Of a DNA stretch of 64,000 bases, positions 1 to 64,000 are shown piece by piece (the first letter of the stretch is position 1; each line of letters starts with the position of its first letter). The translations under genes and the position numbers were made by a program. The DNA lies in NCBI GenBank assembly GCA_963719515.1, contig CAVRCJ010000003.1, forward strand, positions 576,001 to 640,000. The letters run 5' to 3'. The DNA comes from an uncultured cyanobacterium (GTDB taxonomy: Bacteria > Cyanobacteriota > Cyanobacteriia > CAKZMO01). Under the pieces are notes generated by a model. It saw only the letters and a program-made list of their open reading frames with translations. It did not search any database and was not told the DNA's origin.

Positions 1-2
1 TT

Positions 3-770
3 GTGGCGGCGATCGCGGCGGCGGCGTTGGGCCCAGAGAACGTGCTGGGGGTGCTGATGCCCTCGCCCTACAGCTCGGGCCATTCGATTAGCGACGCCGA
101 GCAGCTGGCCCAAACCCTGGGCATCCGCACCGAGACGCTGCCCATTGAGACGCTGATGCAGGGCTACGACAAGACGCTGGATGGACTGTTTGCGGGTAGC
201 GAGTTTGGCGTGGCGGAGGAGAATTTGCAGTCCCGAATTCGGGGCAATCTGCTGATGGCGCTGTCGAACAAGTTCGGCCATTTGCTGCTGACCACGGGCA
301 ATAAGTCGGAGATGGCGGTGGGCTACTGCACGCTGTATGGCGATATGAATGGGGGGCTGGCGGTGATTGCGGATGTGCCTAAGACGAAGGTTTACGATAT
401 TTGCCGCTGGCTGAATGAGCATGAAGGTAAGCCTTTAGGGCAGCTTGTGTCTCAGGGGAAAGAGATTGTGCCCATCGCAATTATTGAGAAAGCGCCGAGC
501 GCGGAGCTAAAGCCAGGGCAGGTGGACCAGGATTCGCTGCCCAGCTATGAGGTGCTGGACGATATTTTGGATCGCCTTCTGATTCACCATCAGCCTGTGG
601 AGGCGGTGGAGGCGGCGGGGCATCCCCGTGAGGTGGTGGACCGGGTGATTAAGCTTTTGACGCGGGCGGAGTTTAAGCGGCGGCAGGCGGCACCGGGGCT
701 GAAGGTGACGGACCGGGCGTTTGGGACGGGGTGGCGGATGCCGATCGCCAGCCGGGTGGTTTATCGGTGA
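3..770 (+). CDS. nadE: NAD+ synthetase, C-terminal part (gene starts upstream of the window)
   Basis: ENLQSRIRG, TTGNKSE, GYCTLYGD, APSAEL..QxDQDSLP and EFKRRQA motifs. Confidence 0.95.
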   Translation: MAAIAAAALGPENVLGVLMPSPYSSGHSISDAEQLAQTLGIRTETLPIETLMQGYDKTLDGLFAGSEFGVAEENLQSRIRGNLLMALSNKFGHLLLTTGNKSEMAVGYCTLYGDMNGGLAVIADVPKTKVYDICRWLNEHEGKPLGQLVSQGKEIVPIAIIEKAPSAELKPGQVDQDSLPSYEVLDDILDRLLIHHQPVEAVEAAGHPREVVDRVIKLLTRAEFKRRQAAPGLKVTDRAFGTGWRMPIASRVVYR

Positions 771-856
771 CGTTGGGTGATTGAGACTCGGCGGCGATGA
801 TTTTGGTTAACTGTTGTCTTCTTGTCTCCAGACGCAGCCTTGTAGGACATTTGCGC

Positions 857-915
857 GTTCAGTTGCTTACGCAACGTCAGGCTTTAGCCAATTCTGATGT
901 CCTAAGCAACTGAAC
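857..915. other. Long inverted repeat/hairpin between nadE and dtd
   Basis: Perfect 13-bp arms GTTCAGTTGCTTA (857-869) and TAAGCAACTGAAC (903-915), plus inner ACGTCAG/CTGATGT pairing. Confidence 0.7.
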
Positions 916-982
916 CAATGCAATAGTGCGATCGCTGTCTATGGCAGTGTGTCCCTGTAAATCTGGTTTATAGTCAACTGCT

Positions 983-1212
983 ATGCGATTCAACGCGTTA
1001 CTGCCTCCAGCGTCACCGTTAGCGGTCAAGTTATTGGCTCTATTGGGCGTGGCCTCAACGTGCTAGTGGGCATCGCCAGCACCGACACCGACGCTGAGCT
1101 GCAGTGGATGGCCCGCAAATGTCTAGAGCTGCGGCTGTTTCCTAGTGAAGATAGCGATCGCTTCGACTGCTCTGTACAAGATATCAATGGCGAGCTGCTG
1201 ATAATCAGCCAA
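983..1212 (+). pseudogene. dtd: D-aminoacyl-tRNA deacylase, 5' fragment (IS-interrupted, start frameshifted)
   Basis: Manual translation from 988: [29 protein letters not shown]...[10 protein letters not shown]...[17 protein letters not shown] at 983 is out of frame. Confidence 0.9.
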
Positions 1213-2578
1213 ATGAACTACACCTAACCGCTACGCTGAGCTAGGTGTTTCGTGCGCTTCATTGCCCCTAGTTGCCTCATGCTTCCGCAGTTGGTAGAGC
1301 TAGGCGGCTCAGCGCTTGCGAGGGAAGATTCCTGCCCCCGTGCCCAGATCAGATTGACCTGAGCAGCATTGGTATCGCGGTCTTCGGTATGGCCGCAGTG
1401 TTGGCATCGGTGGATACGGTCGCTCAACGTCTTGGGCGTCAGCTCCCAGCACTGAGCGCAGCGCTGGGACGGCTTGAGCTGCCGGGTAGGAGACTCCAGA
1501 TAGAATCCGCCCGCCTCAGCTTCCTTGTAGGACAGCAGCGGTCTAACCCTTGCAAACCCCACCGACAGGATTGAGCGATTGAGACCGGCCTTTTGACGTT
1601 TCCGCTTGCCTTTGCGGGCCTTGCGGGTCATGCCCTTGACGTTAAGCTGCTCTCCGGCGACTAGGCTATTACGGCTAACTATGTTGCTGGTGAGCTTGTG
1701 CAACCAATCCGCTCGCTGGTTGGCTACCTTGCGTTGAATCTTGGAAACTTTGCGTCTGGCTTTGCGCCAGCGGTTAGAGGCTTTGACGCCCTGCTTGCGG
1801 TTGGGCCTGCGTTTGCGGCGCAGCACCTTGCAGGCCTGCTTAACCGCGACGTCGCCCGCTTTGATGAACTCAGGCTTTTCCTCTTTGGTGCCGTCTGAGA
1901 ACGACACCGCATTAGTGCAGCCTAAGTCTATCCCGACAGCACCGCCAGCGGTTTGGCGCTCTGGGCTGCACGCCACGGTGATGGAGGCGTACCACTTCCC
2001 TTCACTTGGCCGGTAGACAATCGTGCAGGTTGTCGGTCTCCCCCAGGTACGAGCTTGTCCTCGCATCCGAATCTTGCCCAAGTTTGATAGCTGCAGGCAA
2101 CCATTGATGCCATCGCTTAGCGCCTTCCAGCCAGAACCGCACGGATAGGTCCAGCCAGAGAACAGCCGTATCGACTTGAACTTGGGATACTTCCCTAGCC
2201 CTTTGAAGAACCGCTGAAACGCAAAGTCTACTCCCTTGACCGTAGCCTGCAAAGCATGACTGCCCAAAGCTTTGTACTCTGGCCAGCACTCCTTGAATGC
2301 AGGTAGCAGGTTTTGCTGGTCGATGTAGCCCACAGACTGCCCGTGCTGTTTGTAGCTGGTGCGGCGGTGCTCTATGCAGGCGTTGTACAGGTAGGCATGA
2401 AGACGCCGCCACTCGAACAGCATCGCCCCTTGCTGGGTCGTCGGGTAGAGCCTATACGTTACACGGCGTGTTGCCATAACTCGATGTATGCACTGAGACA
2501 ATCGTACTATGTTCGCTACGCTCACGCGCTATCCTTCCCTAATCCGCTTCGCTGAGATTAGGGACTGCCGCGATTCTG
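1213..2578 (-). mobile_element. IS200/IS605-family (IS1341-like, tnpB-only) element
   Basis: Subterminal hairpins at 1220-1248 (RE) and 2537-2563 (LE); ends shared with the element at 25818-27301; removal restores dtd SQ|FTL with no target duplication. Confidence 0.92.
1224..2477 (-). CDS. tnpB: RNA-guided endonuclease TnpB
   Basis: YRLYPT N-terminus, RuvC GIDLG / EQLNVKGM / DRDTNAA and CxxC..CxxC zinc finger; start taken at MATRR. Confidence 0.95.
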
Positions 2579-2782
2579 TTCACGCTGTACGGCGACTGCC
2601 GTAAGGGACGCCGCCCGTCGTTCGACCAAGCCGCTGCCCCGGCGATCGCTGAGGTTCAGTACGACAAGTTTGTAGCGCTGCTGCGGGAGAGTGGCCTGCA
2701 GGTGAAGACAGGTAGGTTTGGAGCCAGCATGCAGGTCAGTATTACAAACGATGCTCCAGTGACTATTATTCTGGAGCGCTAG
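2579..2782 (+). pseudogene. dtd: D-aminoacyl-tRNA deacylase, 3' fragment
   Basis: [19 protein letters not shown]...[24 protein letters not shown]. Confidence 0.9.
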
Positions 2783-2825
2783 CGCACTGTTGCACTGTAG
2801 AGGCTGAACTCCTGAATCAGTAAAA

Positions 2826-2847
2826 CGGGGACCTACGAAGGTCCCCG
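2826..2847 (-). terminator. Intrinsic terminator of glsF
   Basis: CGGGGACCT-ACGA-AGGTCCCCG hairpin followed by TTTT on the minus strand, ~25 nt after the stop. Confidence 0.75.
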
Positions 2848-2871
2848 GAATCAGCGTCGGCGCAGTAGCCG

Positions 2872-5800
2872 CTAGCTGACCGTCGTCAGCAGCTTGTCAT
2901 CTACAGCGCTTGCCGTCGCTTCTACGCCATCAGCTTCAGACGGCGGCACTACCTGCCAAAAGCGCGGCAGCATCTCCGACCACTGGTCTAGAATTTGCTG
3001 CGCTTTCTGGCTGCCGGTACGCTCTACATGAGCCTCAATCAGAGACTTGAGCTGCTTTTCGCCTGCCGCCGTCTGCACACGCTGAATTGAAACGATCTCC
3101 GGATTCATTTTCTCCGGCAGGCTCCCTTCCTCATCTAAGAAGTAGGCTAGTCCGCCGGTCATGCCGGCGCCGATGTTGCGTCCCGCGCGGCCAAGCACCA
3201 CCACGACACCGCCAGTCATGTACTCGCAGCAGTGGTCGCCTGCGCCCTCAATTACCGCACGTCCCTTGGAGTTGCGCACCGCGAATCGCTCCCCAGCCTG
3301 GCCGTTGGCGTACAGGGTACCCCCTGTCGCACCATAGAGGCAGGTGTTGCCGATGATCACGTTTTGGGACGGGTCATAGGCCGCTTCGGGCAAAGGCTTG
3401 ACGATAATTTCGCCGCCGTGCATACCCTTACCCACGTAGTCATTGGACTCCCCTTCCAGGTGCAGCGTCATGCCTGGGAGGCAGAAGGCCCCAAAGCTCT
3501 GACCAGCGCTGCCCTTAAAGTTCAGGGTGATTTGACCCGTAAAGCCCCGGTTGCCGTGCGCCTTCGCGATCGCCCCCGACAGCCGCCCGCCAACAGAGCG
3601 GTCAGTGCTGACGATATCCACCGCTTTAGTGACATCGCCATGAGTCTTAATCGCGGCGGTAATCTCAGGGTCGCCAAGGATGTCGTCATCCAGCACCGGG
3701 CCGTTGCTGTGCACGCTTTCGTGCTTTAGCCAGCTCCGGTTCTCCCGCACATCGGGCAGCGCCAGCAGGCAGTCTAAGTTGAGCACAGCGGTCTTGGTGA
3801 GCTTGGCATCGTCGCGCACTTTCAGCAGGTCCGTTCGGCCCACAATATCGTTCAGCGAGCGATAGCCCAGCCGCGCCAGCAGCGATCGCGTCTCTTCAGC
3901 AATGAAGTAGAAGAAATTGACCACATGCTCGGGAACGCCCGTGAAGCGCTTACGCAGCTTCTCCTGCTGGGTCGCAACGCCCACAGGGCAATTGTTGGTG
4001 TGACAGATGCGGGCCATAATACAGCCCTCGGCAATCATAGCGATAGACCCAAAGCCGTACTCTTCAGCGCCCATCAGCGCTGCCATAATCACGTCCCAGC
4101 CCGCTTTGAGGCCGCCGTCAGCCCGCAGCAAGACGCGATCGCGCAGGCCGTTGTTCAGCAGAACGCGGTGCACTTCCGTGACCCCCAGCTCCCAGGGCAC
4201 CCCGGCATGCTTAATAGAGCTGAGAGGAGACGCCCCCGTACCGCCGTCATGGCCAGAGATTTGAATCACGTCGGCGTTGGCTTTCGCCACTCCCGCCGCG
4301 ATGGTGCCGATGCCAATTTCTGCTACCAGCTTCACCGAGACCTTGGCGTTGGGGTTAATCTGGTGCAGATCAAAGATGAGCTGAGCTAGATCCTCAATGG
4401 AATAGATGTCATGGTGGGGGGGCGGTGAAATCAGGGTGACCCCAGGCTTAGAGAGCCGCAGTTGGGCGATGTAGGGGCTCACCTTACGTCCAGGGAGCTG
4501 CCCCCCTTCACCGGGCTTCGCGCCCTGAGCCATTTTGATTTCAATCTGTCTGGCGCTCATCAGGTACTCCGGCGTGACGCCGAAGCGGCCCGAGGCTACC
4601 TGCTTGATGGCCGAACTGGCGGTATCGCCGTTGCGCAGTCCCTTCAGGTGAGGCATGCTTTGGGACTGACCCTGGTCATCCACGTCGTTCATCACCTTAA
4701 AGCGGATGTCGTCTTCTCCCCCCTCACCGGAGTTAGACTTGCCGCCGATGCGGTTCATGGCCACAGCCAAGGTCTCGTGGGCCTCGCGAGACAGGGACCC
4801 CAGAGACATGCCGCCTGTGCAGAAGCGCTTGACGATGTCTTCCACTGATTCCACCTCGTCTACCGAGATGGGCTCGCGATCGCTCTGGAAGTCCAGCAGA
4901 TCCCGCAGCGCGGTTAGGGGGCGGCTGCCAATCTGCTGCTTGTAGACCTCGTAGTGGTCATGGTCTTTGTCGGCCACCGCCTTATGCAGCGCCTTCACCA
5001 GCTCAGGGCTGTTCATGTGGTATTCGCCGCCGGGCTTGTACTGCACAAAGCCGAAATTCTGCAGCTTCTTGGCGATTTCGGGGTAGGCCCGCTCGTGGAT
5101 GGCGATTACCTCCTGGGCTAAATCCCAGGTGCTGAGCCCCCCGACGCGCGAGACCGTGCCCTTGAATGCCGTCTGCAGCAGATCTGGCCCGATGCCGATG
5201 GCCTCAAAAATTTGAGCGCCGTGGTAGCTGGACAGTAGCGATATGCCCATCTTGGACAAGATTTTCAACAGGCCTGCCTCAACCCCTTTGCGGTAGTTGG
5301 CTTGGGCCTGAATGATGGAAATCTTCTCTAAGCGGCCTTTCTCCATTTGGTTTTGGATTTTAGTGCTGCTCCACCAGTGGCGTACCGTCTCTAGAGCGAG
5401 ATAGGGGCAAACCGCGCTAGCGCCGTAGCCCATTAGGCAGGCAAAATGATGCGTGCTCCAGCACTGGGCGGTATCGATGACCAGCGATGCCTTCATCCGC
5501 AGATTGGCAGTGATTAGGTGGTGGTGCACCGCACCGGTTACCAGCAGAGGCGGCAGCAGGCTGTAGCCCTTATCGGTGCCGCCCACCTCGCCGTCGGGGT
5601 GGAGGCGATCGCTCAGCACTAGGATCTGAGCGCCGTTCTGCACCGCTTCAGCGGCGGACTGACACAGATTGGCGATCGCCCGCTTAAATCCCTCAGGGCC
5701 GTCGTCAATTTTAAACAGCGTAGACAGCTCGGCAACGCCAAAGCCAGAGTCTCTGATTGCCGTCAGCTCCCCATCGTTGAGCACGGGTGAGCCAAGCTTG

Positions 5801-7524
5801 ATTTGGCGGGCGTACTCGGGCTTCTCCTCCAGCAGGTTGCCCCGCGCGCCGAGCCGCATTGCCAGAGACATCACCAGGCTCTCCCGCAGGGGGTCGATGG
5901 GGGGATTGGTCACCTGGGCAAAGCGCTGCTTGAAGTAGTCGTACAGCAGGCGCGGCTTATCGGAGAGCACCGCCAGCGGAATGTCGTCGCCCATGCAAAA
6001 CGTGGGCTCTTTCCCCTGGGAGGCCATCGCTTCGATGATCATCTCCACATCTTCAGTGGTATAGCCGAAGGAGGCCTGCTGGCGCAGTAGCGTGTCAGCG
6101 TCAAGCTGAGCTTCACCTTGAAAGTCCTGGGGCTGAATTTCATGGCGGTGGGCCTTGAGCCATTCGCCATAGGGCTGCTGGCTGGCCACCCGCTGCTTGA
6201 TGTCCCAGTTGCGCAGCACCTCGTGGCGCTCTAGGTCCACCGCAATCATCTCGCCAGGGGCCAGGCGACCTTTTTCCACGACCTCCGCCTCAGACACGGG
6301 GACTACGCCCGCTTCTGACGCCACAATGATGCAGCCGTCCTGAGTGATGCAGTAGCGGGCCGGACGCAGCCCGTTGCGGTCTAGCGCTGCCCCCACGGTT
6401 TTGCCGTCGCTGAACACCAGCAGGGCAGGGCCGTCCCAGGGCTCCTGAATACCGCCATAGTACTCGTAGAAGTCCACGATTTCAGGATGGTCCTTCAGAG
6501 CGGGCTGGCTCTTGTACGCTTCTGGTACCATCACCGTCACCGCCCCCATAGGGCTGCGGCCCGAGTGCACCAGCAGCTCCAGCACGTTGTCCAAGCTGGC
6601 AGAGTCGCTGTTTTCTGGCCGGACAATGGGCTTAATGGTATCAAAGCGATCGCCCCAAACCTCATGGGAGAGATCGGCTTCCCGCGCCATCATCCAGTTG
6701 ACGTTGCCCAGCAGCGTGTTGATTTCGCCGTTGTGGCCCAGCATCCGCATCGGCTGAGCCAAAGGCCAGCGGGGCAGGGTGTTGGTGCTGAAGCGACGGT
6801 GGTAGAAGGCGAAAGGACTCTCGTAGTCTTCATCTTTGAAGTCGAGGTAAAATTCCCCCAGCACCGCTGAGCGCACCATCCCCTTGTACGTTATGGTGCG
6901 GCCCGATAGAGAGCAGATGTAAAAGTCTTCTAGGGCAGCCGTCTCTGCGTCAGAGAGCTGACCGGACGCCAGCACTTCGACCACTCGGTTATCCAGCTGG
7001 CGGCGTAGCAAATACAGCTCCCGCTCTAGCTCATCCCCCTCAAGAGCGGACTGGAGAACAATCTGCTCAATCTGGGGTTGATTCTCTCGGGCCTGTGGTC
7101 CCAGCACGGACGGATCAACCGGCACTTCACGCCAGCCTAATCCGGTAAAAACCGACTTGGCCACCTCTTGCTCGATCAGCTGTTTTGCTACGTTTGCAGT
7201 ATTCCCCTGGGGCAAGAACACCATTCCCACGGCCAGCGACTGGTCTGTCGTGACGCCAGCCGCAGCCATCCAAGCTTGAATAATCTTCCAGGGAATTGCG
7301 GTCATGATACCCGCGCCGTCTCCAGAGTCTTGGTCGGCGCTACAGCCGCCTCGGTGCTCCATGCAGGTTAGGGCACCTAGCGACTTCTGAACTAGCGATC
7401 GCGACGCTCGGCCATACTGGTCGGCGATAAATCCAACACCGCACGCATCACGCTCTTCTACGAGCCATCGTTGTCCCGGATGCAATGAATCTTGCCCTCG
7501 GTGCGACTGCGTCTTGATATCCAT
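2872..7524 (-). CDS. glsF: Ferredoxin-dependent glutamate synthase (Fd-GOGAT)
   Basis: [48 protein letters not shown] and CHTNNCP motifs; 1550 aa. Confidence 0.95.
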
Positions 7525-7637
7525 AACCGGTTGTTTCCTCGTAACTGCTTGATGGTGTAAGTTGACCTGGGCAACTAAGCGAAAGGTGGGAGCCGTAAGG
7601 GGGTGACGGGCTGGCTCGGCAGTGACCTGTCAACGTC

Positions 7638-7661
7638 TTACAAGTTTCTTCAAACTTGTAA
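7638..7661. promoter_or_regulatory. Palindromic operator candidate upstream of glsF
   Basis: TTACAAGTTT-CTTC-AAACTTGTAA, perfect 10-bp arms. Confidence 0.5.
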
Positions 7662-8690
7662 AGCTAGCGTGAATGCGTGATGTGATCAGCAATCTAGCAG
7701 GAGATGGAGTTGAGTACAAAGACCCTCATCCGTTTCGGGCGGTTTGCCTGCGCCGCGGCGTCCATACTGTGGTCTTTTTGTCGCATTCGCGCCAATGCGG
7801 TACTCCTTATCTGTGTCCCTTCTGTGTCCTTATAGTGACCATTGACTACTTCCGAGGCGCAGGTTCTTCGGCAGTGAGCCCGTACCCTAGAAGTAGACTT
7901 TGGAAAAAGCACCCTCCAACTGTCCGCCAGATTTGGCTCAACAGTTGGATTAAGCGCCGGTGAGGCGGCAGCTATAGGGGATCTCAGCAAGGGTTAGAGC
8001 ATTCTACAACAGAGCAATTGAAATCCGGTAATCCCGTCATCTGCAAAGATGAGCGAGGTAAGGGCAGACTTGACAGTTGGGTTAGAGCCTTATCCTCTAA
8101 TTATGAAATGCTCCGTAAAATCTTCAACCTAGCGTCACTGATCCTTGATAATTGCCTGCAGCGATCGCGAGTGTGCTCGATGCCGCAGACGTGAGGATGC
8201 GAGTGTGAGGTAGCCAGTATAGTGGAATCCAGGACAGCGTTATGTATTGATGGCGACCTGACCGGCAAGCGGGATGGATGTAATTAGACAACCAGCGAAA
8301 TGTGAGGCCAACGGTCCTAAATAAAGAAGAGGCAAAGTTTTTGTGATTTTGGCCGAGGTCTACTCCCCCCACAGATGGCCTCCTGTTATCGTGAGTTCAG
8401 ATTGCTGTGCAGGGGTATTTCGACTAGTCCTGTGACGGTTTTGCGCAGTGTTTAGCCCGATAGAGTTTGGCGACGGCAATTTTTGGAAATACTGCTCATG
8501 AGGCCAGCAATGCATTACTTCAGGCTTCATGGCCCTAATGCCCTAATGCTCACGGCCCAATCAAAGCTGCCGGTTTGCAGTAGCTCTCGATAACCTGTGC
8601 TCGAGGATGCGTTGCTGAGACCTACTACGGCCTCTGTTCGTTCCAACCCTAGAGTCCATCTCTCATTCTATCTAACTAGGAGAAGCTATC

Positions 8691-9119
8691 GTGGTTCAAG
8701 CTAAAGAAGCTAAAGAAGTTACCTCATCCTCAATTTCTGCTCTGGCTCAAATGTCCCCAGAGTCACTCAGTGTTGCTAATGGTGAGTCCCGCCCGTGGGG
8801 GGCGTTCACGGTTCTAGAAGAAGGCAACGGCTACAAAATTAAGCGGATTGAAGTCAAGCCGGGTCACCGTCTGAGTCTGCAGATGCACCACCACCGCAGC
8901 GAGCATTGGATCGTCGTCTCTGGGACAGCGCTCGTGACCTGCGGTGAGGCCGAGACGCTACTGTCGAGCAATCAGTCTACCTACGTGCCTCCCTGCACGA
9001 GTCACCGGCTGGAAAACCCCGGCGTAATTCCTCTAATTCTTATTGAGGTCCAAAACGGCCAGTATCTCGGCGAAGACGATATTATCCGTTTCCAAGACGA
9101 CTACTCCCGTAATAAATAG
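8691..9119 (+). CDS. Phosphomannose isomerase type II C-terminal cupin protein
   Basis: RPWG, LSLQMHHHRSEHW, HRLENPG and EVQNGQYLGEDDIIRFQDDY motifs. Confidence 0.9.
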   Translation: MVQAKEAKEVTSSSISALAQMSPESLSVANGESRPWGAFTVLEEGNGYKIKRIEVKPGHRLSLQMHHHRSEHWIVVSGTALVTCGEAETLLSSNQSTYVPPCTSHRLENPGVIPLILIEVQNGQYLGEDDIIRFQDDYSRNK

Positions 9120-9218
9120 GCCAAGCATTAAGCTGCGCCTGTAGCTTTAAAGGCCATGAAGAAGTAGAACAAAAGTCCGTTACATAATTTATTGTTTCGG
9201 GCGGCTTCACGCAGCTTC

Positions 9219-9262
9219 AGCGATGCAGACTAGAAGGTAAGCCTTTAATCTGCATCGCTTTT
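9219..9262 (+). terminator. Hairpin / putative intrinsic terminator
   Basis: AGCGATGCAGA (9219-9229) pairs with TCTGCATCGCT (9249-9259), followed by TTT. Confidence 0.55.
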
Positions 9263-9343
9263 GAGGGTTGATCTACCAGCATTGGTCTCATGGAGCGGGC
9301 TCGAAATTTAGGCAGCGCATCACTCTATTCTCGACAACTCGCC

Positions 9344-9730
9344 ATGATTCACGTTACCGATGCTGCTAGCAGAGAGCTGCGACGCTTAGAGCGGCAGCAG
9401 GGGCTACAGCACTCTACTTTAATTGTTGATGTCTGCTCTGAAGGCTGTCTGGACCTGTCGTATCAGCTGAGCTTTCAAGAGGTGGTACCCGACGACTACG
9501 TTGTCCTATCTCCTAGCGGCACAACCTCAGCGGCGCACTCGTCCACTGACATTATCATTGCGATCGCCTCAGCGGCCCAGCCCTATGTCTCTGGCCTCAA
9601 GATTGACTACTCTGAGGATCTATTGGGAGGGGGATTCAGGTTCCATAACCCCAACGCCGCCAGCGCCTGTGGCTGCAGCCATTCCTTTGCGATCGCCGAA
9701 TCGGATGCTGCGCTCAGCTCAACGCTCTAA
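9344..9730 (+). CDS. HesB/IscA-family Fe-S cluster assembly accessory protein
   Basis: IDYSEDLLGGGFRFHNPNA..CGCSHSF and GC motif; usual position upstream of rpsL. Confidence 0.88.
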   Translation: MIHVTDAASRELRRLERQQGLQHSTLIVDVCSEGCLDLSYQLSFQEVVPDDYVVLSPSGTTSAAHSSTDIIIAIASAAQPYVSGLKIDYSEDLLGGGFRFHNPNAASACGCSHSFAIAESDAALSSTL

Positions 9731-9843
9731 AGCGCATTGTCGCCGCGGACGGTAGGGTATCCTGTTGACCGTTTTTGACGGGAACTGCTAACATGGGAGA
9801 CCGTTGCAAATATTTTCCTCAAGCCGGTCAAACACAAACCATA

Positions 9844-10218
9844 ATGCCGACGATTCAGCAGCTTGTCCGTAGCGAGCGTCAAAAAGCAAAGCAAAAAACG
9901 AAGTCTCCCGCGCTAAAAAGCTGTCCGCAGCGGCGGGGAGTTTGCACTCGCGTATATACGACGACCCCTAAGAAGCCTAACTCGGCGTTGCGTAAGGTCG
10001 CTCGCGTCCGCCTTACGTCGGGATTCGAGGTGACCGCCTACATTCCTGGCATTGGCCATAATCTTCAAGAGCACTCGGTGGTGATGATTCGCGGAGGGCG
10101 AGTCAAAGATTTGCCCGGTGTCAGATACCATATCGTACGAGGTACTCTAGATACGGCCGGCGTCAAAGACAGGCGACAGAGTCGCTCGAAATACGGCGCG
10201 AAGAAACCCAAGGCATAG
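9844..10218 (+). CDS. rpsL: 30S ribosomal protein S12
   Basis: [18 protein letters not shown] and [10 protein letters not shown]. Confidence 0.99.
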
Positions 10219-10364
10219 CCTTGTAGGGTTTAGCCTTATCGAAAGTTAGGCCGGGCAACGAAAAGCGGATCTTGACAGATCCAATTGAGCTTCGTCCGGT
10301 CTGCTCAGTTTGCTGAGCATTCTCTAGCTAGTTATTGCCATATACCAATGCACATAGGTTAAGT

Positions 10365-10835
10365 ATGTCCCGCCGTACATCAGCACAAAAGCGCACCATC
10401 GCCCCCGATCCCAAATACAACAGCCGCCTCGTCAGCATGATGGTCAGCCGAATCATGGAAAGCGGCAAAAAGTCGCTGGCCTATCGTATTGTCTACGATG
10501 CGTTTGGGATTATTGAAGAGCGCACTGGAACAGAGCCATTAGAGGTCTTTGAGCAGGCTGTTCGCAACACCACGCCGTTGGTGGAGGTCAAAGCGCGGCG
10601 GGTAGGGGGAGCAACGTATCAGGTTCCTATGGAAGTTCGCTCTGAGCGGGGCGTGGCCCTTTCGCTTCGCTGGCTGATCCAGTTTTCTCGGCAGCGGGCG
10701 GGTCGCACCATGGCGATGCGGCTGGCTAACGAGCTGATGGATGCGGCCAACGAGACGGGTAGCGCTATCCGTCGGCGTGAGGAAACCCACCGTATGGCTG
10801 AAGCAAATAAAGCGTTTGCTCATTATCGTTATTAG
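10365..10835 (+). CDS. rpsG: 30S ribosomal protein S7
   Basis: [11 protein letters not shown] and [15 protein letters not shown]. Confidence 0.99.
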
Positions 10836-10875
10836 GGTCCGATAGCGATCGCGATTAAGACAACCGGAGGCAGCT

Positions 10876-12951
10876 GTGGCACGTAGCGTTTCCCTAGAAA
10901 AAGTACGCAATATTGGGATTGCTGCACATATCGATGCGGGCAAGACCACAACGACGGAGCGGATTTTGTTCTACTCTGGCGTTGTCCATAAAATTGGAGA
11001 AGTCCACGAAGGTACAGCTGTAACCGACTGGATGGACCAGGAGCGCGAGCGAGGCATCACGATCACCGCAGCCGCCATCAGTACGACTTGGCGTGATCAC
11101 CGCATCAACATCATCGATACTCCGGGGCACGTTGACTTCACGATTGAGGTCGAGCGCTCCATGCGGGTTTTAGACGGCGTTATTGCGGTGTTTTGCTCGG
11201 TGGGCGGCGTACAGCCGCAGTCTGAAACAGTTTGGCGGCAGGCGGACCGGTACACGGTACCCCGCATCGCGTTCATCAATAAAATGGACCGCACGGGGGC
11301 GGACTTCTACAAGGTCCACAAGCAAATTCGCGATCGCCTGCGGGCCAATGCGGTTCCCATTCAGCTTCCCATCGGCGCTGAGGACGAGTTCAACGGGGTC
11401 ATTGACCTTGTGAAGATGCGGGCTCGCCTTTACAACGACGACCTGGGCGTAGACATGGAGGACGTCGAGATTCCGGCGGACATGAAGCCCAAAGCCGAGG
11501 AGTATCGCACCATGCTGCTGGAGGCGATCGCCGATAGCAGTGATGAGCTGATGGAGAAATACCTCGAGGGCGAAGAGCTGAGCGAAGATGAGATTCGCCA
11601 AGCGCTTCGGAGCGGAGTGCTTGCAGGAACCGTTGTGCCGCTGCTGTGCGGTTCAGCCTTTAAGAATAAGGGAGTACAGCTGCTGCTAGATGCGGTAGTC
11701 GACTATCTACCTGCTCCCATTGACGTACCGCCAATCGAGGGGCTTTTGCCCAGCGGCGAGCAGGCCATTCGCCACTCAAGCGATGATGAGCCATTCTCGG
11801 CGTTAGCCTTCAAGATCATGGCTGATCCCTATGGGCGTCTTACCTTCGTACGCGTCTATTCAGGCGTGCTGGCAAAGGGAAGCTACGTTCTCAACTCCAC
11901 GAAAGACGATAAGGAGAGGGTTGCCCGGCTGATCATTCTTAAAGCGGACGATCGTCAAGAAGTCGATGAGCTTCGCGCGGGCGATCTAGGTGCGATTTTG
12001 GGGCTCAAGAATACGTTTACCGGCGATACGTTGTGCGACGTCAGCTCTCCCATTGTCCTAGAATCACTCTACGTGCCGGAGCCGGTAATCTCGGTGGCCG
12101 TCGAGCCTAAAACAAAGCAGGACATGGAAAAACTTTCCAAGGCCCTGCAGTCTCTTTCAGAGGAAGATCCAACGTTCCGCGTCAGCATTGATCCTGAGAC
12201 CAACCAGACCGTGATTGCCGGTATGGGCGAGCTGCACCTGGAAATCTTGGTAGACCGAATGCTGCGAGAGTTTCGGGTCGAGGCCAACATTGGTGTTCCC
12301 CAGGTTGCCTACCGCGAGACTATCCGCAAGCCAGTCAGCACCGAAGGCAAGTTTATTCGCCAGAGCGGCGGCAAAGGTCAGTATGGCCATGTCGTGATTG
12401 ACGTTGAGCCAAGCGAGCCAGGCAGCGGGTTTGAATTCGTCTCCAAGATTGTGGGAGGTTCTATCCCTAGGGAATTCGTCAATCCAGCTGAACAGGGCAT
12501 GAAAGAAGCCTGTGAGTCTGGTATATTGGCTGGATATCCGGTTATTGATCTCAAGGTGACTCTGGTTGATGGGTCGTACCATGATGTAGATTCGTCGGAG
12601 ATGGCCTTCAAGATCGCAGGATCGATGGCAATTAAGGATGCTGTTTTAAAGGCGGCACCCGCATTGCTTGAGCCTATGATGAAGGTAGAAGTCGAGGTCC
12701 CTGAAGAATTTTTGGGCGACGTGATGGGAGATCTAAACTCTCGCCGTGGCCAGATTGAGGGGATGGGATCGGACGATGGACTCGCTAAAGTGACCTCTAA
12801 GGTTCCACTGGCGGAAATGTTTGGCTATGCCACCGATATTCGGTCTAAGACTCAAGGTCGAGGCATTTTCTCCATGGAATTTAGCGAGTATGATGAAGTG
12901 CCTCGCAACGTTGCGGAGACTATCATTGCTAAAAGTAAAGGGAACGCGTAA
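10876..12951 (+). CDS. fusA: Elongation factor G
   Basis: [17 protein letters not shown] and NKMD; 691 aa; GGAGG RBS with GTG start. Confidence 0.99.
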
Positions 12952-12982
12952 TTCAGAGGATTCGGAAAAGGATACATAACTC

Positions 12983-14197
12983 ATGGCACGAGCAAAGTTC
13001 GAACGAAACAAACCCCACGTCAATATTGGCACCATCGGCCACGTTGACCACGGCAAAACAACGCTGACGGCAGCCATCACCATGGCGCTAGCAGCTAAGG
13101 GCGGTGCAGAAGCTCGTAAATACGAGGATATCGACGCGGCTCCCGAAGAAAAGGCTCGTGGTATCACCATCAATACTGCCCACGTTGAGTATGAGACCGA
13201 AACTCGGCACTATGCCCATGTGGACTGTCCCGGCCACGCTGACTATGTGAAGAACATGATTACGGGTGCGGCTCAGATGGATGGCGCTATCCTCGTTGTG
13301 TCGGCTGCTGATGGTCCCATGCCTCAGACTCGCGAGCACATTTTGCTAGCGCGCCAGGTCAACGTTCCTAACCTGGTGGTGTTCATGAATAAGCAGGACC
13401 AGGTCGATGACGAAGAGCTGCTTGAGCTAGTTGAGCTAGAAGTGCGCGAGCTGCTAAGCGACTACGACTTTCCCGGCGACGATATCCCCATTACCGTTGG
13501 CTCTGCTCTAAAAGCAGTTGAGGCGCTAACGGGTGGCGGTTCAGACGAGTGGGTAGAGAAAATCTACGCGCTGATGGATACCGTAGACGAGTACATTCCG
13601 ACGCCCGAGCGAGACATCGATAAGCCTTTCCTGATGGCGGTTGAGGACGTCTTCTCCATCACAGGTCGGGGTACGGTGGCCACTGGCCGGATTGAGCGTG
13701 GCAAGGTCAAAGTCGGCGAAGAGGTCGAGGTTGTGGGCATTCGCGACACCCGCAAGACCACCGTCACCGGAATTGAGATGTTCCGTAAGAGCCTAGATGA
13801 GGGCATGGCCGGAGACAACGCCGGTATCCTGCTGCGGGGCTTTAAAAAGGAAGATATTGACCGAGGAATGGTCATTTCCAAGCCTGGCTCTATCACGCCC
13901 CACACTCAGTTTGAGTCTGAGGTCTACGTGCTCAAGAAGGAAGAGGGTGGCCGTCACACGCCTTTCTTCGGCGGCTATCGCCCCCAGTTCTACATTCGGA
14001 CAACCGATGTAACCGGCGAAATCAAGGAGTACACCGCTGACGACGGCAGCACCGTGGAAATGGTAATGCCCGGCGATCGCATCAAGATGACCGTTGAGCT
14101 GATTAGCCCGATTGCAATTGAGCAGGGCATGCGCTTCGCGATTCGTGAGGGCGGCCGCACCATTGGAGCAGGCGTGGTCTCTAAGATCCTTAAGTAG
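12983..14197 (+). CDS. tuf: Elongation factor Tu
   Basis: [22 protein letters not shown] and FAIREGGRT. Confidence 0.99.
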
Positions 14198-14217
14198 CCC
14201 TTTTGTATAGGTTCTAG

Positions 14218-14260
14218 AAATATCAGCAGTTTGACGTCTCGTCGGCTGCTGATATTTTTT
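14218..14260 (+). terminator. Terminator/attenuator hairpin between tuf and rpsJ
   Basis: AAATATCAGCAG...CTGCTGATATTT stem followed by a T run. Confidence 0.7.
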
Positions 14261-14291
14261 CTCGATATATCCCCAGAACGTTTGATAAACC

Positions 14292-14609
14292 ATGGCAACT
14301 ATTCAACAGCAAAAGATTCGCATTCGCCTCAAGGCGTTTGACCGCAGCCTGCTCGATACCAGCTGCGAGAAGATCGTAGACACCGCCAACCGCACGAACG
14401 CCACTGCAATTGGTCCTATCCCGTTGCCCACTAAGCGCCGTATCTACTGCGTCCTGCGCTCTCCCCACGTCAACAAGGACTCGCGGGAGCACTTTGAAAC
14501 CCGGACCCACCGCCGTATCATCGATATCTACCAGCCGTCCTCCAAAACTATCGACGCATTGATGAAGCTCGACTTGCCTTCTGGCGTTGATATCGAAGTC
14601 AAGCTCTAG
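14292..14609 (+). CDS. rpsJ: 30S ribosomal protein S10
   Basis: [17 protein letters not shown] and [14 protein letters not shown]. Confidence 0.99.
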
Positions 14610-14633
14610 CAGCCGGGCAGATTAGGGCTGAGG

Positions 14634-15311
14634 ATGATGACGCGGTTAACCGACAATACCCTTGACCCCCAAGCCTTAGACGCAATCATTTTTGACCTGG
14701 GCGGCGTTATCCTCAACATCGCCTATCAAAATACGCTGGATGCGTTTGGCCAGCTGGCGGGCCGAGACATAACTCACCTCTATACCCAGCATCAGCAAAC
14801 TGAGCTGTTCGACGCTTACGAAACCGGCAAGCTGACCTCGAATCAGTTTCGTCAGGGGCTGCGATCGCTCTTGAACCTTGAGACTCAAGGGGTCGAAGAC
14901 CAGGCTATGGACGCTGCCTGGAACGCGATGCTTCTCGACCTTCCCCCGAACCGGCTGCAGGTGCTCAACCAGCTTGCTCGGAGGTTTCGGCTATTCTTAC
15001 TTTCTAACACTAACGAAATTCACAAAGCTGCCTTTGAGCGGCATCTCAGCGAGACTGTAGGAGAGCCCTCCGCCTTGGCCAGTCGTTTTGAAGCGGTTTA
15101 CTACTCCCATCTGCTGGGCGATCGCAAACCAAACCCCAGCGTATTTGAGCGCGTGGTTACTGAGCAGGGATTGACGCCGTCGCGTACGCTGTTTGTGGAC
15201 GACACCATTGGGCACCTAGGCGGCGCTAGCGCTATTGGCCTTAGAACGGTTCATCTGGCAGATGGATTAACGTTTGAGCAATTGTCCGGCAGGCTGTTAG
15301 CGTCGGCGTAA
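14634..15311 (+). CDS. HAD-family phosphatase (YihX-like)
   Basis: IFDLGGV, LLSNTN, RKP and FVDD motifs. Confidence 0.88.
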   Translation: MMTRLTDNTLDPQALDAIIFDLGGVILNIAYQNTLDAFGQLAGRDITHLYTQHQQTELFDAYETGKLTSNQFRQGLRSLLNLETQGVEDQAMDAAWNAMLLDLPPNRLQVLNQLARRFRLFLLSNTNEIHKAAFERHLSETVGEPSALASRFEAVYYSHLLGDRKPNPSVFERVVTEQGLTPSRTLFVDDTIGHLGGASAIGLRTVHLADGLTFEQLSGRLLASA

Positions 15312-15402
15312 GGGCATAGACTCTATATTGCATAAACCGAGTCGATGAGGCGACGGTAGTCTTCGGGCGGAACGCCTTGGGAAGAATGGGCAGGGTACTC
15401 AA

Positions 15403-16599
15403 ATGGCTTCAACTTCGAGTGGGTATGACTGGATTGTGGTTGGCGGCGGTCTAGCAGGATCGAGCGTGGCCTATGAGCTTGCCCATCAGGGGCTGTCCGT
15501 GCTGCTGCTGGACGCTCAGTCTCCTCTGAGGGCCACCCGCTACAGCTACGGCGGCATTCCCTACTGGTCAGGGACGACGCCGCTTATGCAGCAGCTTTGC
15601 CAAGAGGGAATTGAGCGTCATCGGGCTTTGCCCGATGAGCTTGAGGCAGACACACAGCTCAGGGAACTTGACCTACTGCTGACGGTCGCTGAGGGGCAAG
15701 ATCCTCAGCAAGCGCTGCAGACCTACGCAAGCTGTCAAATTCCTCCCACCTTACTGAGTACTTCAGAAGCTCGTCAGCGCGAACCCCAGCTCAGCCCGGC
15801 GATCGCGGGGGCCTTGACCGTTCGTCACGGGCATGTCGACCCCATCCGGCTGGTTGGTGCCTACCAGCAGGCCTTTACTCGGTTGGGGGGAACGGCCCAC
15901 TTCGCTGAGGCTATTCAGGTCGAACAGAAAAACGGCTACGCGGAGGTGCTCACCCCGGCACAGACATTCTCCAGCGCCGCCGTCCTCGTCTGTGCGGGCG
16001 GGCTGAGCCGGAACCTGCTGGCAAAATCGGGGTATTCCGTACGGCAGTACTTCACTCACGCAGAGCTTCTTGAGACCACTGCGCTGCCGCCGTCTCTACG
16101 CACTTTAGTGATGCCCGCCCACACGCAGCGGTTCGACCTGGAGGCGGAGGCCGCTCAGCCCCAGTACGAGCCTCTCTGGCAGCAGGCAAAGCCTGTTACT
16201 GACCCTATTTTGGATCCAGGAGCGATTCAGTTCTTAGACGGGCGCATTTGTATGGGGCAGATCAGCCGTACTCTAGGGGATCCGTTTGCAGCGGCGAATC
16301 TGACCGAGAGCGAAGTCAGCATACGGCAGGCGATGAGCCAGGTTTTGCCGGACCTAGCCGACCTGCCAGGTCGCTGTTACCACTGTCTCGTCGCCTTTAG
16401 CGGCGATCGCCTTCCCCTGATTGGTCTTATTCCTGACGCTGACAACCTGCATCTTTTTTCAGGGTTCGGAAGCCCCTTTGCCATCTTGCCGCCTTTGGCT
16501 CAGCGGTTTGCCGCCCACATTGCCGTCGCCCCAGATGATATTATTACCGCTTTATCACCTAGACGGCCGGGTCTGCTGCTCGATCACAGCGGCCGGTAG
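15403..16599 (+). CDS. FAD-dependent oxidoreductase (DAO family)
   Basis: VVGGGLAG dinucleotide-binding motif; DRLPLIG. Confidence 0.85.
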   Translation: MASTSSGYDWIVVGGGLAGSSVAYELAHQGLSVLLLDAQSPLRATRYSYGGIPYWSGTTPLMQQLCQEGIERHRALPDELEADTQLRELDLLLTVAEGQDPQQALQTYASCQIPPTLLSTSEARQREPQLSPAIAGALTVRHGHVDPIRLVGAYQQAFTRLGGTAHFAEAIQVEQKNGYAEVLTPAQTFSSAAVLVCAGGLSRNLLAKSGYSVRQYFTHAELLETTALPPSLRTLVMPAHTQRFDLEAEAAQPQYEPLWQQAKPVTDPILDPGAIQFLDGRICMGQISRTLGDPFAAANLTESEVSIRQAMSQVLPDLADLPGRCYHCLVAFSGDRLPLIGLIPDADNLHLFSGFGSPFAILPPLAQRFAAHIAVAPDDIITALSPRRPGLLLDHSGR

Positions 16600-17115
16600 T
16601 GACGCCTTATGCCGGCGCTGAACTAAAAGGCGCTGCAGTTGCCAGGCTGCCGCCGCCCCCAAAGCGATGCAGAGGCCAATCCCGCAAATATATTGAAACC
16701 CCGCTAAGCCAAAGGACAGACTTAGCATCAGCATCAGCCCTGCTGCACCCCTGGCGGTCGCCAACATTTCCTGAACGGTGTCTGTGTCCCCTTCCGCTTG
16801 GGCCGCAGACTGCTTTTTGAGCGCTGCTTTCCGCTCAATTTCTGCTTCCCACAGGGCAATATCGCCAACGGCGCGCTTACGCTGTCGATATATTTCAGGG
16901 TCAAGTTCGTAATAGGTGCCGAGGGTTTCATCCCGGAGACTGGCTACGGAGTAGAGGCCCAGGGTTTTAGCGTAGGCGATCGCCCGCCGAACATCTTTTT
17001 TGGTCGCCAGGGAGTGGAACACCTCGAAGATAGACTCGCGGTAGATCCCCGTTTCCGACATCTCCAAAATGCGCTGTGTCAGATCAGTAAGCGATAGGTG
17101 ATGGCGTTGCCCCAT
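16555..17115 (-). CDS. Hypothetical membrane protein
   Basis: 186-aa ORF with C-terminal hydrophobic helices. Confidence 0.6.
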   Translation of the reverse strand: MGQRHHLSLTDLTQRILEMSETGIYRESIFEVFHSLATKKDVRRAIAYAKTLGLYSVASLRDETLGTYYELDPEIYRQRKRAVGDIALWEAEIERKAALKKQSAAQAEGDTDTVQEMLATARGAAGLMLMLSLSFGLAGFQYICGIGLCIALGAAAAWQLQRLLVQRRHKASLPAAVIEQQTRPSR

Positions 17116-17177
17116 AGAAGGCCATAAAGTTGACGTCGTGACCCTGGCGTGAGAAGTAGTTCAATTGTACCGAAAAT

Positions 17178-18191
17178 CTAGGCGGACTGCTGCGGCCCAT
17201 TGACAATTTGCCGCACCCGATAGATTGGGCGGCCCTGAGATTCGTGATAAGTCCGCATCATCATTTCAGCAAGGAGTCCAAAGCTCAAAAGCTGCAGTCC
17301 TGCTAGGATGAGCACCACCGCCAAAATCAGCAGCGGCCGGTTGCCAATATCCTGACCGAACCCAAACTTGATCACCGTTAGGTAAAGGCTGATCAAAATG
17401 CCAATTCCAGCAGAGCTTAGCCCAAAGGCCCCGAAGACGTGCATAGGCCGAGTCAAGAACGTCTTCATGAACGAAATCGTAAATAGGTCTAGCATGACGC
17501 GAATCGTCCGACCTAAACCGTACTTACTTTGGCCAAACTGGCGGGCGTGATGGCCTACAGGAATTTCGGCAATGCGAGCCCCTTCAATAAAGGCCAAGGC
17601 CGGCAAGAACCGGTGCAGCTCGCCGTAGAGATTCATGTCGGCTACAAGTTCGGCGCGGTAGGCCTTCAGGGAGCACCCGTAGTCATGGAGCTGCACGCCG
17701 GTCACCCGGCTAATGAGCCAGTTGGCAATTTTTGAGGGCAGCAGCCGAGTAAGGGCGTCATCTTGTCGGTGGCGTCGCCAGCCGCTCACCAAGTCGTATC
17801 CCTCATCGAGTTTGGCAACAATGCGGGGGATGTCGGCGGGGTCGTTTTGCAGGTCGCCATCTAAGGTGACGATGGCCTGCCCCCGGGCGTGCTTAAACCC
17901 AGCCGCCATCGCCGCCGTTTGGCCGTAGTTTCGGCGCAGAATAATGCCCCGTAGATGGGGCCGCTCCTGGGCCAGTTTCTGAAGCAGGTCGGTAGAACCG
18001 TCGGTAGAGCCGTCGTCAACGCAGATCAGCTCGTAGGCCGGCCCCAAACTCGAAACGGTGTTTGTGATGGCGTCGACTAGGGGAACGAGGCTTTCAACTT
18101 CGTTGTAGATGGGCACAACGATTGAGATTGCGACGTCGGCGATCGCGTCGTCTTCTAGCTGATGCAACGGCGTCCTTAACCCTGTACCCAT
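17178..18191 (-). CDS. Glycosyltransferase family 2 (ArnC/GtrB-like)
   Basis: SIVVPIYNE, VDDGSTD, RNYGQTAA, DGDLQNDP and two C-terminal TM helices. Confidence 0.92.
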   Translation of the reverse strand: MGTGLRTPLHQLEDDAIADVAISIVVPIYNEVESLVPLVDAITNTVSSLGPAYELICVDDGSTDGSTDLLQKLAQERPHLRGIILRRNYGQTAAMAAGFKHARGQAIVTLDGDLQNDPADIPRIVAKLDEGYDLVSGWRRHRQDDALTRLLPSKIANWLISRVTGVQLHDYGCSLKAYRAELVADMNLYGELHRFLPALAFIEGARIAEIPVGHHARQFGQSKYGLGRTIRVMLDLFTISFMKTFLTRPMHVFGAFGLSSAGIGILISLYLTVIKFGFGQDIGNRPLLILAVVLILAGLQLLSFGLLAEMMMRTYHESQGRPIYRVRQIVNGPQQSA

Positions 18192-18316
18192 AGCCTTTGG
18201 AGAAACCTAAAGAAATAGTCTACGTTCAAGTAGCATAGACTAAATTCTGACTCCGTCAACCAAAGTGAAACCAGGCCTAGACTAGCCGATATATTCGAGG
18301 TGGAGAACTATCTAGG

Positions 18317-18724
18317 CTAGCGGGTCTCGCGCCGGTAGCGGTCCGCTGCTGACTGCTTGATGGGAAAGCCGACCGGCTTGACAATCTGGGTGCGGCGCTT
18401 TCGCTCTAGCTGCTTGAGCTCGGTGTAATCAATCCAGTGAATACAGTCAACGGGGCAAGTGTCGATCGCCTCTTGGATCAGCTCCTCGGAGTCACCGTCT
18501 TGTCGAACTACTCGCGATCGCCCGTAGTCGGGTTCGATGTAGAACGTGTTGCGCGCGACATGGGCACAGTGCTTACAGCCGATGCAGGTGGGCTCATCAA
18601 CGTAAACGCCGGATTGGCGATCGCTCCCCCCTAGCTCGGGCTCTAAGCCGGTCTGCTCTAACTTGTTGCGTAGCACCCCCCCTAGCTCTGGTTCTAGCCC
18701 AGACCCACCATGAGTCATACCCAT
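18317..18724 (-). CDS. Ferredoxin (CxxCxxC...CP type)
   Basis: VYVDEPTCIGCKHC and AIDTCPVDCI; duplicated GLEPELGG; follows the Ycf35-like gene. Confidence 0.85.
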   Translation of the reverse strand: MGMTHGGSGLEPELGGVLRNKLEQTGLEPELGGSDRQSGVYVDEPTCIGCKHCAHVARNTFYIEPDYGRSRVVRQDGDSEELIQEAIDTCPVDCIHWIDYTELKQLERKRRTQIVKPVGFPIKQSAADRYRRETR

Positions 18725-18749
18725 CTCCAAAAATTTGTCTTGAGGGCTG

Positions 18750-19136
18750 CTATGCGCTCCAGCGCTGCAGCACGAGGCGAACCGAGCCATCTTGCTGCGT
18801 CTGTTGCTCAGTCACCTGAAATCCTTTCTGCGCCGTTTCAGCAACGATCGTGCGGTAAGCATAGCGCTGCGTCACCTGATTTAGAAAGCCCTGCACCGAT
18901 AAGGGCTGCTGCCAGTACTGCAAATCTGCCACCAGTTCGTACTCCTGGCCATTCCAGCAAAACCCCAGGTCGTAGCCGTTGTTCTGGGCGATCGCGATGT
19001 CCGCAGCCTGAGTCTGACCTCGGTAGCCCTGAATGTCAACGGGGCCTTCCTGCCAATCAATACCGCTGTCGGTGAGAGCAGCCTTCAAAAACGATAGGTT
19101 GCGAATCTGGGTTTTAATTTGGCTGAAGTGTGACAT
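18750..19136 (-). CDS. ycf35: DUF1257/Ycf35-family protein
   Basis: MSHFSQIKT, YELVADLQYW and VTQRYAY. Confidence 0.85.
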   Translation of the reverse strand: MSHFSQIKTQIRNLSFLKAALTDSGIDWQEGPVDIQGYRGQTQAADIAIAQNNGYDLGFCWNGQEYELVADLQYWQQPLSVQGFLNQVTQRYAYRTIVAETAQKGFQVTEQQTQQDGSVRLVLQRWSA

Positions 19137-19219
19137 GTAACTCAGTTTGGATAAACGATAGCAGGGTTAAATTCAGAAGGTTGGGAAAACTTTTCGAGGG
19201 CAAGCCCAAAACGAAGGGG

Positions 19220-19423
19220 CTACCAGGCGCTGGCGGCTTGAGTCACGGTTGAGTCTTGGTAGGTCATGGCATTGAAGTAGTCAGAGGTCTGCTCTTGGCG
19301 AAGAACAGTCCCGAGCTGCGACTCGAGCGCTTCGGTGACCGCCGTGCAGGATTGCCCCTTGACGCCGCTAACTTTTTCCTCTACACGACCATCGGGATAA
19401 ATGATGAACTCGAGAGTTTCCAT
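19220..19423 (-). CDS. DUF2997 protein
   Basis: METLEFIIYPDGRVEEKVSG..C; adjacent to DUF1257. Confidence 0.82.
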   Translation of the reverse strand: METLEFIIYPDGRVEEKVSGVKGQSCTAVTEALESQLGTVLRQEQTSDYFNAMTYQDSTVTQAASAW

Positions 19424-19728
19424 ACCACGCTTACTCGCTAATGACGGCGAACCAAATTCCATAAACCTGAGTCGAGCGCTCCAGACCCCATCGCTGAGCG
19501 ATAAAGCCGATACAAATGTTCATTTACCTTAGTATCGAGCGGAGTTCACACTCACGGTTTAATTCAGTTTCTCGTAACTTGTTGTCATAGTCAACCCTAA
19601 TGCCGCTGTCAAGTGGGGTAGTCCGCCCTTTGGCATATGGGCTTGAAGCCAGAACCCTGATGCGATCGCAGTCGGTTACCCCGTCCGCACGAGGTTAACT
19701 TTTTTGAAGCGATCGTCGAATTGCTCGG

Positions 19729-20448
19729 CTACGTGCCTAGGTCCAGCGAAGAGTCAGACCCTGGCGCACTGCTCTCGCCGCTAGCAGAAGGCCCAGCATC
19801 AGGTGGCCCAGCATCAGGTGGCTCAGCATCAAGTGGCCTAGAACCCGTTGACCCAGAGTCGACTGGCTCAGAACCAATCGCCTCAGAAGACTCCTCAACC
19901 TGGTGAGACGCTGGATCTGCAAGCTCTGCCGACAGGTCAACAAACGGGAGCGCTGCCCCGCTAAGGCCTTGAGAAATATACTCAGAGGTGTCTTCCGTCA
20001 GCACAAACAAAGGATAGGCCTGCTCGGTCCCTTCACTGAAGATGTGCTGGTAGCGCGCCGGCATGACCCAGTCGTAGCCCTGGTTGGTCCAAATCTGGGT
20101 TTGTCGCCAGCGCCTCAGCAGCGCTGCAAAGTCTTCTTGAGGCCTATGGATAAAGATAAAAATCTCTGCCCCCGTTTTGATCTGCCACTCGGGGTCACAC
20201 ATCACGACGCCAATGTCACAGGGCAGGTGAACCAAATCTCCCGCCGAAAATCGCCCTGAGCTCTGGGAGGATACCAGGACAGTTTCTCTGAGGCGAACTA
20301 GCGGTAGGGGAATTGAAATGACGCTTTTGTCGGGGCGACGCAAACTGGGAAGTAGTTCCAAGTAAGGGCGGAACTCTTGCAGCAGGGCAATCAATCTTTT
20401 GCGATCGCTATAGCCCGCCAGCAGGCGGTCGTATGGGGCAGTTACCAT
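19729..20448 (-). CDS. Conserved cyanobacterial hypothetical protein with low-complexity tail
   Basis: CDPEWQIKTG..FIFIHRP segment; divergent from sigC; DAGPP-type repeats at the C-terminus. Confidence 0.65.
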   Translation of the reverse strand: MVTAPYDRLLAGYSDRKRLIALLQEFRPYLELLPSLRRPDKSVISIPLPLVRLRETVLVSSQSSGRFSAGDLVHLPCDIGVVMCDPEWQIKTGAEIFIFIHRPQEDFAALLRRWRQTQIWTNQGYDWVMPARYQHIFSEGTEQAYPLFVLTEDTSEYISQGLSGAALPFVDLSAELADPASHQVEESSEAIGSEPVDSGSTGSRPLDAEPPDAGPPDAGPSASGESSAPGSDSSLDLGT

Positions 20449-20782
20449 ATCGTTTGTGCCGATATCCACGCTAAATTTACTGAATAACCGACTATCAGAA
20501 TGGCAAACCGTCAGGAACTCGCCACACAAGGTCTGTAGATAGAACTATACGGTCTGAACGATCTGAGCTTGAGTCTTTTGAGCTAGCACGCCTTAACTGA
20601 TTCGCCGAGGGGTCGTTGTTGGGGGAGGAAATGCGCTTAGCGCAGGAGTCAACGTAAGTTCTGCATAACGCTGTCGAGGTCAGAGTTATGCCCTTTATAT
20701 AGAGGCCTTAATCTTTGGCACGACTTCATAAAATGTCCTTAAGAAGTAAATTACACTTCTGAAGAGTCCCCACAGAGTCTTG

Positions 20783-20850
20783 CCCAATCAGTGACCGACT
20801 ATTGCCCTAGTTTGGAACTAGATGGGGCGTTAGTCGGTCACTGATTTGGG
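20783..20850. promoter_or_regulatory. Long hairpin upstream of sigC
   Basis: Perfect 16-bp arms AATCAGTGACCGACTA (20786-20801) and TAGTCGGTCACTGATT (20831-20846). Confidence 0.7.
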
Positions 20851-20927
20851 AAACATAAGGCCTGTAAAGAACACCCTTAGACCTGAAAGGATTGCCCCCA
20901 CTATCTGGAGCAACTGAGACGATCACT

Positions 20928-22241
20928 ATGTCATCACAGTCTAAACCGTCTAATTATCACCAGTCAAAACCCAACGCTGCCCTTTTAGACACCGTTGATA
21001 GCGATGTTAGCCGCGCTGATATTCGCTTCGACGACAACGGCAGTTCACCAACTCGCGGAGACGCTACTCAAGAAAAGCCATCGGACCAGCCCGAAGAAGA
21101 CTTAGGTAGTCTCGAAGTAGACTACGACGACTCCGTCGATTTTGGTAAGTCGCCCAGTCGTCGAACGACTGACCTTGTGAGGATCTACCTTCAGGAGATT
21201 GGACGAGTTCGTCTGCTAGGTCGAGACGAAGAGGTTGCAGAAGCGCAAAAGGTTCAGCGCTACATGCAGCTTTTAGACCTATGCCGAGAGGCGGCTAAGA
21301 CCGATGACGCCATTCAGCGCTACGTCGACTTTGTTGAAGTTCACGATCGGCTCCACTCCAGCCTCGGGCACCGTCCCTCTTGGCAGCGCTGGGCATCTAC
21401 AGCAGGCGTTTCGGTAGAGGAACTCAAGGCTGTTCTCTCCACCGGCAAGCAGCTCTGGGCCAGTGTCGCAGAGATTTCTACTGTCGAACTTGGTGAAGCC
21501 CAAACCCAAGGACTCGCCGCAAAGGATCACATGATCAAGGCGAATCTCCGCCTCGTGGTTTCGGTGGCGAAGAAGTATCAAAACCGCGGCCTAGAGCTGC
21601 TCGACCTCATTCAAGAAGGCACGCTGGGGCTAGAGCGAGCCGTCGACAAATTCGACCCCACAAAGGGTTACCGGTTTAGCACCTACGCCTACTGGTGGAT
21701 TCGCCAGGGAATCACGCGGGCGATCGCTACCCAGAGCCGCACCATCCGCCTGCCGGTTCATATCACCGAAAAGCTCAACAAGATCAAGAAGGCCCAGCGT
21801 AAGCTAGCCCAGAAGGAAGGCCGCACCCCAACCATTGAAGATATCGCCAACGAGCTGGAGATGACGCCACCCCAGGTGCGCGAAGTTCTGCTGCGGGTGC
21901 CGCGCTCGGTTTCTTTGGAAACCAAGGTGGGTAAAGAGCGAGACACGGAGCTGGGCGATCTGCTGGAAACCGACACCGTCTCCCCAGAGGAGACCCTGAT
22001 GCGGGAATCGCTGCACCGCGACCTCCAGCAGCTGCTCACGGACCTCACCTCACGGGAGCGGGACGTGATTCGGATGCGGTTCGGCCTCGACGACGGCAAT
22101 CCCTACTCCCTGGCAGAAATCGGCCGGGCGCTGGATCTCTCGCGGGAGCGGGTGCGCCAGATAGAGGCTAAGGCGCTGCAAAAGCTGCGACAGCCCAAGC
22201 GCCGCAACCGCGTGCGGGACTACCTAGAGGCCCTGACCTAA
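20928..22241 (+). CDS. sigC: Group 2 RNA polymerase sigma factor SigC
   Basis: DLVRIYLQEIGRVRLLGRDEEV, ANLRLVVSVAKKY, FSTYAYWWIRQ and SRERVRQIE. Confidence 0.88.
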   Translation: MSSQSKPSNYHQSKPNAALLDTVDSDVSRADIRFDDNGSSPTRGDATQEKPSDQPEEDLGSLEVDYDDSVDFGKSPSRRTTDLVRIYLQEIGRVRLLGRDEEVAEAQKVQRYMQLLDLCREAAKTDDAIQRYVDFVEVHDRLHSSLGHRPSWQRWASTAGVSVEELKAVLSTGKQLWASVAEISTVELGEAQTQGLAAKDHMIKANLRLVVSVAKKYQNRGLELLDLIQEGTLGLERAVDKFDPTKGYRFSTYAYWWIRQGITRAIATQSRTIRLPVHITEKLNKIKKAQRKLAQKEGRTPTIEDIANELEMTPPQVREVLLRVPRSVSLETKVGKERDTELGDLLETDTVSPEETLMRESLHRDLQQLLTDLTSRERDVIRMRFGLDDGNPYSLAEIGRALDLSRERVRQIEAKALQKLRQPKRRNRVRDYLEALT

Positions 22242-22278
22242 CGGCAGTGGGGATAAGTGCAAACGTGATTTGACTAAC

Positions 22279-22308
22279 GAAGGGGTTGAGCCTAGCTCAG
22301 CCCCTTTC
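22279..22308 (+). terminator. Terminator after sigC
   Basis: GAAGGGGTTGAGC-CTA-GCTCAGCCCCTTTC hairpin. Confidence 0.65.
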
Positions 22309-22578
22309 TAGCCTTTAAAGCTTTCTCCAAGCGACCGCACACTGTCTCCTGTCTCAGTCTTCCTGTCTCGAGCCATCGCGGGGACTTCTGAAATCTGAAT
22401 TTCTGAAATCTAGGGGCGACCACAAGATTTCGCTTTATTGCAGACTATTACGGGATGTACAACTCTTAACTTAATATAGGTCGCTAGGCCAATTTCCCTT
22501 GATAGACTGAATGGCGTAAGCGCTGTAGCCCGGACCCGTACGGCCACGGCAGCAGTCCCGTTTTAATACGACATACCG

Positions 22579-23655
22579 ATGGTAGATTCCCTAAAGAAAC
22601 CCGAATTTCAAGAGCTGCGGCCTGGGGTCAAAGTCCCGGCTAAAGAAACTATTCTGACGCCGCGCTTCTATACCACCGATTTTGACGCCATGGCCGAGAT
22701 GGATATCTCGGTTAACGAGGATGAGCTGCAGGCCATCCTAGAAGAGTTTCGCGTCGACTACAACCGCCATCACTTCGTGCGGGACGGCGAGTTCGAGCAG
22801 TCTTGGGACCACATCGACGGTGAGACCCGTCAGCTGTTTGTCGAGTTCCTAGAGCGCTCCTGCACCGCTGAGTTTTCCGGCTTCCTACTTTACAAAGAGC
22901 TATCCCGCCGCCTCAAGGGCAAAAGCCCCGTACTGGCAGAGTGCTTCCAGCTGATGTCCAGGGACGAGGCCCGTCACGCTGGCTTCCTCAACAAGGCCTT
23001 GTCGGACTTCAACCTGTCCCTTGACCTCGGCTTCCTGACCAAAAGCCGTAAGTACACCTTCTTCGCGCCCAAGTTCATTTTCTACGCCACCTACCTCTCG
23101 GAGAAAATTGGCTACTGGCGCTACATCACCATCTTCCGCCACCTCGATGCCAACCCCGAAGACCGCATCTACCCGATTTTCCGGTTCTTCAAGGAGTGGT
23201 GTCAGGACGAAAACCGCCACGGTGACTTTTTCGACGCCATCATGCGAGCCCAGCCCTTCATTCTGACGGGGTGGAAGGCTAGACTCTGGTCGCGGTTCTT
23301 CTTGCTGTCGGTGTTCGCCACGATGTATCTCAACGACATCCAGCGCTCTGGGTTCTACCGGGCCTTGGGGCTAGACGCTCGCGAGTACGACATCCACGTC
23401 ATCCGCAAGACTAACGAGACGGCGGGCCGGGTGTTCCCAATCGTCCTTGATGTTGAGAACCCTGAGTTTTATGAGCGCCTTGACGTTTGCGTCGAGAACA
23501 ACCGTAAGCTGACGGCGATCGTCCAATCATCGGCGGCGGCCCCCGTTAAGCTGCTGAAGAAGGTTCCCTATTACCTCTCTAACGCGAAGCATCTGCTGAG
23601 GCTCTACTTTATGAAGCCTATTGATACAGAAGCGCTGGCTGGAACTGTACGCTAG
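22579..23655 (+). CDS. acsF: Mg-protoporphyrin IX monomethyl ester oxidative cyclase
   Basis: [25 protein letters not shown] and DENRHGD di-iron motifs. Confidence 0.97.
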
Positions 23656-23693
23656 GTCCAGAATTTATAGCGAACTGAAGAGCGGTTCTGGCT

Positions 23694-24482
23694 TTGTCAG
23701 AGCCGCTTTTTGGTGTCACCACCATAGGTCTACAGAAGATGAATAACCAACTGTTCTGCCGTCGACCGTGGCGTACAGGTCGAGGTTTTGCTGCATTGGC
23801 GATCTGCCAGATGGTTGCCCTGATCTGGAGTACAGTCGTCTCGGCGCAGCCCGCTGGCGGACAGGACGGGAACGCTACGTCACGGGGAGAGACCCTGGAC
23901 CTTGACGAGTCGATTGTCGAGTCGAGTCCTGCGCTGCAGCGGTGGCTAGAAGAAACTCCCGATCTGCGTGAGGACATCCGCCGCGATCCGGCCTTCCGCA
24001 CCCGGCTGCGGCTAGGGTACCTGGGGGTGGACGGTGGGGATGGTGATAGCGACGGCATTCTAGTTGGCGTAGAGGACATTATGCTGACCCGCAGCGGCCT
24101 CACCCTAAGCGCTGACTATCGGGGCACTTTGAGCGGCGATCGCTATAGCACCGGGGGAGAGCTGCGCTATTATTTGCTTCCCTTGGGCAGGCGAGTGAAT
24201 CTAGCTCCTGTGTTGGGCTATCGAGGTATTCGCGCTCGCGAGGCATTGGATGGGGTTGCAGTAGGGGCGCGGCTGCTGCTGATTCCCTCCCGCACGGGGG
24301 CCGCCGACCTCTCTTTGGCGCAGACGCTGGTCAACCCCGGAGGCCGCGAAGAGGCGAGCCTGTTTACGGTGTCTGCCGGGTATGCCCTGACTCAGCAGCT
24401 CCGCGTGGCGGGAGACATTCGGGTTGAGACCGTCAGCGAGAGCGACACCCAAATGGCGGTGGTTCTGGAGTGGCTTCTGTAA
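23694..24482 (+). CDS. Hypothetical exported, probable beta-barrel protein
   Basis: Signal-like segment, alternating beta-strand pattern and terminal VVLEWLL; start uncertain. Confidence 0.55.
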   Translation: MSEPLFGVTTIGLQKMNNQLFCRRPWRTGRGFAALAICQMVALIWSTVVSAQPAGGQDGNATSRGETLDLDESIVESSPALQRWLEETPDLREDIRRDPAFRTRLRLGYLGVDGGDGDSDGILVGVEDIMLTRSGLTLSADYRGTLSGDRYSTGGELRYYLLPLGRRVNLAPVLGYRGIRAREALDGVAVGARLLLIPSRTGAADLSLAQTLVNPGGREEASLFTVSAGYALTQQLRVAGDIRVETVSESDTQMAVVLEWLL

Positions 24483-24604
24483 GCCGAAGGACTCATCGCA
24501 TTGCCGCAGGACAGTGCGCGAAGTGCGCTATCACAAAGCCCACCGGAGTAGGGTGTTGTGATAGAGTCTTGCCCATACGGTTTAGGTAGGTCATTGAGGT
24601 CATA

Positions 24605-25759
24605 ATGGGGCGCTTTTATCAACGTAATCGCACAATGGCCACCGCGCTGCTGCTAGTGCTGTTGATGGCTCCTGTGGCGGCGTCTTGCCGCGATCGCAGC
24701 CCCGATAACAGCGAGATTCCCAGCAATAGCGCTGACGAGGACCCTGAGCAGAATTTAACGTTCCGAAATATTACTCTAGAGCAGGCCGATGATGCCGGCA
24801 CGATTCAGTGGCGGGTAATTGCTGACCAGGCGATTTACAGCCAGGATCGCCAAGATGCTGAGATCGAGAATCCCATTGGGGAATTTTTCAGTGGCGGCAA
24901 GCCCGTGTACGATGTCTCGGCCAACGAGGGCAACGTGCTGCAAAACGGCGAACAGCTTGTGCTGCGCGACCAGGTGGTGATCACAGATATTGAAAGCGGC
25001 GCGGTGCTCAAGGGAGATGAGCTCACCTGGAACCCGGAGAAAAATACAATCATCATTACGGGCAAGGTTACGGGAACCCACCCTGATTTTGTACTGTCTG
25101 CCGGCAGCGCCGAAGCTTATGTCGACGAACAGCGTATTGTGCTGGAAGAGAGCGTCAAGATTGTCAGCACGGACGGGACCGTGCAGCTCAATGGCGATCG
25201 CCTCCTGTGGCGGATTGAGGATGAGCTGCTGATCGCGGACCGCCCGCTGCAGATCCAGCAGCGTCAAGGTAACCAGGTTACCCATAGAGCCAGCGCCAAC
25301 CGCGCCACGTTCAACATTGGGAATGAGGTCGCAGTGCTACAGCAAAATGCGGTAGTTACTCTGCAAGAGCCGCCGATTCGGCTGACGGGAGACGCGCTGC
25401 AGTGGAATATGGGCGGGCAGACCATTGCGGCAAGCCAACCCTTCACCGTGGTTCATCAGGCCGAGCAAACGACGCTTAAGGCAGACCGAGGACAGGGCAA
25501 CATAGAGTCTCAAGTCTTCAAGATGCAGGGGAATGTGTCGGTACTGGCGCAGAGTACGGGAGGGCAGTTGACCTCCAACCGCTTGACCTGGACGATTCCC
25601 ACTCAAAACTTATTGGCAGAGGAAAACGTAAAGTATCGTCAGCCCGACCCTCCGCTTGATCTCAAAGGCGACCGAGCGGTTGGGCGTATGGAAAACCAGA
25701 CCTTGGTGGTGACAGGAAATCAGGTGGTGACGGAAATCTTGCCCAACGTCGTCAACTAA
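24605..25759 (+). CDS. lptC: LPS export periplasmic protein LptC (multi-repeat)
   Basis: Lipoprotein-like signal peptide; repeated 'L.W....I' jellyroll segments. Confidence 0.8.
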   Translation: MGRFYQRNRTMATALLLVLLMAPVAASCRDRSPDNSEIPSNSADEDPEQNLTFRNITLEQADDAGTIQWRVIADQAIYSQDRQDAEIENPIGEFFSGGKPVYDVSANEGNVLQNGEQLVLRDQVVITDIESGAVLKGDELTWNPEKNTIIITGKVTGTHPDFVLSAGSAEAYVDEQRIVLEESVKIVSTDGTVQLNGDRLLWRIEDELLIADRPLQIQQRQGNQVTHRASANRATFNIGNEVAVLQQNAVVTLQEPPIRLTGDALQWNMGGQTIAASQPFTVVHQAEQTTLKADRGQGNIESQVFKMQGNVSVLAQSTGGQLTSNRLTWTIPTQNLLAEENVKYRQPDPPLDLKGDRAVGRMENQTLVVTGNQVVTEILPNVVN

Positions 25760-25828
25760 TCTCACCTTTGAAAGTAGGCATGTCCGAATTCGGCGTATAG
25801 ACCTGCAGCAAAGGGGCATGAACTACGT

Positions 25829-27073
25829 CTAGCCGCAAGGGTGAGCTAGACGTTTCGCACGTTTCAACGCACCGACTTGCTTCATGCTTCCGCAATCAGT
25901 AGAGGTTGATACTCGACGGCTTGAGGACAGTTCCTGCCCCTTGGCCCAGATCAAGTTGACCTGGGCAGCATTGGTATCGCGGTCCTCAACATGGCCGCAG
26001 TGCTGGCATACGTGAGTGCGCTCAGCCATTGTCTTGGGCGTCGTCTCCCAGCACACAGCACATCGCTGAGTAGGCTTAAGCTGCCGGGTAGGGGACTCGA
26101 CATAGAAGCCACCGGCCTCAGCCGACTTGTAGGATAGCAGCTTGCCAATCTCGGCAAACCCTACCGACAAGATAGAGCGATTGAGACCGGCCTTTTGCTT
26201 TTTCCGCTTACCCTTCTGGGCCTTGCGAGTCATGCCCTTGACGTTGAGTTGTTCGCCAGCAACTAGGCTGTTATCGCGTACTATGCTGCTGGTTACCTGG
26301 TGAAGCCAATCCTCGCGCTGGCGCTTCACTGTTCGCTTGCGACTAGAAATCTTTTGTTGCGCTGCTTTCCATCTGCGAGAGCCACGCACCCCACCACGCC
26401 GGTCAGGGCGGCGCTTCCTTTGCAGGGACTTGCTCAGTCGCTTAACGGCCCGGTCGCCCTCGGCGATAAATTGAGGCTTGCGCTCTTTGGTGCGGTCCGA
26501 GAACGATATGGCATCTTTGCAGCCCAGGTCCACACCGATAGCGCCTGTCCCTGTCTCCCGCACCGGGCTGCATTTGACCGTGATGCTGGTATACCACCTG
26601 CCATTCCGACAGAAGATAGTGCAAGTGGTAGGGGTGCCCCATGTGCGGGCGTTGCCGCGCATCTTGATAACGCCTAGGTTAGACAGTTTCAAGCTACCAT
26701 GCTTGCCCTCGGTGAGCGCTTTCCAGCCCGCCTTACACGGATATGTCCAGCCAGCATAAAAGCGGTTTCCCTTAAACTTTGGATATCCTCCAAGTCCCTT
26801 GAAAAACCGCTCAAATGCGAAGTCAACCCGCTTTAACGTCGCTTGCAGCGCATGACTGCCAAGCTCAGCAAATTCAGGCCATTCTGCCTTGAACGCTGGC
26901 AAACAATTCTGCTGAGCATAATAGTCAACACTGATGCCCCAGCGTTTATACATGTCGCGCCTGTCAGCTAACGCTGCATTGTATAGATAGCAATGCAAAC
27001 GTTTCCACTCAAACAGCTTACTACCCTGCTGTTTGGTCGGATATAGCCGGTAGGTGATACGTCGCGTTAGCAT
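25829..27073 (-). CDS. tnpB: RNA-guided endonuclease TnpB
   Basis: [26 protein letters not shown], zinc finger and DRDTNAA. Confidence 0.95.
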   Translation of the reverse strand: MLTRRITYRLYPTKQQGSKLFEWKRLHCYLYNAALADRRDMYKRWGISVDYYAQQNCLPAFKAEWPEFAELGSHALQATLKRVDFAFERFFKGLGGYPKFKGNRFYAGWTYPCKAGWKALTEGKHGSLKLSNLGVIKMRGNARTWGTPTTCTIFCRNGRWYTSITVKCSPVRETGTGAIGVDLGCKDAISFSDRTKERKPQFIAEGDRAVKRLSKSLQRKRRPDRRGGVRGSRRWKAAQQKISSRKRTVKRQREDWLHQVTSSIVRDNSLVAGEQLNVKGMTRKAQKGKRKKQKAGLNRSILSVGFAEIGKLLSYKSAEAGGFYVESPTRQLKPTQRCAVCWETTPKTMAERTHVCQHCGHVEDRDTNAAQVNLIWAKGQELSSSRRVSTSTDCGSMKQVGALKRAKRLAHPCG

Positions 27074-27080
27074 GCAATTA

Positions 27081-27099
27081 TTGTAGCACGGTTGTAGCA
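27081..27099. promoter_or_regulatory. Direct-repeat operator candidate overlapping the tnpB extended -10
   Basis: TTGTAGCA-CGG-TTGTAGCA; minus strand reads TGcTACAAT 6 nt before the tnpB ATG. Confidence 0.55.
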
Positions 27100-27101
27100 G
27101 T

Positions 27102-27242
27102 ATGCCGCTAGACAAGATGTTGAGAGTACGAATGACCAATGAAGAATTTGAAAAGTTGAAAGCTTACGCAGATAACAAGGGCTGGAGTATCGCTTTAGTA
27201 ATTCGCGAGTACGTGAGGCGACTGCCTAAGATTGCTCCCTAG
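27102..27242 (+). CDS. Small ribbon-helix-helix (CopG-like) protein, 46 aa
   Basis: Manual translation MPLDKMLRVRMTNEEFEKLKAYADNKGWSIALVIREYVRRLPKIAP; below the ORF-track cutoff. Confidence 0.75.
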   Translation: MPLDKMLRVRMTNEEFEKLKAYADNKGWSIALVIREYVRRLPKIAP

Positions 27243-27306
27243 CGGTCGCCGCTATCCTTCCCTAATCCGCTACGCTGAGATTAGGGACTGCCGCGTCACT
27301 GTTCAA

Positions 27307-27335
27307 CAAAAATAGGGCGCGCCGAGACGCACCCT
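27307..27335 (-). terminator. Terminator after psaE
   Basis: TAGGGTGCG/CGCGCCCTA stem followed by TTTTT on the minus strand. Confidence 0.6.
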
Positions 27336-27358
27336 ACGAAATCTGAACTTGCTTCTGT

Positions 27359-27730
27359 CTAGCGGTCCGGCGTGCCCTGGTTAGGGGAACCTTCAGGAGT
27401 GCTGTCTGCGCCAGGAGCCTCGGCGTCTGCCGACTTCGTGTCTTGGTTGCTCGATTGCCCAGTACGGCGAGTTGCCGGCTCTAAAGTTGTCTGCTGACCC
27501 CCTGATGCGGTTGGCGTTGACTTCTTCGCCTTACCTTTGGGAGCGCCAATCTCAATAACTTCGTCTTCGCCGAAGTTATTGGTGTTGATGCCAGCGTAAT
27601 TGACCTTGTTGAATCGAACAATAACCGGGTATCGAATACCGCTTTGATCGACCGATGCTACCGTGCCGACGTCCTTGTACCAGTAGGATTCTGGACGAAG
27701 AATTCTAACTTTAGAGCCGCGCTGAACCAT
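27359..27730 (-). CDS. psaE: Photosystem I subunit IV with C-terminal extension
   Basis: [34 protein letters not shown]. Confidence 0.95.
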
Positions 27731-27795
27731 ATCTAATTTCCTTCCACTCTCAAATCACATATAGGCTCACCTAGTTAAGCAGGCGGCCTGGTTAA

Positions 27796-27823
27796 ACTTA
27801 CTCTGGACTTACTCTGGACTTAC
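27796..27823. repeat. 11-bp tandem repeat upstream of psaE
   Basis: ACTTACTCTGG x2 plus ACTTAC. Confidence 0.8.
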
Positions 27824-28030
27824 ATTTGACCGTATCGCTTGGAAACAAGCTAAACCTATTCTACTGGCTGGATGTTTCGGCTTAAAAAAACGATACAGTC
27901 GCGCAACGGATATATACATTTTTTGAATCATGGCTGTAGCTATGACGATTGGAGTCCCTCGCAGCCCTTTTGCCTCTGGACCTAACCCTGCAAAACCGGA
28001 CGCTTCAAAGCTTGCTAGACTAGCTAAACG

Positions 28031-28298
28031 AGATGGTTCTAGCGGGGATCAGCCGCTAGAGGCGCTGTACAGCCTGTTTCCCTCGGTTGAGTCCCAGTCA
28101 AGCTGTGGATCACAACCAGCAGAGATTGAGCGATCGCGTCAGGGAAAGCACGGTGATTCGCGTACTGGCCTTGGGGTCAGCTGCGTTTGCGTACATCGTC
28201 ACTTGGATGATGCTAAAGAGCGTGAATTTGCGAAGAGTCCGTCACTGTCCCGCAGCTGTAATCTGGGTAACCCCAGTGAGTCAGAACGCCTGCTGTCT
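28031..28298 (+). promoter_or_regulatory. Cobalamin riboswitch (expanded)
   Basis: GGTTCTAGCGG..CCGCTAGAG, AGGGAAAG.ACGGTGA, CCGT.ACTGTCCCGCAGCTGTAA and GAGTCAGAACGCCTGC core elements directly upstream of cobW. Confidence 0.85.
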
Positions 28299-28368
28299 GT
28301 TGTTAACGGTTCTAAAGATCCAAACTCTATCTGCGAGGTACAGATGATGAACTTGATTGGGAAAGGTA

Positions 28369-29466
28369 ATGGGTAAACTACCGGTTACCGTAATTACAGG
28401 CTTTTTGGGGGCTGGGAAAACTACCCTCATTCGGCACCTGCTCACCCACAGCGGCGGACGCAGAATTGCCGTGTTGGTGAACGAATTTGGTGAGATTGGC
28501 ATTGATGGGGACGTGCTGCGCTCTTGTCAGGTGTGTGATGAAGAGCCTGCCTCTGCCGGAACAGATGCCAGCGCTTCGGCGGCAGCGCCGAACATTGTTG
28601 AGCTGACGAATGGCTGCCTGTGCTGCACCGTCCAAGAGGAATTTCTGCCCACTATGCAGGCGCTGCTGCGCCGCCGCGAGCAAATTGACTGCGTCGTTAT
28701 TGAAACGTCAGGCTTGGCCCTGCCCCAGCCGCTAGTGCGGGCGTTTCGCTGGCCGGAGATCCGCACCCAGGCCACGGTGGATAGCGTGGTGACGGTGGTG
28801 GATTCAGAGGCGATCGCTTTGGGGCATGTCGCTAGCGATGCCGTAGCGCTGGAGCGCCAGCGCCAGGATGATCCCAACCTAGACCACGAGACGCCGATTG
28901 ACGAGCTGTTTGCCGATCAGCTAGCCTGCGCTGATTTGGTACTGCTGACGAAGCTGGACCAGCTCAGCGTAGCCGATCAGGCAAGGGTGCAGCAGCAGAT
29001 CTCACAGCGCCTTCCCGCAGGGGTCAGCGCCGTCGCCTGCGACCAGGGCCGCATCAGCACCGATCTGCTGCTGGGCATCGACGCCGAAGTCGAGGCTCAC
29101 CTGGACGCGCGGTCAGATCATGATCACGACCCCGCTGATCACGACCATGACCATGGCCACGACCACGACGACCGCATCAACGCCGTGCACATTACCCTAG
29201 ACACCCCGATGGCACCAGAGCAGCTGATGTCGCGTCTGAAGGCGTTGAGCGAGACCCATACCCTCTACCGGGTGAAAGGGTTTGTCGACGTGCCGCAGAA
29301 GCCTATGCGCATGGTGCTGCAAGGCGTTGGGCAGCGATTCGACTCCTTTTATGACCGCCTCTGGAAAGCAGACGAGCAGCGGCAAACCCAGCTTGTATTC
29401 ATTGGAGACCGGCTCGACCCCGAGTCGATTCGGCGATCGCTACTGCAGCAGGTCAATCTGGTTTAG
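28369..29466 (+). CDS. cobW: Cobalamin biosynthesis GTPase CobW (COG0523)
   Basis: TGFLGAGKTT, NEFGE, NGCLCC, ETSGLA.P and His-rich stretch; B12 riboswitch leader. Confidence 0.92.
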   Translation: MGKLPVTVITGFLGAGKTTLIRHLLTHSGGRRIAVLVNEFGEIGIDGDVLRSCQVCDEEPASAGTDASASAAAPNIVELTNGCLCCTVQEEFLPTMQALLRRREQIDCVVIETSGLALPQPLVRAFRWPEIRTQATVDSVVTVVDSEAIALGHVASDAVALERQRQDDPNLDHETPIDELFADQLACADLVLLTKLDQLSVADQARVQQQISQRLPAGVSAVACDQGRISTDLLLGIDAEVEAHLDARSDHDHDPADHDHDHGHDHDDRINAVHITLDTPMAPEQLMSRLKALSETHTLYRVKGFVDVPQKPMRMVLQGVGQRFDSFYDRLWKADEQRQTQLVFIGDRLDPESIRRSLLQQVNLV

Positions 29467-29531
29467 CCGAGTTCGCGTTATTTAAGTCAAGCCTTTAATC
29501 GAGTTATTGAGTCCGCGTTGAGTTAAAGTTT

Positions 29532-29963
29532 ATGGCTATGTCACAGATCACGATCCGCCCTGCTGCACCTGCCACTGATGGCCTTATTTCCCATGCAGCA
29601 GCCCTCTTGAATTTAGACGACGCGCTTTCTAAGCGCGATATCGCCCTCGACCCAGTGGGCTACTTCATCATCACCCTCGACCGCGATCGCCAGCTCATTT
29701 GCGCGGCGCACTACACGAACATCATCAGCGAGGCCGGGGTAGCCCTTGATCCAGAGACTGGTCAGCCCCTGCCCTGCAACAAACCGCTCAAGCGAGAGCC
29801 TACGCAGGTTTACCAGGGCAGAAGCGCCAAGGAGCTGGGCATTCTGATTACCGAAGTGCCCAACCCGCCGTTGACCAAACTCGACCATGCGCTTTACCTA
29901 GGGCGAGAGTTTGTCCGGGCTGAGCAAGCGCTAGTGACTGGTCAGGACTACGTCCAGGACTAG
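29532..29963 (+). CDS. DUF4346 domain protein
   Basis: LDPVGYFII, HALYLGREF and YVQD terminus. Confidence 0.8.
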   Translation: MAMSQITIRPAAPATDGLISHAAALLNLDDALSKRDIALDPVGYFIITLDRDRQLICAAHYTNIISEAGVALDPETGQPLPCNKPLKREPTQVYQGRSAKELGILITEVPNPPLTKLDHALYLGREFVRAEQALVTGQDYVQD

Positions 29964-30038
29964 GTTTCGACGCTAGCAAACCTTTACGTTTAGAATGGTG
30001 TTGCCGGATTTCGGGCGTGACCAATCGGATAGAGCAGC

Positions 30039-31898
30039 ATGGCGAATTCACGAGCTACTTCCAATAACGGTCGCGACACCGTCTACGGGCAGGTAGTGTC
30101 AGAGGGTGCTCCTCCCCCGCAACGAGCCTCGTTTCCCGGCCTCGGCGTTCTCCGCAGCCGCATGCTGTGGATGGCCGTCGGCACGACCCTGTTTGTGGGT
30201 ACGGCAACGATGGCGACGACCAGCCTGCTGCGGATTCCCGGACTGCCCAACTGCCCGTCTATCTTCTGGCCCACCGCCTCTGCAACCCTGCGCGTTTACT
30301 GCGCAGAACTCGCCGCCGAGCGCAACACCGAACGCGATTTTCGGCGGGCGATCGCCTTAGTCGATAGCCTCCCCGCAGACCATCCCATGCGTGCAGAACT
30401 CGATCGCATGGTGAAGACTTGGTCTTTTCAGCTGCTTGATTTGGCAGAAGAGGCTTTTCATCAAGGGGATCTAGAGCGATCGCTATCGATTGCCCGCCGA
30501 ATTTCGCGCCAGTGGCCTGCCTACGAGGAAGTGAGCGCGAAAACCGAGGTTTGGCGAGAGGTGTGGACGACGGCGGAAAAGCTGTTCCAAGAAGCGGAAT
30601 CGGCGCTGCGCCAGGAGGAGTTCAAGCTGGCCTTTGCCATTGGGCTAGACTTATCGACCGTCGGCAATCGCTACTGGGAAACCACAAAATACCCACAGCT
30701 GAGTCGGTTAATCGACACGACTCGTAAAGAAGGAGAAAAGCTCTCTGAGGCCCGCTACCTGGCCCGTCAAGATAATCTCACCGATCTACTCAAGGCTATC
30801 GATTTGGTGCAGGAAATTGGCGAAAAAAGCTACCTACACGCAGCGGCCCGCCGGACGGCTGACCAGTTTTGGGAGACGGCGCTCAATCTAGGGCTCGACG
30901 CGCTCGATCGCGGCGATAGCCAAAAGGCCCTGGCGGTGGCGCGGCGGCTGCCTGACAGCACCGAATTCAAGGCTAGGTCTGAAGACCTGCGCGAGCTGGC
31001 GCTGGCGGTGATGCAGGCCACCAAAGACACCGTTCCTGATATAGAGAACGCTATCATTCAGGCCAAAAAAATTCGCCCCGGCAGGCCGCTATACTACCGG
31101 GCCGATGAGTTTATTCGCTACTGGCAAGTCGATATTCAAAACCTGCAGCAGCTGGCCGAAGCTGAGTCGCTGGCGTCTCGCGGAGGCGCTAACAATCTGC
31201 GGGCGGCGATCGCCCAGGCCGAGCTGGTGGGCAACAGCCAGCCTCGCGCCAGTCAGGCCCGCAACGCGATCGCCGAGTGGCGCAGCGAAGTCCAGCGTAT
31301 TGAGGACCGGCCGCTACTCAATCAGGCCGAAGCGAAGGCCAATCAGGGCGATGCCAGATCCCTAGAAGCGGCCATTTCCCAAGCCGGGAGAATTTCCTCC
31401 GACAGCGTTCTTTATAACGAAGCTTCTGGCGCGATAAACCGCTGGACCCGTCAGCTGGAGCGGATCAGGGACGCCCCGCTGCTGGAGCGCTCCCGTCAGC
31501 TAGCCCGTGAGGGCAATTACGACGAGGCGATCGCCCTTCTAGAGGGCCTGGGCTCCGAGCACGCTCTCTACGATCAGGCTCAAGGTCAGCTCGAACAGTG
31601 GCAGCAGCAAACCGAGGGTGAAACCCTGCTAGAGCAAGCCCTAGAGCTGCGAGAAGCCGACACCCCCGCCAGCTTAGCCGATGCCATTCAGCTCACGCGC
31701 CGCGTACCCCGCAGCAGCTCTAGCTGGTTTGAAGCTAACCAGTTAGGTAACGAGTGGAGCCAAGACCTGCTGCGAACTGCCCGCCAGACGGTTTCTCAAG
31801 ATTTAGACCGGGCGATCGCTATTGCCCAGCTGATTCCAGCTGACACCGACGCCTACGAGACGGCCCAAGAGTCAATTGCATCATGGCAGGGTCAGTAG
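30039..31898 (+). CDS. Cyanobacterial membrane-anchored helical-repeat protein
   Basis: TM helix, PNCPSIFWP..RVYCA and repeated 'AI..A..I' helical units. Confidence 0.7.
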   Translation: MANSRATSNNGRDTVYGQVVSEGAPPPQRASFPGLGVLRSRMLWMAVGTTLFVGTATMATTSLLRIPGLPNCPSIFWPTASATLRVYCAELAAERNTERDFRRAIALVDSLPADHPMRAELDRMVKTWSFQLLDLAEEAFHQGDLERSLSIARRISRQWPAYEEVSAKTEVWREVWTTAEKLFQEAESALRQEEFKLAFAIGLDLSTVGNRYWETTKYPQLSRLIDTTRKEGEKLSEARYLARQDNLTDLLKAIDLVQEIGEKSYLHAAARRTADQFWETALNLGLDALDRGDSQKALAVARRLPDSTEFKARSEDLRELALAVMQATKDTVPDIENAIIQAKKIRPGRPLYYRADEFIRYWQVDIQNLQQLAEAESLASRGGANNLRAAIAQAELVGNSQPRASQARNAIAEWRSEVQRIEDRPLLNQAEAKANQGDARSLEAAISQAGRISSDSVLYNEASGAINRWTRQLERIRDAPLLERSRQLAREGNYDEAIALLEGLGSEHALYDQAQGQLEQWQQQTEGETLLEQALELREADTPASLADAIQLTRRVPRSSSSWFEANQLGNEWSQDLLRTARQTVSQDLDRAIAIAQLIPADTDAYETAQESIASWQGQ

Positions 31899-32001
31899 GC
31901 TGTGGCAGGGTCATGCCTCTGTGATACAAAATTCGGGCTCACAGCGCCTCATACGTTCGCGCAGGCCCACAGCGCCTTACAATAGGCCTCGCAATAGCGC
32001 C

Positions 32002-32652
32002 TCACAGATGAATCTGCCCCAGAATAATTCTCAGGCGATCGTAGTCGTCTTTAAGCAGCAGGCTGAGAGTGCGCCCCGCTTTTACCAGCCAAGGGCGATC
32101 GCCCTTGCGCAGCTGATACACCTCTCGAATGGTGGCGGCGACCAGGCTGTCTACCGGGGCGCCGGCCACCTGCAGTAAAGTGCGTAGGAAGTCTAGAGCC
32201 TCTGTAAAGGCAATGACGTCTTCAGGGTCGCACTGATAGACGGGCTGATGGACCTGAGGCGGCCGGGGCGGCAGATATTGGTAGTACGTCTGCCTGTCCG
32301 TTTCTAGCTCGCGGCGAAACCCTACAATGGCCGCCTGAAAATCGGTTTTGAGCATCGCAAAAATCTGAGGCTGCTGCTCCCGCAGCTCATCTAGAGACAG
32401 ACCCAGGGCCTGAGTGCGATGGATGGCGTCTACAGAGCTGGTGGTGGCGTGATACACCACGCCGTAGACCCAGTTGCCAGAGGCCTCATCCACCGCCTTA
32501 ACCCAGCTGCCAAAGGGCGGCATTGTCGCGTAGCTTAAATCCTGTGGCTGCAGGCACTGCGCCAAGAACTGGGTCGTTGAGGTCTCGATGACTTCCGCAA
32601 TATGGTCGGGACTGCGGCTGCTAGAGTCAAAAAGTGGGAGGGGAAGTCGCAT
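32002..32652 (-). CDS. HAS-barrel domain protein
   Basis: AEVIETSTTQFLAQC, PPFGSWV, YLPPRPP and LKDDYDRL. Confidence 0.75.
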   Translation of the reverse strand: MRLPLPLFDSSSRSPDHIAEVIETSTTQFLAQCLQPQDLSYATMPPFGSWVKAVDEASGNWVYGVVYHATTSSVDAIHRTQALGLSLDELREQQPQIFAMLKTDFQAAIVGFRRELETDRQTYYQYLPPRPPQVHQPVYQCDPEDVIAFTEALDFLRTLLQVAGAPVDSLVAATIREVYQLRKGDRPWLVKAGRTLSLLLKDDYDRLRIILGQIHL

Positions 32653-32788
32653 AGCGAGCGTTCAGTAGGGCAGGATAGGGGATCCGCGCAGGGGCCACTT
32701 CAAAGTATAGGCTTCCGTCCATTAGCCTGCACAACATGCGGCACAATGAGAATACTTGCTACGCCAATGCTGCTTAAAGGCTAGGACC

Positions 32789-34190
32789 ATGTCGATTAAT
32801 TTTGCGGACGCTCAAAATTTTTTGAGCGACCAAATTGCTCGTTACCGTCACCGGGTGGATTATCTGGCTATTCGAGTGGAAACCTCCGAGAGCGCTGCGA
32901 TTGTGCTGCGCGGGCGGCGGGTCGAGACCCTCAATGAAGGTGTCTCCGTAGGTGGGCAAGTGCGGGCCTGCTATCGAGGCGGCTGGGGGTTTGCCAGCTT
33001 CAACCGTCTGAGTGACCTCATCCACCACGTTGAGGCGGCGATCGCCTCCGCTCGCGCTGTTGGCGACGACGAAACGCTCCTAGCGCCTATCGAGCCCGTT
33101 CAAATGGTCTGCGCCCTGCCCCTAACCGGCAGCAGTCCCCGACACATCTCCTTAGCCCGCAAGAAGGCGCTGTGCGACCATTACTGCGACCTGCTCTACA
33201 GCGTTGACAGCCGCATTGCGGCCACCTCAATTTACTACACCGACCAGTCCCAGCGGGTGCTGCTAGCGACCTCAGATGGTACCCTGCTGGAACAGTCCTG
33301 GAACGACATGGAAATGCGCTTTGCGGCGACGGCTCGCTCCGGAGAAACGGTGCAGACGGGACGAGAGACTACCGGCTCTAGACGCGCCTACGAAGATCTA
33401 GAGCAGCTTGACTCTCAAGTGGCGGCGGCGGCCCGGCGTGCCGTTGAGGCGCTGTCGCTCTCCCCTATCAAAGGCGATGTCTATACCGTGGTCATCGATC
33501 CCTATCTTGACAGGGCTATTTGTGCATGAGGCGTTTGGTCACCTCTCAGAGGCCGATATGACCTACGAAAGCCCGGATCTTCTAGAAGTCATGTCTTTGG
33601 GGCGTCGCTTTGGTCCCGACATTCTCCAAGTGTTTGACGGCGCTGCCCTGGGCGGTCATCGGGGTAGCTACTACTACGATGACGAGGGTGTGCCAGCCAC
33701 CACTACCCAGCTTATTCGTGACGGTCAGCTGGCGGGGCGGCTCCACTCTCGCGAAACGGCCGGCCGGCTGGGCGAACCTCCCACCGGCAACGCCCGCTGC
33801 CTCAGCCACCATTACCCCCCCATCGTTCGCATGACGAATACCTGGATTGAGCGAGGGCAAACTCCGGTTCAAGACCTAATTAGCGGCATTTCCCAAGGGG
33901 TCTACGCCCGCAACTGGCTGGGGGGCATGACCAACGGCGAGCTATTCACCTTCACCGCCGGAGAGGCTCAGATGATCCGCAACGGCGAGCTAGCTGAGCC
34001 GGTGCGGGACGTGACGCTCTCTGGCAACGTGTTTAGCACCTTGGCCGATATCGAAGCCGTCGGCGATGATTTTCAGTGGGACGAATCTGGAGGCTGCGGC
34101 AAAGAAGATCAAAGTGGCCTACCCGTGGGCTGTGGGGGCCCCAGTCTGCGGATTCGTAACGTCGTGGTGGGCGGCGACGCCGGAAAATAG
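32789..34190 (+). pseudogene. tldD: TldD/PmbA-family metalloprotease with a +1 frameshift near 33500-33503
   Basis: Two overlapping ORFs join as VIDP-ILTGLFVHEAFGHLSEAD; RMTNT and CGK..Q.LPV motifs. Confidence 0.85.
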
Positions 34191-34730
34191 GGCGGTTTCG
34201 ACGGTGGCGATCGCCCTGTCTAAGTCGTCATTGACCACCTGCAGATCGAATTCCGCCGCCGATGATATCTCTGTCTTGGCCCGCGCTAGCCGTCGGGCGA
34301 TCGCCTCTTCCGAATCGTGCCCCCGCTCCCGCAGGCGGCGCTCTAGCTCATCTAGGGAGGGCGGCAAAATAAAGATCATGAAGGCATTGGGAAACAAACG
34401 CCGCACCTGCCGCGCTCCCACCAGCTCAATCTCCAGCACCACTGAATGTCCTTCAACAATCTGCCCTTCGACGCCTGAGCGCGGGGTGCCATAGTAATTG
34501 CCTGCAAACTCAGCCCACTCCAGCAGCTCGTTTTGGGCCTGCATCTGCTCAAACCGAGGTCGATCGAGAAAGAAGTAGTTTTCACCCTCTACTTCACCGG
34601 GTCGGGGCGATCGCGTCGTTGCCGATACTGAAAGCTTTAGATCAAGATGTCGCTGCAGCAGCCGATTGAGCAGCGTGCCCTTGCCCACGCCGCTTGGCCC
34701 GGTCAACACAATCAATCGTCCGTTACTCAT
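34119..34730 (-). CDS. gmk: Guanylate kinase
   Basis: [20 protein letters not shown] and NYYGT. Confidence 0.96.
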
Positions 34731-34785
34731 GTGCTACGTTCCCAACCCGATACCTACCTATTAGAGCGTACAATCTGGCAGTCCG

Positions 34786-35234
34786 GTGACATACTCCCGA
34801 CGCTCATCTTTTAGATAGAGCGCGGGCTTCTTGGCTCACGCACCACAATTTAATGGATGCCGCGCAAGAAGGTTTCCTGCTTCATCTGGTCCTGTCTAGT
34901 TACGCAGCAAGCCGTGCAACCCCGATTAGATCCCATCGACAGGCGATTTGTTTAATGTCCAGGCAATGACCAACCCCAGACAGTGACGAGTATTCAATTT
35001 CCAGCTACGTTTTCTACCGTCTGCACTGTTCACCAGCCAAGGGCTGTACGTTTGTGTCAGGATAGCAGGCCGCCGCCATGAAATAGTTTGAGCTTGGTTC
35101 AATTGTACCCTTTGCTCGCCTCGGCGCTGCCCTTAATTGCCGCCTTCGGCATCCAGTCAAGGGCGCACCTCGACTCGCTCGCTTACATCCCGACGCTGAT
35201 GCTGCGCATACAGCGCGGGGCTTTCACGAACTAG
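34786..35234 (-). mobile_element. Non-autonomous IS200/IS605 mini-element (449 bp)
   Basis: Minus strand TTTAG|CTAG..AAGCCCCGCGCTG..CAGCGTCGGGATG (LE) and AAGCCCGCGCTC..GAGCGTCGGGAGTATGTCAC (RE); same end family as 55245-55635. Confidence 0.85.
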
Positions 35235-35262
35235 CTAAACATTGAAGGCCAAACCGCAAAAG

Positions 35263-36426
35263 CTAAGCTGGCGAGAGCGCTGGGGCAGGGCAGCGGTCCA
35301 GCACCTGCTTGATTGTCAGGGCGGTCCAGTCTACGTCGGCCTCGGTGGTGTGCCGTCCTAGGGTCAGCCGGATGCCGCACCTAGCCGCGCGATCGCCGTA
35401 GCCCATAGCCTTGAGGATCGGGCTGGGGGAAAGCTTACCGCTGTGGCAGGCGGACCCGGCGCTGATGCCAATCCCCGCCAGGTTCATTTGGCGCACCAAA
35501 GTCTTGCCGCTGAGGAGGACGCCGTCACCCTGAGTTAAGTAAAAGCTGAGATGGTGGGGCAGACGGTGGACCGGATCGCCGGTCAGCCGGAGCCTGGGTT
35601 CGGATTGGAGCTGTTTCCAGAGGCGATCGCGCAGCTGCCGGAGCCGCTTCTCCTCCTGCTCTAGGGTTTGGTGGGCCAGGGCCGCAGCGACGCCAAATCC
35701 CGCGATCGCCGGGGTGGCTTGGGTTCCTGAGCGACGGCCTCCCTCCTGACCTCCCCCCCCGATTAGAGGCACTAAAATGACCCCGGGCCGGATGTACAGC
35801 GCCCCGGTCCCCTGCGGGCCGTAGATCTTGTGGCTCGACAGAGACAGCATATCCACCGGCAGCTGCTGCACGTCTATGGGCAAGCGACCCGCTACCTGAA
35901 CGGCGTCGGTGTGGAACAGGGCTCCGTGACGGCGGGTAATGTCGCACAGCTCCCGAATAGGCTGTAGAGTGCCCACCTCACTCTGACCGTAAATGATGGA
36001 GACCAGCGCCGTATCGGACCTGAGAGCCACTTTTAAATCTTTTGGGTCAACGCGTCCGTGGGCACTCACCGGCAGCCGCGTCACCTGCCAACCCCGCTGC
36101 TCAAGCAGCCGCACGGGTTCCGCGATCGCCGAATGCTCGACGCTGGAGATGATCAGGTGCCGGGGGGCGGGGTAGCGGTCTGCCGTTCCCCTGATGGCGA
36201 GGGTGTTGGCCTCGGTGCCGCCTGAGGTGAAAGCAATAGCGTCGATGGGGGCATTGATTAGGGCGGCAAGGCTACTGCGGGCTTGCTCGACGTAAGTAGC
36301 CGCGCGAATGCCCCACTGATGCAGACTAGAAGGGTTGCCCCATTGGTCTGTCATGACCTGCTGCATAAGGGCCACGGCGTCGGGGTGGGGCGGGGTGGTA
36401 GCGCTGTAGTCTAAATAGATCTGCAT
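35263..36426 (-). CDS. Cysteine desulfurase (IscS/NifS family)
   Basis: YLDYSATT, GNPSS.H, TSGGTE, HTDAVQ, SSHKIYGP and SAGSAC. Confidence 0.93.
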   Translation of the reverse strand: MQIYLDYSATTPPHPDAVALMQQVMTDQWGNPSSLHQWGIRAATYVEQARSSLAALINAPIDAIAFTSGGTEANTLAIRGTADRYPAPRHLIISSVEHSAIAEPVRLLEQRGWQVTRLPVSAHGRVDPKDLKVALRSDTALVSIIYGQSEVGTLQPIRELCDITRRHGALFHTDAVQVAGRLPIDVQQLPVDMLSLSSHKIYGPQGTGALYIRPGVILVPLIGGGGQEGGRRSGTQATPAIAGFGVAAALAHQTLEQEEKRLRQLRDRLWKQLQSEPRLRLTGDPVHRLPHHLSFYLTQGDGVLLSGKTLVRQMNLAGIGISAGSACHSGKLSPSPILKAMGYGDRAARCGIRLTLGRHTTEADVDWTALTIKQVLDRCPAPALSPA

Positions 36427-36574
36427 AGTTAGCTTGAGGTCTGGCAGTTTTGCCGCAGCACGGTATTGGAGCGCTGGTTTCGGGATGCCGATTGCGGAGC
36501 GCTGATTGCGGAGTGATGATTGCGAGACAACAGCGCCTACCATTAATCTTGACATCAAACGCAGAGACCTGCGT

Positions 36575-37684
36575 TTACCGAGGCAGCTGAAACACATCCA
36601 TCAAAATTGCGTTCGCCGCCGTTCGCCTCACCGCGTTGGGAGAGTCGTAGACAATCATGAGCGCCTCCGGCTGTCCCAAGCAGGGCATCAGCGCCAGCCC
36701 TTCGGCGTGATCAGAGCCAATCGTGAACGGCAGGTCGAAGATCACCTCGATATCGGCGGGCTGGTCTAGCACAGAATCTTGCGATCGCTCAAACATCCCA
36801 GGAATCCGAAACAGGCGCATCTCTCCCTCTAAGGCCATGGTGGGACCGCCCAGCACAATCAGGTCGTCTCCCTGTAGGCACAGCTCTCGAATGCCCAGTC
36901 CGTTGAGATTGAGGAAATGTTTGCGGTACAAGCGTCCGTCGTCGTCGGGCTTGAGGGTTAGTACCCCAGGTTCTAGCTCTTCCACCGCAATATCGATGAC
37001 GATGGCCCAGCCCCGCAGCACCGGACCCCGTAGCCCTAGCAGTAGACGGTCACCTTGTGCTGCTAGCCCCTCAATGTCCAGCCCGTTGTCCTTGCTGGGT
37101 AAGCGGCTCGCCACGATCTGGCCAATGTGAGAGTCCTCCTTGAGGGCTTCGGTAAGACAGTTCCCGTCTCCAATAGCCTGAAGCCGGGCGGCGTGGATGA
37201 CTTGGTCTACCTGCTTGGGGTCAGAGCAGGTGCGGTGCAAAGAGCCCCCTAGCAGTGGGATGCGACCCAACAGATAGCGGTTTTCGTCTCGCTTAAGCTG
37301 AGACAGACGCTCGATGTCATCTTGAACGTCTTTCCCTTTGACTTTGCTGCGCTTGTAGCTGTGGGAGCCCGTGAACCAGAGATAAGGACTTCCATAGGCT
37401 AGCCCCTCTATATCCACCTCGTCATTAGGATCGTAAAGATCAATCAAATCAGCTAGAGCAAACGACTTATGCTCCCCGTACACCATGTTCCCCAAGGGAG
37501 ACAGACGCTCGATGCTGATATACTCATCCGAGCTGACCCACAGATTACCCTCGGGGGTCAGCGCTGCCGCAGAGAGCTCTTGAATCAAGTCGTCATCATC
37601 ACTGTCGAACTGGAGAAGCGCACGGCTGAGAAGAAAAGGATTGTCCATGGATCGCAAGACGATAGAGGAATCAACAGAGGTCAA
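36575..37684 (-). CDS. DUF3616 domain protein
   Basis: DIEGLA twice, GSHS, GLRGP, GLGIR and HAEG motifs. Confidence 0.75.
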   Translation of the reverse strand: MTSVDSSIVLRSMDNPFLLSRALLQFDSDDDDLIQELSAAALTPEGNLWVSSDEYISIERLSPLGNMVYGEHKSFALADLIDLYDPNDEVDIEGLAYGSPYLWFTGSHSYKRSKVKGKDVQDDIERLSQLKRDENRYLLGRIPLLGGSLHRTCSDPKQVDQVIHAARLQAIGDGNCLTEALKEDSHIGQIVASRLPSKDNGLDIEGLAAQGDRLLLGLRGPVLRGWAIVIDIAVEELEPGVLTLKPDDDGRLYRKHFLNLNGLGIRELCLQGDDLIVLGGPTMALEGEMRLFRIPGMFERSQDSVLDQPADIEVIFDLPFTIGSDHAEGLALMPCLGQPEALMIVYDSPNAVRRTAANAILMDVFQLPR

Positions 37685-37820
37685 ACTAGCCTGATACTGT
37701 CCCAGACAGTATTTATATTGACCTCTAAGTTAACCTTTTCTTAACTTTCCTTAAATTTGATTAGGATGCCAGAGTTCAAAAAAGAGGGCTACCCTAGCTC
37801 GACCTTGGCTGAGACAAAAC

Positions 37821-38099
37821 TCAAAACTGCTCATCCAACGCAATCGTGCGAATGCGGGCGATATCTGAATCGACGTAGCTGCTGTTCATCTGTCGCTGTA
37901 GAGCGTACCGCTGCTCCACATCGTTCATGTAGTTGTAGGAGTGGCTCGCTAGCATATACACGGCCACAAGACCTGCTGCCGCACTCGACACCAAAAAACC
38001 TGCCAGCATTAAAGAAAACTCCTGATGATCGATGGCTTCCTGCATCAAATGCAGCGCCCATGCCACCAAGGCAATGACAACTATGAGAATTAAAAACAT
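37821..38099 (-). CDS. Small hypothetical membrane protein
   Basis: 92-aa ORF with two hydrophobic helices flanking EFSLML. Confidence 0.6.
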   Translation of the reverse strand: MFLILIVVIALVAWALHLMQEAIDHQEFSLMLAGFLVSSAAAGLVAVYMLASHSYNYMNDVEQRYALQRQMNSSYVDSDIARIRTIALDEQF

Positions 38100-38321
38100 T
38101 TCTTAAATGCTACGTAATCATTCGTAACATTCACAGCTTAACATTTATCTCGAGAACGTGGGGCTATTGTGTTGGACTGCTTAACGGTTTGTATCTAGGG
38201 GATATTCGTGATGGGACAGCTCGCAAACCCGCTATAGCTGGAGCGTAGCCTGTTGTTCCCAGTACAGCCGAATGAGAAATGCAGTAATGTGAATCCAAGT
38301 ATGCTCGTAACGGCTGTAAAC

Positions 38322-39083
38322 CTAGCGGCGAACGCTGACCTGATGCTCCTGTAAATGGTCCTTGATTTGGGCCACCGTCAATGTCCCGTAGTGAAGAAGA
38401 GAGGCCAGCAGCGCCGCCTCTGCCCGTCCGTCGGTCAACGCCTCGCGAATGTGATCGCAATTGCCCGCCCCCCCCGATGCAATTACCGGAACCCCAACCC
38501 GCTCGGCGATCGCCTGCGTTAAGGCGATATCGTAGCCGGCCTGGGTGCCGTCGGCGTCCATGCTGGTGACTAGAAGCTCCCCGGCCCCCCGCTCCACAAC
38601 CTGGCTGGCCCAGTCTAGCGCGTCTATGCCGGTGTTTTCCCGCCCGCCCCGCACGTAGACCTCCCACCCGTCACCGGATGCCCGCCGCCTTGCGTCGATG
38701 GCGACCACAATGCACTGGGCTCCGAATCGGCTGCTGGCCTCATTGATAAAGTCTGGATTGCGCACCGCCGCCGAGTTGATGCTCACCTTATCGGCTCCGG
38801 CCCGCAGCAGGGTTTTGATCGTCTCCACCGACTGAATGCCTCCCCCCACCGTCAAGGGAATGAACACCCGCTCCGCCGTACGGTAGACCACGTCGACAAT
38901 AATGCTCCGGTTTTCGTGGGTAGCCGTGATATCGAGAAACACCAGCTCATCGGCCCCAGCATCGTTGTAGACCTGCGCTAGCTCTACGGGGTCACCTGCG
39001 TCCTTAAGGCCGACAAAGTTGACGCCTTTGACGACGCGGCCGGCTTTGACATCCAGACAGGGGACGATTCGCTTAGCGAGCAT
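38322..39083 (-). CDS. hisF: Imidazole glycerol phosphate synthase cyclase subunit
   Basis: [28 protein letters not shown] and IASGGAG. Confidence 0.97.
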
Positions 39084-39249
39084 AAAACCTTTTGGGGAAA
39101 GAGTTGGGCTATTCGCGCCCCGCAGGGAGGCGGGTGACTTGAGAGAGGCAACAAAATGCAGAAATTCGATTCTACAGGATCTTAATCAATCGCAAGACAC
39201 TGTTAAACTGTGAAATGGTTTTATCACTAACATTGTGCATGGAGTTGTG

Positions 39250-39444
39250 ATGGAGATTGGTCAGCGGGTACGGGTTTTTCGGCTGCGGGATCGGGTGTCG
39301 AGAGACGTGGTTGGTCGTCTCGGAAAAACCGGGACAATTCAGGATTTTAAGATGCTGGACGGCAGCAGCGTCGGCGCTGTCGTTACCTTTGAAGAGGACA
39401 GCTTTACCACCTGGTTTTTTGAGGACGAGCTGCAGGCCATTTAA
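39250..39444 (+). CDS. petP: Cytochrome b6f subunit PetP
   Basis: IGQRVRV.RLRDR...DG...TWFFEDEL. Confidence 0.85.
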   Translation: MEIGQRVRVFRLRDRVSRDVVGRLGKTGTIQDFKMLDGSSVGAVVTFEEDSFTTWFFEDELQAI

Positions 39445-39474
39445 GCCGCTCGTTTACTGAAAGTAAAATTTCCC

Positions 39475-39510
39475 AGGGCTCAAGCCGATTTAAGCTGGCT
39501 TGAGCCTTCT
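39475..39510 (+). terminator. Hairpin after petP
   Basis: AGGGCTCAAGCCG...TGGCTTGAGCCTT. Confidence 0.55.
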
Positions 39511-39583
39511 CCCACTCAAGCGCTGAGGCTATCCCATAGAGCCGCAACGCCGTACCGAAACGCTAAGCAGAATCTACACCACC

Positions 39584-40696
39584 ATGGCACTCATCCTCAC
39601 ATTTTTGGGCAAAGGCGGTACGGGCCGTACCACCGCCGCGATCGCCGCCGCGAAGCGATTTGCGGCGGAGGGCAAACGTGTTTTGCTCGCCAGCCAAGAC
39701 CCCGGCCCGGCCTTTGAAATGATTCTAGGAGCCGAATGCGGCACCGCACCCACCTCAATTGGGGCGAACCTAGACGCCGTGCAGCTGCAGGCGGCTGTGC
39801 TGCTCGAAGAAAGCTGGGAGGAGGTAAAGCGACAGGAGGCCCGCTACCTGCGATCGCCGTTTCTCAAGTCGGTGTATGGCCAAGAATTAGGGGTGCTGCC
39901 GGGAATGGATTCGGCCTTGGCCCTCAACGCCTTGAGGGAATACGAAGCGGGCAGCTATGACGTAATTGTCTACGACGGCCCCGGTGACCAGACAACGCTG
40001 CGCATGCTGGGGATGCCCGAGATTTTGAGCTGGTATCTGCGGCGCTTCCGCTCGGTATTTTTAGAGTCTGACGTGGTCAAAACTCTATCGCCGTTTTTGC
40101 AGCCCATGGCCGGGGCGGTGCTCAACGTTGACTGGTCGGGAGGCAACGCGTTCAATCAGCCGACCCAGCAGGTGAACGGCATGCTAGACGATGGCCGCAG
40201 CGCCGTAGCCGACCCGCGCCGGGTGGTGGCCTACCTGGTGACCACTGACCAGCCGGATGCGATCGCCACCGCCACCTATCTATGGGGCAGCGCCCAGCAA
40301 ATTGGCCTTACGGTAGGAGGCGTCATTTTGAATCAGGGGGGAATGTCCGATGCGGTCAAGACTGACGCGGTCAAGACCAGCTTTGCTCCCCTAGAGATCG
40401 CCGTGCTGCCCGCGCGCAGCGACAGCTGGCAGCCGCTGATGGAAGCGCTGCCGGATGCGGCCCAGGCGGCAAATGCGCCCCGTTCTGTCTCTGTCGATCT
40501 GGCCGCCAAACAGGTGTCTCTGTTTCTCCCCGGCTTCAGCAAAAAGCAGGTGAAGCTCACCCAATATGGCCCCGAGGTCACCATAGAGGCAGGAGATCAG
40601 CGCCGCAACATCGCGCTTCCCCCCGAACTGCGGGGGCGGGCGGTGTCGGGGGCCAAGTTTGCCGATGGCTATCTGATCATTTCATTTGCGTCGTAG
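39584..40696 (+). CDS. ArsA/Get3-family ATPase with C-terminal HSP20-like domain
   Basis: FLGKGGTGRTT; LPGFSKKQVKL..EAGDQRRNI tail. Confidence 0.88.
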   Translation: MALILTFLGKGGTGRTTAAIAAAKRFAAEGKRVLLASQDPGPAFEMILGAECGTAPTSIGANLDAVQLQAAVLLEESWEEVKRQEARYLRSPFLKSVYGQELGVLPGMDSALALNALREYEAGSYDVIVYDGPGDQTTLRMLGMPEILSWYLRRFRSVFLESDVVKTLSPFLQPMAGAVLNVDWSGGNAFNQPTQQVNGMLDDGRSAVADPRRVVAYLVTTDQPDAIATATYLWGSAQQIGLTVGGVILNQGGMSDAVKTDAVKTSFAPLEIAVLPARSDSWQPLMEALPDAAQAANAPRSVSVDLAAKQVSLFLPGFSKKQVKLTQYGPEVTIEAGDQRRNIALPPELRGRAVSGAKFADGYLIISFAS

Positions 40697-40823
40697 CTTA
40701 ATGCTGTAAGACTTCGATGCTCCGGTCTACGGTAGCGCTAGCGCAGTCTTAGCGCTACGGTTTAAACGCTGATGTCTTTCCGGCCTAGCCCTCTGGCTCT
40801 TTAGTCAAACTTTGTGAGTCCCT

Positions 40824-41828
40824 ATGACTAATTCACCGTCCCCGGTCCCCAAGGAAGAAGCGCTCCCCACTCCCGATAATCGCGGCGGTAAGGCACGTCA
40901 GCTTCTAGGGATGAAGGGTGCTCAAGCGGGTGAAACTTCTACCTGGAAGCTGCGCCTGCAGCTGATGAAGCCCATTACCTGGATTCCACTGATCTGGGGC
41001 GTTTTGTGCGGGGCGGCCTCTTCCGGTCAGTACCGGTGGACCTTGGAGAACGTACTGGTTGCCGCCGCCTGTATGCTGATGTCGGGGCCGCTGATGACGG
41101 GCTACACCCAAACCCTTAACGATTTTTACGATCGCGAGATCGACGCCATTAACGAGCCTTACCGACCCATCCCGTCAGGGGCGATCTCCGTCCCCCAGGC
41201 CGTCACCCAAATTCTGGTGCTGCTGGGTCTAGGCATTGGCGTTTCTGTACTGCTAGATCTGTGGGCGGGTCATCGCTTTCCCATCATGCTGATCTTGACG
41301 TTGGGGGGGGCTTTCTTGGCCTACATCTATTCCGCGCCGCCCCTCAAGCTGAAGCAAAATGGTTGGGCGGGCAACTATGCTTTGGGCGCTAGCTACATCG
41401 CTTTACCTTGGTGGGCAGGCCATGCCCTGTTTGGCACGCTGACGCCCACTGTTATGGTGCTGACGCTGTTCTATAGTTTGGCGGGGTTGGGGATTGCCGT
41501 GGTGAACGACTTCAAGAGCGTCGAGGGCGATCGCCAGCTGGGCCTCAAGTCCCTACCGGTGATGTTTGGCGTCAAAACCGCGGCTTGGATCGGCGTTTTG
41601 ACCATCGATATTTTTCAGGCGGGGATTGCGGTTTACCTGATGAGCATCGGTCAGCCGCTGCTGGCGACGGTGCTGGTGCTGCTAATTGTGCCCCAAATTC
41701 TGTTTCAAGACATGTACTTTTTGCGTAATCCCCTGGAGAATGACGTCAAATACCAGGCCAGCGCTCAGCCCTTCTTAGTGTTTGGTATGCTGGCAACTGG
41801 GATTGCATTGGGGCACGCCGTTCTCTAG
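40824..41828 (+). CDS. chlG: Chlorophyll synthase
   Basis: LMKPITW, NDFYDREIDAINEPYRPIPSG and NDFKSVEGDR. Confidence 0.97.
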   Translation: MTNSPSPVPKEEALPTPDNRGGKARQLLGMKGAQAGETSTWKLRLQLMKPITWIPLIWGVLCGAASSGQYRWTLENVLVAAACMLMSGPLMTGYTQTLNDFYDREIDAINEPYRPIPSGAISVPQAVTQILVLLGLGIGVSVLLDLWAGHRFPIMLILTLGGAFLAYIYSAPPLKLKQNGWAGNYALGASYIALPWWAGHALFGTLTPTVMVLTLFYSLAGLGIAVVNDFKSVEGDRQLGLKSLPVMFGVKTAAWIGVLTIDIFQAGIAVYLMSIGQPLLATVLVLLIVPQILFQDMYFLRNPLENDVKYQASAQPFLVFGMLATGIALGHAVL

Positions 41829-41839
41829 GACCATATTCC

Positions 41840-44395
41840 ATGACTAACTTTGTGACCCGGTTTAGAGCCATATCCGGCTGGCTAGCGCACCGGTCATCGT
41901 CTCAAGATTCAGCCGTCGTGGGGGAGCCCGGATCTCCTGGGAACGCGCCCCAAGCTGCCCGCGTCAAGCCGGTCTCAGTTGAAGGCGCAACCGTAGACGG
42001 CGCGACCGTAGACGGCGCGACCGTAGACGGCACAAAAGGCAGCTCCCCTGAGCCTACTCCCCCGGCTGAGCCTGTCCGAGTCAACTGGTTGGCCTGGGCG
42101 ATAGCGGGTGCTGGCGCCCTGGCGGCTGGCACTCTGTTTGCGGGCGCATACACCATCGAGACCATCCGCGATGGTCTTCCGGAAACCGATGAGGTGCTGA
42201 CGTTCGTCCGTGATGGCACGCTGACGATCAAGGCGAACGACGGCAACATTCTCCAGCAGACCGGCCCCGCCACCCGGGACAAGCTCTCTTTCGAAGAAAT
42301 TCCGCCTCAGCTGGTACAGGCTTTTGTGGCGGCAGAGGACAAGAAATTTTACGAACATTCTGGCGTCGACTATAAGGCGATCGCCCGCGCCACTTACGCC
42401 AACCTGCAGGCGGGTGGGGTGATTGAGGGCGCGAGCACCATCACCCAGCAGCTGGCCCGCGTCGTGTTTCTTGACCAGTCGCGTACCGCCGAGCGCAAGG
42501 TCCGCGAAGCGCTGCTGGCTCAAGAGATCGAAGATAATCTCAGCAAGCAGCAAATTTTAGAGAGTTACCTCAACCTGGTTTACCTCGGCGGCGGGGCCTA
42601 CGGCGTTGCCGACGCCGCTTGGATCTACTTTTCGAAGCCCACTGAGGAGCTGACGCTGTCTGAAATGGCAACAATCGCAGGGCTGGCCCCGGCCCCGAGC
42701 GTCTATTCACCCCTGGTGGATTTGGACGCGGCTCAAAAGCGGCGGGACCTAACCCTACAGCGCATGGTGGACGTCGAATTCATTACTGCCGGTGAAATGG
42801 AGCAGGTTGCTGCAACGCCGCTGGAGATCGCGCCGAGCCAGCCCAAAAACCTCTACAGCCCCAGCCCTTACTTCACGACGTTTGTAAAGCAAGAGCTGCC
42901 CAACCACGTCTCCTCAGAAGATCTGGCCGCGGGCGGCCTTACGGTGGAAACTACTCTGAACGTCGCCTGGCAAAAGAAGGCAGAAGAGACCGTCGCTTCA
43001 GCTATTGAGCGCTACGGCGGCAGAGAGAACTTCAAGCAGGCGGCACTGGTGGTCATTGAGCCTGACACCGGCGAAATTCGCGCCATGGTGGGGGGCAACG
43101 ACTTTGAAGAAGGCAAGTTCAACCGGGTGACTCAGGCCCAGCGACAGCCCGGCTCCACCTTCAAGGCTATCGTCTACGCGGCGGCGATCGCCGCCGGATT
43201 TTCCCCCTACAAGGCCTACGAAGATGAAAAGGTCGATATTGACGGCTACAAGCCTGAGAACTACGGCAAGACCTACCGAGGCAGCGTCTCTATTCGGGAT
43301 GCCCTCACCTCTTCCATCAATATCGTCGCCATCAAAACCCTAATCGATGTCGGGTTTGACCCCGTCGTCAACCTGGCTCATAAAATGGGCATCAGCTCCG
43401 ATCTGGTTCCTGCCTATTCCCTCGCCTTAGGCACCTCAGAGGTGAACCTGTTAGAGATGACCGCAAGCTACGGTACCCTCGCCGCCGAAGGTCTCTATAT
43501 TCCGCCCCACAGCATTACTCGGGTCCTGAACCGCAATAATGAGGTAATCTACGACGCGAGCTTTGAACCCCAGCGGGCTTTAGACCAAGAGAGCGCCAAC
43601 ATCACCACCTGGATGCTCCGCAACGTGGTCAACAGCGGCACCGGCAGCCGGGCGCGGCTTGACCGACCGGTGGCGGGTAAGACAGGCACTACGGAAGCCC
43701 GCCGAGATCTGTGGTTTGTCGGCTATATTCCCCAGGTTGTCACCGGGGTGTGGCTGGGCAACGACGACGACACCCCCACCTGGGGCGCTAGCGCTACGGC
43801 GGCGCAGGTGTGGCGCAACTTTATGGACACTATTGAGGAAGAGATCCCGTTTGAGGATTTCCCAGAGCGCCCGAGCCTTAACGGCCGCGAAGCCACCATC
43901 GAAGCGCAGCCCGTCAAGCCTAAACGAATGCGATCGCTGGGGGGAGTAACCTCTCCTAGCGAAGGCCGCTCTTCTGGTTCATCCGGCTCGTCGCGCTCGT
44001 CCGGCTCATCGCGCTCTTCCGAGTCCCGCCGCTCGCGTTCCCGCCGCTCCGATCCTGAGCCCTCTCGCCAGTCGAGCGGCTCTTCTAGCCCGAGTCCAGA
44101 ACCGAGGCGCAGAGAGACCTCTGGGGGTACGCCCGCGCCGCGCCCAGACCTACAGCCTAGACAGGACGCCCCAACTAGACCCGCACTTACACCTCGAACA
44201 GATTTAGAGCCTCGGTCAGCACCGCCCCCTAGCGCTGCGCCTGCTCCCCCCCCCGCCCCTGCGCCCGCTCCTGCTCCTGCGCCTGCTCCCCCTCCCGCCC
44301 CTGCACCCGCACCACCGCCCGTGCCTCAGGCCGCACCGATTACCCCGAGCGCCACGCCGACACCGCTGCCTGCAAACCCTGCTCCATCAGAGTAG
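41840..44395 (+). CDS. Class A penicillin-binding protein
   Basis: EDKKFYEHSG, GASTITQQL, SxxK (STFK), SxN and KTG; Ser/Pro-rich tail. Confidence 0.95.
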   Translation: MTNFVTRFRAISGWLAHRSSSQDSAVVGEPGSPGNAPQAARVKPVSVEGATVDGATVDGATVDGTKGSSPEPTPPAEPVRVNWLAWAIAGAGALAAGTLFAGAYTIETIRDGLPETDEVLTFVRDGTLTIKANDGNILQQTGPATRDKLSFEEIPPQLVQAFVAAEDKKFYEHSGVDYKAIARATYANLQAGGVIEGASTITQQLARVVFLDQSRTAERKVREALLAQEIEDNLSKQQILESYLNLVYLGGGAYGVADAAWIYFSKPTEELTLSEMATIAGLAPAPSVYSPLVDLDAAQKRRDLTLQRMVDVEFITAGEMEQVAATPLEIAPSQPKNLYSPSPYFTTFVKQELPNHVSSEDLAAGGLTVETTLNVAWQKKAEETVASAIERYGGRENFKQAALVVIEPDTGEIRAMVGGNDFEEGKFNRVTQAQRQPGSTFKAIVYAAAIAAGFSPYKAYEDEKVDIDGYKPENYGKTYRGSVSIRDALTSSINIVAIKTLIDVGFDPVVNLAHKMGISSDLVPAYSLALGTSEVNLLEMTASYGTLAAEGLYIPPHSITRVLNRNNEVIYDASFEPQRALDQESANITTWMLRNVVNSGTGSRARLDRPVAGKTGTTEARRDLWFVGYIPQVVTGVWLGNDDDTPTWGASATAAQVWRNFMDTIEEEIPFEDFPERPSLNGREATIEAQPVKPKRMRSLGGVTSPSEGRSSGSSGSSRSSGSSRSSESRRSRSRRSDPEPSRQSSGSSSPSPEPRRRETSGGTPAPRPDLQPRQDAPTRPALTPRTDLEPRSAPPPSAAPAPPPAPAPAPAPAPAPPPAPAPAPPPVPQAAPITPSATPTPLPANPAPSE
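41984..42030. repeat. 15-bp tandem repeat x3 (GATVD)
   Basis: GGCGC(A/G)ACCGTAGAC three times, in frame. Confidence 0.85.
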
Positions 44396-44431
44396 GCACA
44401 CCGTAGGTACATGGCGTAGGCATAAGGCAGC

Positions 44432-45301
44432 TTAGACCGTTTCTAGCCAGTCTAAGCAAGTTTGCATGGCTCTAGCCATGGCCTCCCCCCTGCTGTGGTA
44501 GCGCCGTCCATGCCCCGGCAGCACCCATTCAAATGAATAGTCAGCTAGCCGATGCATAGATTCCTTGAGCTGCGGCCAGGAATACCAGCAGTGTCGGCGA
44601 AAGGCATAGAGCTGCTGCAGCGAGTTAGACCAGGCTAGGTGGTCTCCGGTGAACAAGACCTTGTCATAGAGCAGCACTGTATGACCTTTGGTATGCCCTG
44701 GGACAGGAATAATTGTTAGATCGGGTGCAAGCTGAATGGGATCACTGCCGGTGAGCGGCCGCTCTATCCCCCGGGTATCGTCCGTAATGTCGCCTTCGTG
44801 GAGAAGGCGATCGCATCCAAAGCGGTCGCGAAATTTTTGGTGGTCAGCGACGTCGTCTCGGTGGGTGAGATAGAGGTAGCGTATGCCGCCCATGGCTTCT
44901 AGCTGCTTGGCCAAGGGCGGCGTAAAGCGAGGTGAATCAACTAAGACGTTGCCTTCAGGCCGCTGAATGAAGTAGCTAGCTGCGCCAAAAGACTTTTCTG
45001 AGTGATAGCCGCAGTGGTAAACATTACCTTCGATAGGCAGCGGGAACTGCTGCTGCACGGCCTTGATGTCGGACGGTGGGGTGACGGTACCGATAGAGGC
45101 GGTGGGACAGGCAAGCAAAGCCTGTAGAGCGTGCTGCCGCTCAGCTTCGGCCTGAGGCTGGTGGTAAACGGCGGAGCGATCTCCTTGGCGATTGAAGGTC
45201 TCTGGGGCCATCCAGCGACAGGTATCGCAGTCAATGCAGGTGCGATCGACGTAGAGGTCGCCGCCGATGTTTTCGGGTCGGCGCTGGGTAAGCTGTGCCA
45301 T
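44432..45301 (-). CDS. Ferredoxin-fused MBL-fold metallo-hydrolase
   Basis: CIDCDTC...CP N-terminus; THRDDVAD, PGHT, TGDH and PGHG. Confidence 0.88.
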   Translation of the reverse strand: MAQLTQRRPENIGGDLYVDRTCIDCDTCRWMAPETFNRQGDRSAVYHQPQAEAERQHALQALLACPTASIGTVTPPSDIKAVQQQFPLPIEGNVYHCGYHSEKSFGAASYFIQRPEGNVLVDSPRFTPPLAKQLEAMGGIRYLYLTHRDDVADHQKFRDRFGCDRLLHEGDITDDTRGIERPLTGSDPIQLAPDLTIIPVPGHTKGHTVLLYDKVLFTGDHLAWSNSLQQLYAFRRHCWYSWPQLKESMHRLADYSFEWVLPGHGRRYHSRGEAMARAMQTCLDWLETV

Positions 45302-45384
45302 AGAAATCCATTCTCATAACGACTATGGATTTCTATATTAGCTTGCCTCCCAAAGGGTCTTAGCTATGACATTTTGACAGCGCG

Positions 45385-45990
45385 TCAGGACTCATCATTC
45401 ATCACCGTGATGCCTGAGAGAGGCCGGTAAGTGTAGCTCTGCTGCCGGGGCGTCTTCTGAATATCTTCCGTGATAGAGTCCAAATCGATATAGCGATCGG
45501 CAACATTGATCAAGCTGTCGCTCGTCATTGAGCGCAGGCTGACCACCTCAACACGAGCGCCGCGATAGCTGACGGCGTCTACCGCATAGGCCAAATCACC
45601 GTCTCCGCTCACCAAAATAGCGGTGTCGTAAGATCCGACTAAAGCCATCATATCCACCGCAATCTCAACGTCTAGATTGGCTTTTTTAGATCCATCAGGA
45701 AGCTGAACCAAGTCCTTTGCTACGACACGGTAGCCGTTGCGGCGCATCCACAGCAAGAAGCCCTGCTGCTTTTCGTTAGTGCGATCGACGCCGGTGTAGA
45801 AAAACGAGCGAAGGAGGCGGGACCCCCCTGTCAGTCGACACAGCAGCTTCGTGTAATCTATTTCAATGCCGAGCTGCAGGGCGGCATAAAACAGGTTCGA
45901 ACCATCAATGAAGATAGCAATCCGGCCTCGATTTTCAAGCACCTGCTCGGGCGTAAAAACAGTGTCACTATCAAAGCTACTATTCATCAT
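45385..45990 (-). CDS. NYN/LabA-like domain protein
   Basis: FIDGSN, DVEIAVD and SGDGDL. Confidence 0.88.
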   Translation of the reverse strand: MMNSSFDSDTVFTPEQVLENRGRIAIFIDGSNLFYAALQLGIEIDYTKLLCRLTGGSRLLRSFFYTGVDRTNEKQQGFLLWMRRNGYRVVAKDLVQLPDGSKKANLDVEIAVDMMALVGSYDTAILVSGDGDLAYAVDAVSYRGARVEVVSLRSMTSDSLINVADRYIDLDSITEDIQKTPRQQSYTYRPLSGITVMNDES

Positions 45991-46136
45991 GACGTCAAAA
46001 CCTCTTAAAAAATGATCTCGTAAAGAGTAATAAAAGCAGTAGGGTCGGTTACTAAAAAGGCGAAAAGTAACTCTGGCGCGCGGCCTGAGAGTTCTTTGTC
46101 TATCGTGATACTAGCAGACTGAACGAAGTACCGATA

Positions 46137-47747
46137 CTACAAGGCCTTTTCAGCCACATCAGCCGAAGGATCGAGACGCTGAAAAATTGGGCTCGCCTCT
46201 CCCAACGGCTGCTGGGCCGGAAGCCTCCCCCAGCTTCCGTGATGTTCAAGAAGTGCGGCATGACGCGGCACATCGTCAAAATCTACGGCGAATCCAAGCT
46301 GCTGATAGATTTTATTGCTCAAGCTAGGAATCACAGGCGCTAGCAGGTATGCGGCCAGTCGAACCGTTTCTAGAACAGCGTATAAAACCTCCTCAACTTG
46401 GGCCTGCTGGCCCTGTTTGTACAAAGACCAAGGAGCCCGGTCGTCGATGTACTTATTGCTCGCCCGAATGAGCGACAGCACAGCTTCACAGCCCTCGCTA
46501 AATGCCAGAGCCTCGAAAGCCTGCTCTACTTTGGATGGAAGCGCCGTTCCGCCGCTTTTAAGGGTGTCATCGTCGCTAATTTTTGCGATCGCCACGTTGG
46601 GGACGCGGCGATCGCAGTATTTGTAGGCCATTTTTAAAGTTCGGTTGAGCAAATTACCCAAATCATTGGCCAGGTCAGCGTTGAGAATGTTGATAAAGCG
46701 CTCTTCACTAAAATCTCCATCTCGCCCTAGCTCAATTTCTTTCATAAAGTAATACCGCACCGCGTCTGAGCCGTATTGATCCGTTAGCCTTACGGGATCC
46801 AAAACATTCCCCAAACTTTTGCCCATCTTCTGCCCATCTTTAGTCAAGAAGCCATGACCAAATACTCGATCCGGCAAGGGCAAACCCGCCGACATCAGCA
46901 TGGCGGGCCAGTACACAGCATGAAAGCGCAGGATATCTTTTCCAATTAGGTGGAGATTAATGGGCCACCACCGCTTGAGCGCGTTGTCTAAGGTCGGGTC
47001 GTCGTCCGGCTCTAGCAGCGCGGTGACGTATCCCAGCAGGGCGTCAAACCACACGTAAAGCGTATGCTTATCGTCTCCCGGTACGGGAAATCCCCAGTCG
47101 AGGTTCACCCGCGAGATCGAAAAATCCTGCAGCCCGCGCTCTACAAAGCTCAAGACCTCGTTGCGGCGCATGCCGGGCTGGATAAAGTCTGGGCGTTCTC
47201 GGTAGAGCGCCTCTAGCTTTTGCTGATAGCGGGACAGACGAAAAAAGTAATTTTGCTCATCCCGCCACTCCACTTTGAGGTTGGGGTGCAGGGGACAATG
47301 CTGATTTTCAAGCAGCTCTCGCTCTTCTTTAAATTCCTCGCAAGCAACGCAGTAGTGGCCCTGCTGCTGCCCGAGATAGATGTCGTCATTCTTCTGTACG
47401 CGCTCAAAAAACTCGCGCACGATCGCCTCATGCTTGGGGGCAGTGGTGCGGCTAAAGCGATCCTGCTGAATATTGAGCTGCTCCCACAGAGCAACAAAGC
47501 TCTTAACCACTAGATCGCAGTGCTCCTGGGGCGATCGCCCTGCCTGCATCGCCGTCCGCTCGATCTTTTGCCCATGCTCATCTGTCCCCGTAATCATCAG
47601 TACAGGGCGTCCCATTAGCCGATGGAAGCGGGCGACTACATCCGCGGCAATGGTGGTATACGCGCTGCCCATGTGGGGCACATCGTTGACGTAGTAAAGC
47701 GGAGTGGTGACCGCAAAGGGGCGGCGCTCAGAAGAGTCAAAGGTCAT
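46137..47747 (-). CDS. metG: Methionine--tRNA ligase
   Basis: TTPLYY..HMGS, GTDEHG, YVWFDAL, GKDI.RFH and KMGKS. Confidence 0.97.
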   Translation of the reverse strand: MTFDSSERRPFAVTTPLYYVNDVPHMGSAYTTIAADVVARFHRLMGRPVLMITGTDEHGQKIERTAMQAGRSPQEHCDLVVKSFVALWEQLNIQQDRFSRTTAPKHEAIVREFFERVQKNDDIYLGQQQGHYCVACEEFKEERELLENQHCPLHPNLKVEWRDEQNYFFRLSRYQQKLEALYRERPDFIQPGMRRNEVLSFVERGLQDFSISRVNLDWGFPVPGDDKHTLYVWFDALLGYVTALLEPDDDPTLDNALKRWWPINLHLIGKDILRFHAVYWPAMLMSAGLPLPDRVFGHGFLTKDGQKMGKSLGNVLDPVRLTDQYGSDAVRYYFMKEIELGRDGDFSEERFINILNADLANDLGNLLNRTLKMAYKYCDRRVPNVAIAKISDDDTLKSGGTALPSKVEQAFEALAFSEGCEAVLSLIRASNKYIDDRAPWSLYKQGQQAQVEEVLYAVLETVRLAAYLLAPVIPSLSNKIYQQLGFAVDFDDVPRHAALLEHHGSWGRLPAQQPLGEASPIFQRLDPSADVAEKAL

Positions 47748-48112
47748 AACATCTATTGCACTACCAAAAGCAGGACCAGCCGCAATTAACGCAGCCCTCA
47801 CTGAACTAGATCTATTCTATGGGGGGATCTCGGCGAAGAACCTTAAGTGATTACGTGGTTTGAGCCGCTAGCGCTGCTAGAGGGCAGGATTGACCCATCA
47901 CTTTCTAACCTAGGTCAAGCTGATTCTCACCAACGACGGGTTTGTAACGTTCTGTTAAAAGAGTACAACTATTACAGGGGCATGATAGGACAGCCCGAGG
48001 GCGCAGTGCCCGGCAGACTTAGCGCACCTAGTTTGAAGTGCATTCAATCCCGCTCCGCTAAGGGACTGCTGCTAAATACACAACTTTCGAGAGCTGAAGC
48101 GCTTAGTTAGCC

Positions 48113-48832
48113 ATGGTTGATCGTCGTCCACTCCAACTGTCTCATCAAATTCTCTCTGCGGCAGGAACCCGCCTCTACGTTCACCATCGCGATCGCGTCC
48201 CTCTAGATGACGCGGTCATCGTTGTCAGCAACCACCGTAGCTTCATGGACGCCTGCGTTCTGATGGCGGCGCTAGACCGACCGGTACGCTTCGCCTGTCA
48301 CCACTACATGGGCGAGGTGCCGGTGATGCGAGAGTTCGTAGACCGCTTAGGCTGCTTCCCGCTTAAGACCCCCGATCGCCGTCAGCACGCCTTCTTCCAG
48401 CAGTCCAGCGATCTGCTCAACACCGGCCAGGTGGTGGGGATTTTCCCCGAAGGCACCCAGCCTATGGTCAACCTAATGGCCCCCAGCAGTATTCGTAAGT
48501 TTCAGCGAGGCTTTGCCCACCTTGCCCTTAGAGCTCCCGTTCAAGAGCTGGCGGTTCTGCCGGTGGCGATCGCGGCGACTTCAGAGCTGAGTGGTCCGGC
48601 CTTTCCGCTGCGGGCGCTCCACTGGATTGACCCCTCCGAGCCCCTATTTGACCGCCCCGGCTGGCACCCTATTGTCGTCTATCAGCAGGTGACGGTGTTT
48701 ATTGGTCAGCCCATCTGGATTCGGGCTAGCGATCGCCAGCAGTATGACGGTAAGCAGGCGCGGCAGGCAGTGCAGGCTTTGACCGACCAATGTCACCAGG
48801 AAATTTCTGACCTGCAGCAGCAAGCCTTTTGA
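48113..48832 (+). CDS. PlsC-family lysophospholipid acyltransferase
   Basis: NHRSFMD (HxxxxD) and IFPEG. Confidence 0.88.
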   Translation: MVDRRPLQLSHQILSAAGTRLYVHHRDRVPLDDAVIVVSNHRSFMDACVLMAALDRPVRFACHHYMGEVPVMREFVDRLGCFPLKTPDRRQHAFFQQSSDLLNTGQVVGIFPEGTQPMVNLMAPSSIRKFQRGFAHLALRAPVQELAVLPVAIAATSELSGPAFPLRALHWIDPSEPLFDRPGWHPIVVYQQVTVFIGQPIWIRASDRQQYDGKQARQAVQALTDQCHQEISDLQQQAF

Positions 48833-48865
48833 GTGAACAAGCGCACATGAGTGAACAAGCGCACA
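48830..48865. repeat. 18-bp tandem duplication
   Basis: TGAGTGAACAAGCGCACA twice. Confidence 0.9.
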
Positions 48866-48936
48866 GAATCAAACTCATGACATTTTGTAGATTGTTCTCA
48901 AATCGCTTTTTAGAAGTCCCTCAGTAGAAATCAATC

Positions 48937-49776
48937 ATGACCACCGACCCAGCTCCAGACTCAATGTTTTTTCTCAATCCCCAGCGGAAACAGCCCTGTC
49001 AGGAGGACATGCCTCTATTTGTCTTCCTGCCCGGCATGGACGGCACTGGAGAACTGCTCTACCTGCAAACGGAAAGCTTACAGTGCAGCTTCGACATTCG
49101 CTGTCTGGTTATTCCGGCGACCGATAAGAGCAGCTGGGACCAGATGGCAGACAGCGTCGTCGACCTAATTGAGCGAGAGCTAGAGACCCAAACGCGACGG
49201 GTTTACCTCTGTGGTGAGTCCTTTGGGGGCTGCTTAGCGCAAAAGGTGGTGACGCGATCGCCTCATCTTATTGACCGGCTGGTCTTGATTAATCCGGCCT
49301 CCTCTTTTCAGCAGCGTTCCCTACTCACCTGGGGCTCACAATTCACCCAATACATCCCCGATGCCGTTTATCGCTCCTCCTGCGTTTGCCTGATGCCGCT
49401 CTTGGTGCAGATGAAGCAGCTCAGCGCTCACGATAAAAATGAGCTCCTGCGAGCTATGCGATCGGTTTCTCGCGATGGTGCAGCCTGGCGACTGTCTCTT
49501 CTGAAAGACTTTGATGTCACCGACGAGCGGCTGCAACAGCTGCAGCTGCCTGTCTTAGTGATTGCCGGAGGCCGCGACAGGCTGCTACCCTCCGTGGACG
49601 AAGCCGAACGCTTGGCCGAGGCCATCCCCAATGCTCAAATGTACGCCCTCCCCGAAAGCGGCCACGCCTGCTTGCTCGAAGCCAACGTCAACCTCAGCAA
49701 CATTCTAAAGTCAACCCAATTCGCCCCAGAACTGCGCCACGACGCCCCTACTCAGGTCGCCTCAACACCGTCTTAG
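48937..49776 (+). CDS. Alpha/beta hydrolase
   Basis: LPGMDGTG, GESFGG, D and GH catalytic motifs. Confidence 0.88.
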   Translation: MTTDPAPDSMFFLNPQRKQPCQEDMPLFVFLPGMDGTGELLYLQTESLQCSFDIRCLVIPATDKSSWDQMADSVVDLIERELETQTRRVYLCGESFGGCLAQKVVTRSPHLIDRLVLINPASSFQQRSLLTWGSQFTQYIPDAVYRSSCVCLMPLLVQMKQLSAHDKNELLRAMRSVSRDGAAWRLSLLKDFDVTDERLQQLQLPVLVIAGGRDRLLPSVDEAERLAEAIPNAQMYALPESGHACLLEANVNLSNILKSTQFAPELRHDAPTQVASTPS

Positions 49777-49941
49777 GGCAAAGGGGATCAAGGGGGCCGT
49801 CGCGCTAAAATCCCCCGCTCAGCGCTACTATCAGCACCACGCTAGAGCCGATATGGGACAGGTGAAATGGTAGGCTTCTAAGTAAGTCAAGTACTGTTAT
49901 CGGTGGATCTGGCTGTCCAAAATTTAGGAGAGAATCTTGAT

Positions 49942-50367
49942 ATGAAACGACTGGCAAATATACTTACGCTGGCTGCAATTCTTGTATTTACGAGCGTTGC
50001 TGGTGCCGTAGGACTCCCTGCGCAGGCTAGCCCTTCTCAACTGACCCTATTGACCCCAGCTCCCCTGTTGGCCGTAGAGCGACGCAATTCGGTTGATGAG
50101 AAGGCGCGTAAGGTGGGCTACAAGGTCGACCTGAACAACTCCAACATTCGAGCCTTCATTCCCCTCAGAGGCATGTATCCGACCTTGGGAGGCATGATCG
50201 TTCGCTATAGCCCGTTTGAATCAGTTGACGAAATCTTCGCAATGCCGGGGCTATCGGAACGGCAGAAAGAGGTTCTCGAGAGCCATCGGGATGAGTTTGT
50301 CGTGACGGCGCCTGAGGCTGCCTTTACGGAAGGGGCCGATCGCTTCAACAATGGCGTTTACAAATAA
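49942..50367 (+). CDS. psbU: Photosystem II extrinsic protein PsbU
   Basis: Signal peptide, KVDLNNSN, GMYPTL and DRFNNGVY. Confidence 0.93.
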   Translation: MKRLANILTLAAILVFTSVAGAVGLPAQASPSQLTLLTPAPLLAVERRNSVDEKARKVGYKVDLNNSNIRAFIPLRGMYPTLGGMIVRYSPFESVDEIFAMPGLSERQKEVLESHRDEFVVTAPEAAFTEGADRFNNGVYK

Positions 50368-50438
50368 GCTTCTAGCAGCCCAGAAAGGCGGTTCGGATTC
50401 AGACTACCGTGAAGGCACAGGCTGTCTACCCCACTAAG

Positions 50439-50491
50439 GGAACCCAAGCCGCTTATCAGGACTCCAGGCTATAGCTTGGGGTTCTGTTTTT
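50439..50491 (+). terminator. Putative terminator after psbU
   Basis: GGAACCCAAGC...GCTTGGGGTTCT followed by a T run; long loop. Confidence 0.45.
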
Positions 50492-50623
50492 AGAAGTCTT
50501 GCCATACTCCCCGTACGCTCCGCCGGACAGTCTTGCGGTTTGACCGCCCTGGTTAAGCTCTAGTTCGAACTGAGAGGATGACCCACTGCGCCCCTCTACC
50601 CCCTATGCCTATCCCTCACCACC

Positions 50624-52369
50624 TTGAGCCCAAGTCGCGTGTCTAATTTTGACGTCCTTGTTGTTGGGGCCGGTGCTGCTGGGCTATATGCCTCGCTATG
50701 CCTGCCCCCTCATCTCAGGGTAGGTCTCATCACAAAAGACACCGTATCCCAATCGGCCAGTGATTGGGCCCAAGGCGGCATCGCGGCGGCAGTGGCCCCA
50801 GATGATTCTCCCCTGCTCCACGTCAACGACACCCTTGAGGCCGGGGCTGGGCTGTGCGATCGCGCTGCCGTCGAGCTGATGGCTCAGCAGGCCCAGGACT
50901 GCATTCAGGCGCTGCTCAGCATGGGGGTCGCCTTCGATCGAACGGGTGAAGGGCTCGCGCTGACTCTGGAGGCGGCCCACTCCCGGCGACGAGTTTTGCA
51001 TGCTGCCGACACTACAGGCCGAGCGATCGTCGCCATTCTGGGCCAGCAGGTGCTGCAGCGCCCCAATATTCAGGTGATCAACCAGGCGTTTGTGCTGGAT
51101 CTGTGGATGGCGGATGAGGGACGACGCTCTGCTGAAGGGACGCAGACCTGCAGCGGCGTCATTTTGCTTTGTCAGGGCAAAGTTCGGTGGGTGGCGGCCC
51201 AGGCGGTGGTTTTGGCCACCGGGGGCGGGGGGCAGGTTTTCTCAAACACCACAAACCCCTCCCTCAGCACAGGGGACGGCGTGGCGATGGCCTGGCGTGC
51301 TGGAGCCGACCTCAGAGACCTAGAGTTTGTTCAGTTTCACCCCACCGCATTGGCCAAGGCCGGGGCACCGCGGTTTTTGATTAGCGAAGCGGTGCGGGGG
51401 GAAGGTGCCCATCTGGTCGATCGAGACGGCCATCGCTTTGCGTTTGAATACCACGAGGCGGGAGAGCTTGCGCCCCGCGACATCGTCAGCCGAGCCATCG
51501 TCAGCCATTTAGAACGGACGGGCGACTCCCAAGTGTGGCTCGACCTGCGCCCCATCTCCCGCGATCGCATCCAGCATCGATTTCCCAACATCATCAGCGT
51601 GTGTCAGCAGTGGGGCGTCGATCCCATGCGGGAGATGATTCCGGTGTCGCCCGCTGCCCATTACTGGATGGGCGGCGTACTCACCGACCTCAGCAGCTGC
51701 ACCACTCTCAGCAATGTCTATGCCGTGGGAGAAACCGCTAGCACGGGGGTTCACGGCGCCAACCGGCTAGCCAGCAACTCGCTGCTAGAGTGCCTGGTAT
51801 TTGGCGCTCAGCTCGCTAAGCTGAAGCTACCGCCCTCTAGCGGAGCGTTGAATGAGGCAAAAACATTGCCAAGCAGAGAAAATTTAGGGGAGCGCGCGAT
51901 CGCCGCTCTTTTGCCTCAGCCCAGTGCGGCGGGGGCCGACGCCTTGTCGGAGCCAGAGCGGCTAGCCGAGCTGACCCAGATTCACCGTGAGCTGCCGCAG
52001 CTGATGTGGACCAGCGCCGGCATCCTGCGTCACCAAGACGCGATCGCTGCGGCGGCGGTGCAGGTGGCGCAGTGGCGCGAGCGGGTGTCTCAGCTTTCCC
52101 CGCTCACGCGAGCCGCCCTCCTGCAAGGGAATCCAGCAGCGGGCAGCAGTCAGCTGTGGGGAGAAACCCGCAACCTATTGGACATTGCGGCTCTCATCCT
52201 TCAAGGGGCTCTATTTCGAGAAGAGAGTCGCGGCGGCCACTACCGCAGCGATTTTCCTAAAGTTGACGCGGCTTGGCAAGCCCATACGCTGATTCGCGGT
52301 GGCGACATCTGGCTAGAGCAGCCTAATTTAGAAGGGCTAGACGCGGCTTCAGTCGAAACGACTCAATAG
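50624..52369 (+). CDS. nadB: L-aspartate oxidase
   Basis: WAQGGIA, EAAHSRRRVLH, QFHPT, HGANRLASNSLLE and ESRGGH. Confidence 0.95.
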   Translation: MSPSRVSNFDVLVVGAGAAGLYASLCLPPHLRVGLITKDTVSQSASDWAQGGIAAAVAPDDSPLLHVNDTLEAGAGLCDRAAVELMAQQAQDCIQALLSMGVAFDRTGEGLALTLEAAHSRRRVLHAADTTGRAIVAILGQQVLQRPNIQVINQAFVLDLWMADEGRRSAEGTQTCSGVILLCQGKVRWVAAQAVVLATGGGGQVFSNTTNPSLSTGDGVAMAWRAGADLRDLEFVQFHPTALAKAGAPRFLISEAVRGEGAHLVDRDGHRFAFEYHEAGELAPRDIVSRAIVSHLERTGDSQVWLDLRPISRDRIQHRFPNIISVCQQWGVDPMREMIPVSPAAHYWMGGVLTDLSSCTTLSNVYAVGETASTGVHGANRLASNSLLECLVFGAQLAKLKLPPSSGALNEAKTLPSRENLGERAIAALLPQPSAAGADALSEPERLAELTQIHRELPQLMWTSAGILRHQDAIAAAAVQVAQWRERVSQLSPLTRAALLQGNPAAGSSQLWGETRNLLDIAALILQGALFREESRGGHYRSDFPKVDAAWQAHTLIRGGDIWLEQPNLEGLDAASVETTQ

Positions 52370-52508
52370 AGCTCCTTGTAACCGGCGGGGTCGGAGAAGT
52401 CGGTGCTGAGAACTGGGCCGCAGCGATCTAAGATACTGAAAACATCCCTCCTACAGTCCCCTCTAAAGGGGGAGACCTACAGCGGTTTCCCCGCTAACCC
52501 TTCGCGCC

Positions 52509-53906
52509 ATGGCCCAATCCCAGTCCAAATCCCTTTGGCACCACGTCACCCTAGCCTCACTTGCAGACTCATCACGTCTGCGGCAAAACGACTATGTGAC
52601 CCGCATGAGTGGCCTGCTGTCGAGCTGGCAGCGCGATAACTGGCTGCTGCGGTGGGCCGATACGATCGCTGTCGGGCTGGTGCTGCTGCTGTTTGTGGTT
52701 GCCCCCTTCACCTCCACGACCATCATTGGACTAGTGCTGCTGGCCTGCAGTGCGGTCTGGGGGCTACTGGTTCTCCGAGACCGGGCCATGGTCACCCCCA
52801 TCCACTTCGCGGTGCTGGCCTATTGGGGGGTCTCCACGGTGGCCATGGCTTTTTCTCCCGTGCGGGCCGAGGCCCTAGAGGGCTGGATTAAGCTCACTCT
52901 TTACCTAATTTTGTTTGCCCTTTTGGCCCAGCTGCTGCGCTCGCCCCGAATTCGCCGCTGGACGATTGCGGCCTATCTGTTGACCGCGCTCACCGTGGCC
53001 GCCGCTGGGCTGCGCCAGTGGTTTTTTGGGGCAGACGCCCTGGCAACCTGGGTGGACCCGGACTCATCCCTGGCGGGAACCACGCGGGTCTATAGCTACC
53101 TCGGCAACCCCAACCTGCTGGCCGGGTATCTCATTCCTGCCGTGCTGCTGAGCGCCGCCGCAGTTGTTGTCTGGCGCGGCACCGGCAAAGTGCTGGCGCT
53201 CACCATTGCCCTGGTGACCACCCTCTGCCTCGTGTTGACCTTTAGCCGGGGCGGCTGGATTGGCTTTGTGGCCGGAGGCTTTGTGTTTTTGGGGCTGCTG
53301 GTGCAGGGCCTGAGCGTCAAGCTGCCGCCACCCTGGCGTCGCTGGGCGCTGCCCGGCCTGCTGGCCACCACCGCCGCCACCCTCGCCGTTGCCGTGTCGG
53401 CGATCGCCCCCCTCCGGGACCGGGTCTCCACCATCTTCTCGGGCCGAGAGGACAGCAGCAACAATTTCCGCATCAACGTCTGGACTGCCGTCATTGACAT
53501 GATCAAAGCCCGCCCTATCTTAGGGATTGGCCCCGGCAACGATGCCTTCAACAAGGTCTACCCGTTTTACCAAGAGCCTGGCTACACGGCCCTGAGCGCC
53601 TACTCTGTGTTTCTAGAAATTCCTGTAGAGACGGGAATCATCGGCCTAGCCTGCTTTCTATGGCTATTGGTCGTGACCCTGAGCTGCGGCTGGCGAAACC
53701 TGCTGCGGCTGCGCCATGAGCCAGACAGTAGCTGGCTGTGGCTGATTGCCGCGATGGCGACCATGGTGGGAATGCTGGCCCACGGTCTGGTGGACACCGT
53801 TTGGTATCGGCCTCAAATCAGCATTCTCTGGTGGCTGATGCTAGCTCTCGTTGCCAGCTTCGATCGGCCTGCGACGCCGGAGGTCCGGCCAGAAGCGGCT
53901 TCTTAG
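52509..53906 (+). CDS. ictB: IctB-family membrane protein (O-antigen ligase-like)
   Basis: LATWVDP, RVYSYLGNPNLL, DSSNNFRINVW and DTVWYRP. Confidence 0.92.
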   Translation: MAQSQSKSLWHHVTLASLADSSRLRQNDYVTRMSGLLSSWQRDNWLLRWADTIAVGLVLLLFVVAPFTSTTIIGLVLLACSAVWGLLVLRDRAMVTPIHFAVLAYWGVSTVAMAFSPVRAEALEGWIKLTLYLILFALLAQLLRSPRIRRWTIAAYLLTALTVAAAGLRQWFFGADALATWVDPDSSLAGTTRVYSYLGNPNLLAGYLIPAVLLSAAAVVVWRGTGKVLALTIALVTTLCLVLTFSRGGWIGFVAGGFVFLGLLVQGLSVKLPPPWRRWALPGLLATTAATLAVAVSAIAPLRDRVSTIFSGREDSSNNFRINVWTAVIDMIKARPILGIGPGNDAFNKVYPFYQEPGYTALSAYSVFLEIPVETGIIGLACFLWLLVVTLSCGWRNLLRLRHEPDSSWLWLIAAMATMVGMLAHGLVDTVWYRPQISILWWLMLALVASFDRPATPEVRPEAAS

Positions 53907-54124
53907 ATTTGACGCCCCACCTGCGCTGGGTTGATCAGTCCTTCTAGTTGGGAGAGCTGCTCCTCAATAGCGGTGAGCCGCTCCTGACAAGGCTTCATCC
54001 CCAAATACAGGGTTAGTGCCGCAATCATGATGTCCGACTTGGTCTGTCCAGTGGCGTGCATCCGAGCGGCGATCGCCCGCTCTAGCTCGGGTGAAATTCT
54101 TGCACCGATAAATGAATTTGCCAT
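53903..54124 (-). CDS. Small RHH-like DNA-binding protein with coiled-coil tail
   Basis: FIGARISPEL...TKSDIMIAAL..YL...ERLTAIEEQL. Confidence 0.6.
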   Translation of the reverse strand: MANSFIGARISPELERAIAARMHATGQTKSDIMIAALTLYLGMKPCQERLTAIEEQLSQLEGLINPAQVGRQI

Positions 54125-54491
54125 GTCGTTGGGGTGGCGCCGATCGGCAGCAAAGGTTCTCACAGGGCGTTAGGGCAAGGAGACGTCAAGGGCACAGTGA
54201 CAATGCTTGCTTCTAGCAGATTTGCCAGAATCATAACAAGTTGCCTAGCGGACTGATGCTACTGTGACAGGAAATTAACATCGCTGCGGCGCATTCTCTC
54301 AAGCCTGCCGCATTCCTACGGCTTTTCACCCAAGGGCTGTCAACGGATGGGTCGACTCGATTCAACCTATGGAATAAAACTTAAGATATGTTGCCAAATA
54401 TTACCGTTATCGTTTGTTATCATAACAAGTAGAAAGCTTTGTAAAGAAGCATTGCTAAGCGCTGATTACGCCGTGAATAGGGGGATAACCG

Positions 54492-55226
54492 TTGACTAGC
54501 AAGTGCAAGATTCTAGTCGTTGACGACGAAGCGGCCATCCGCCAGATTTTGTCGACTCGCCTTGCGATGGGGGGGTATGACGTTGCTGTGGCATCCAATG
54601 GCCAAGAGGCGCTGCAGATGTTTCCTCAAGAAAACCCTGACCTTGTCGTCTTGGACGTGATGATGCCCAAGATCGACGGGTTAACGGTTTGCCGGGAGCT
54701 GCGCAAGACGTCCGACATTCCAATCATTATGCTAACGGCCTTAGGGGAGATCGCCGACCGGATTGTGGGCCTAGAAATGGGGGCCGACGACTATATCTCC
54801 AAACCGTTCTCTCCGAAAGAGCTAGAAGCCCGCATTAAGGCTATTTTGCGGCGCACGGAGCAGGCCAGCCTAAACAGCGACTCCGCCGTAGGGGTCATTC
54901 AGGTCGGAGGGCTGCAGGTAGATGTCAACAAGCGGCAGGTCTATGTCGACGGCAAGCGAATCCGCCTGACGGGCATTGAGTTTGACCTACTGCAGCTGCT
55001 CGTAAACCGCTCGGGCGAGTCTATCCCTAGGGCCGACATCCTCAACGAGATTTGGGGCTATACCCCGAGCCGCCACAGCGACCTGCGCGTAGTCGATGTG
55101 CATGTGTCGCGCCTGCGCTCGAAGCTTGAAGACGATCCGAGCAACCCAGAGTTTATCCACACTGACCGGGGGCGGGGCTACTTTTTCCCGAAGGTGTCAA
55201 CGCTGCCGGAATCGATTAGCGCCTGA
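54492..55226 (+). CDS. OmpR-family response regulator, RpaB-like paralogue
   Basis: ILVVDDE..RQIL.TRL, LDVMMP, KPFSPKEL and RVVDVHVSRLRSKLEDDP. Confidence 0.9.
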   Translation: MTSKCKILVVDDEAAIRQILSTRLAMGGYDVAVASNGQEALQMFPQENPDLVVLDVMMPKIDGLTVCRELRKTSDIPIIMLTALGEIADRIVGLEMGADDYISKPFSPKELEARIKAILRRTEQASLNSDSAVGVIQVGGLQVDVNKRQVYVDGKRIRLTGIEFDLLQLLVNRSGESIPRADILNEIWGYTPSRHSDLRVVDVHVSRLRSKLEDDPSNPEFIHTDRGRGYFFPKVSTLPESISA

Positions 55227-55244
55227 AGCGGCTCTCAACTTTAG

Positions 55245-55635
55245 CGACTAGACAAGAAGCCCCGCGCTCTACCCGCTAGGGTGAGCGTCGGGATGAGAGT
55301 CGCGCTAGCCGAAGTGCGCCCGCAAAATGATGCACAGCGGATGTGCGCTCAGCGCTGAGGCTAGCAGTTGGTATGATAGAGATAGCAAGGTGATACACCC
55401 CGCAAAGAGTGTGACGGGCCCGTAGGCGAAAGCTGCAAGTCACCCGTTCCTCAGTTTGCAAATGTATCTGCGACACATAGTGCGTATCCTCCCTCGCGGA
55501 GATGAAAATTCAAAACTCTGCCGTGGGGCATCAGGCGGAGTATAAACCTATCTCAGGATATGTCCCGGCAATAGCTGGGAGTCACTGAGGAAGCCCGCGC
55601 TGTACAGCTTGCTGTCAGCGTCGGGAGGATGTCAC
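55245..55635 (+). mobile_element. Non-autonomous IS200/IS605 mini-element (391 bp)
   Basis: TTTAG|CGACTAG..AAGCCCCGCGCTC..GAGCGTCGGGATG (LE) and GAAGCCCGCGCTG..CAGCGTCGGGAGGATGTCAC (RE). Confidence 0.87.
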
Positions 55636-55655
55636 GACTAAGTTGGAATCAGCTC
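55384..55655 (+). ncRNA. Candidate omegaRNA scaffold plus flank-derived guide
   Basis: Extended -10 at 55369-55377 and many stems ending at the IS right end; boundaries approximate. Confidence 0.5.
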
Positions 55656-55919
55656 TCCCGGACGCAGCTTGGCCCACTTGCCTGTTTCTTCCTGGAAGCT
55701 GTTGCAGCCTACGACGTCGTACTCAAAACCGAAGTCTCCTTCCTGCACGATGCGATCGCCTTTGACGCTCACTTTGGGTGGCGTGATGTTGGCGTTGATT
55801 GTGGGGCTGTCGGGCATGAAGCTCGGCGACTCGCTGAGATGGGGCTGTTGATGTTTAGTTTCCACCTCGTGATAGGTGATACAGCGATCAACGTAGTGGC
55901 AATTTATGCAAATGCACAT
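55638..55919 (-). CDS. ycf34: Ycf34 Fe-S protein
   Basis: MCICINC.YVDRC.TYH.VE..H...EYDVVGC.SF..E.GKW. Confidence 0.92.
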   Translation of the reverse strand: MCICINCHYVDRCITYHEVETKHQQPHLSESPSFMPDSPTINANITPPKVSVKGDRIVQEGDFGFEYDVVGCNSFQEETGKWAKLRPGELIPT

Positions 55920-56422
55920 GGCTGATTTTCCTATAACGACACTCTAATAAATTTAGGCGCTGATTAGGCGCTGCTGACGTGAGGTATGCACCCTGCGGGG
56001 ACAGGGCACTGCCATACCCCTACCGCTTAACCTTGGGCTTATCCGAGGCAGCGGATTCACACCTTGGTTCAGCCCCATCCAAATTCAGAACTACAAGCTT
56101 AGATCCATAGGCCCGAAGACCTCAGATTCAATTCCACTGTAGCGCATTTAGAATTAGAGCTAGGTGCCGAGGGGCTAGGCTTGTCCGGCATTCTGAATCG
56201 CTCAACTTTTTCAAGCGGACTCCTCGCTCAGCTGGAGAAGTGGCATAGGGCACTATCTGTAGCTAACGCGACAGTTATAGGATCAAGGCAGTTGATTCAA
56301 AGCATTGATCGTTAAAACCATCTACCCATTCTGTGTTAGTCAACTGCGTGATGTCAGCCTCTAGCGACTCAGGGTCGTGGAAGTAGGCATCAATACCCTA
56401 ATGCGTGTGGAGGATTGAACCA

Positions 56423-56824
56423 ATGATTAACTTTCGTTTTGTACTCGCTACAGCGAGCCTGCTCATTCCCTTGGCCGTGGCCGGACCTGCGCGGGCAGAG
56501 ACCATCAGCACTCCCATCCAAAACTACCAGGTTGGCGGATCGTCCGGCGGCCCCCAGCAAAGCAGCTGCGGGTTCATTGGCGCACCCGCGCTACAAATTC
56601 AGGTCAACGAGCCCCTAGCCTCTCTTCGATTTCGCGCCAGCGGCGGCGGGGCTCTGACCCTTTTGGTCACCGATGGCCAGAGTCAAGACTGCGTCATGTC
56701 TGACGGTCTCTCCGGTGGGGCGGTCTCGCTTCCGGGGGTGTGGGAGCGCGGCACCTACTCCGTCCACGTCGGCGATCGCAACGGAGATTCCCACCGCTAT
56801 CAGCTCTCGGTTACCCAAGAGTAG
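56423..56824 (+). CDS. Secreted hypothetical protein
   Basis: Signal peptide, CGFI and GTYSVHVG segments; GGAGG upstream. Confidence 0.65.
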   Translation: MINFRFVLATASLLIPLAVAGPARAETISTPIQNYQVGGSSGGPQQSSCGFIGAPALQIQVNEPLASLRFRASGGGALTLLVTDGQSQDCVMSDGLSGGAVSLPGVWERGTYSVHVGDRNGDSHRYQLSVTQE

Positions 56825-56859
56825 ACAGGTTCAGGGCTGCTGCTGGCGCAAATTGGCGG

Positions 56860-57558
56860 CTACTCTGCGCCAAGGAGAGCCTGCTCAAGTGCAGCGGCGC
56901 TGGCAGCCGGGACTAGATTAGACCGAAGCAAAATTTGCTCTGGTGTCACGTCAGCTTGGGAATAAAAGGCTTCGTTGCGCTCCTCATCGAAGCCGATGAT
57001 GCTGCCGTCGAAGGCAACCCCACCAAATAAACCTGAACTGCGGGAGTAAACCAGAATATCGTCTTCCGCGATTTCAGCTGGGTCTGCCAAGCTATCGCTA
57101 ATCGGTCCGGCGGTCCCAGAGAGATCAGCGCCGAATTCTGCTCCGCCGTTGATGATGTCGGCTACGGTTTGGTTGTCTTGCACCAGCATTACAATATCGC
57201 TGGAGCGCCCGCCAAACTGCAGGCCAATGCTGCCGCCCCCCAAAGAAACAAAGGCTGGGTTGCTCCAAGACCCATCCGCCTCGCGAACGACCATCAGGCC
57301 GTCACCATAGCGCCCGCCGACAATAAAGCCCCCTTGGCCCAAATTTGTGATGATGATGATGGCCTGGCTTTGCTGAATCAATGCGGAAGGAATGCGGGTA
57401 TCGGGGTCGGCGACGATTGTCTCGAAAACGGCCTGAGATTCGGCTATCTCGTCAACTGCCTCCTCGATGTCTTCTTCGATGCTGTCCGCTAGGACTGGGA
57501 TAGCGGCCCCAGTCGTCAACAGTACTGCTGCCGCAGCTACTAGGATTGGTTTCAGCAT
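56860..57558 (-). CDS. SYLF/YSC84 lipid-binding domain protein
   Basis: GGFIVGG..G.G, WSNPAF..GGSIGLQFG and YSRSSGLFGG. Confidence 0.88.
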   Translation of the reverse strand: MLKPILVAAAAVLLTTGAAIPVLADSIEEDIEEAVDEIAESQAVFETIVADPDTRIPSALIQQSQAIIIITNLGQGGFIVGGRYGDGLMVVREADGSWSNPAFVSLGGGSIGLQFGGRSSDIVMLVQDNQTVADIINGGAEFGADLSGTAGPISDSLADPAEIAEDDILVYSRSSGLFGGVAFDGSIIGFDEERNEAFYSQADVTPEQILLRSNLVPAASAAALEQALLGAE

Positions 57559-57775
57559 GAGGTGGTCTCCTTATACAGAATAGAGGGTTGTAGCGAATAC
57601 AGATACACCGCTAAATCCAATAGCTCATTCAACACCCTATGATATTTAGCTTAGCTCCAGATTAGACAAGAACTGACACCGCCCCGGGTTAGATTTAGAG
57701 GCCATCCGCAAGGCCAGTTAAGATACAATTCAACGGTATTGGGTCATTTGCGATGGATACGACATCAGGCTGGCT

Positions 57776-58207
57776 GTGGTGCCGAAGCTATTTTCCTCTT
57801 TGCTGTCTTCTCTGCTGCTGCTGCTGGCATACAGTAGCTTTAGCTGGTTTCTGAGCCACCAGGCGCTAGGGCCAGTGGCTTGGGCTGTGGCGATCGCCTT
57901 CACCCTAGCGCAAGCGCTGCTGCTCACAATACAGGCCGATCGCTCTCAGCTCGCCCTCAATGGCTGGCTCCAGTCAGACCTAGGCTACTTTTCCTTGGTA
58001 ATTATTGGGGCTATATTCATTGCCTTTGCGTTTGTCTGGGCGCGAATCTTCGGCTATGTCCTAGTCGTGTTTGCTGCAGAGATTTTGGTGCGCTTAGATC
58101 TGCAGCTCATGGGATTTAACCGCGCTCAGTCGCTCGTCATCCTAATGCTTGTTTCGTTTGGCGGGCTATCCGTAGGCTGGGTCGCGAGCCAGTACATTCA
58201 GCCCTAG
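57776..58207 (+). CDS. Hypothetical membrane protein
   Basis: Mostly hydrophobic ORF; start uncertain. Confidence 0.6.
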   Translation: MVPKLFSSLLSSLLLLLAYSSFSWFLSHQALGPVAWAVAIAFTLAQALLLTIQADRSQLALNGWLQSDLGYFSLVIIGAIFIAFAFVWARIFGYVLVVFAAEILVRLDLQLMGFNRAQSLVILMLVSFGGLSVGWVASQYIQP

Positions 58208-58890
58208 CTTGCTTCACTCTGCTGGAGCTGCTGAATCTGAGAGCACACGGCAGCGCCCGCTGCCGCTGTTGGGCAAGCATCAAGGCAAGGCTGCGCGTAG
58301 GTAGACTGGGGTTCGAGGGAAGGAAGCTGGCCAAAAACCATGTCGCAGCCTAGCGTTTCGAAGTCTGGCGTCATCGTCAACGGAATGCCAAACTGCTCTG
58401 TGAAAAACGCTTGAGTGGGAAGCTTGCACATATTGACGCACATGCCCACGCAGCCGCTGCGCTCTAGGTAGCGGCATTTTTCAATATGGACGCTGCTCTT
58501 TTGAGTCGTGGTGCCCTCGGGCGTTAAGATTTCCGCCGTTTCAACTTGGCAAGGTCCCACCAGCCACTCAAACATGATGCTGGCAAACCAGGCATTGAGC
58601 TCGCAGACCAGCTGGGTGGGCGAAAAGGCGGTGCGGATGAAGGCTAGAACTGGGGATGGAATGAGAGAGTGCAAGATCGTGGTGACGGCCTGCTGCTGCT
58701 CGTCGGCACTGCGGCCCCGCATGATCTGCTGCGATAGATCGACAATGCCGTCATAGCTCTTAATCGAGGTGTGAGTGTTGGACGCCCGGGCCATTTTGCG
58801 GATGAAGAGTAGGATAAAGAGCCGGTCCATAGGGCCGTCATGGTATGCAGTATCGTCGCGGTTGGGGAGGGCTGCGGTCTCTAAAGACAT
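58204..58890 (-). CDS. DUF4033 / D27 beta-carotene isomerase-like protein
   Basis: WLVGPC, KCRYLE.SGC.GMC.NMCKLPTQ.FF and C.M.FG. Confidence 0.85.
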   Translation of the reverse strand: MSLETAALPNRDDTAYHDGPMDRLFILLFIRKMARASNTHTSIKSYDGIVDLSQQIMRGRSADEQQQAVTTILHSLIPSPVLAFIRTAFSPTQLVCELNAWFASIMFEWLVGPCQVETAEILTPEGTTTQKSSVHIEKCRYLERSGCVGMCVNMCKLPTQAFFTEQFGIPLTMTPDFETLGCDMVFGQLPSLEPQSTYAQPCLDACPTAAAGAAVCSQIQQLQQSEAS

Positions 58891-59038
58891 TTTTTGTAGA
58901 GGCGAATAGCGATGAGGCGGATATCTTCAATTGTAAGGGGGTGGTGCTGAGTAAGCGGGTCGCGCTGAGCTGCAGGGTGAAGTCCCGAGGCTGTGAAGTA
59001 TGCGTTTCTTGCGGACGTGGCACCACGTTCCCACCACA

Positions 59039-59686
59039 CTAATCTTTTAAGCGGCGGGCCATGACCGCGTAAAAGGGGTCACCGCCGCCAATCCCCAGCA
59101 TTCTCAGCATCGCCGGAGCCTCGGAGGTGTGGGTAATCCCTTCCGGCTGCGAGAATCCTGGCGTCGACTGAAAATAGTGCTTCACGAGCTGAACGCGATC
59201 GCCCTCGGACCCCTCTCGCCAGGCCTGGACGGCCTTTTGGTAAAACATGCGGTTGGAAAAGCTGAAGATGGCGACGCCGTCGGGCTTGAGGATGCGGTGG
59301 ACCTCAGCAAAGACCTGGTCTGGGTATTGGAGATACTGCACCGAGACGGCGTTGAGCACAGCGTGAACGGATTGGTCGGGCAGCGGCAGGGTCTGGTTTT
59401 CGTTTAGGTTTTGCACGAAGTAGTGGTCGAACCGGGGGTTGCGGGCCAGCTCTGCCTCGTTGAGGCCATGGCCTTCAATATGCTCAAAGGTGATGTCGTC
59501 GGGGAGATGGGAGACCCAGCTGCTCATCATGTCGAAGATGCGGGTGTTGGGCTGCAGCTGCTCTCGGTAGAGCTGGGTGAGCCGGTCGATGAAGCCCTCG
59601 TCGACGTGGGTGACGAAGCGGGGCTGGTCGTAGAATTGGGCGTCGTTGGTGGGGTCGAGCTTGGTGCGCTGGGTGGGGCTGAGCAT
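59039..59686 (-). CDS. Class I SAM-dependent methyltransferase
   Basis: FY..PRFVTHVD, DMMSSWVSHLP and SFSNR. Confidence 0.88.
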   Translation of the reverse strand: MLSPTQRTKLDPTNDAQFYDQPRFVTHVDEGFIDRLTQLYREQLQPNTRIFDMMSSWVSHLPDDITFEHIEGHGLNEAELARNPRFDHYFVQNLNENQTLPLPDQSVHAVLNAVSVQYLQYPDQVFAEVHRILKPDGVAIFSFSNRMFYQKAVQAWREGSEGDRVQLVKHYFQSTPGFSQPEGITHTSEAPAMLRMLGIGGGDPFYAVMARRLKD

Positions 59687-59745
59687 GTTAATGGTGGGGG
59701 GTGGTTACAATTGACGGCGGAAGTCTCTAATCTAATTGTAAAGTT

Positions 59746-60019
59746 TTGAAACGATCAGGCAATGGGCCGCTGGTGCAGCACTCTTTAGCAGCTGCCGCTT
59801 CGGAGCTATCGGGGGCGCTGTTCTCTCCCTGCGATCGCTATCGCTACAGCCTTTGGCGCACCTGGAATTTGGCGCAGCCCCGACTTTTGATTGTTGGCCT
59901 CAATCCCTCAACTGCAGACGCCACGGCAAATGACCCAACAATCCGCCGCTGCGTCGGCTTTGCCCAGTCCTGGGGCTACGGCAGCGTCACGGTGACGAAT
60001 TTGTTTGCGTGGCGATCGC
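59746..60019 (+). pseudogene. DUF1643-family protein, 5' fragment
   Basis: YRYSLWRTW, GLNPSTAD, DPTIRRC..FA..WG and NLFAWR, then similarity ends at a HIP1 site. Confidence 0.8.
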
Positions 60020-61015
60020 GCCTTTTTAGACCAGCTTTGGGACGCTGCCCTAGCCGCTATGGCCTGGATTGACCGGCGAAGCCGCGAGGCCGGGTATGTG
60101 GCCTACGAGCGGGAATCTCCTGAGGGGCTACAAAATCAAGGCTGGAAAGATTCTGACAACGGCATTGTCAACGCCCAGGGCGAAATGGCCCAAGGGTCGA
60201 TTACGCTGGCGGAGGTGCAGGGGTACGTCTACGCGGCCCAGGTGCGGCTGAGCCAGATTGCCCGCGTCAAAGGAGAGCTAGAGGCTGAGCCACCGCTGGC
60301 AGCAGCAGGCTGAGCAGCTCAAAGAGCGCTTCGAGCGAGATTTTTGGCTGCCGTCAAGGGCTATCTGGCGATCGCCCTTGACGGCAACGGTAAACCGGCG
60401 AATAGCATCACCTCCAACCCAGGCCACTGCCTCGCCTCAGGCATCCTCTCGCCCGAAAAGGCCCGCAGCGTTGCCGAGCGTTTACAAGCTCCCGATATGT
60501 TCAGCGGCTGGGGCATTCGCACCCTCAGCAGCGCCTCACCCGCCTACAACCCCATGGGCTATCACGTCGGTTCGGTGTGGCCCCACGACAACGGCATGAT
60601 TGTGGTGGGACTACGCGCTCTGGGGTTTACAGAACAGGCGTTTGAAGTGGCCCAAAGTCTATTCGACATGACGGCGCAGCAGCCCTACCACCGCCCGCCG
60701 GAGCTATTTTGTGGCTTTGAGCGCACCCCTGAAAGTGCGCCAGTGCGCTATCCGGTCGCCTGCTCCCCCCAAGCTTGGGCCACGGGTACGGTGTTTCAGC
60801 TGCTGCAAATGATGGCTAACTTGGTGCCGGATGCCCCCAACAACTGTCTGCAAATTGTCCATCCCGCCCTGCCGCCCTCGATTTGTTATCTGTCCCTGCA
60901 AAATCTAAAGATTGGCCAGACGGTGCTGGATTTAGAGTTTGAGCGCGCCAACGGAACTACGGCCTGTCGGGTGGTTCGCAATCGCGGTAATTTGCGGGTG
61001 GTGATTGAGGCGTGA
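60011..61015 (+). pseudogene. Amylo-alpha-1,6-glucosidase (glycogen debranching-like), 3' fragment with frameshifts
   Basis: GDRAFL..LW, NQGWKDS, EVQGYVY, SGWGIRT, YHVGSVWPHDN, PELFCG and CSPQAWA. Confidence 0.85.
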
Positions 61016-61802
61016 AGGACAGTATTCAATTATGTGGATATCGCACACCCTGAACTGCACCCCCTTAGAATAAATATATTACCGGCCTTCTCTAGCGCTT
61101 TGACTGGGGTCTTCAGACAGGCCTCATTCAAAAAAACGCTGCAGATCCCAAACTTGCCTCTGTAGTAGGTAGGAGCTTGATGATGTCTCAAAAGAATACA
61201 GTGCTTTTTGATGTTCGGTTTGGTGCCTATCCTGATAAGTTTGGCGGCGCTTTGAGATGTGCTGCAGGAAGTCCGCCTACTGTTGGTGAAGGTGCCCAAT
61301 GGGTAGACCCAGCTACCAGCATAATAACCCTGTGGAGAATACAGAAGGTTGAGCACTACGTTTGCTTTGGATGCCCGTCTGACGGAATACCAGCTTCGTC
61401 CAAGGCATTTGGTGCTGTGTGGTTCGAAAAGATTGCTGATCTGGGGACAGAGTTGTACTCCTACAGCACCAAACCTAGACCAGTCAGATCTTAGGCAATC
61501 GCGTTTTTATCCCTTGTCAAAACATCAACTGATTGATTACGACGCTCGTTAAAACTCATAGGAAGCGAGCGGCCCCACGCCTACTAATAGAGGCAAGCAG
61601 TAGTACAGCGTTTTTACGCTGATGGAATTTTCTATACATATTCCAGTAGGTAAGCAATGCCTCCAACAGCTGAGTAGAGAAAATTTAGGGTGAAATGAGA
61701 AAAATCTATACAATCTCAAACGCGCCCAGGCTATCAGAAGCATAAAAGCGATCGCCTGTCTTCCCACGTGTACTCTTCATTCACGTCCTATCAGAGGTCC
61801 AT

Positions 61803-62099
61803 ATGGCAACATTAACCAAAGGCACCCTTGTCACGATTATTGGGGAAGCCGTTTTACAAGAGCGCTTAGTTCATTTATTTACTCAGCTCAGAGTATCAGG
61901 CTACACATTGATTCCTGCTAAGGGAGCCGGTAGCCATGGTAAACGTATGGGCGATGTTGAAGGCTACAATACCAACATTGAAATCAAAACCATCGTTAAC
62001 TCAGCAATTTCTGATCAGCTATTAGAGGCCGTTAGACCACTTCAAGCAACCCATGCTCTGATTGCCTTTCGGCAAGAAGTAGAAGGATTATTTGATTAA
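61803..62099 (+). CDS. PII-like (SbtB-like) signalling protein
   Basis: LVTIIGE..L, SGYT...KG.GSHG.R and NIEIKTIV pattern; GAGG RBS. Confidence 0.75.
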   Translation: MATLTKGTLVTIIGEAVLQERLVHLFTQLRVSGYTLIPAKGAGSHGKRMGDVEGYNTNIEIKTIVNSAISDQLLEAVRPLQATHALIAFRQEVEGLFD

Positions 62100-62277
62100 T
62101 TGGTGGTGAATCACCAGGTGGTAGGTAAAACCCTGTGGCGTTGCTAAATCAAACTTGAGGTAGTGCAGGATCACACAAACGAAGTGCACCATATAGACGT
62201 ACTTTGAATAGCAAAACGTTTTGCGATATCGACATAGTATTCTCAACTAAGTGGTTAGACATCGTCAATTAACGTCA

Positions 62278-63948
62278 ATGCATTCCTCTCAGCGAGCTCG
62301 AGTGAGTTTGTGGCTTGCCGTTCTACTGACTATCGCTGTCGGCGTAGTTAACGTACTCTCCGCTGTGACGCCAAGCCTGCCCGAGCGAGTGGAGTGGCTA
62401 CAACAGATTTTTCCCTTCGAGGTGCGAGCCAGTGCCCATATTTCTGCGGCGATCGCGGGATTTTTGCTGCTGGCCCTTACCGGTAATCTCCTGCGGCGCA
62501 AGCGAATAGCTTGGCTATTGACCATCGCGCTGCTAGGGGTTTCCATCGGCAGCCACCTCATCAAGGGTCTGGACTGGGAAGAGATCGTTTTACCACTGCT
62601 GCTGCTGGTGCAGCTCCTCCTGATGCGGCGGGTGTTCACCGCTGCATCAGATCTGCCGTCAATTGCGCAAGGAGTACGGCTACTCATCGGAGCAGTGCTG
62701 TTTACCTTGGCCTACGGCACTGCGGGTTTCTTCTTGCTAAATCGGCAATATGCTACCCCGTTTAGCCTTCCCGGAGCGATCGCCCAAACCCTGGCAATGT
62801 TATTCACCCTCGATAACGCAGGGCTGGAGCCAATCACCCGCTTTGGCCGCTTCTTTGCGGGTTCTATCTACGTTATTGGTGGGTCCACCTTTATTGCCGC
62901 GCTAGCGATGATGCTGCGGCCCGTGTTGGTACGCAGCGAACCGACAGACCAGCAGCGGGCGCGGGCCGAAGAAATCGTTCAGTACTACGGTCAATCGTCC
63001 CTGGCCCACTTCACGCTCCTCAGCGACAAGCAGTATTACTTTAGCCCTTCAGGGAAGAGCGTCATTGCCTATGTGCCCAAGGGGCGGGGGGCAATTGCCC
63101 TGGGCGATCCTATTGGACCGAAGAGCGATCGCAAGGAAACGATTTTGGGCTTTCGAGCCTTCTGCGATCGCAATGACTGGCTACCCAGCTTTTACCAAAC
63201 CCTGCCCGATGACCTTGAGCTGTACCGAGAGCTGGGTTTTAAGACAGTTCCCATTGGACAGGAGGGAATTGTTGACCTCAAGACCTTTACCTTAGAGGGG
63301 AAAGCGGGGAAGAACCTACGCTCAGCGACGAACAAGCTGACCAAAGCAGGCTACAAGGTGGTTTTCCACAAACCGTCCATTTCTGATGATCTGCTGGCAA
63401 AGCTTCGGGTGATCAGTGATGAGTGGCTAGGGTCGAGAGAGGGGGCAGAAAAGCAGTTTTCCTTGGGCTGGTTCCACGATGAATATCTGCGGGAGTGTGA
63501 AATTGCCACGGTCGAATCGAGCAGCGGCGAGATTGTTGCTTTCGCTAATATCGTGTCGGAGTATCAAAAAAACGACGCCACCGTAGACCTAATGCGGCGG
63601 CGAAACGAAGTGGAACATGGCACCATGGATTTCTTGTTCATTTCCCTATTTCAGCATTTCAAGACTCAGGGCTACGAGGGCTTTAATATAGGCTTATCAG
63701 CTCTCTCTGGCGTGGGGGAAGGGCCGAAATCACTCCGGCTTGAAAAGATTCTGCACTATCTATACGAACATCTCAACAAGTTCTATAACTTCCAGGGACT
63801 GCATACCTACAAAGACAAATTCCATCCTCGCTGGGAGCCGCGCTATCTGGTGTACCCTAACCTAGCGGCGCTCCCCGATGTGGTAGTAGCCTTAGTGCGG
63901 GCCGACTCAGGCGATCGCCTGCTGGACTACTTCAAGCCCGGCGCATGA
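62278..63948 (+). CDS. Aminoacyl-phosphatidylglycerol synthase domain protein (MprF/LpiA-like, DUF2156)
   Basis: N-terminal TM helices, DK.YYF, LGDP, VDLMR, G.MDFLF and YNFQGL..YK.KF.P.WEPRY. Confidence 0.9.
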   Translation: MHSSQRARVSLWLAVLLTIAVGVVNVLSAVTPSLPERVEWLQQIFPFEVRASAHISAAIAGFLLLALTGNLLRRKRIAWLLTIALLGVSIGSHLIKGLDWEEIVLPLLLLVQLLLMRRVFTAASDLPSIAQGVRLLIGAVLFTLAYGTAGFFLLNRQYATPFSLPGAIAQTLAMLFTLDNAGLEPITRFGRFFAGSIYVIGGSTFIAALAMMLRPVLVRSEPTDQQRARAEEIVQYYGQSSLAHFTLLSDKQYYFSPSGKSVIAYVPKGRGAIALGDPIGPKSDRKETILGFRAFCDRNDWLPSFYQTLPDDLELYRELGFKTVPIGQEGIVDLKTFTLEGKAGKNLRSATNKLTKAGYKVVFHKPSISDDLLAKLRVISDEWLGSREGAEKQFSLGWFHDEYLRECEIATVESSSGEIVAFANIVSEYQKNDATVDLMRRRNEVEHGTMDFLFISLFQHFKTQGYEGFNIGLSALSGVGEGPKSLRLEKILHYLYEHLNKFYNFQGLHTYKDKFHPRWEPRYLVYPNLAALPDVVVALVRADSGDRLLDYFKPGA

Positions 63949-64000
63949 GGCCTGATTTTCCCGCGCGCCCCCGCTGTTAAGCGCTATCGGTGCGGGCGAG

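Follow-up and report, generated by a model that had tools for sequence, protein, structure and literature searches.

The question raised by this locus is what a protein-free insertion with IS605-type ends, a promoter-like site, and a seemingly structured RNA might be doing in a cyanobacterial genome, and whether it amounts to a new system. In the window, i.e., the whole 64,000-nt stretch of DNA that was analysed (window coordinates are used throughout, on the plus strand unless stated), the element occupies positions 55245-55635, between a gene for an RpaB-family response regulator (54492-55226) and ycf34 (55638-55919, minus strand; Ycf34, PF10718). The genome under study is designated G000, and its relatives G002, G003, and G004. 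Upon re-reading of the sequence, all motifs named in the first-pass annotation were found at their claimed positions, beginning with TTTAG at 55240-55244, directly followed by the 391-nt element with its GTCAC end. This TTTAG corresponds to the TnpA left cleavage site and to the predicted TAM of the cognate TnpB. The IS200/IS605 left end (55245-55303, with a subterminal hairpin at 55260-55292) is ~90% identical to the left ends of tnpB-bearing elements, and the right end (55590-55635) comprises a hairpin at 55594-55625, a pseudoknot strand at 55629-55633, and the terminal TCAC; as in IS200/IS605 PATEs, the subterminal hairpins at both ends are common to the element and to the autonomous elements. 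Consistent with the original description, no tnpA or tnpB open reading frame (ORF) is present, the only in-frame remnants being the last 11 codons of tnpA in the left end (minus strand; 11/11 residues identical to the TnpA C-terminus) and ~28 codons of a tnpB tail. A 66-aa minus-strand ORF had no Pfam match.

The search for copies with different flanks, proposed in the first-pass annotation, revealed 53 full copies in the genome (97-99% identical; 33 distinct), with unrelated flanks. All 53 follow NTTAG (TTTAG, 47; GTTAG, 3; CTTAG, 3) without target duplication, as is characteristic of PATEs, and all terminate in GTCAC. At the window locus, the insertion site is empty in G002, G003, and G004, in which the RpaB-family gene and ycf34 lie close together. 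The element is thus mobile and multi-copy, inserting after NTTAG without duplicating its target. The empty site falls outside a long ORF for 48/53 copies vs 262/500 random TTTAG sites. Of the order's 16 other genomes, two contain the element interior (G002, 94%; G004, 86%); a plasmid search returned no match, and the layout occurred in none of the metagenome loci among the matches listed (at least 118, from a loose pattern scan), two of which passed a two-feature filter and were rejected as resembling coding DNA. Differences between copies within the genome are mostly singletons, and these copies are therefore too young to reveal selection. Polymorphisms common to several copies cluster in the left end (55245-55290), the interior holding mostly singletons, a pattern that suggests left-end exchange with tnpB elements. 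By crude ORF calls, the nearest upstream ORF lies on the same strand as the copy in 36 cases and on the opposite strand in 16, with none found in one.

Protein-carrying versions were also recovered, in the form of 19 longer elements bounded by the same ends: 15 measure 1483-1484 nt, another 1612 nt, and the three that hold both tnpA and tnpB 1780-1801 nt. For two further left-end matches, no right end lay within reach. The proteins of the longer elements scored above the NCBIfam cut-off as TnpB and IS200 transposase; 16 TnpB copies are full-length, all with the three RuvC acidic motifs, and NTTAG precedes the tnpB and tnpA+tnpB elements too. A helper tnpA, encoding intact TnpA, is hence present in the genome and no transposase or nuclease ORF in the element, again as in PATEs. 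Copy number and shared ends suggest that excision and insertion would be carried out by TnpA in trans. The window element (family A) has its target motif and scaffold type in common with the TTAG tnpB family; those of family C, another RNA-only family of this genome, are common to the TTAA tnpB family. In the left part of one 1483-nt tnpB element (L214, G000:C1), a divergent 60-aa ORF that shares the tnpA stop region replaces tnpA.

On sequence grounds, the last ~120 nt of the element are a TnpB omegaRNA scaffold of the resident tnpB family. Positions 55515-55635, into the right end, are homologous to the tail of that family (0/1000 shuffles), and the ~28 terminal codons remain readable as a tnpB tail (40% over 55 aa; E 1.5e-5, four sequences searched). 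The core (55515-55589) consists of a stem at 55515-55541 containing a pseudoknot strand (55527-55531), a stem at 55552-55556/55585-55589, and a hairpin at 55563-55580. Covariation was sought in an alignment of eight ends (two A copies, two resident tnpB elements, and, from other genomes, three RNA-only elements and one tnpB element) and was found in this 3' scaffold: 13/33 pairs have both sides changed, 89.9% of cells are paired, and the first stem has double changes in 6/7 pairs. Slid controls gave 34-48% pairing vs 90%; since the structure was read from the same eight related sequences, the shuffle control flatters this covariation. The bases preceding the terminal AC take part in a 5-bp pseudoknot, which shows 97.5% pairing in the eight sequences and, with 4/5 pairs never varying, is conserved rather than covarying; a pseudoknot adjoining the 3' end is likewise described for the ISDra2 omegaRNA in the available text of PMC10097598. 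Contigs of the relatives, read by hand, show an additional two-sided change in the first stem and a G-U to A-U change in the pseudoknot. Two pairings of the first-pass annotation, ACTCTGCC/GGCGGAGT and TCCCGGC/GCTGGGA, are backed by this covariation. The long-range CCTCAGT/ACTGAGG pairing did not hold up, having a probability of 0.11 vs 0.88 for the local CTCAG/CTGAG helix; it competes with the scaffold's own stem, and a 7-bp complement of this kind between leader and core arose in 297/1000 shuffles, i.e., at chance level.

Upstream of the scaffold, the proposed extended -10 (TGGTATGAT) was found at 55369, as claimed, giving a promoter-like site at 55369-55377 with a predicted start at ~55384; this site was not reported by a strict sigma-70 scan. 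Its variants (TGgTATGAT in G000, TGcTATACT in G002, TGgTATAAT in G004) keep the consensus positions, and a -10-like site picked by deliberate looking lies 6 nt plus 103-148 nt upstream of the scaffold in 13/13 elements compared, 10 of them with the TG. The resident tnpB genes start 6 nt downstream of the same kind of -10, and the element's site is therefore probably an inherited tnpB promoter. In RNA libraries of the relatives (three runs with small word shares; the X1 and X2 pieces are identical and were counted once), contigs cover parts of the element, one extending upstream of the predicted start; such contigs are uninformative on start, strand, and level. Between the left end and the promoter-like site, an irregular hairpin (55304-55365) is common to this element, the element at 34786, and other RNA-only elements. 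It is partly eroded in the window copy (fold z -0.4 vs -3.7 in G002), and in 50/53 copies a two-base change at 55347-55352 breaks its three-C/three-G pairing, which indicates that the hairpin was already weakened when this clade expanded.

The undescribed part of the element is the ~130-nt leader between predicted start and scaffold (55384-55514; type A/C), which is not detectably derived from tnpB. The concern that the interior might merely be decayed coding sequence was examined directly: against tnpB coding DNA, 212/1000 shuffles scored as well as the leader, and a TnpB C-terminal profile scored the leader below most of 300 shuffles, leaving it without detectable TnpB coding likeness. Potential small peptides of the leaders show no conservation. 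Comparison with Rfam, as proposed from the outset, identified no family for the element, neither at the gathering score over the whole window nor, down to E 10, over 55150-55750, ribozymes, riboswitches, HEARO, and group I introns included. The description of the RNA as densely structured applies to its 3' part: the RNA as a whole exceeds its shuffles in folding (z -3.0), but this signal originates in the scaffold (z -4.5) rather than in the front 130 nt (z -0.7). None of the leaders, whatever the family, clearly outperforms its shuffles (z -1.9 to +1.3). Of the two competing helices proposed, GTGAC/GTCAC is kept in G002 and G004 and ACGGG/CCCGT is lost in both, although ViennaRNA favours the latter in the window copy (0.94 vs 0.02); the loop of the GAAA-capped hairpin, found at its claimed position in the window copy, is lost in G004. 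Covariation in the A leader amounts to 1/31 compensatory pairs plus a paired insertion in three genomes and is not significant (176/500).

The A leader resembles that of family C (3 and 1 of 1000 shuffles), which sits on a scaffold type other than A's; their global identity is 45% and their helices are out of common register. When this genome is compared with L196/L206, identity is 85-88% in the C leader vs 73-75% in the spacer upstream and 65% in the scaffold (91-93% vs 63-64% for the scaffold with tighter limits). That the C leader is better conserved than its surroundings suggests selection rather than block exchange. For the A leader vs G002, and the B leader vs G111 and G374, the scaffold is equally or more conserved than the whole leader. 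A sequence-only RNA model of the A/C leader found it in 3 of 151 genomes, all of this genus (22 candidates scored per genome), and a scan of a genome collection gave 13 matches, among them the C-type elements L196, L197, and L206, and L198, which has the same sequence as L003; three non-cyanobacterial matches, among the seven of 13 read, were dismissed as chance. Beyond this genus, the A/C leader turned up in just three records, from assemblies of other cyanobacteria. A search of the masked genome placed it neither before a tnpB gene nor within a host gene (best E 0.55), viral sequence scans for the A/C and B leaders gave zero matches, and no account of these leaders was found in the open main-text literature.

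Family A (53 copies) is one of four RNA-only families in the genome, together with B (18 copies), C (6 copies; target TTTAA), and D (2 copies). The sister element at 34786-35234 (minus strand) belongs to family B and has the same layout, with a different leader (conserved core at 35021-35060) and a different omegaRNA type. The earlier statement that its interior bears no similarity to that of the window element must be withdrawn, as the pre-promoter hairpins are homologous (0/1000 shuffles) and the layout is the same; the A and B leaders themselves are unrelated (557/1000 shuffles). The B leader also occurs in G096, G111, G374, and G397, is ORF-free wherever the element is complete, and covaries better than the A leader (8/20 pairs in five sequences). 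Across genomes from four families (34786-35234; L065, L066, L213, L240, L237), B/D leaders contain a core of ~40 nt that hardly varies, with a 7x7 internal loop and one bulged A in its helix; no Rfam family matches it, the B- and C-type cores reaching RAGATH-18 only below threshold (B core, E 2.3). A GACAC/GTGC helix with a bulged A can be drawn in the A, B, and D leaders (window 55470-55485 and 35021-35060) and could be due to chance. A third leader type was observed on an A-like scaffold in L061 and L064 (G008 and G075); it is 88% identical between these two cyanobacterial families, with two-sided stem changes by eye. A strict end-to-end pattern matched in 6 of 400 other genomes, of which five have the same layout and one (L067, G142) resembles a simple tnpB deletion and was excluded when the 13 elements were compared. 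One further candidate (L241, G319) is a chance match in coding DNA.

We consider it likely that the element is a non-autonomous IS605-family satellite (PATE) that has lost its genes and kept its ends, a tnpB-type promoter, and an omegaRNA scaffold. The first-pass idea of a mobile RNA-only unit that provides the guide scaffold for a nuclease encoded at another locus agrees with every test performed, given the 53 copies, the cognate tnpA/tnpB elements with the same ends and NTTAG, and the covarying omegaRNA core. From the mobility, helper presence, and scaffold conservation observed, we infer the following mechanism. TnpA from the three tnpA+tnpB elements would move the satellite by peel-and-paste. 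The extended -10 would drive an RNA of ~270 nt, from ~55384 through the right end into the flank, whose 3' scaffold would be bound by TnpB from the ~16 intact copies; TnpB would then trim the leader as it does with its own mRNA, 5' processing by TnpB being described in the accessible part of PMC10278001. The guide of each copy would direct cutting of the empty allele, in which TTTAG directly adjoins the right flank, and an occupied chromosome would serve as repair template, restoring or spreading the insertion. Homing of this kind, as well as trans-acting omegaRNAs encoded by PATEs, is presented in 10.1101/2023.03.14.532601. The leader would stand in for the lost tnpB mRNA as the 5' part of the precursor, aiding stability, folding, or processing, and would be under selection in that capacity; we regard such a substitute role as the most likely one. 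Against this interpretation, a purely passive leader fails to explain why the C leader is conserved above its scaffold, and the 5' region is dispensable in ISDra2 (PMC10097598).

It is also conceivable, though in our estimation unlikely, that the leader is a functional RNA in itself and an exchangeable module, the guide function being real but half the story; such a leader could be a self-processing RNA, a scaffold-gating switch, or a site for capture or titration of TnpB or a host factor. The occurrence of related leaders on the A and C scaffold types (3 and 1 of 1000 shuffles) speaks for such a module, but the two leaders are 45% identical overall and pair in different registers. Further support comes from the C leader, a conservation island between less conserved sequence upstream (73-75%) and downstream (65%), and the B core, nearly invariant across genomes of four families and covarying in 8/20 pairs; against these stand the A vs G002 and B vs G111/G374 comparisons, in which the scaffold is as conserved as the whole leader, or more, and the A leader's nonsignificant covariation (176/500). 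A leader length of 103-148 nt in 13/13 elements also favours a functional leader, yet no leader fold rises clearly above shuffles, the proposed leader-scaffold pairing is at chance level, and Rfam offers no ribozyme or riboswitch match. Generalised, the argument would be that cyanobacterial RNA-only IS605 satellites have replaced the lost tnpB by exchangeable, active leader RNAs of at least four types (A/C, B/D, G008/G075, and G397), a proposal that we hold to be doubtful. Were it true, leaders would, for example, free omegaRNA without TnpB processing, gate the scaffold, or out-compete tnpB mRNA for TnpB protein, such that satellites take over their helper's nuclease, and they would constitute undescribed functional RNA classes as well as natural trans-loading tags for TnpB. 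At the opposite extreme, the element would be an ordinary PATE reduced to its ends, its interior a decayed left-over without useful transcription, spreading because TnpA recognises the ends. The still readable tnpB tail of ~28 codons and recent bursts, which require no selection on the interior, agree with this; we nevertheless judge it very unlikely, as scaffold stems have changed on both sides with their pairs kept, promoter variants retain consensus positions, the leader has no TnpB-coding score, and the layout recurs in five other genomes.

There is, finally, the guide of this particular copy (55636-55655), derived from the flank, which the first-pass annotation had noted as antisense to the 3' end of ycf34. 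The 20-nt flank is indeed antisense to the last Ycf34 codons, by position only. No special meaning attaches to it, seeing that the 53 flanks are unrelated and that, for 0/53 copies, a TTAG plus 12-nt guide target exists elsewhere in the genome; the absence of a second target is as expected if the empty site is the only target. A domesticated guide or antisense RNA regulating ycf34, or one guiding a new nuclease system, would draw on this overlap, and we rate either as exceedingly improbable: three relatives lack the insertion at this site, the copy is one of 53 with unrelated flanks, a converging downstream ORF is found for only 19/53 (by crude ORF calls), and, with regard to a new nuclease, Cas12k is absent from the genome and the scaffold corresponds to that of the resident TnpB. 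The overlap of the guide with ycf34 is accidental, owing to where the element inserted. A possible resemblance of the element RNA to a CAST V-K tracrRNA had served as a lead, and a partnership of that kind was rejected given the absence of Cas12k.

Returning to the satellite interpretation, the first-pass proposal of a new system does not stand, as omegaRNA-encoding PATEs and trans-acting stand-alone omegaRNAs are already in print. The omegaRNA PATEs of Geobacillus stearothermophilus, in the available text of 10.1101/2023.03.14.532601, are similarly ORF-less, with hairpin ends, mobilisation in trans, and a right-end omegaRNA that needs the TnpB of another element; an internal promoter and a conserved 5' leader domain are not described in that text, and here, the 53 copies are more numerous than the complete relatives with protein genes (19), and several families occur in parallel. 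The stand-alone omegaRNAs of OMEGA systems (as summarised in PMC10691335) are also mobilised, trans-acting RNA-only loci beside effector loci, their biological role being stated there as unknown; in the present case, by comparison, the cognate TnpB is set by shared ends, target motif, and scaffold, and a 130-nt leader is added. With the ISDra2 TnpB omegaRNA, as far as PMC10097598 is available, the element has in common a ~120-nt scaffold over the tnpB C-terminal codons, with stems and a pseudoknot with the bases directly before the guide, whereas the region 5' of it is dispensable tnpB coding sequence in ISDra2 and non-coding, conserved across elements, here. IStrons, too, carry structured RNA within IS605 ends, and an ORF-less PATE with IStron ends is mentioned in the accessible portion of 10.1101/2023.11.20.567912; the present element differs in having no Rfam group I intron match, a TCAC end, and a predicted RNA start that is internal and not at the left end.

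Many cyanobacteria are polyploid. This genome, with 53 near-identical RNA-only copies, 16 intact cognate TnpB copies, three genes for the transposase, and three additional RNA-only families, each having its own type of scaffold, would be a clean test set in which to ask whether homing into empty chromosome copies is achieved by satellites with borrowed TnpB and whether the leader aids loading in trans. If it does, this matters for TnpB guide design; if the leader is inert, the element is an ordinary PATE.

Two additional, distant tnpB homologues lie in the window, at ~1350-2480 and 25950-27070 (G000:C3 577335-578477 and 601949-603073), with 24-29% identity to the resident families.
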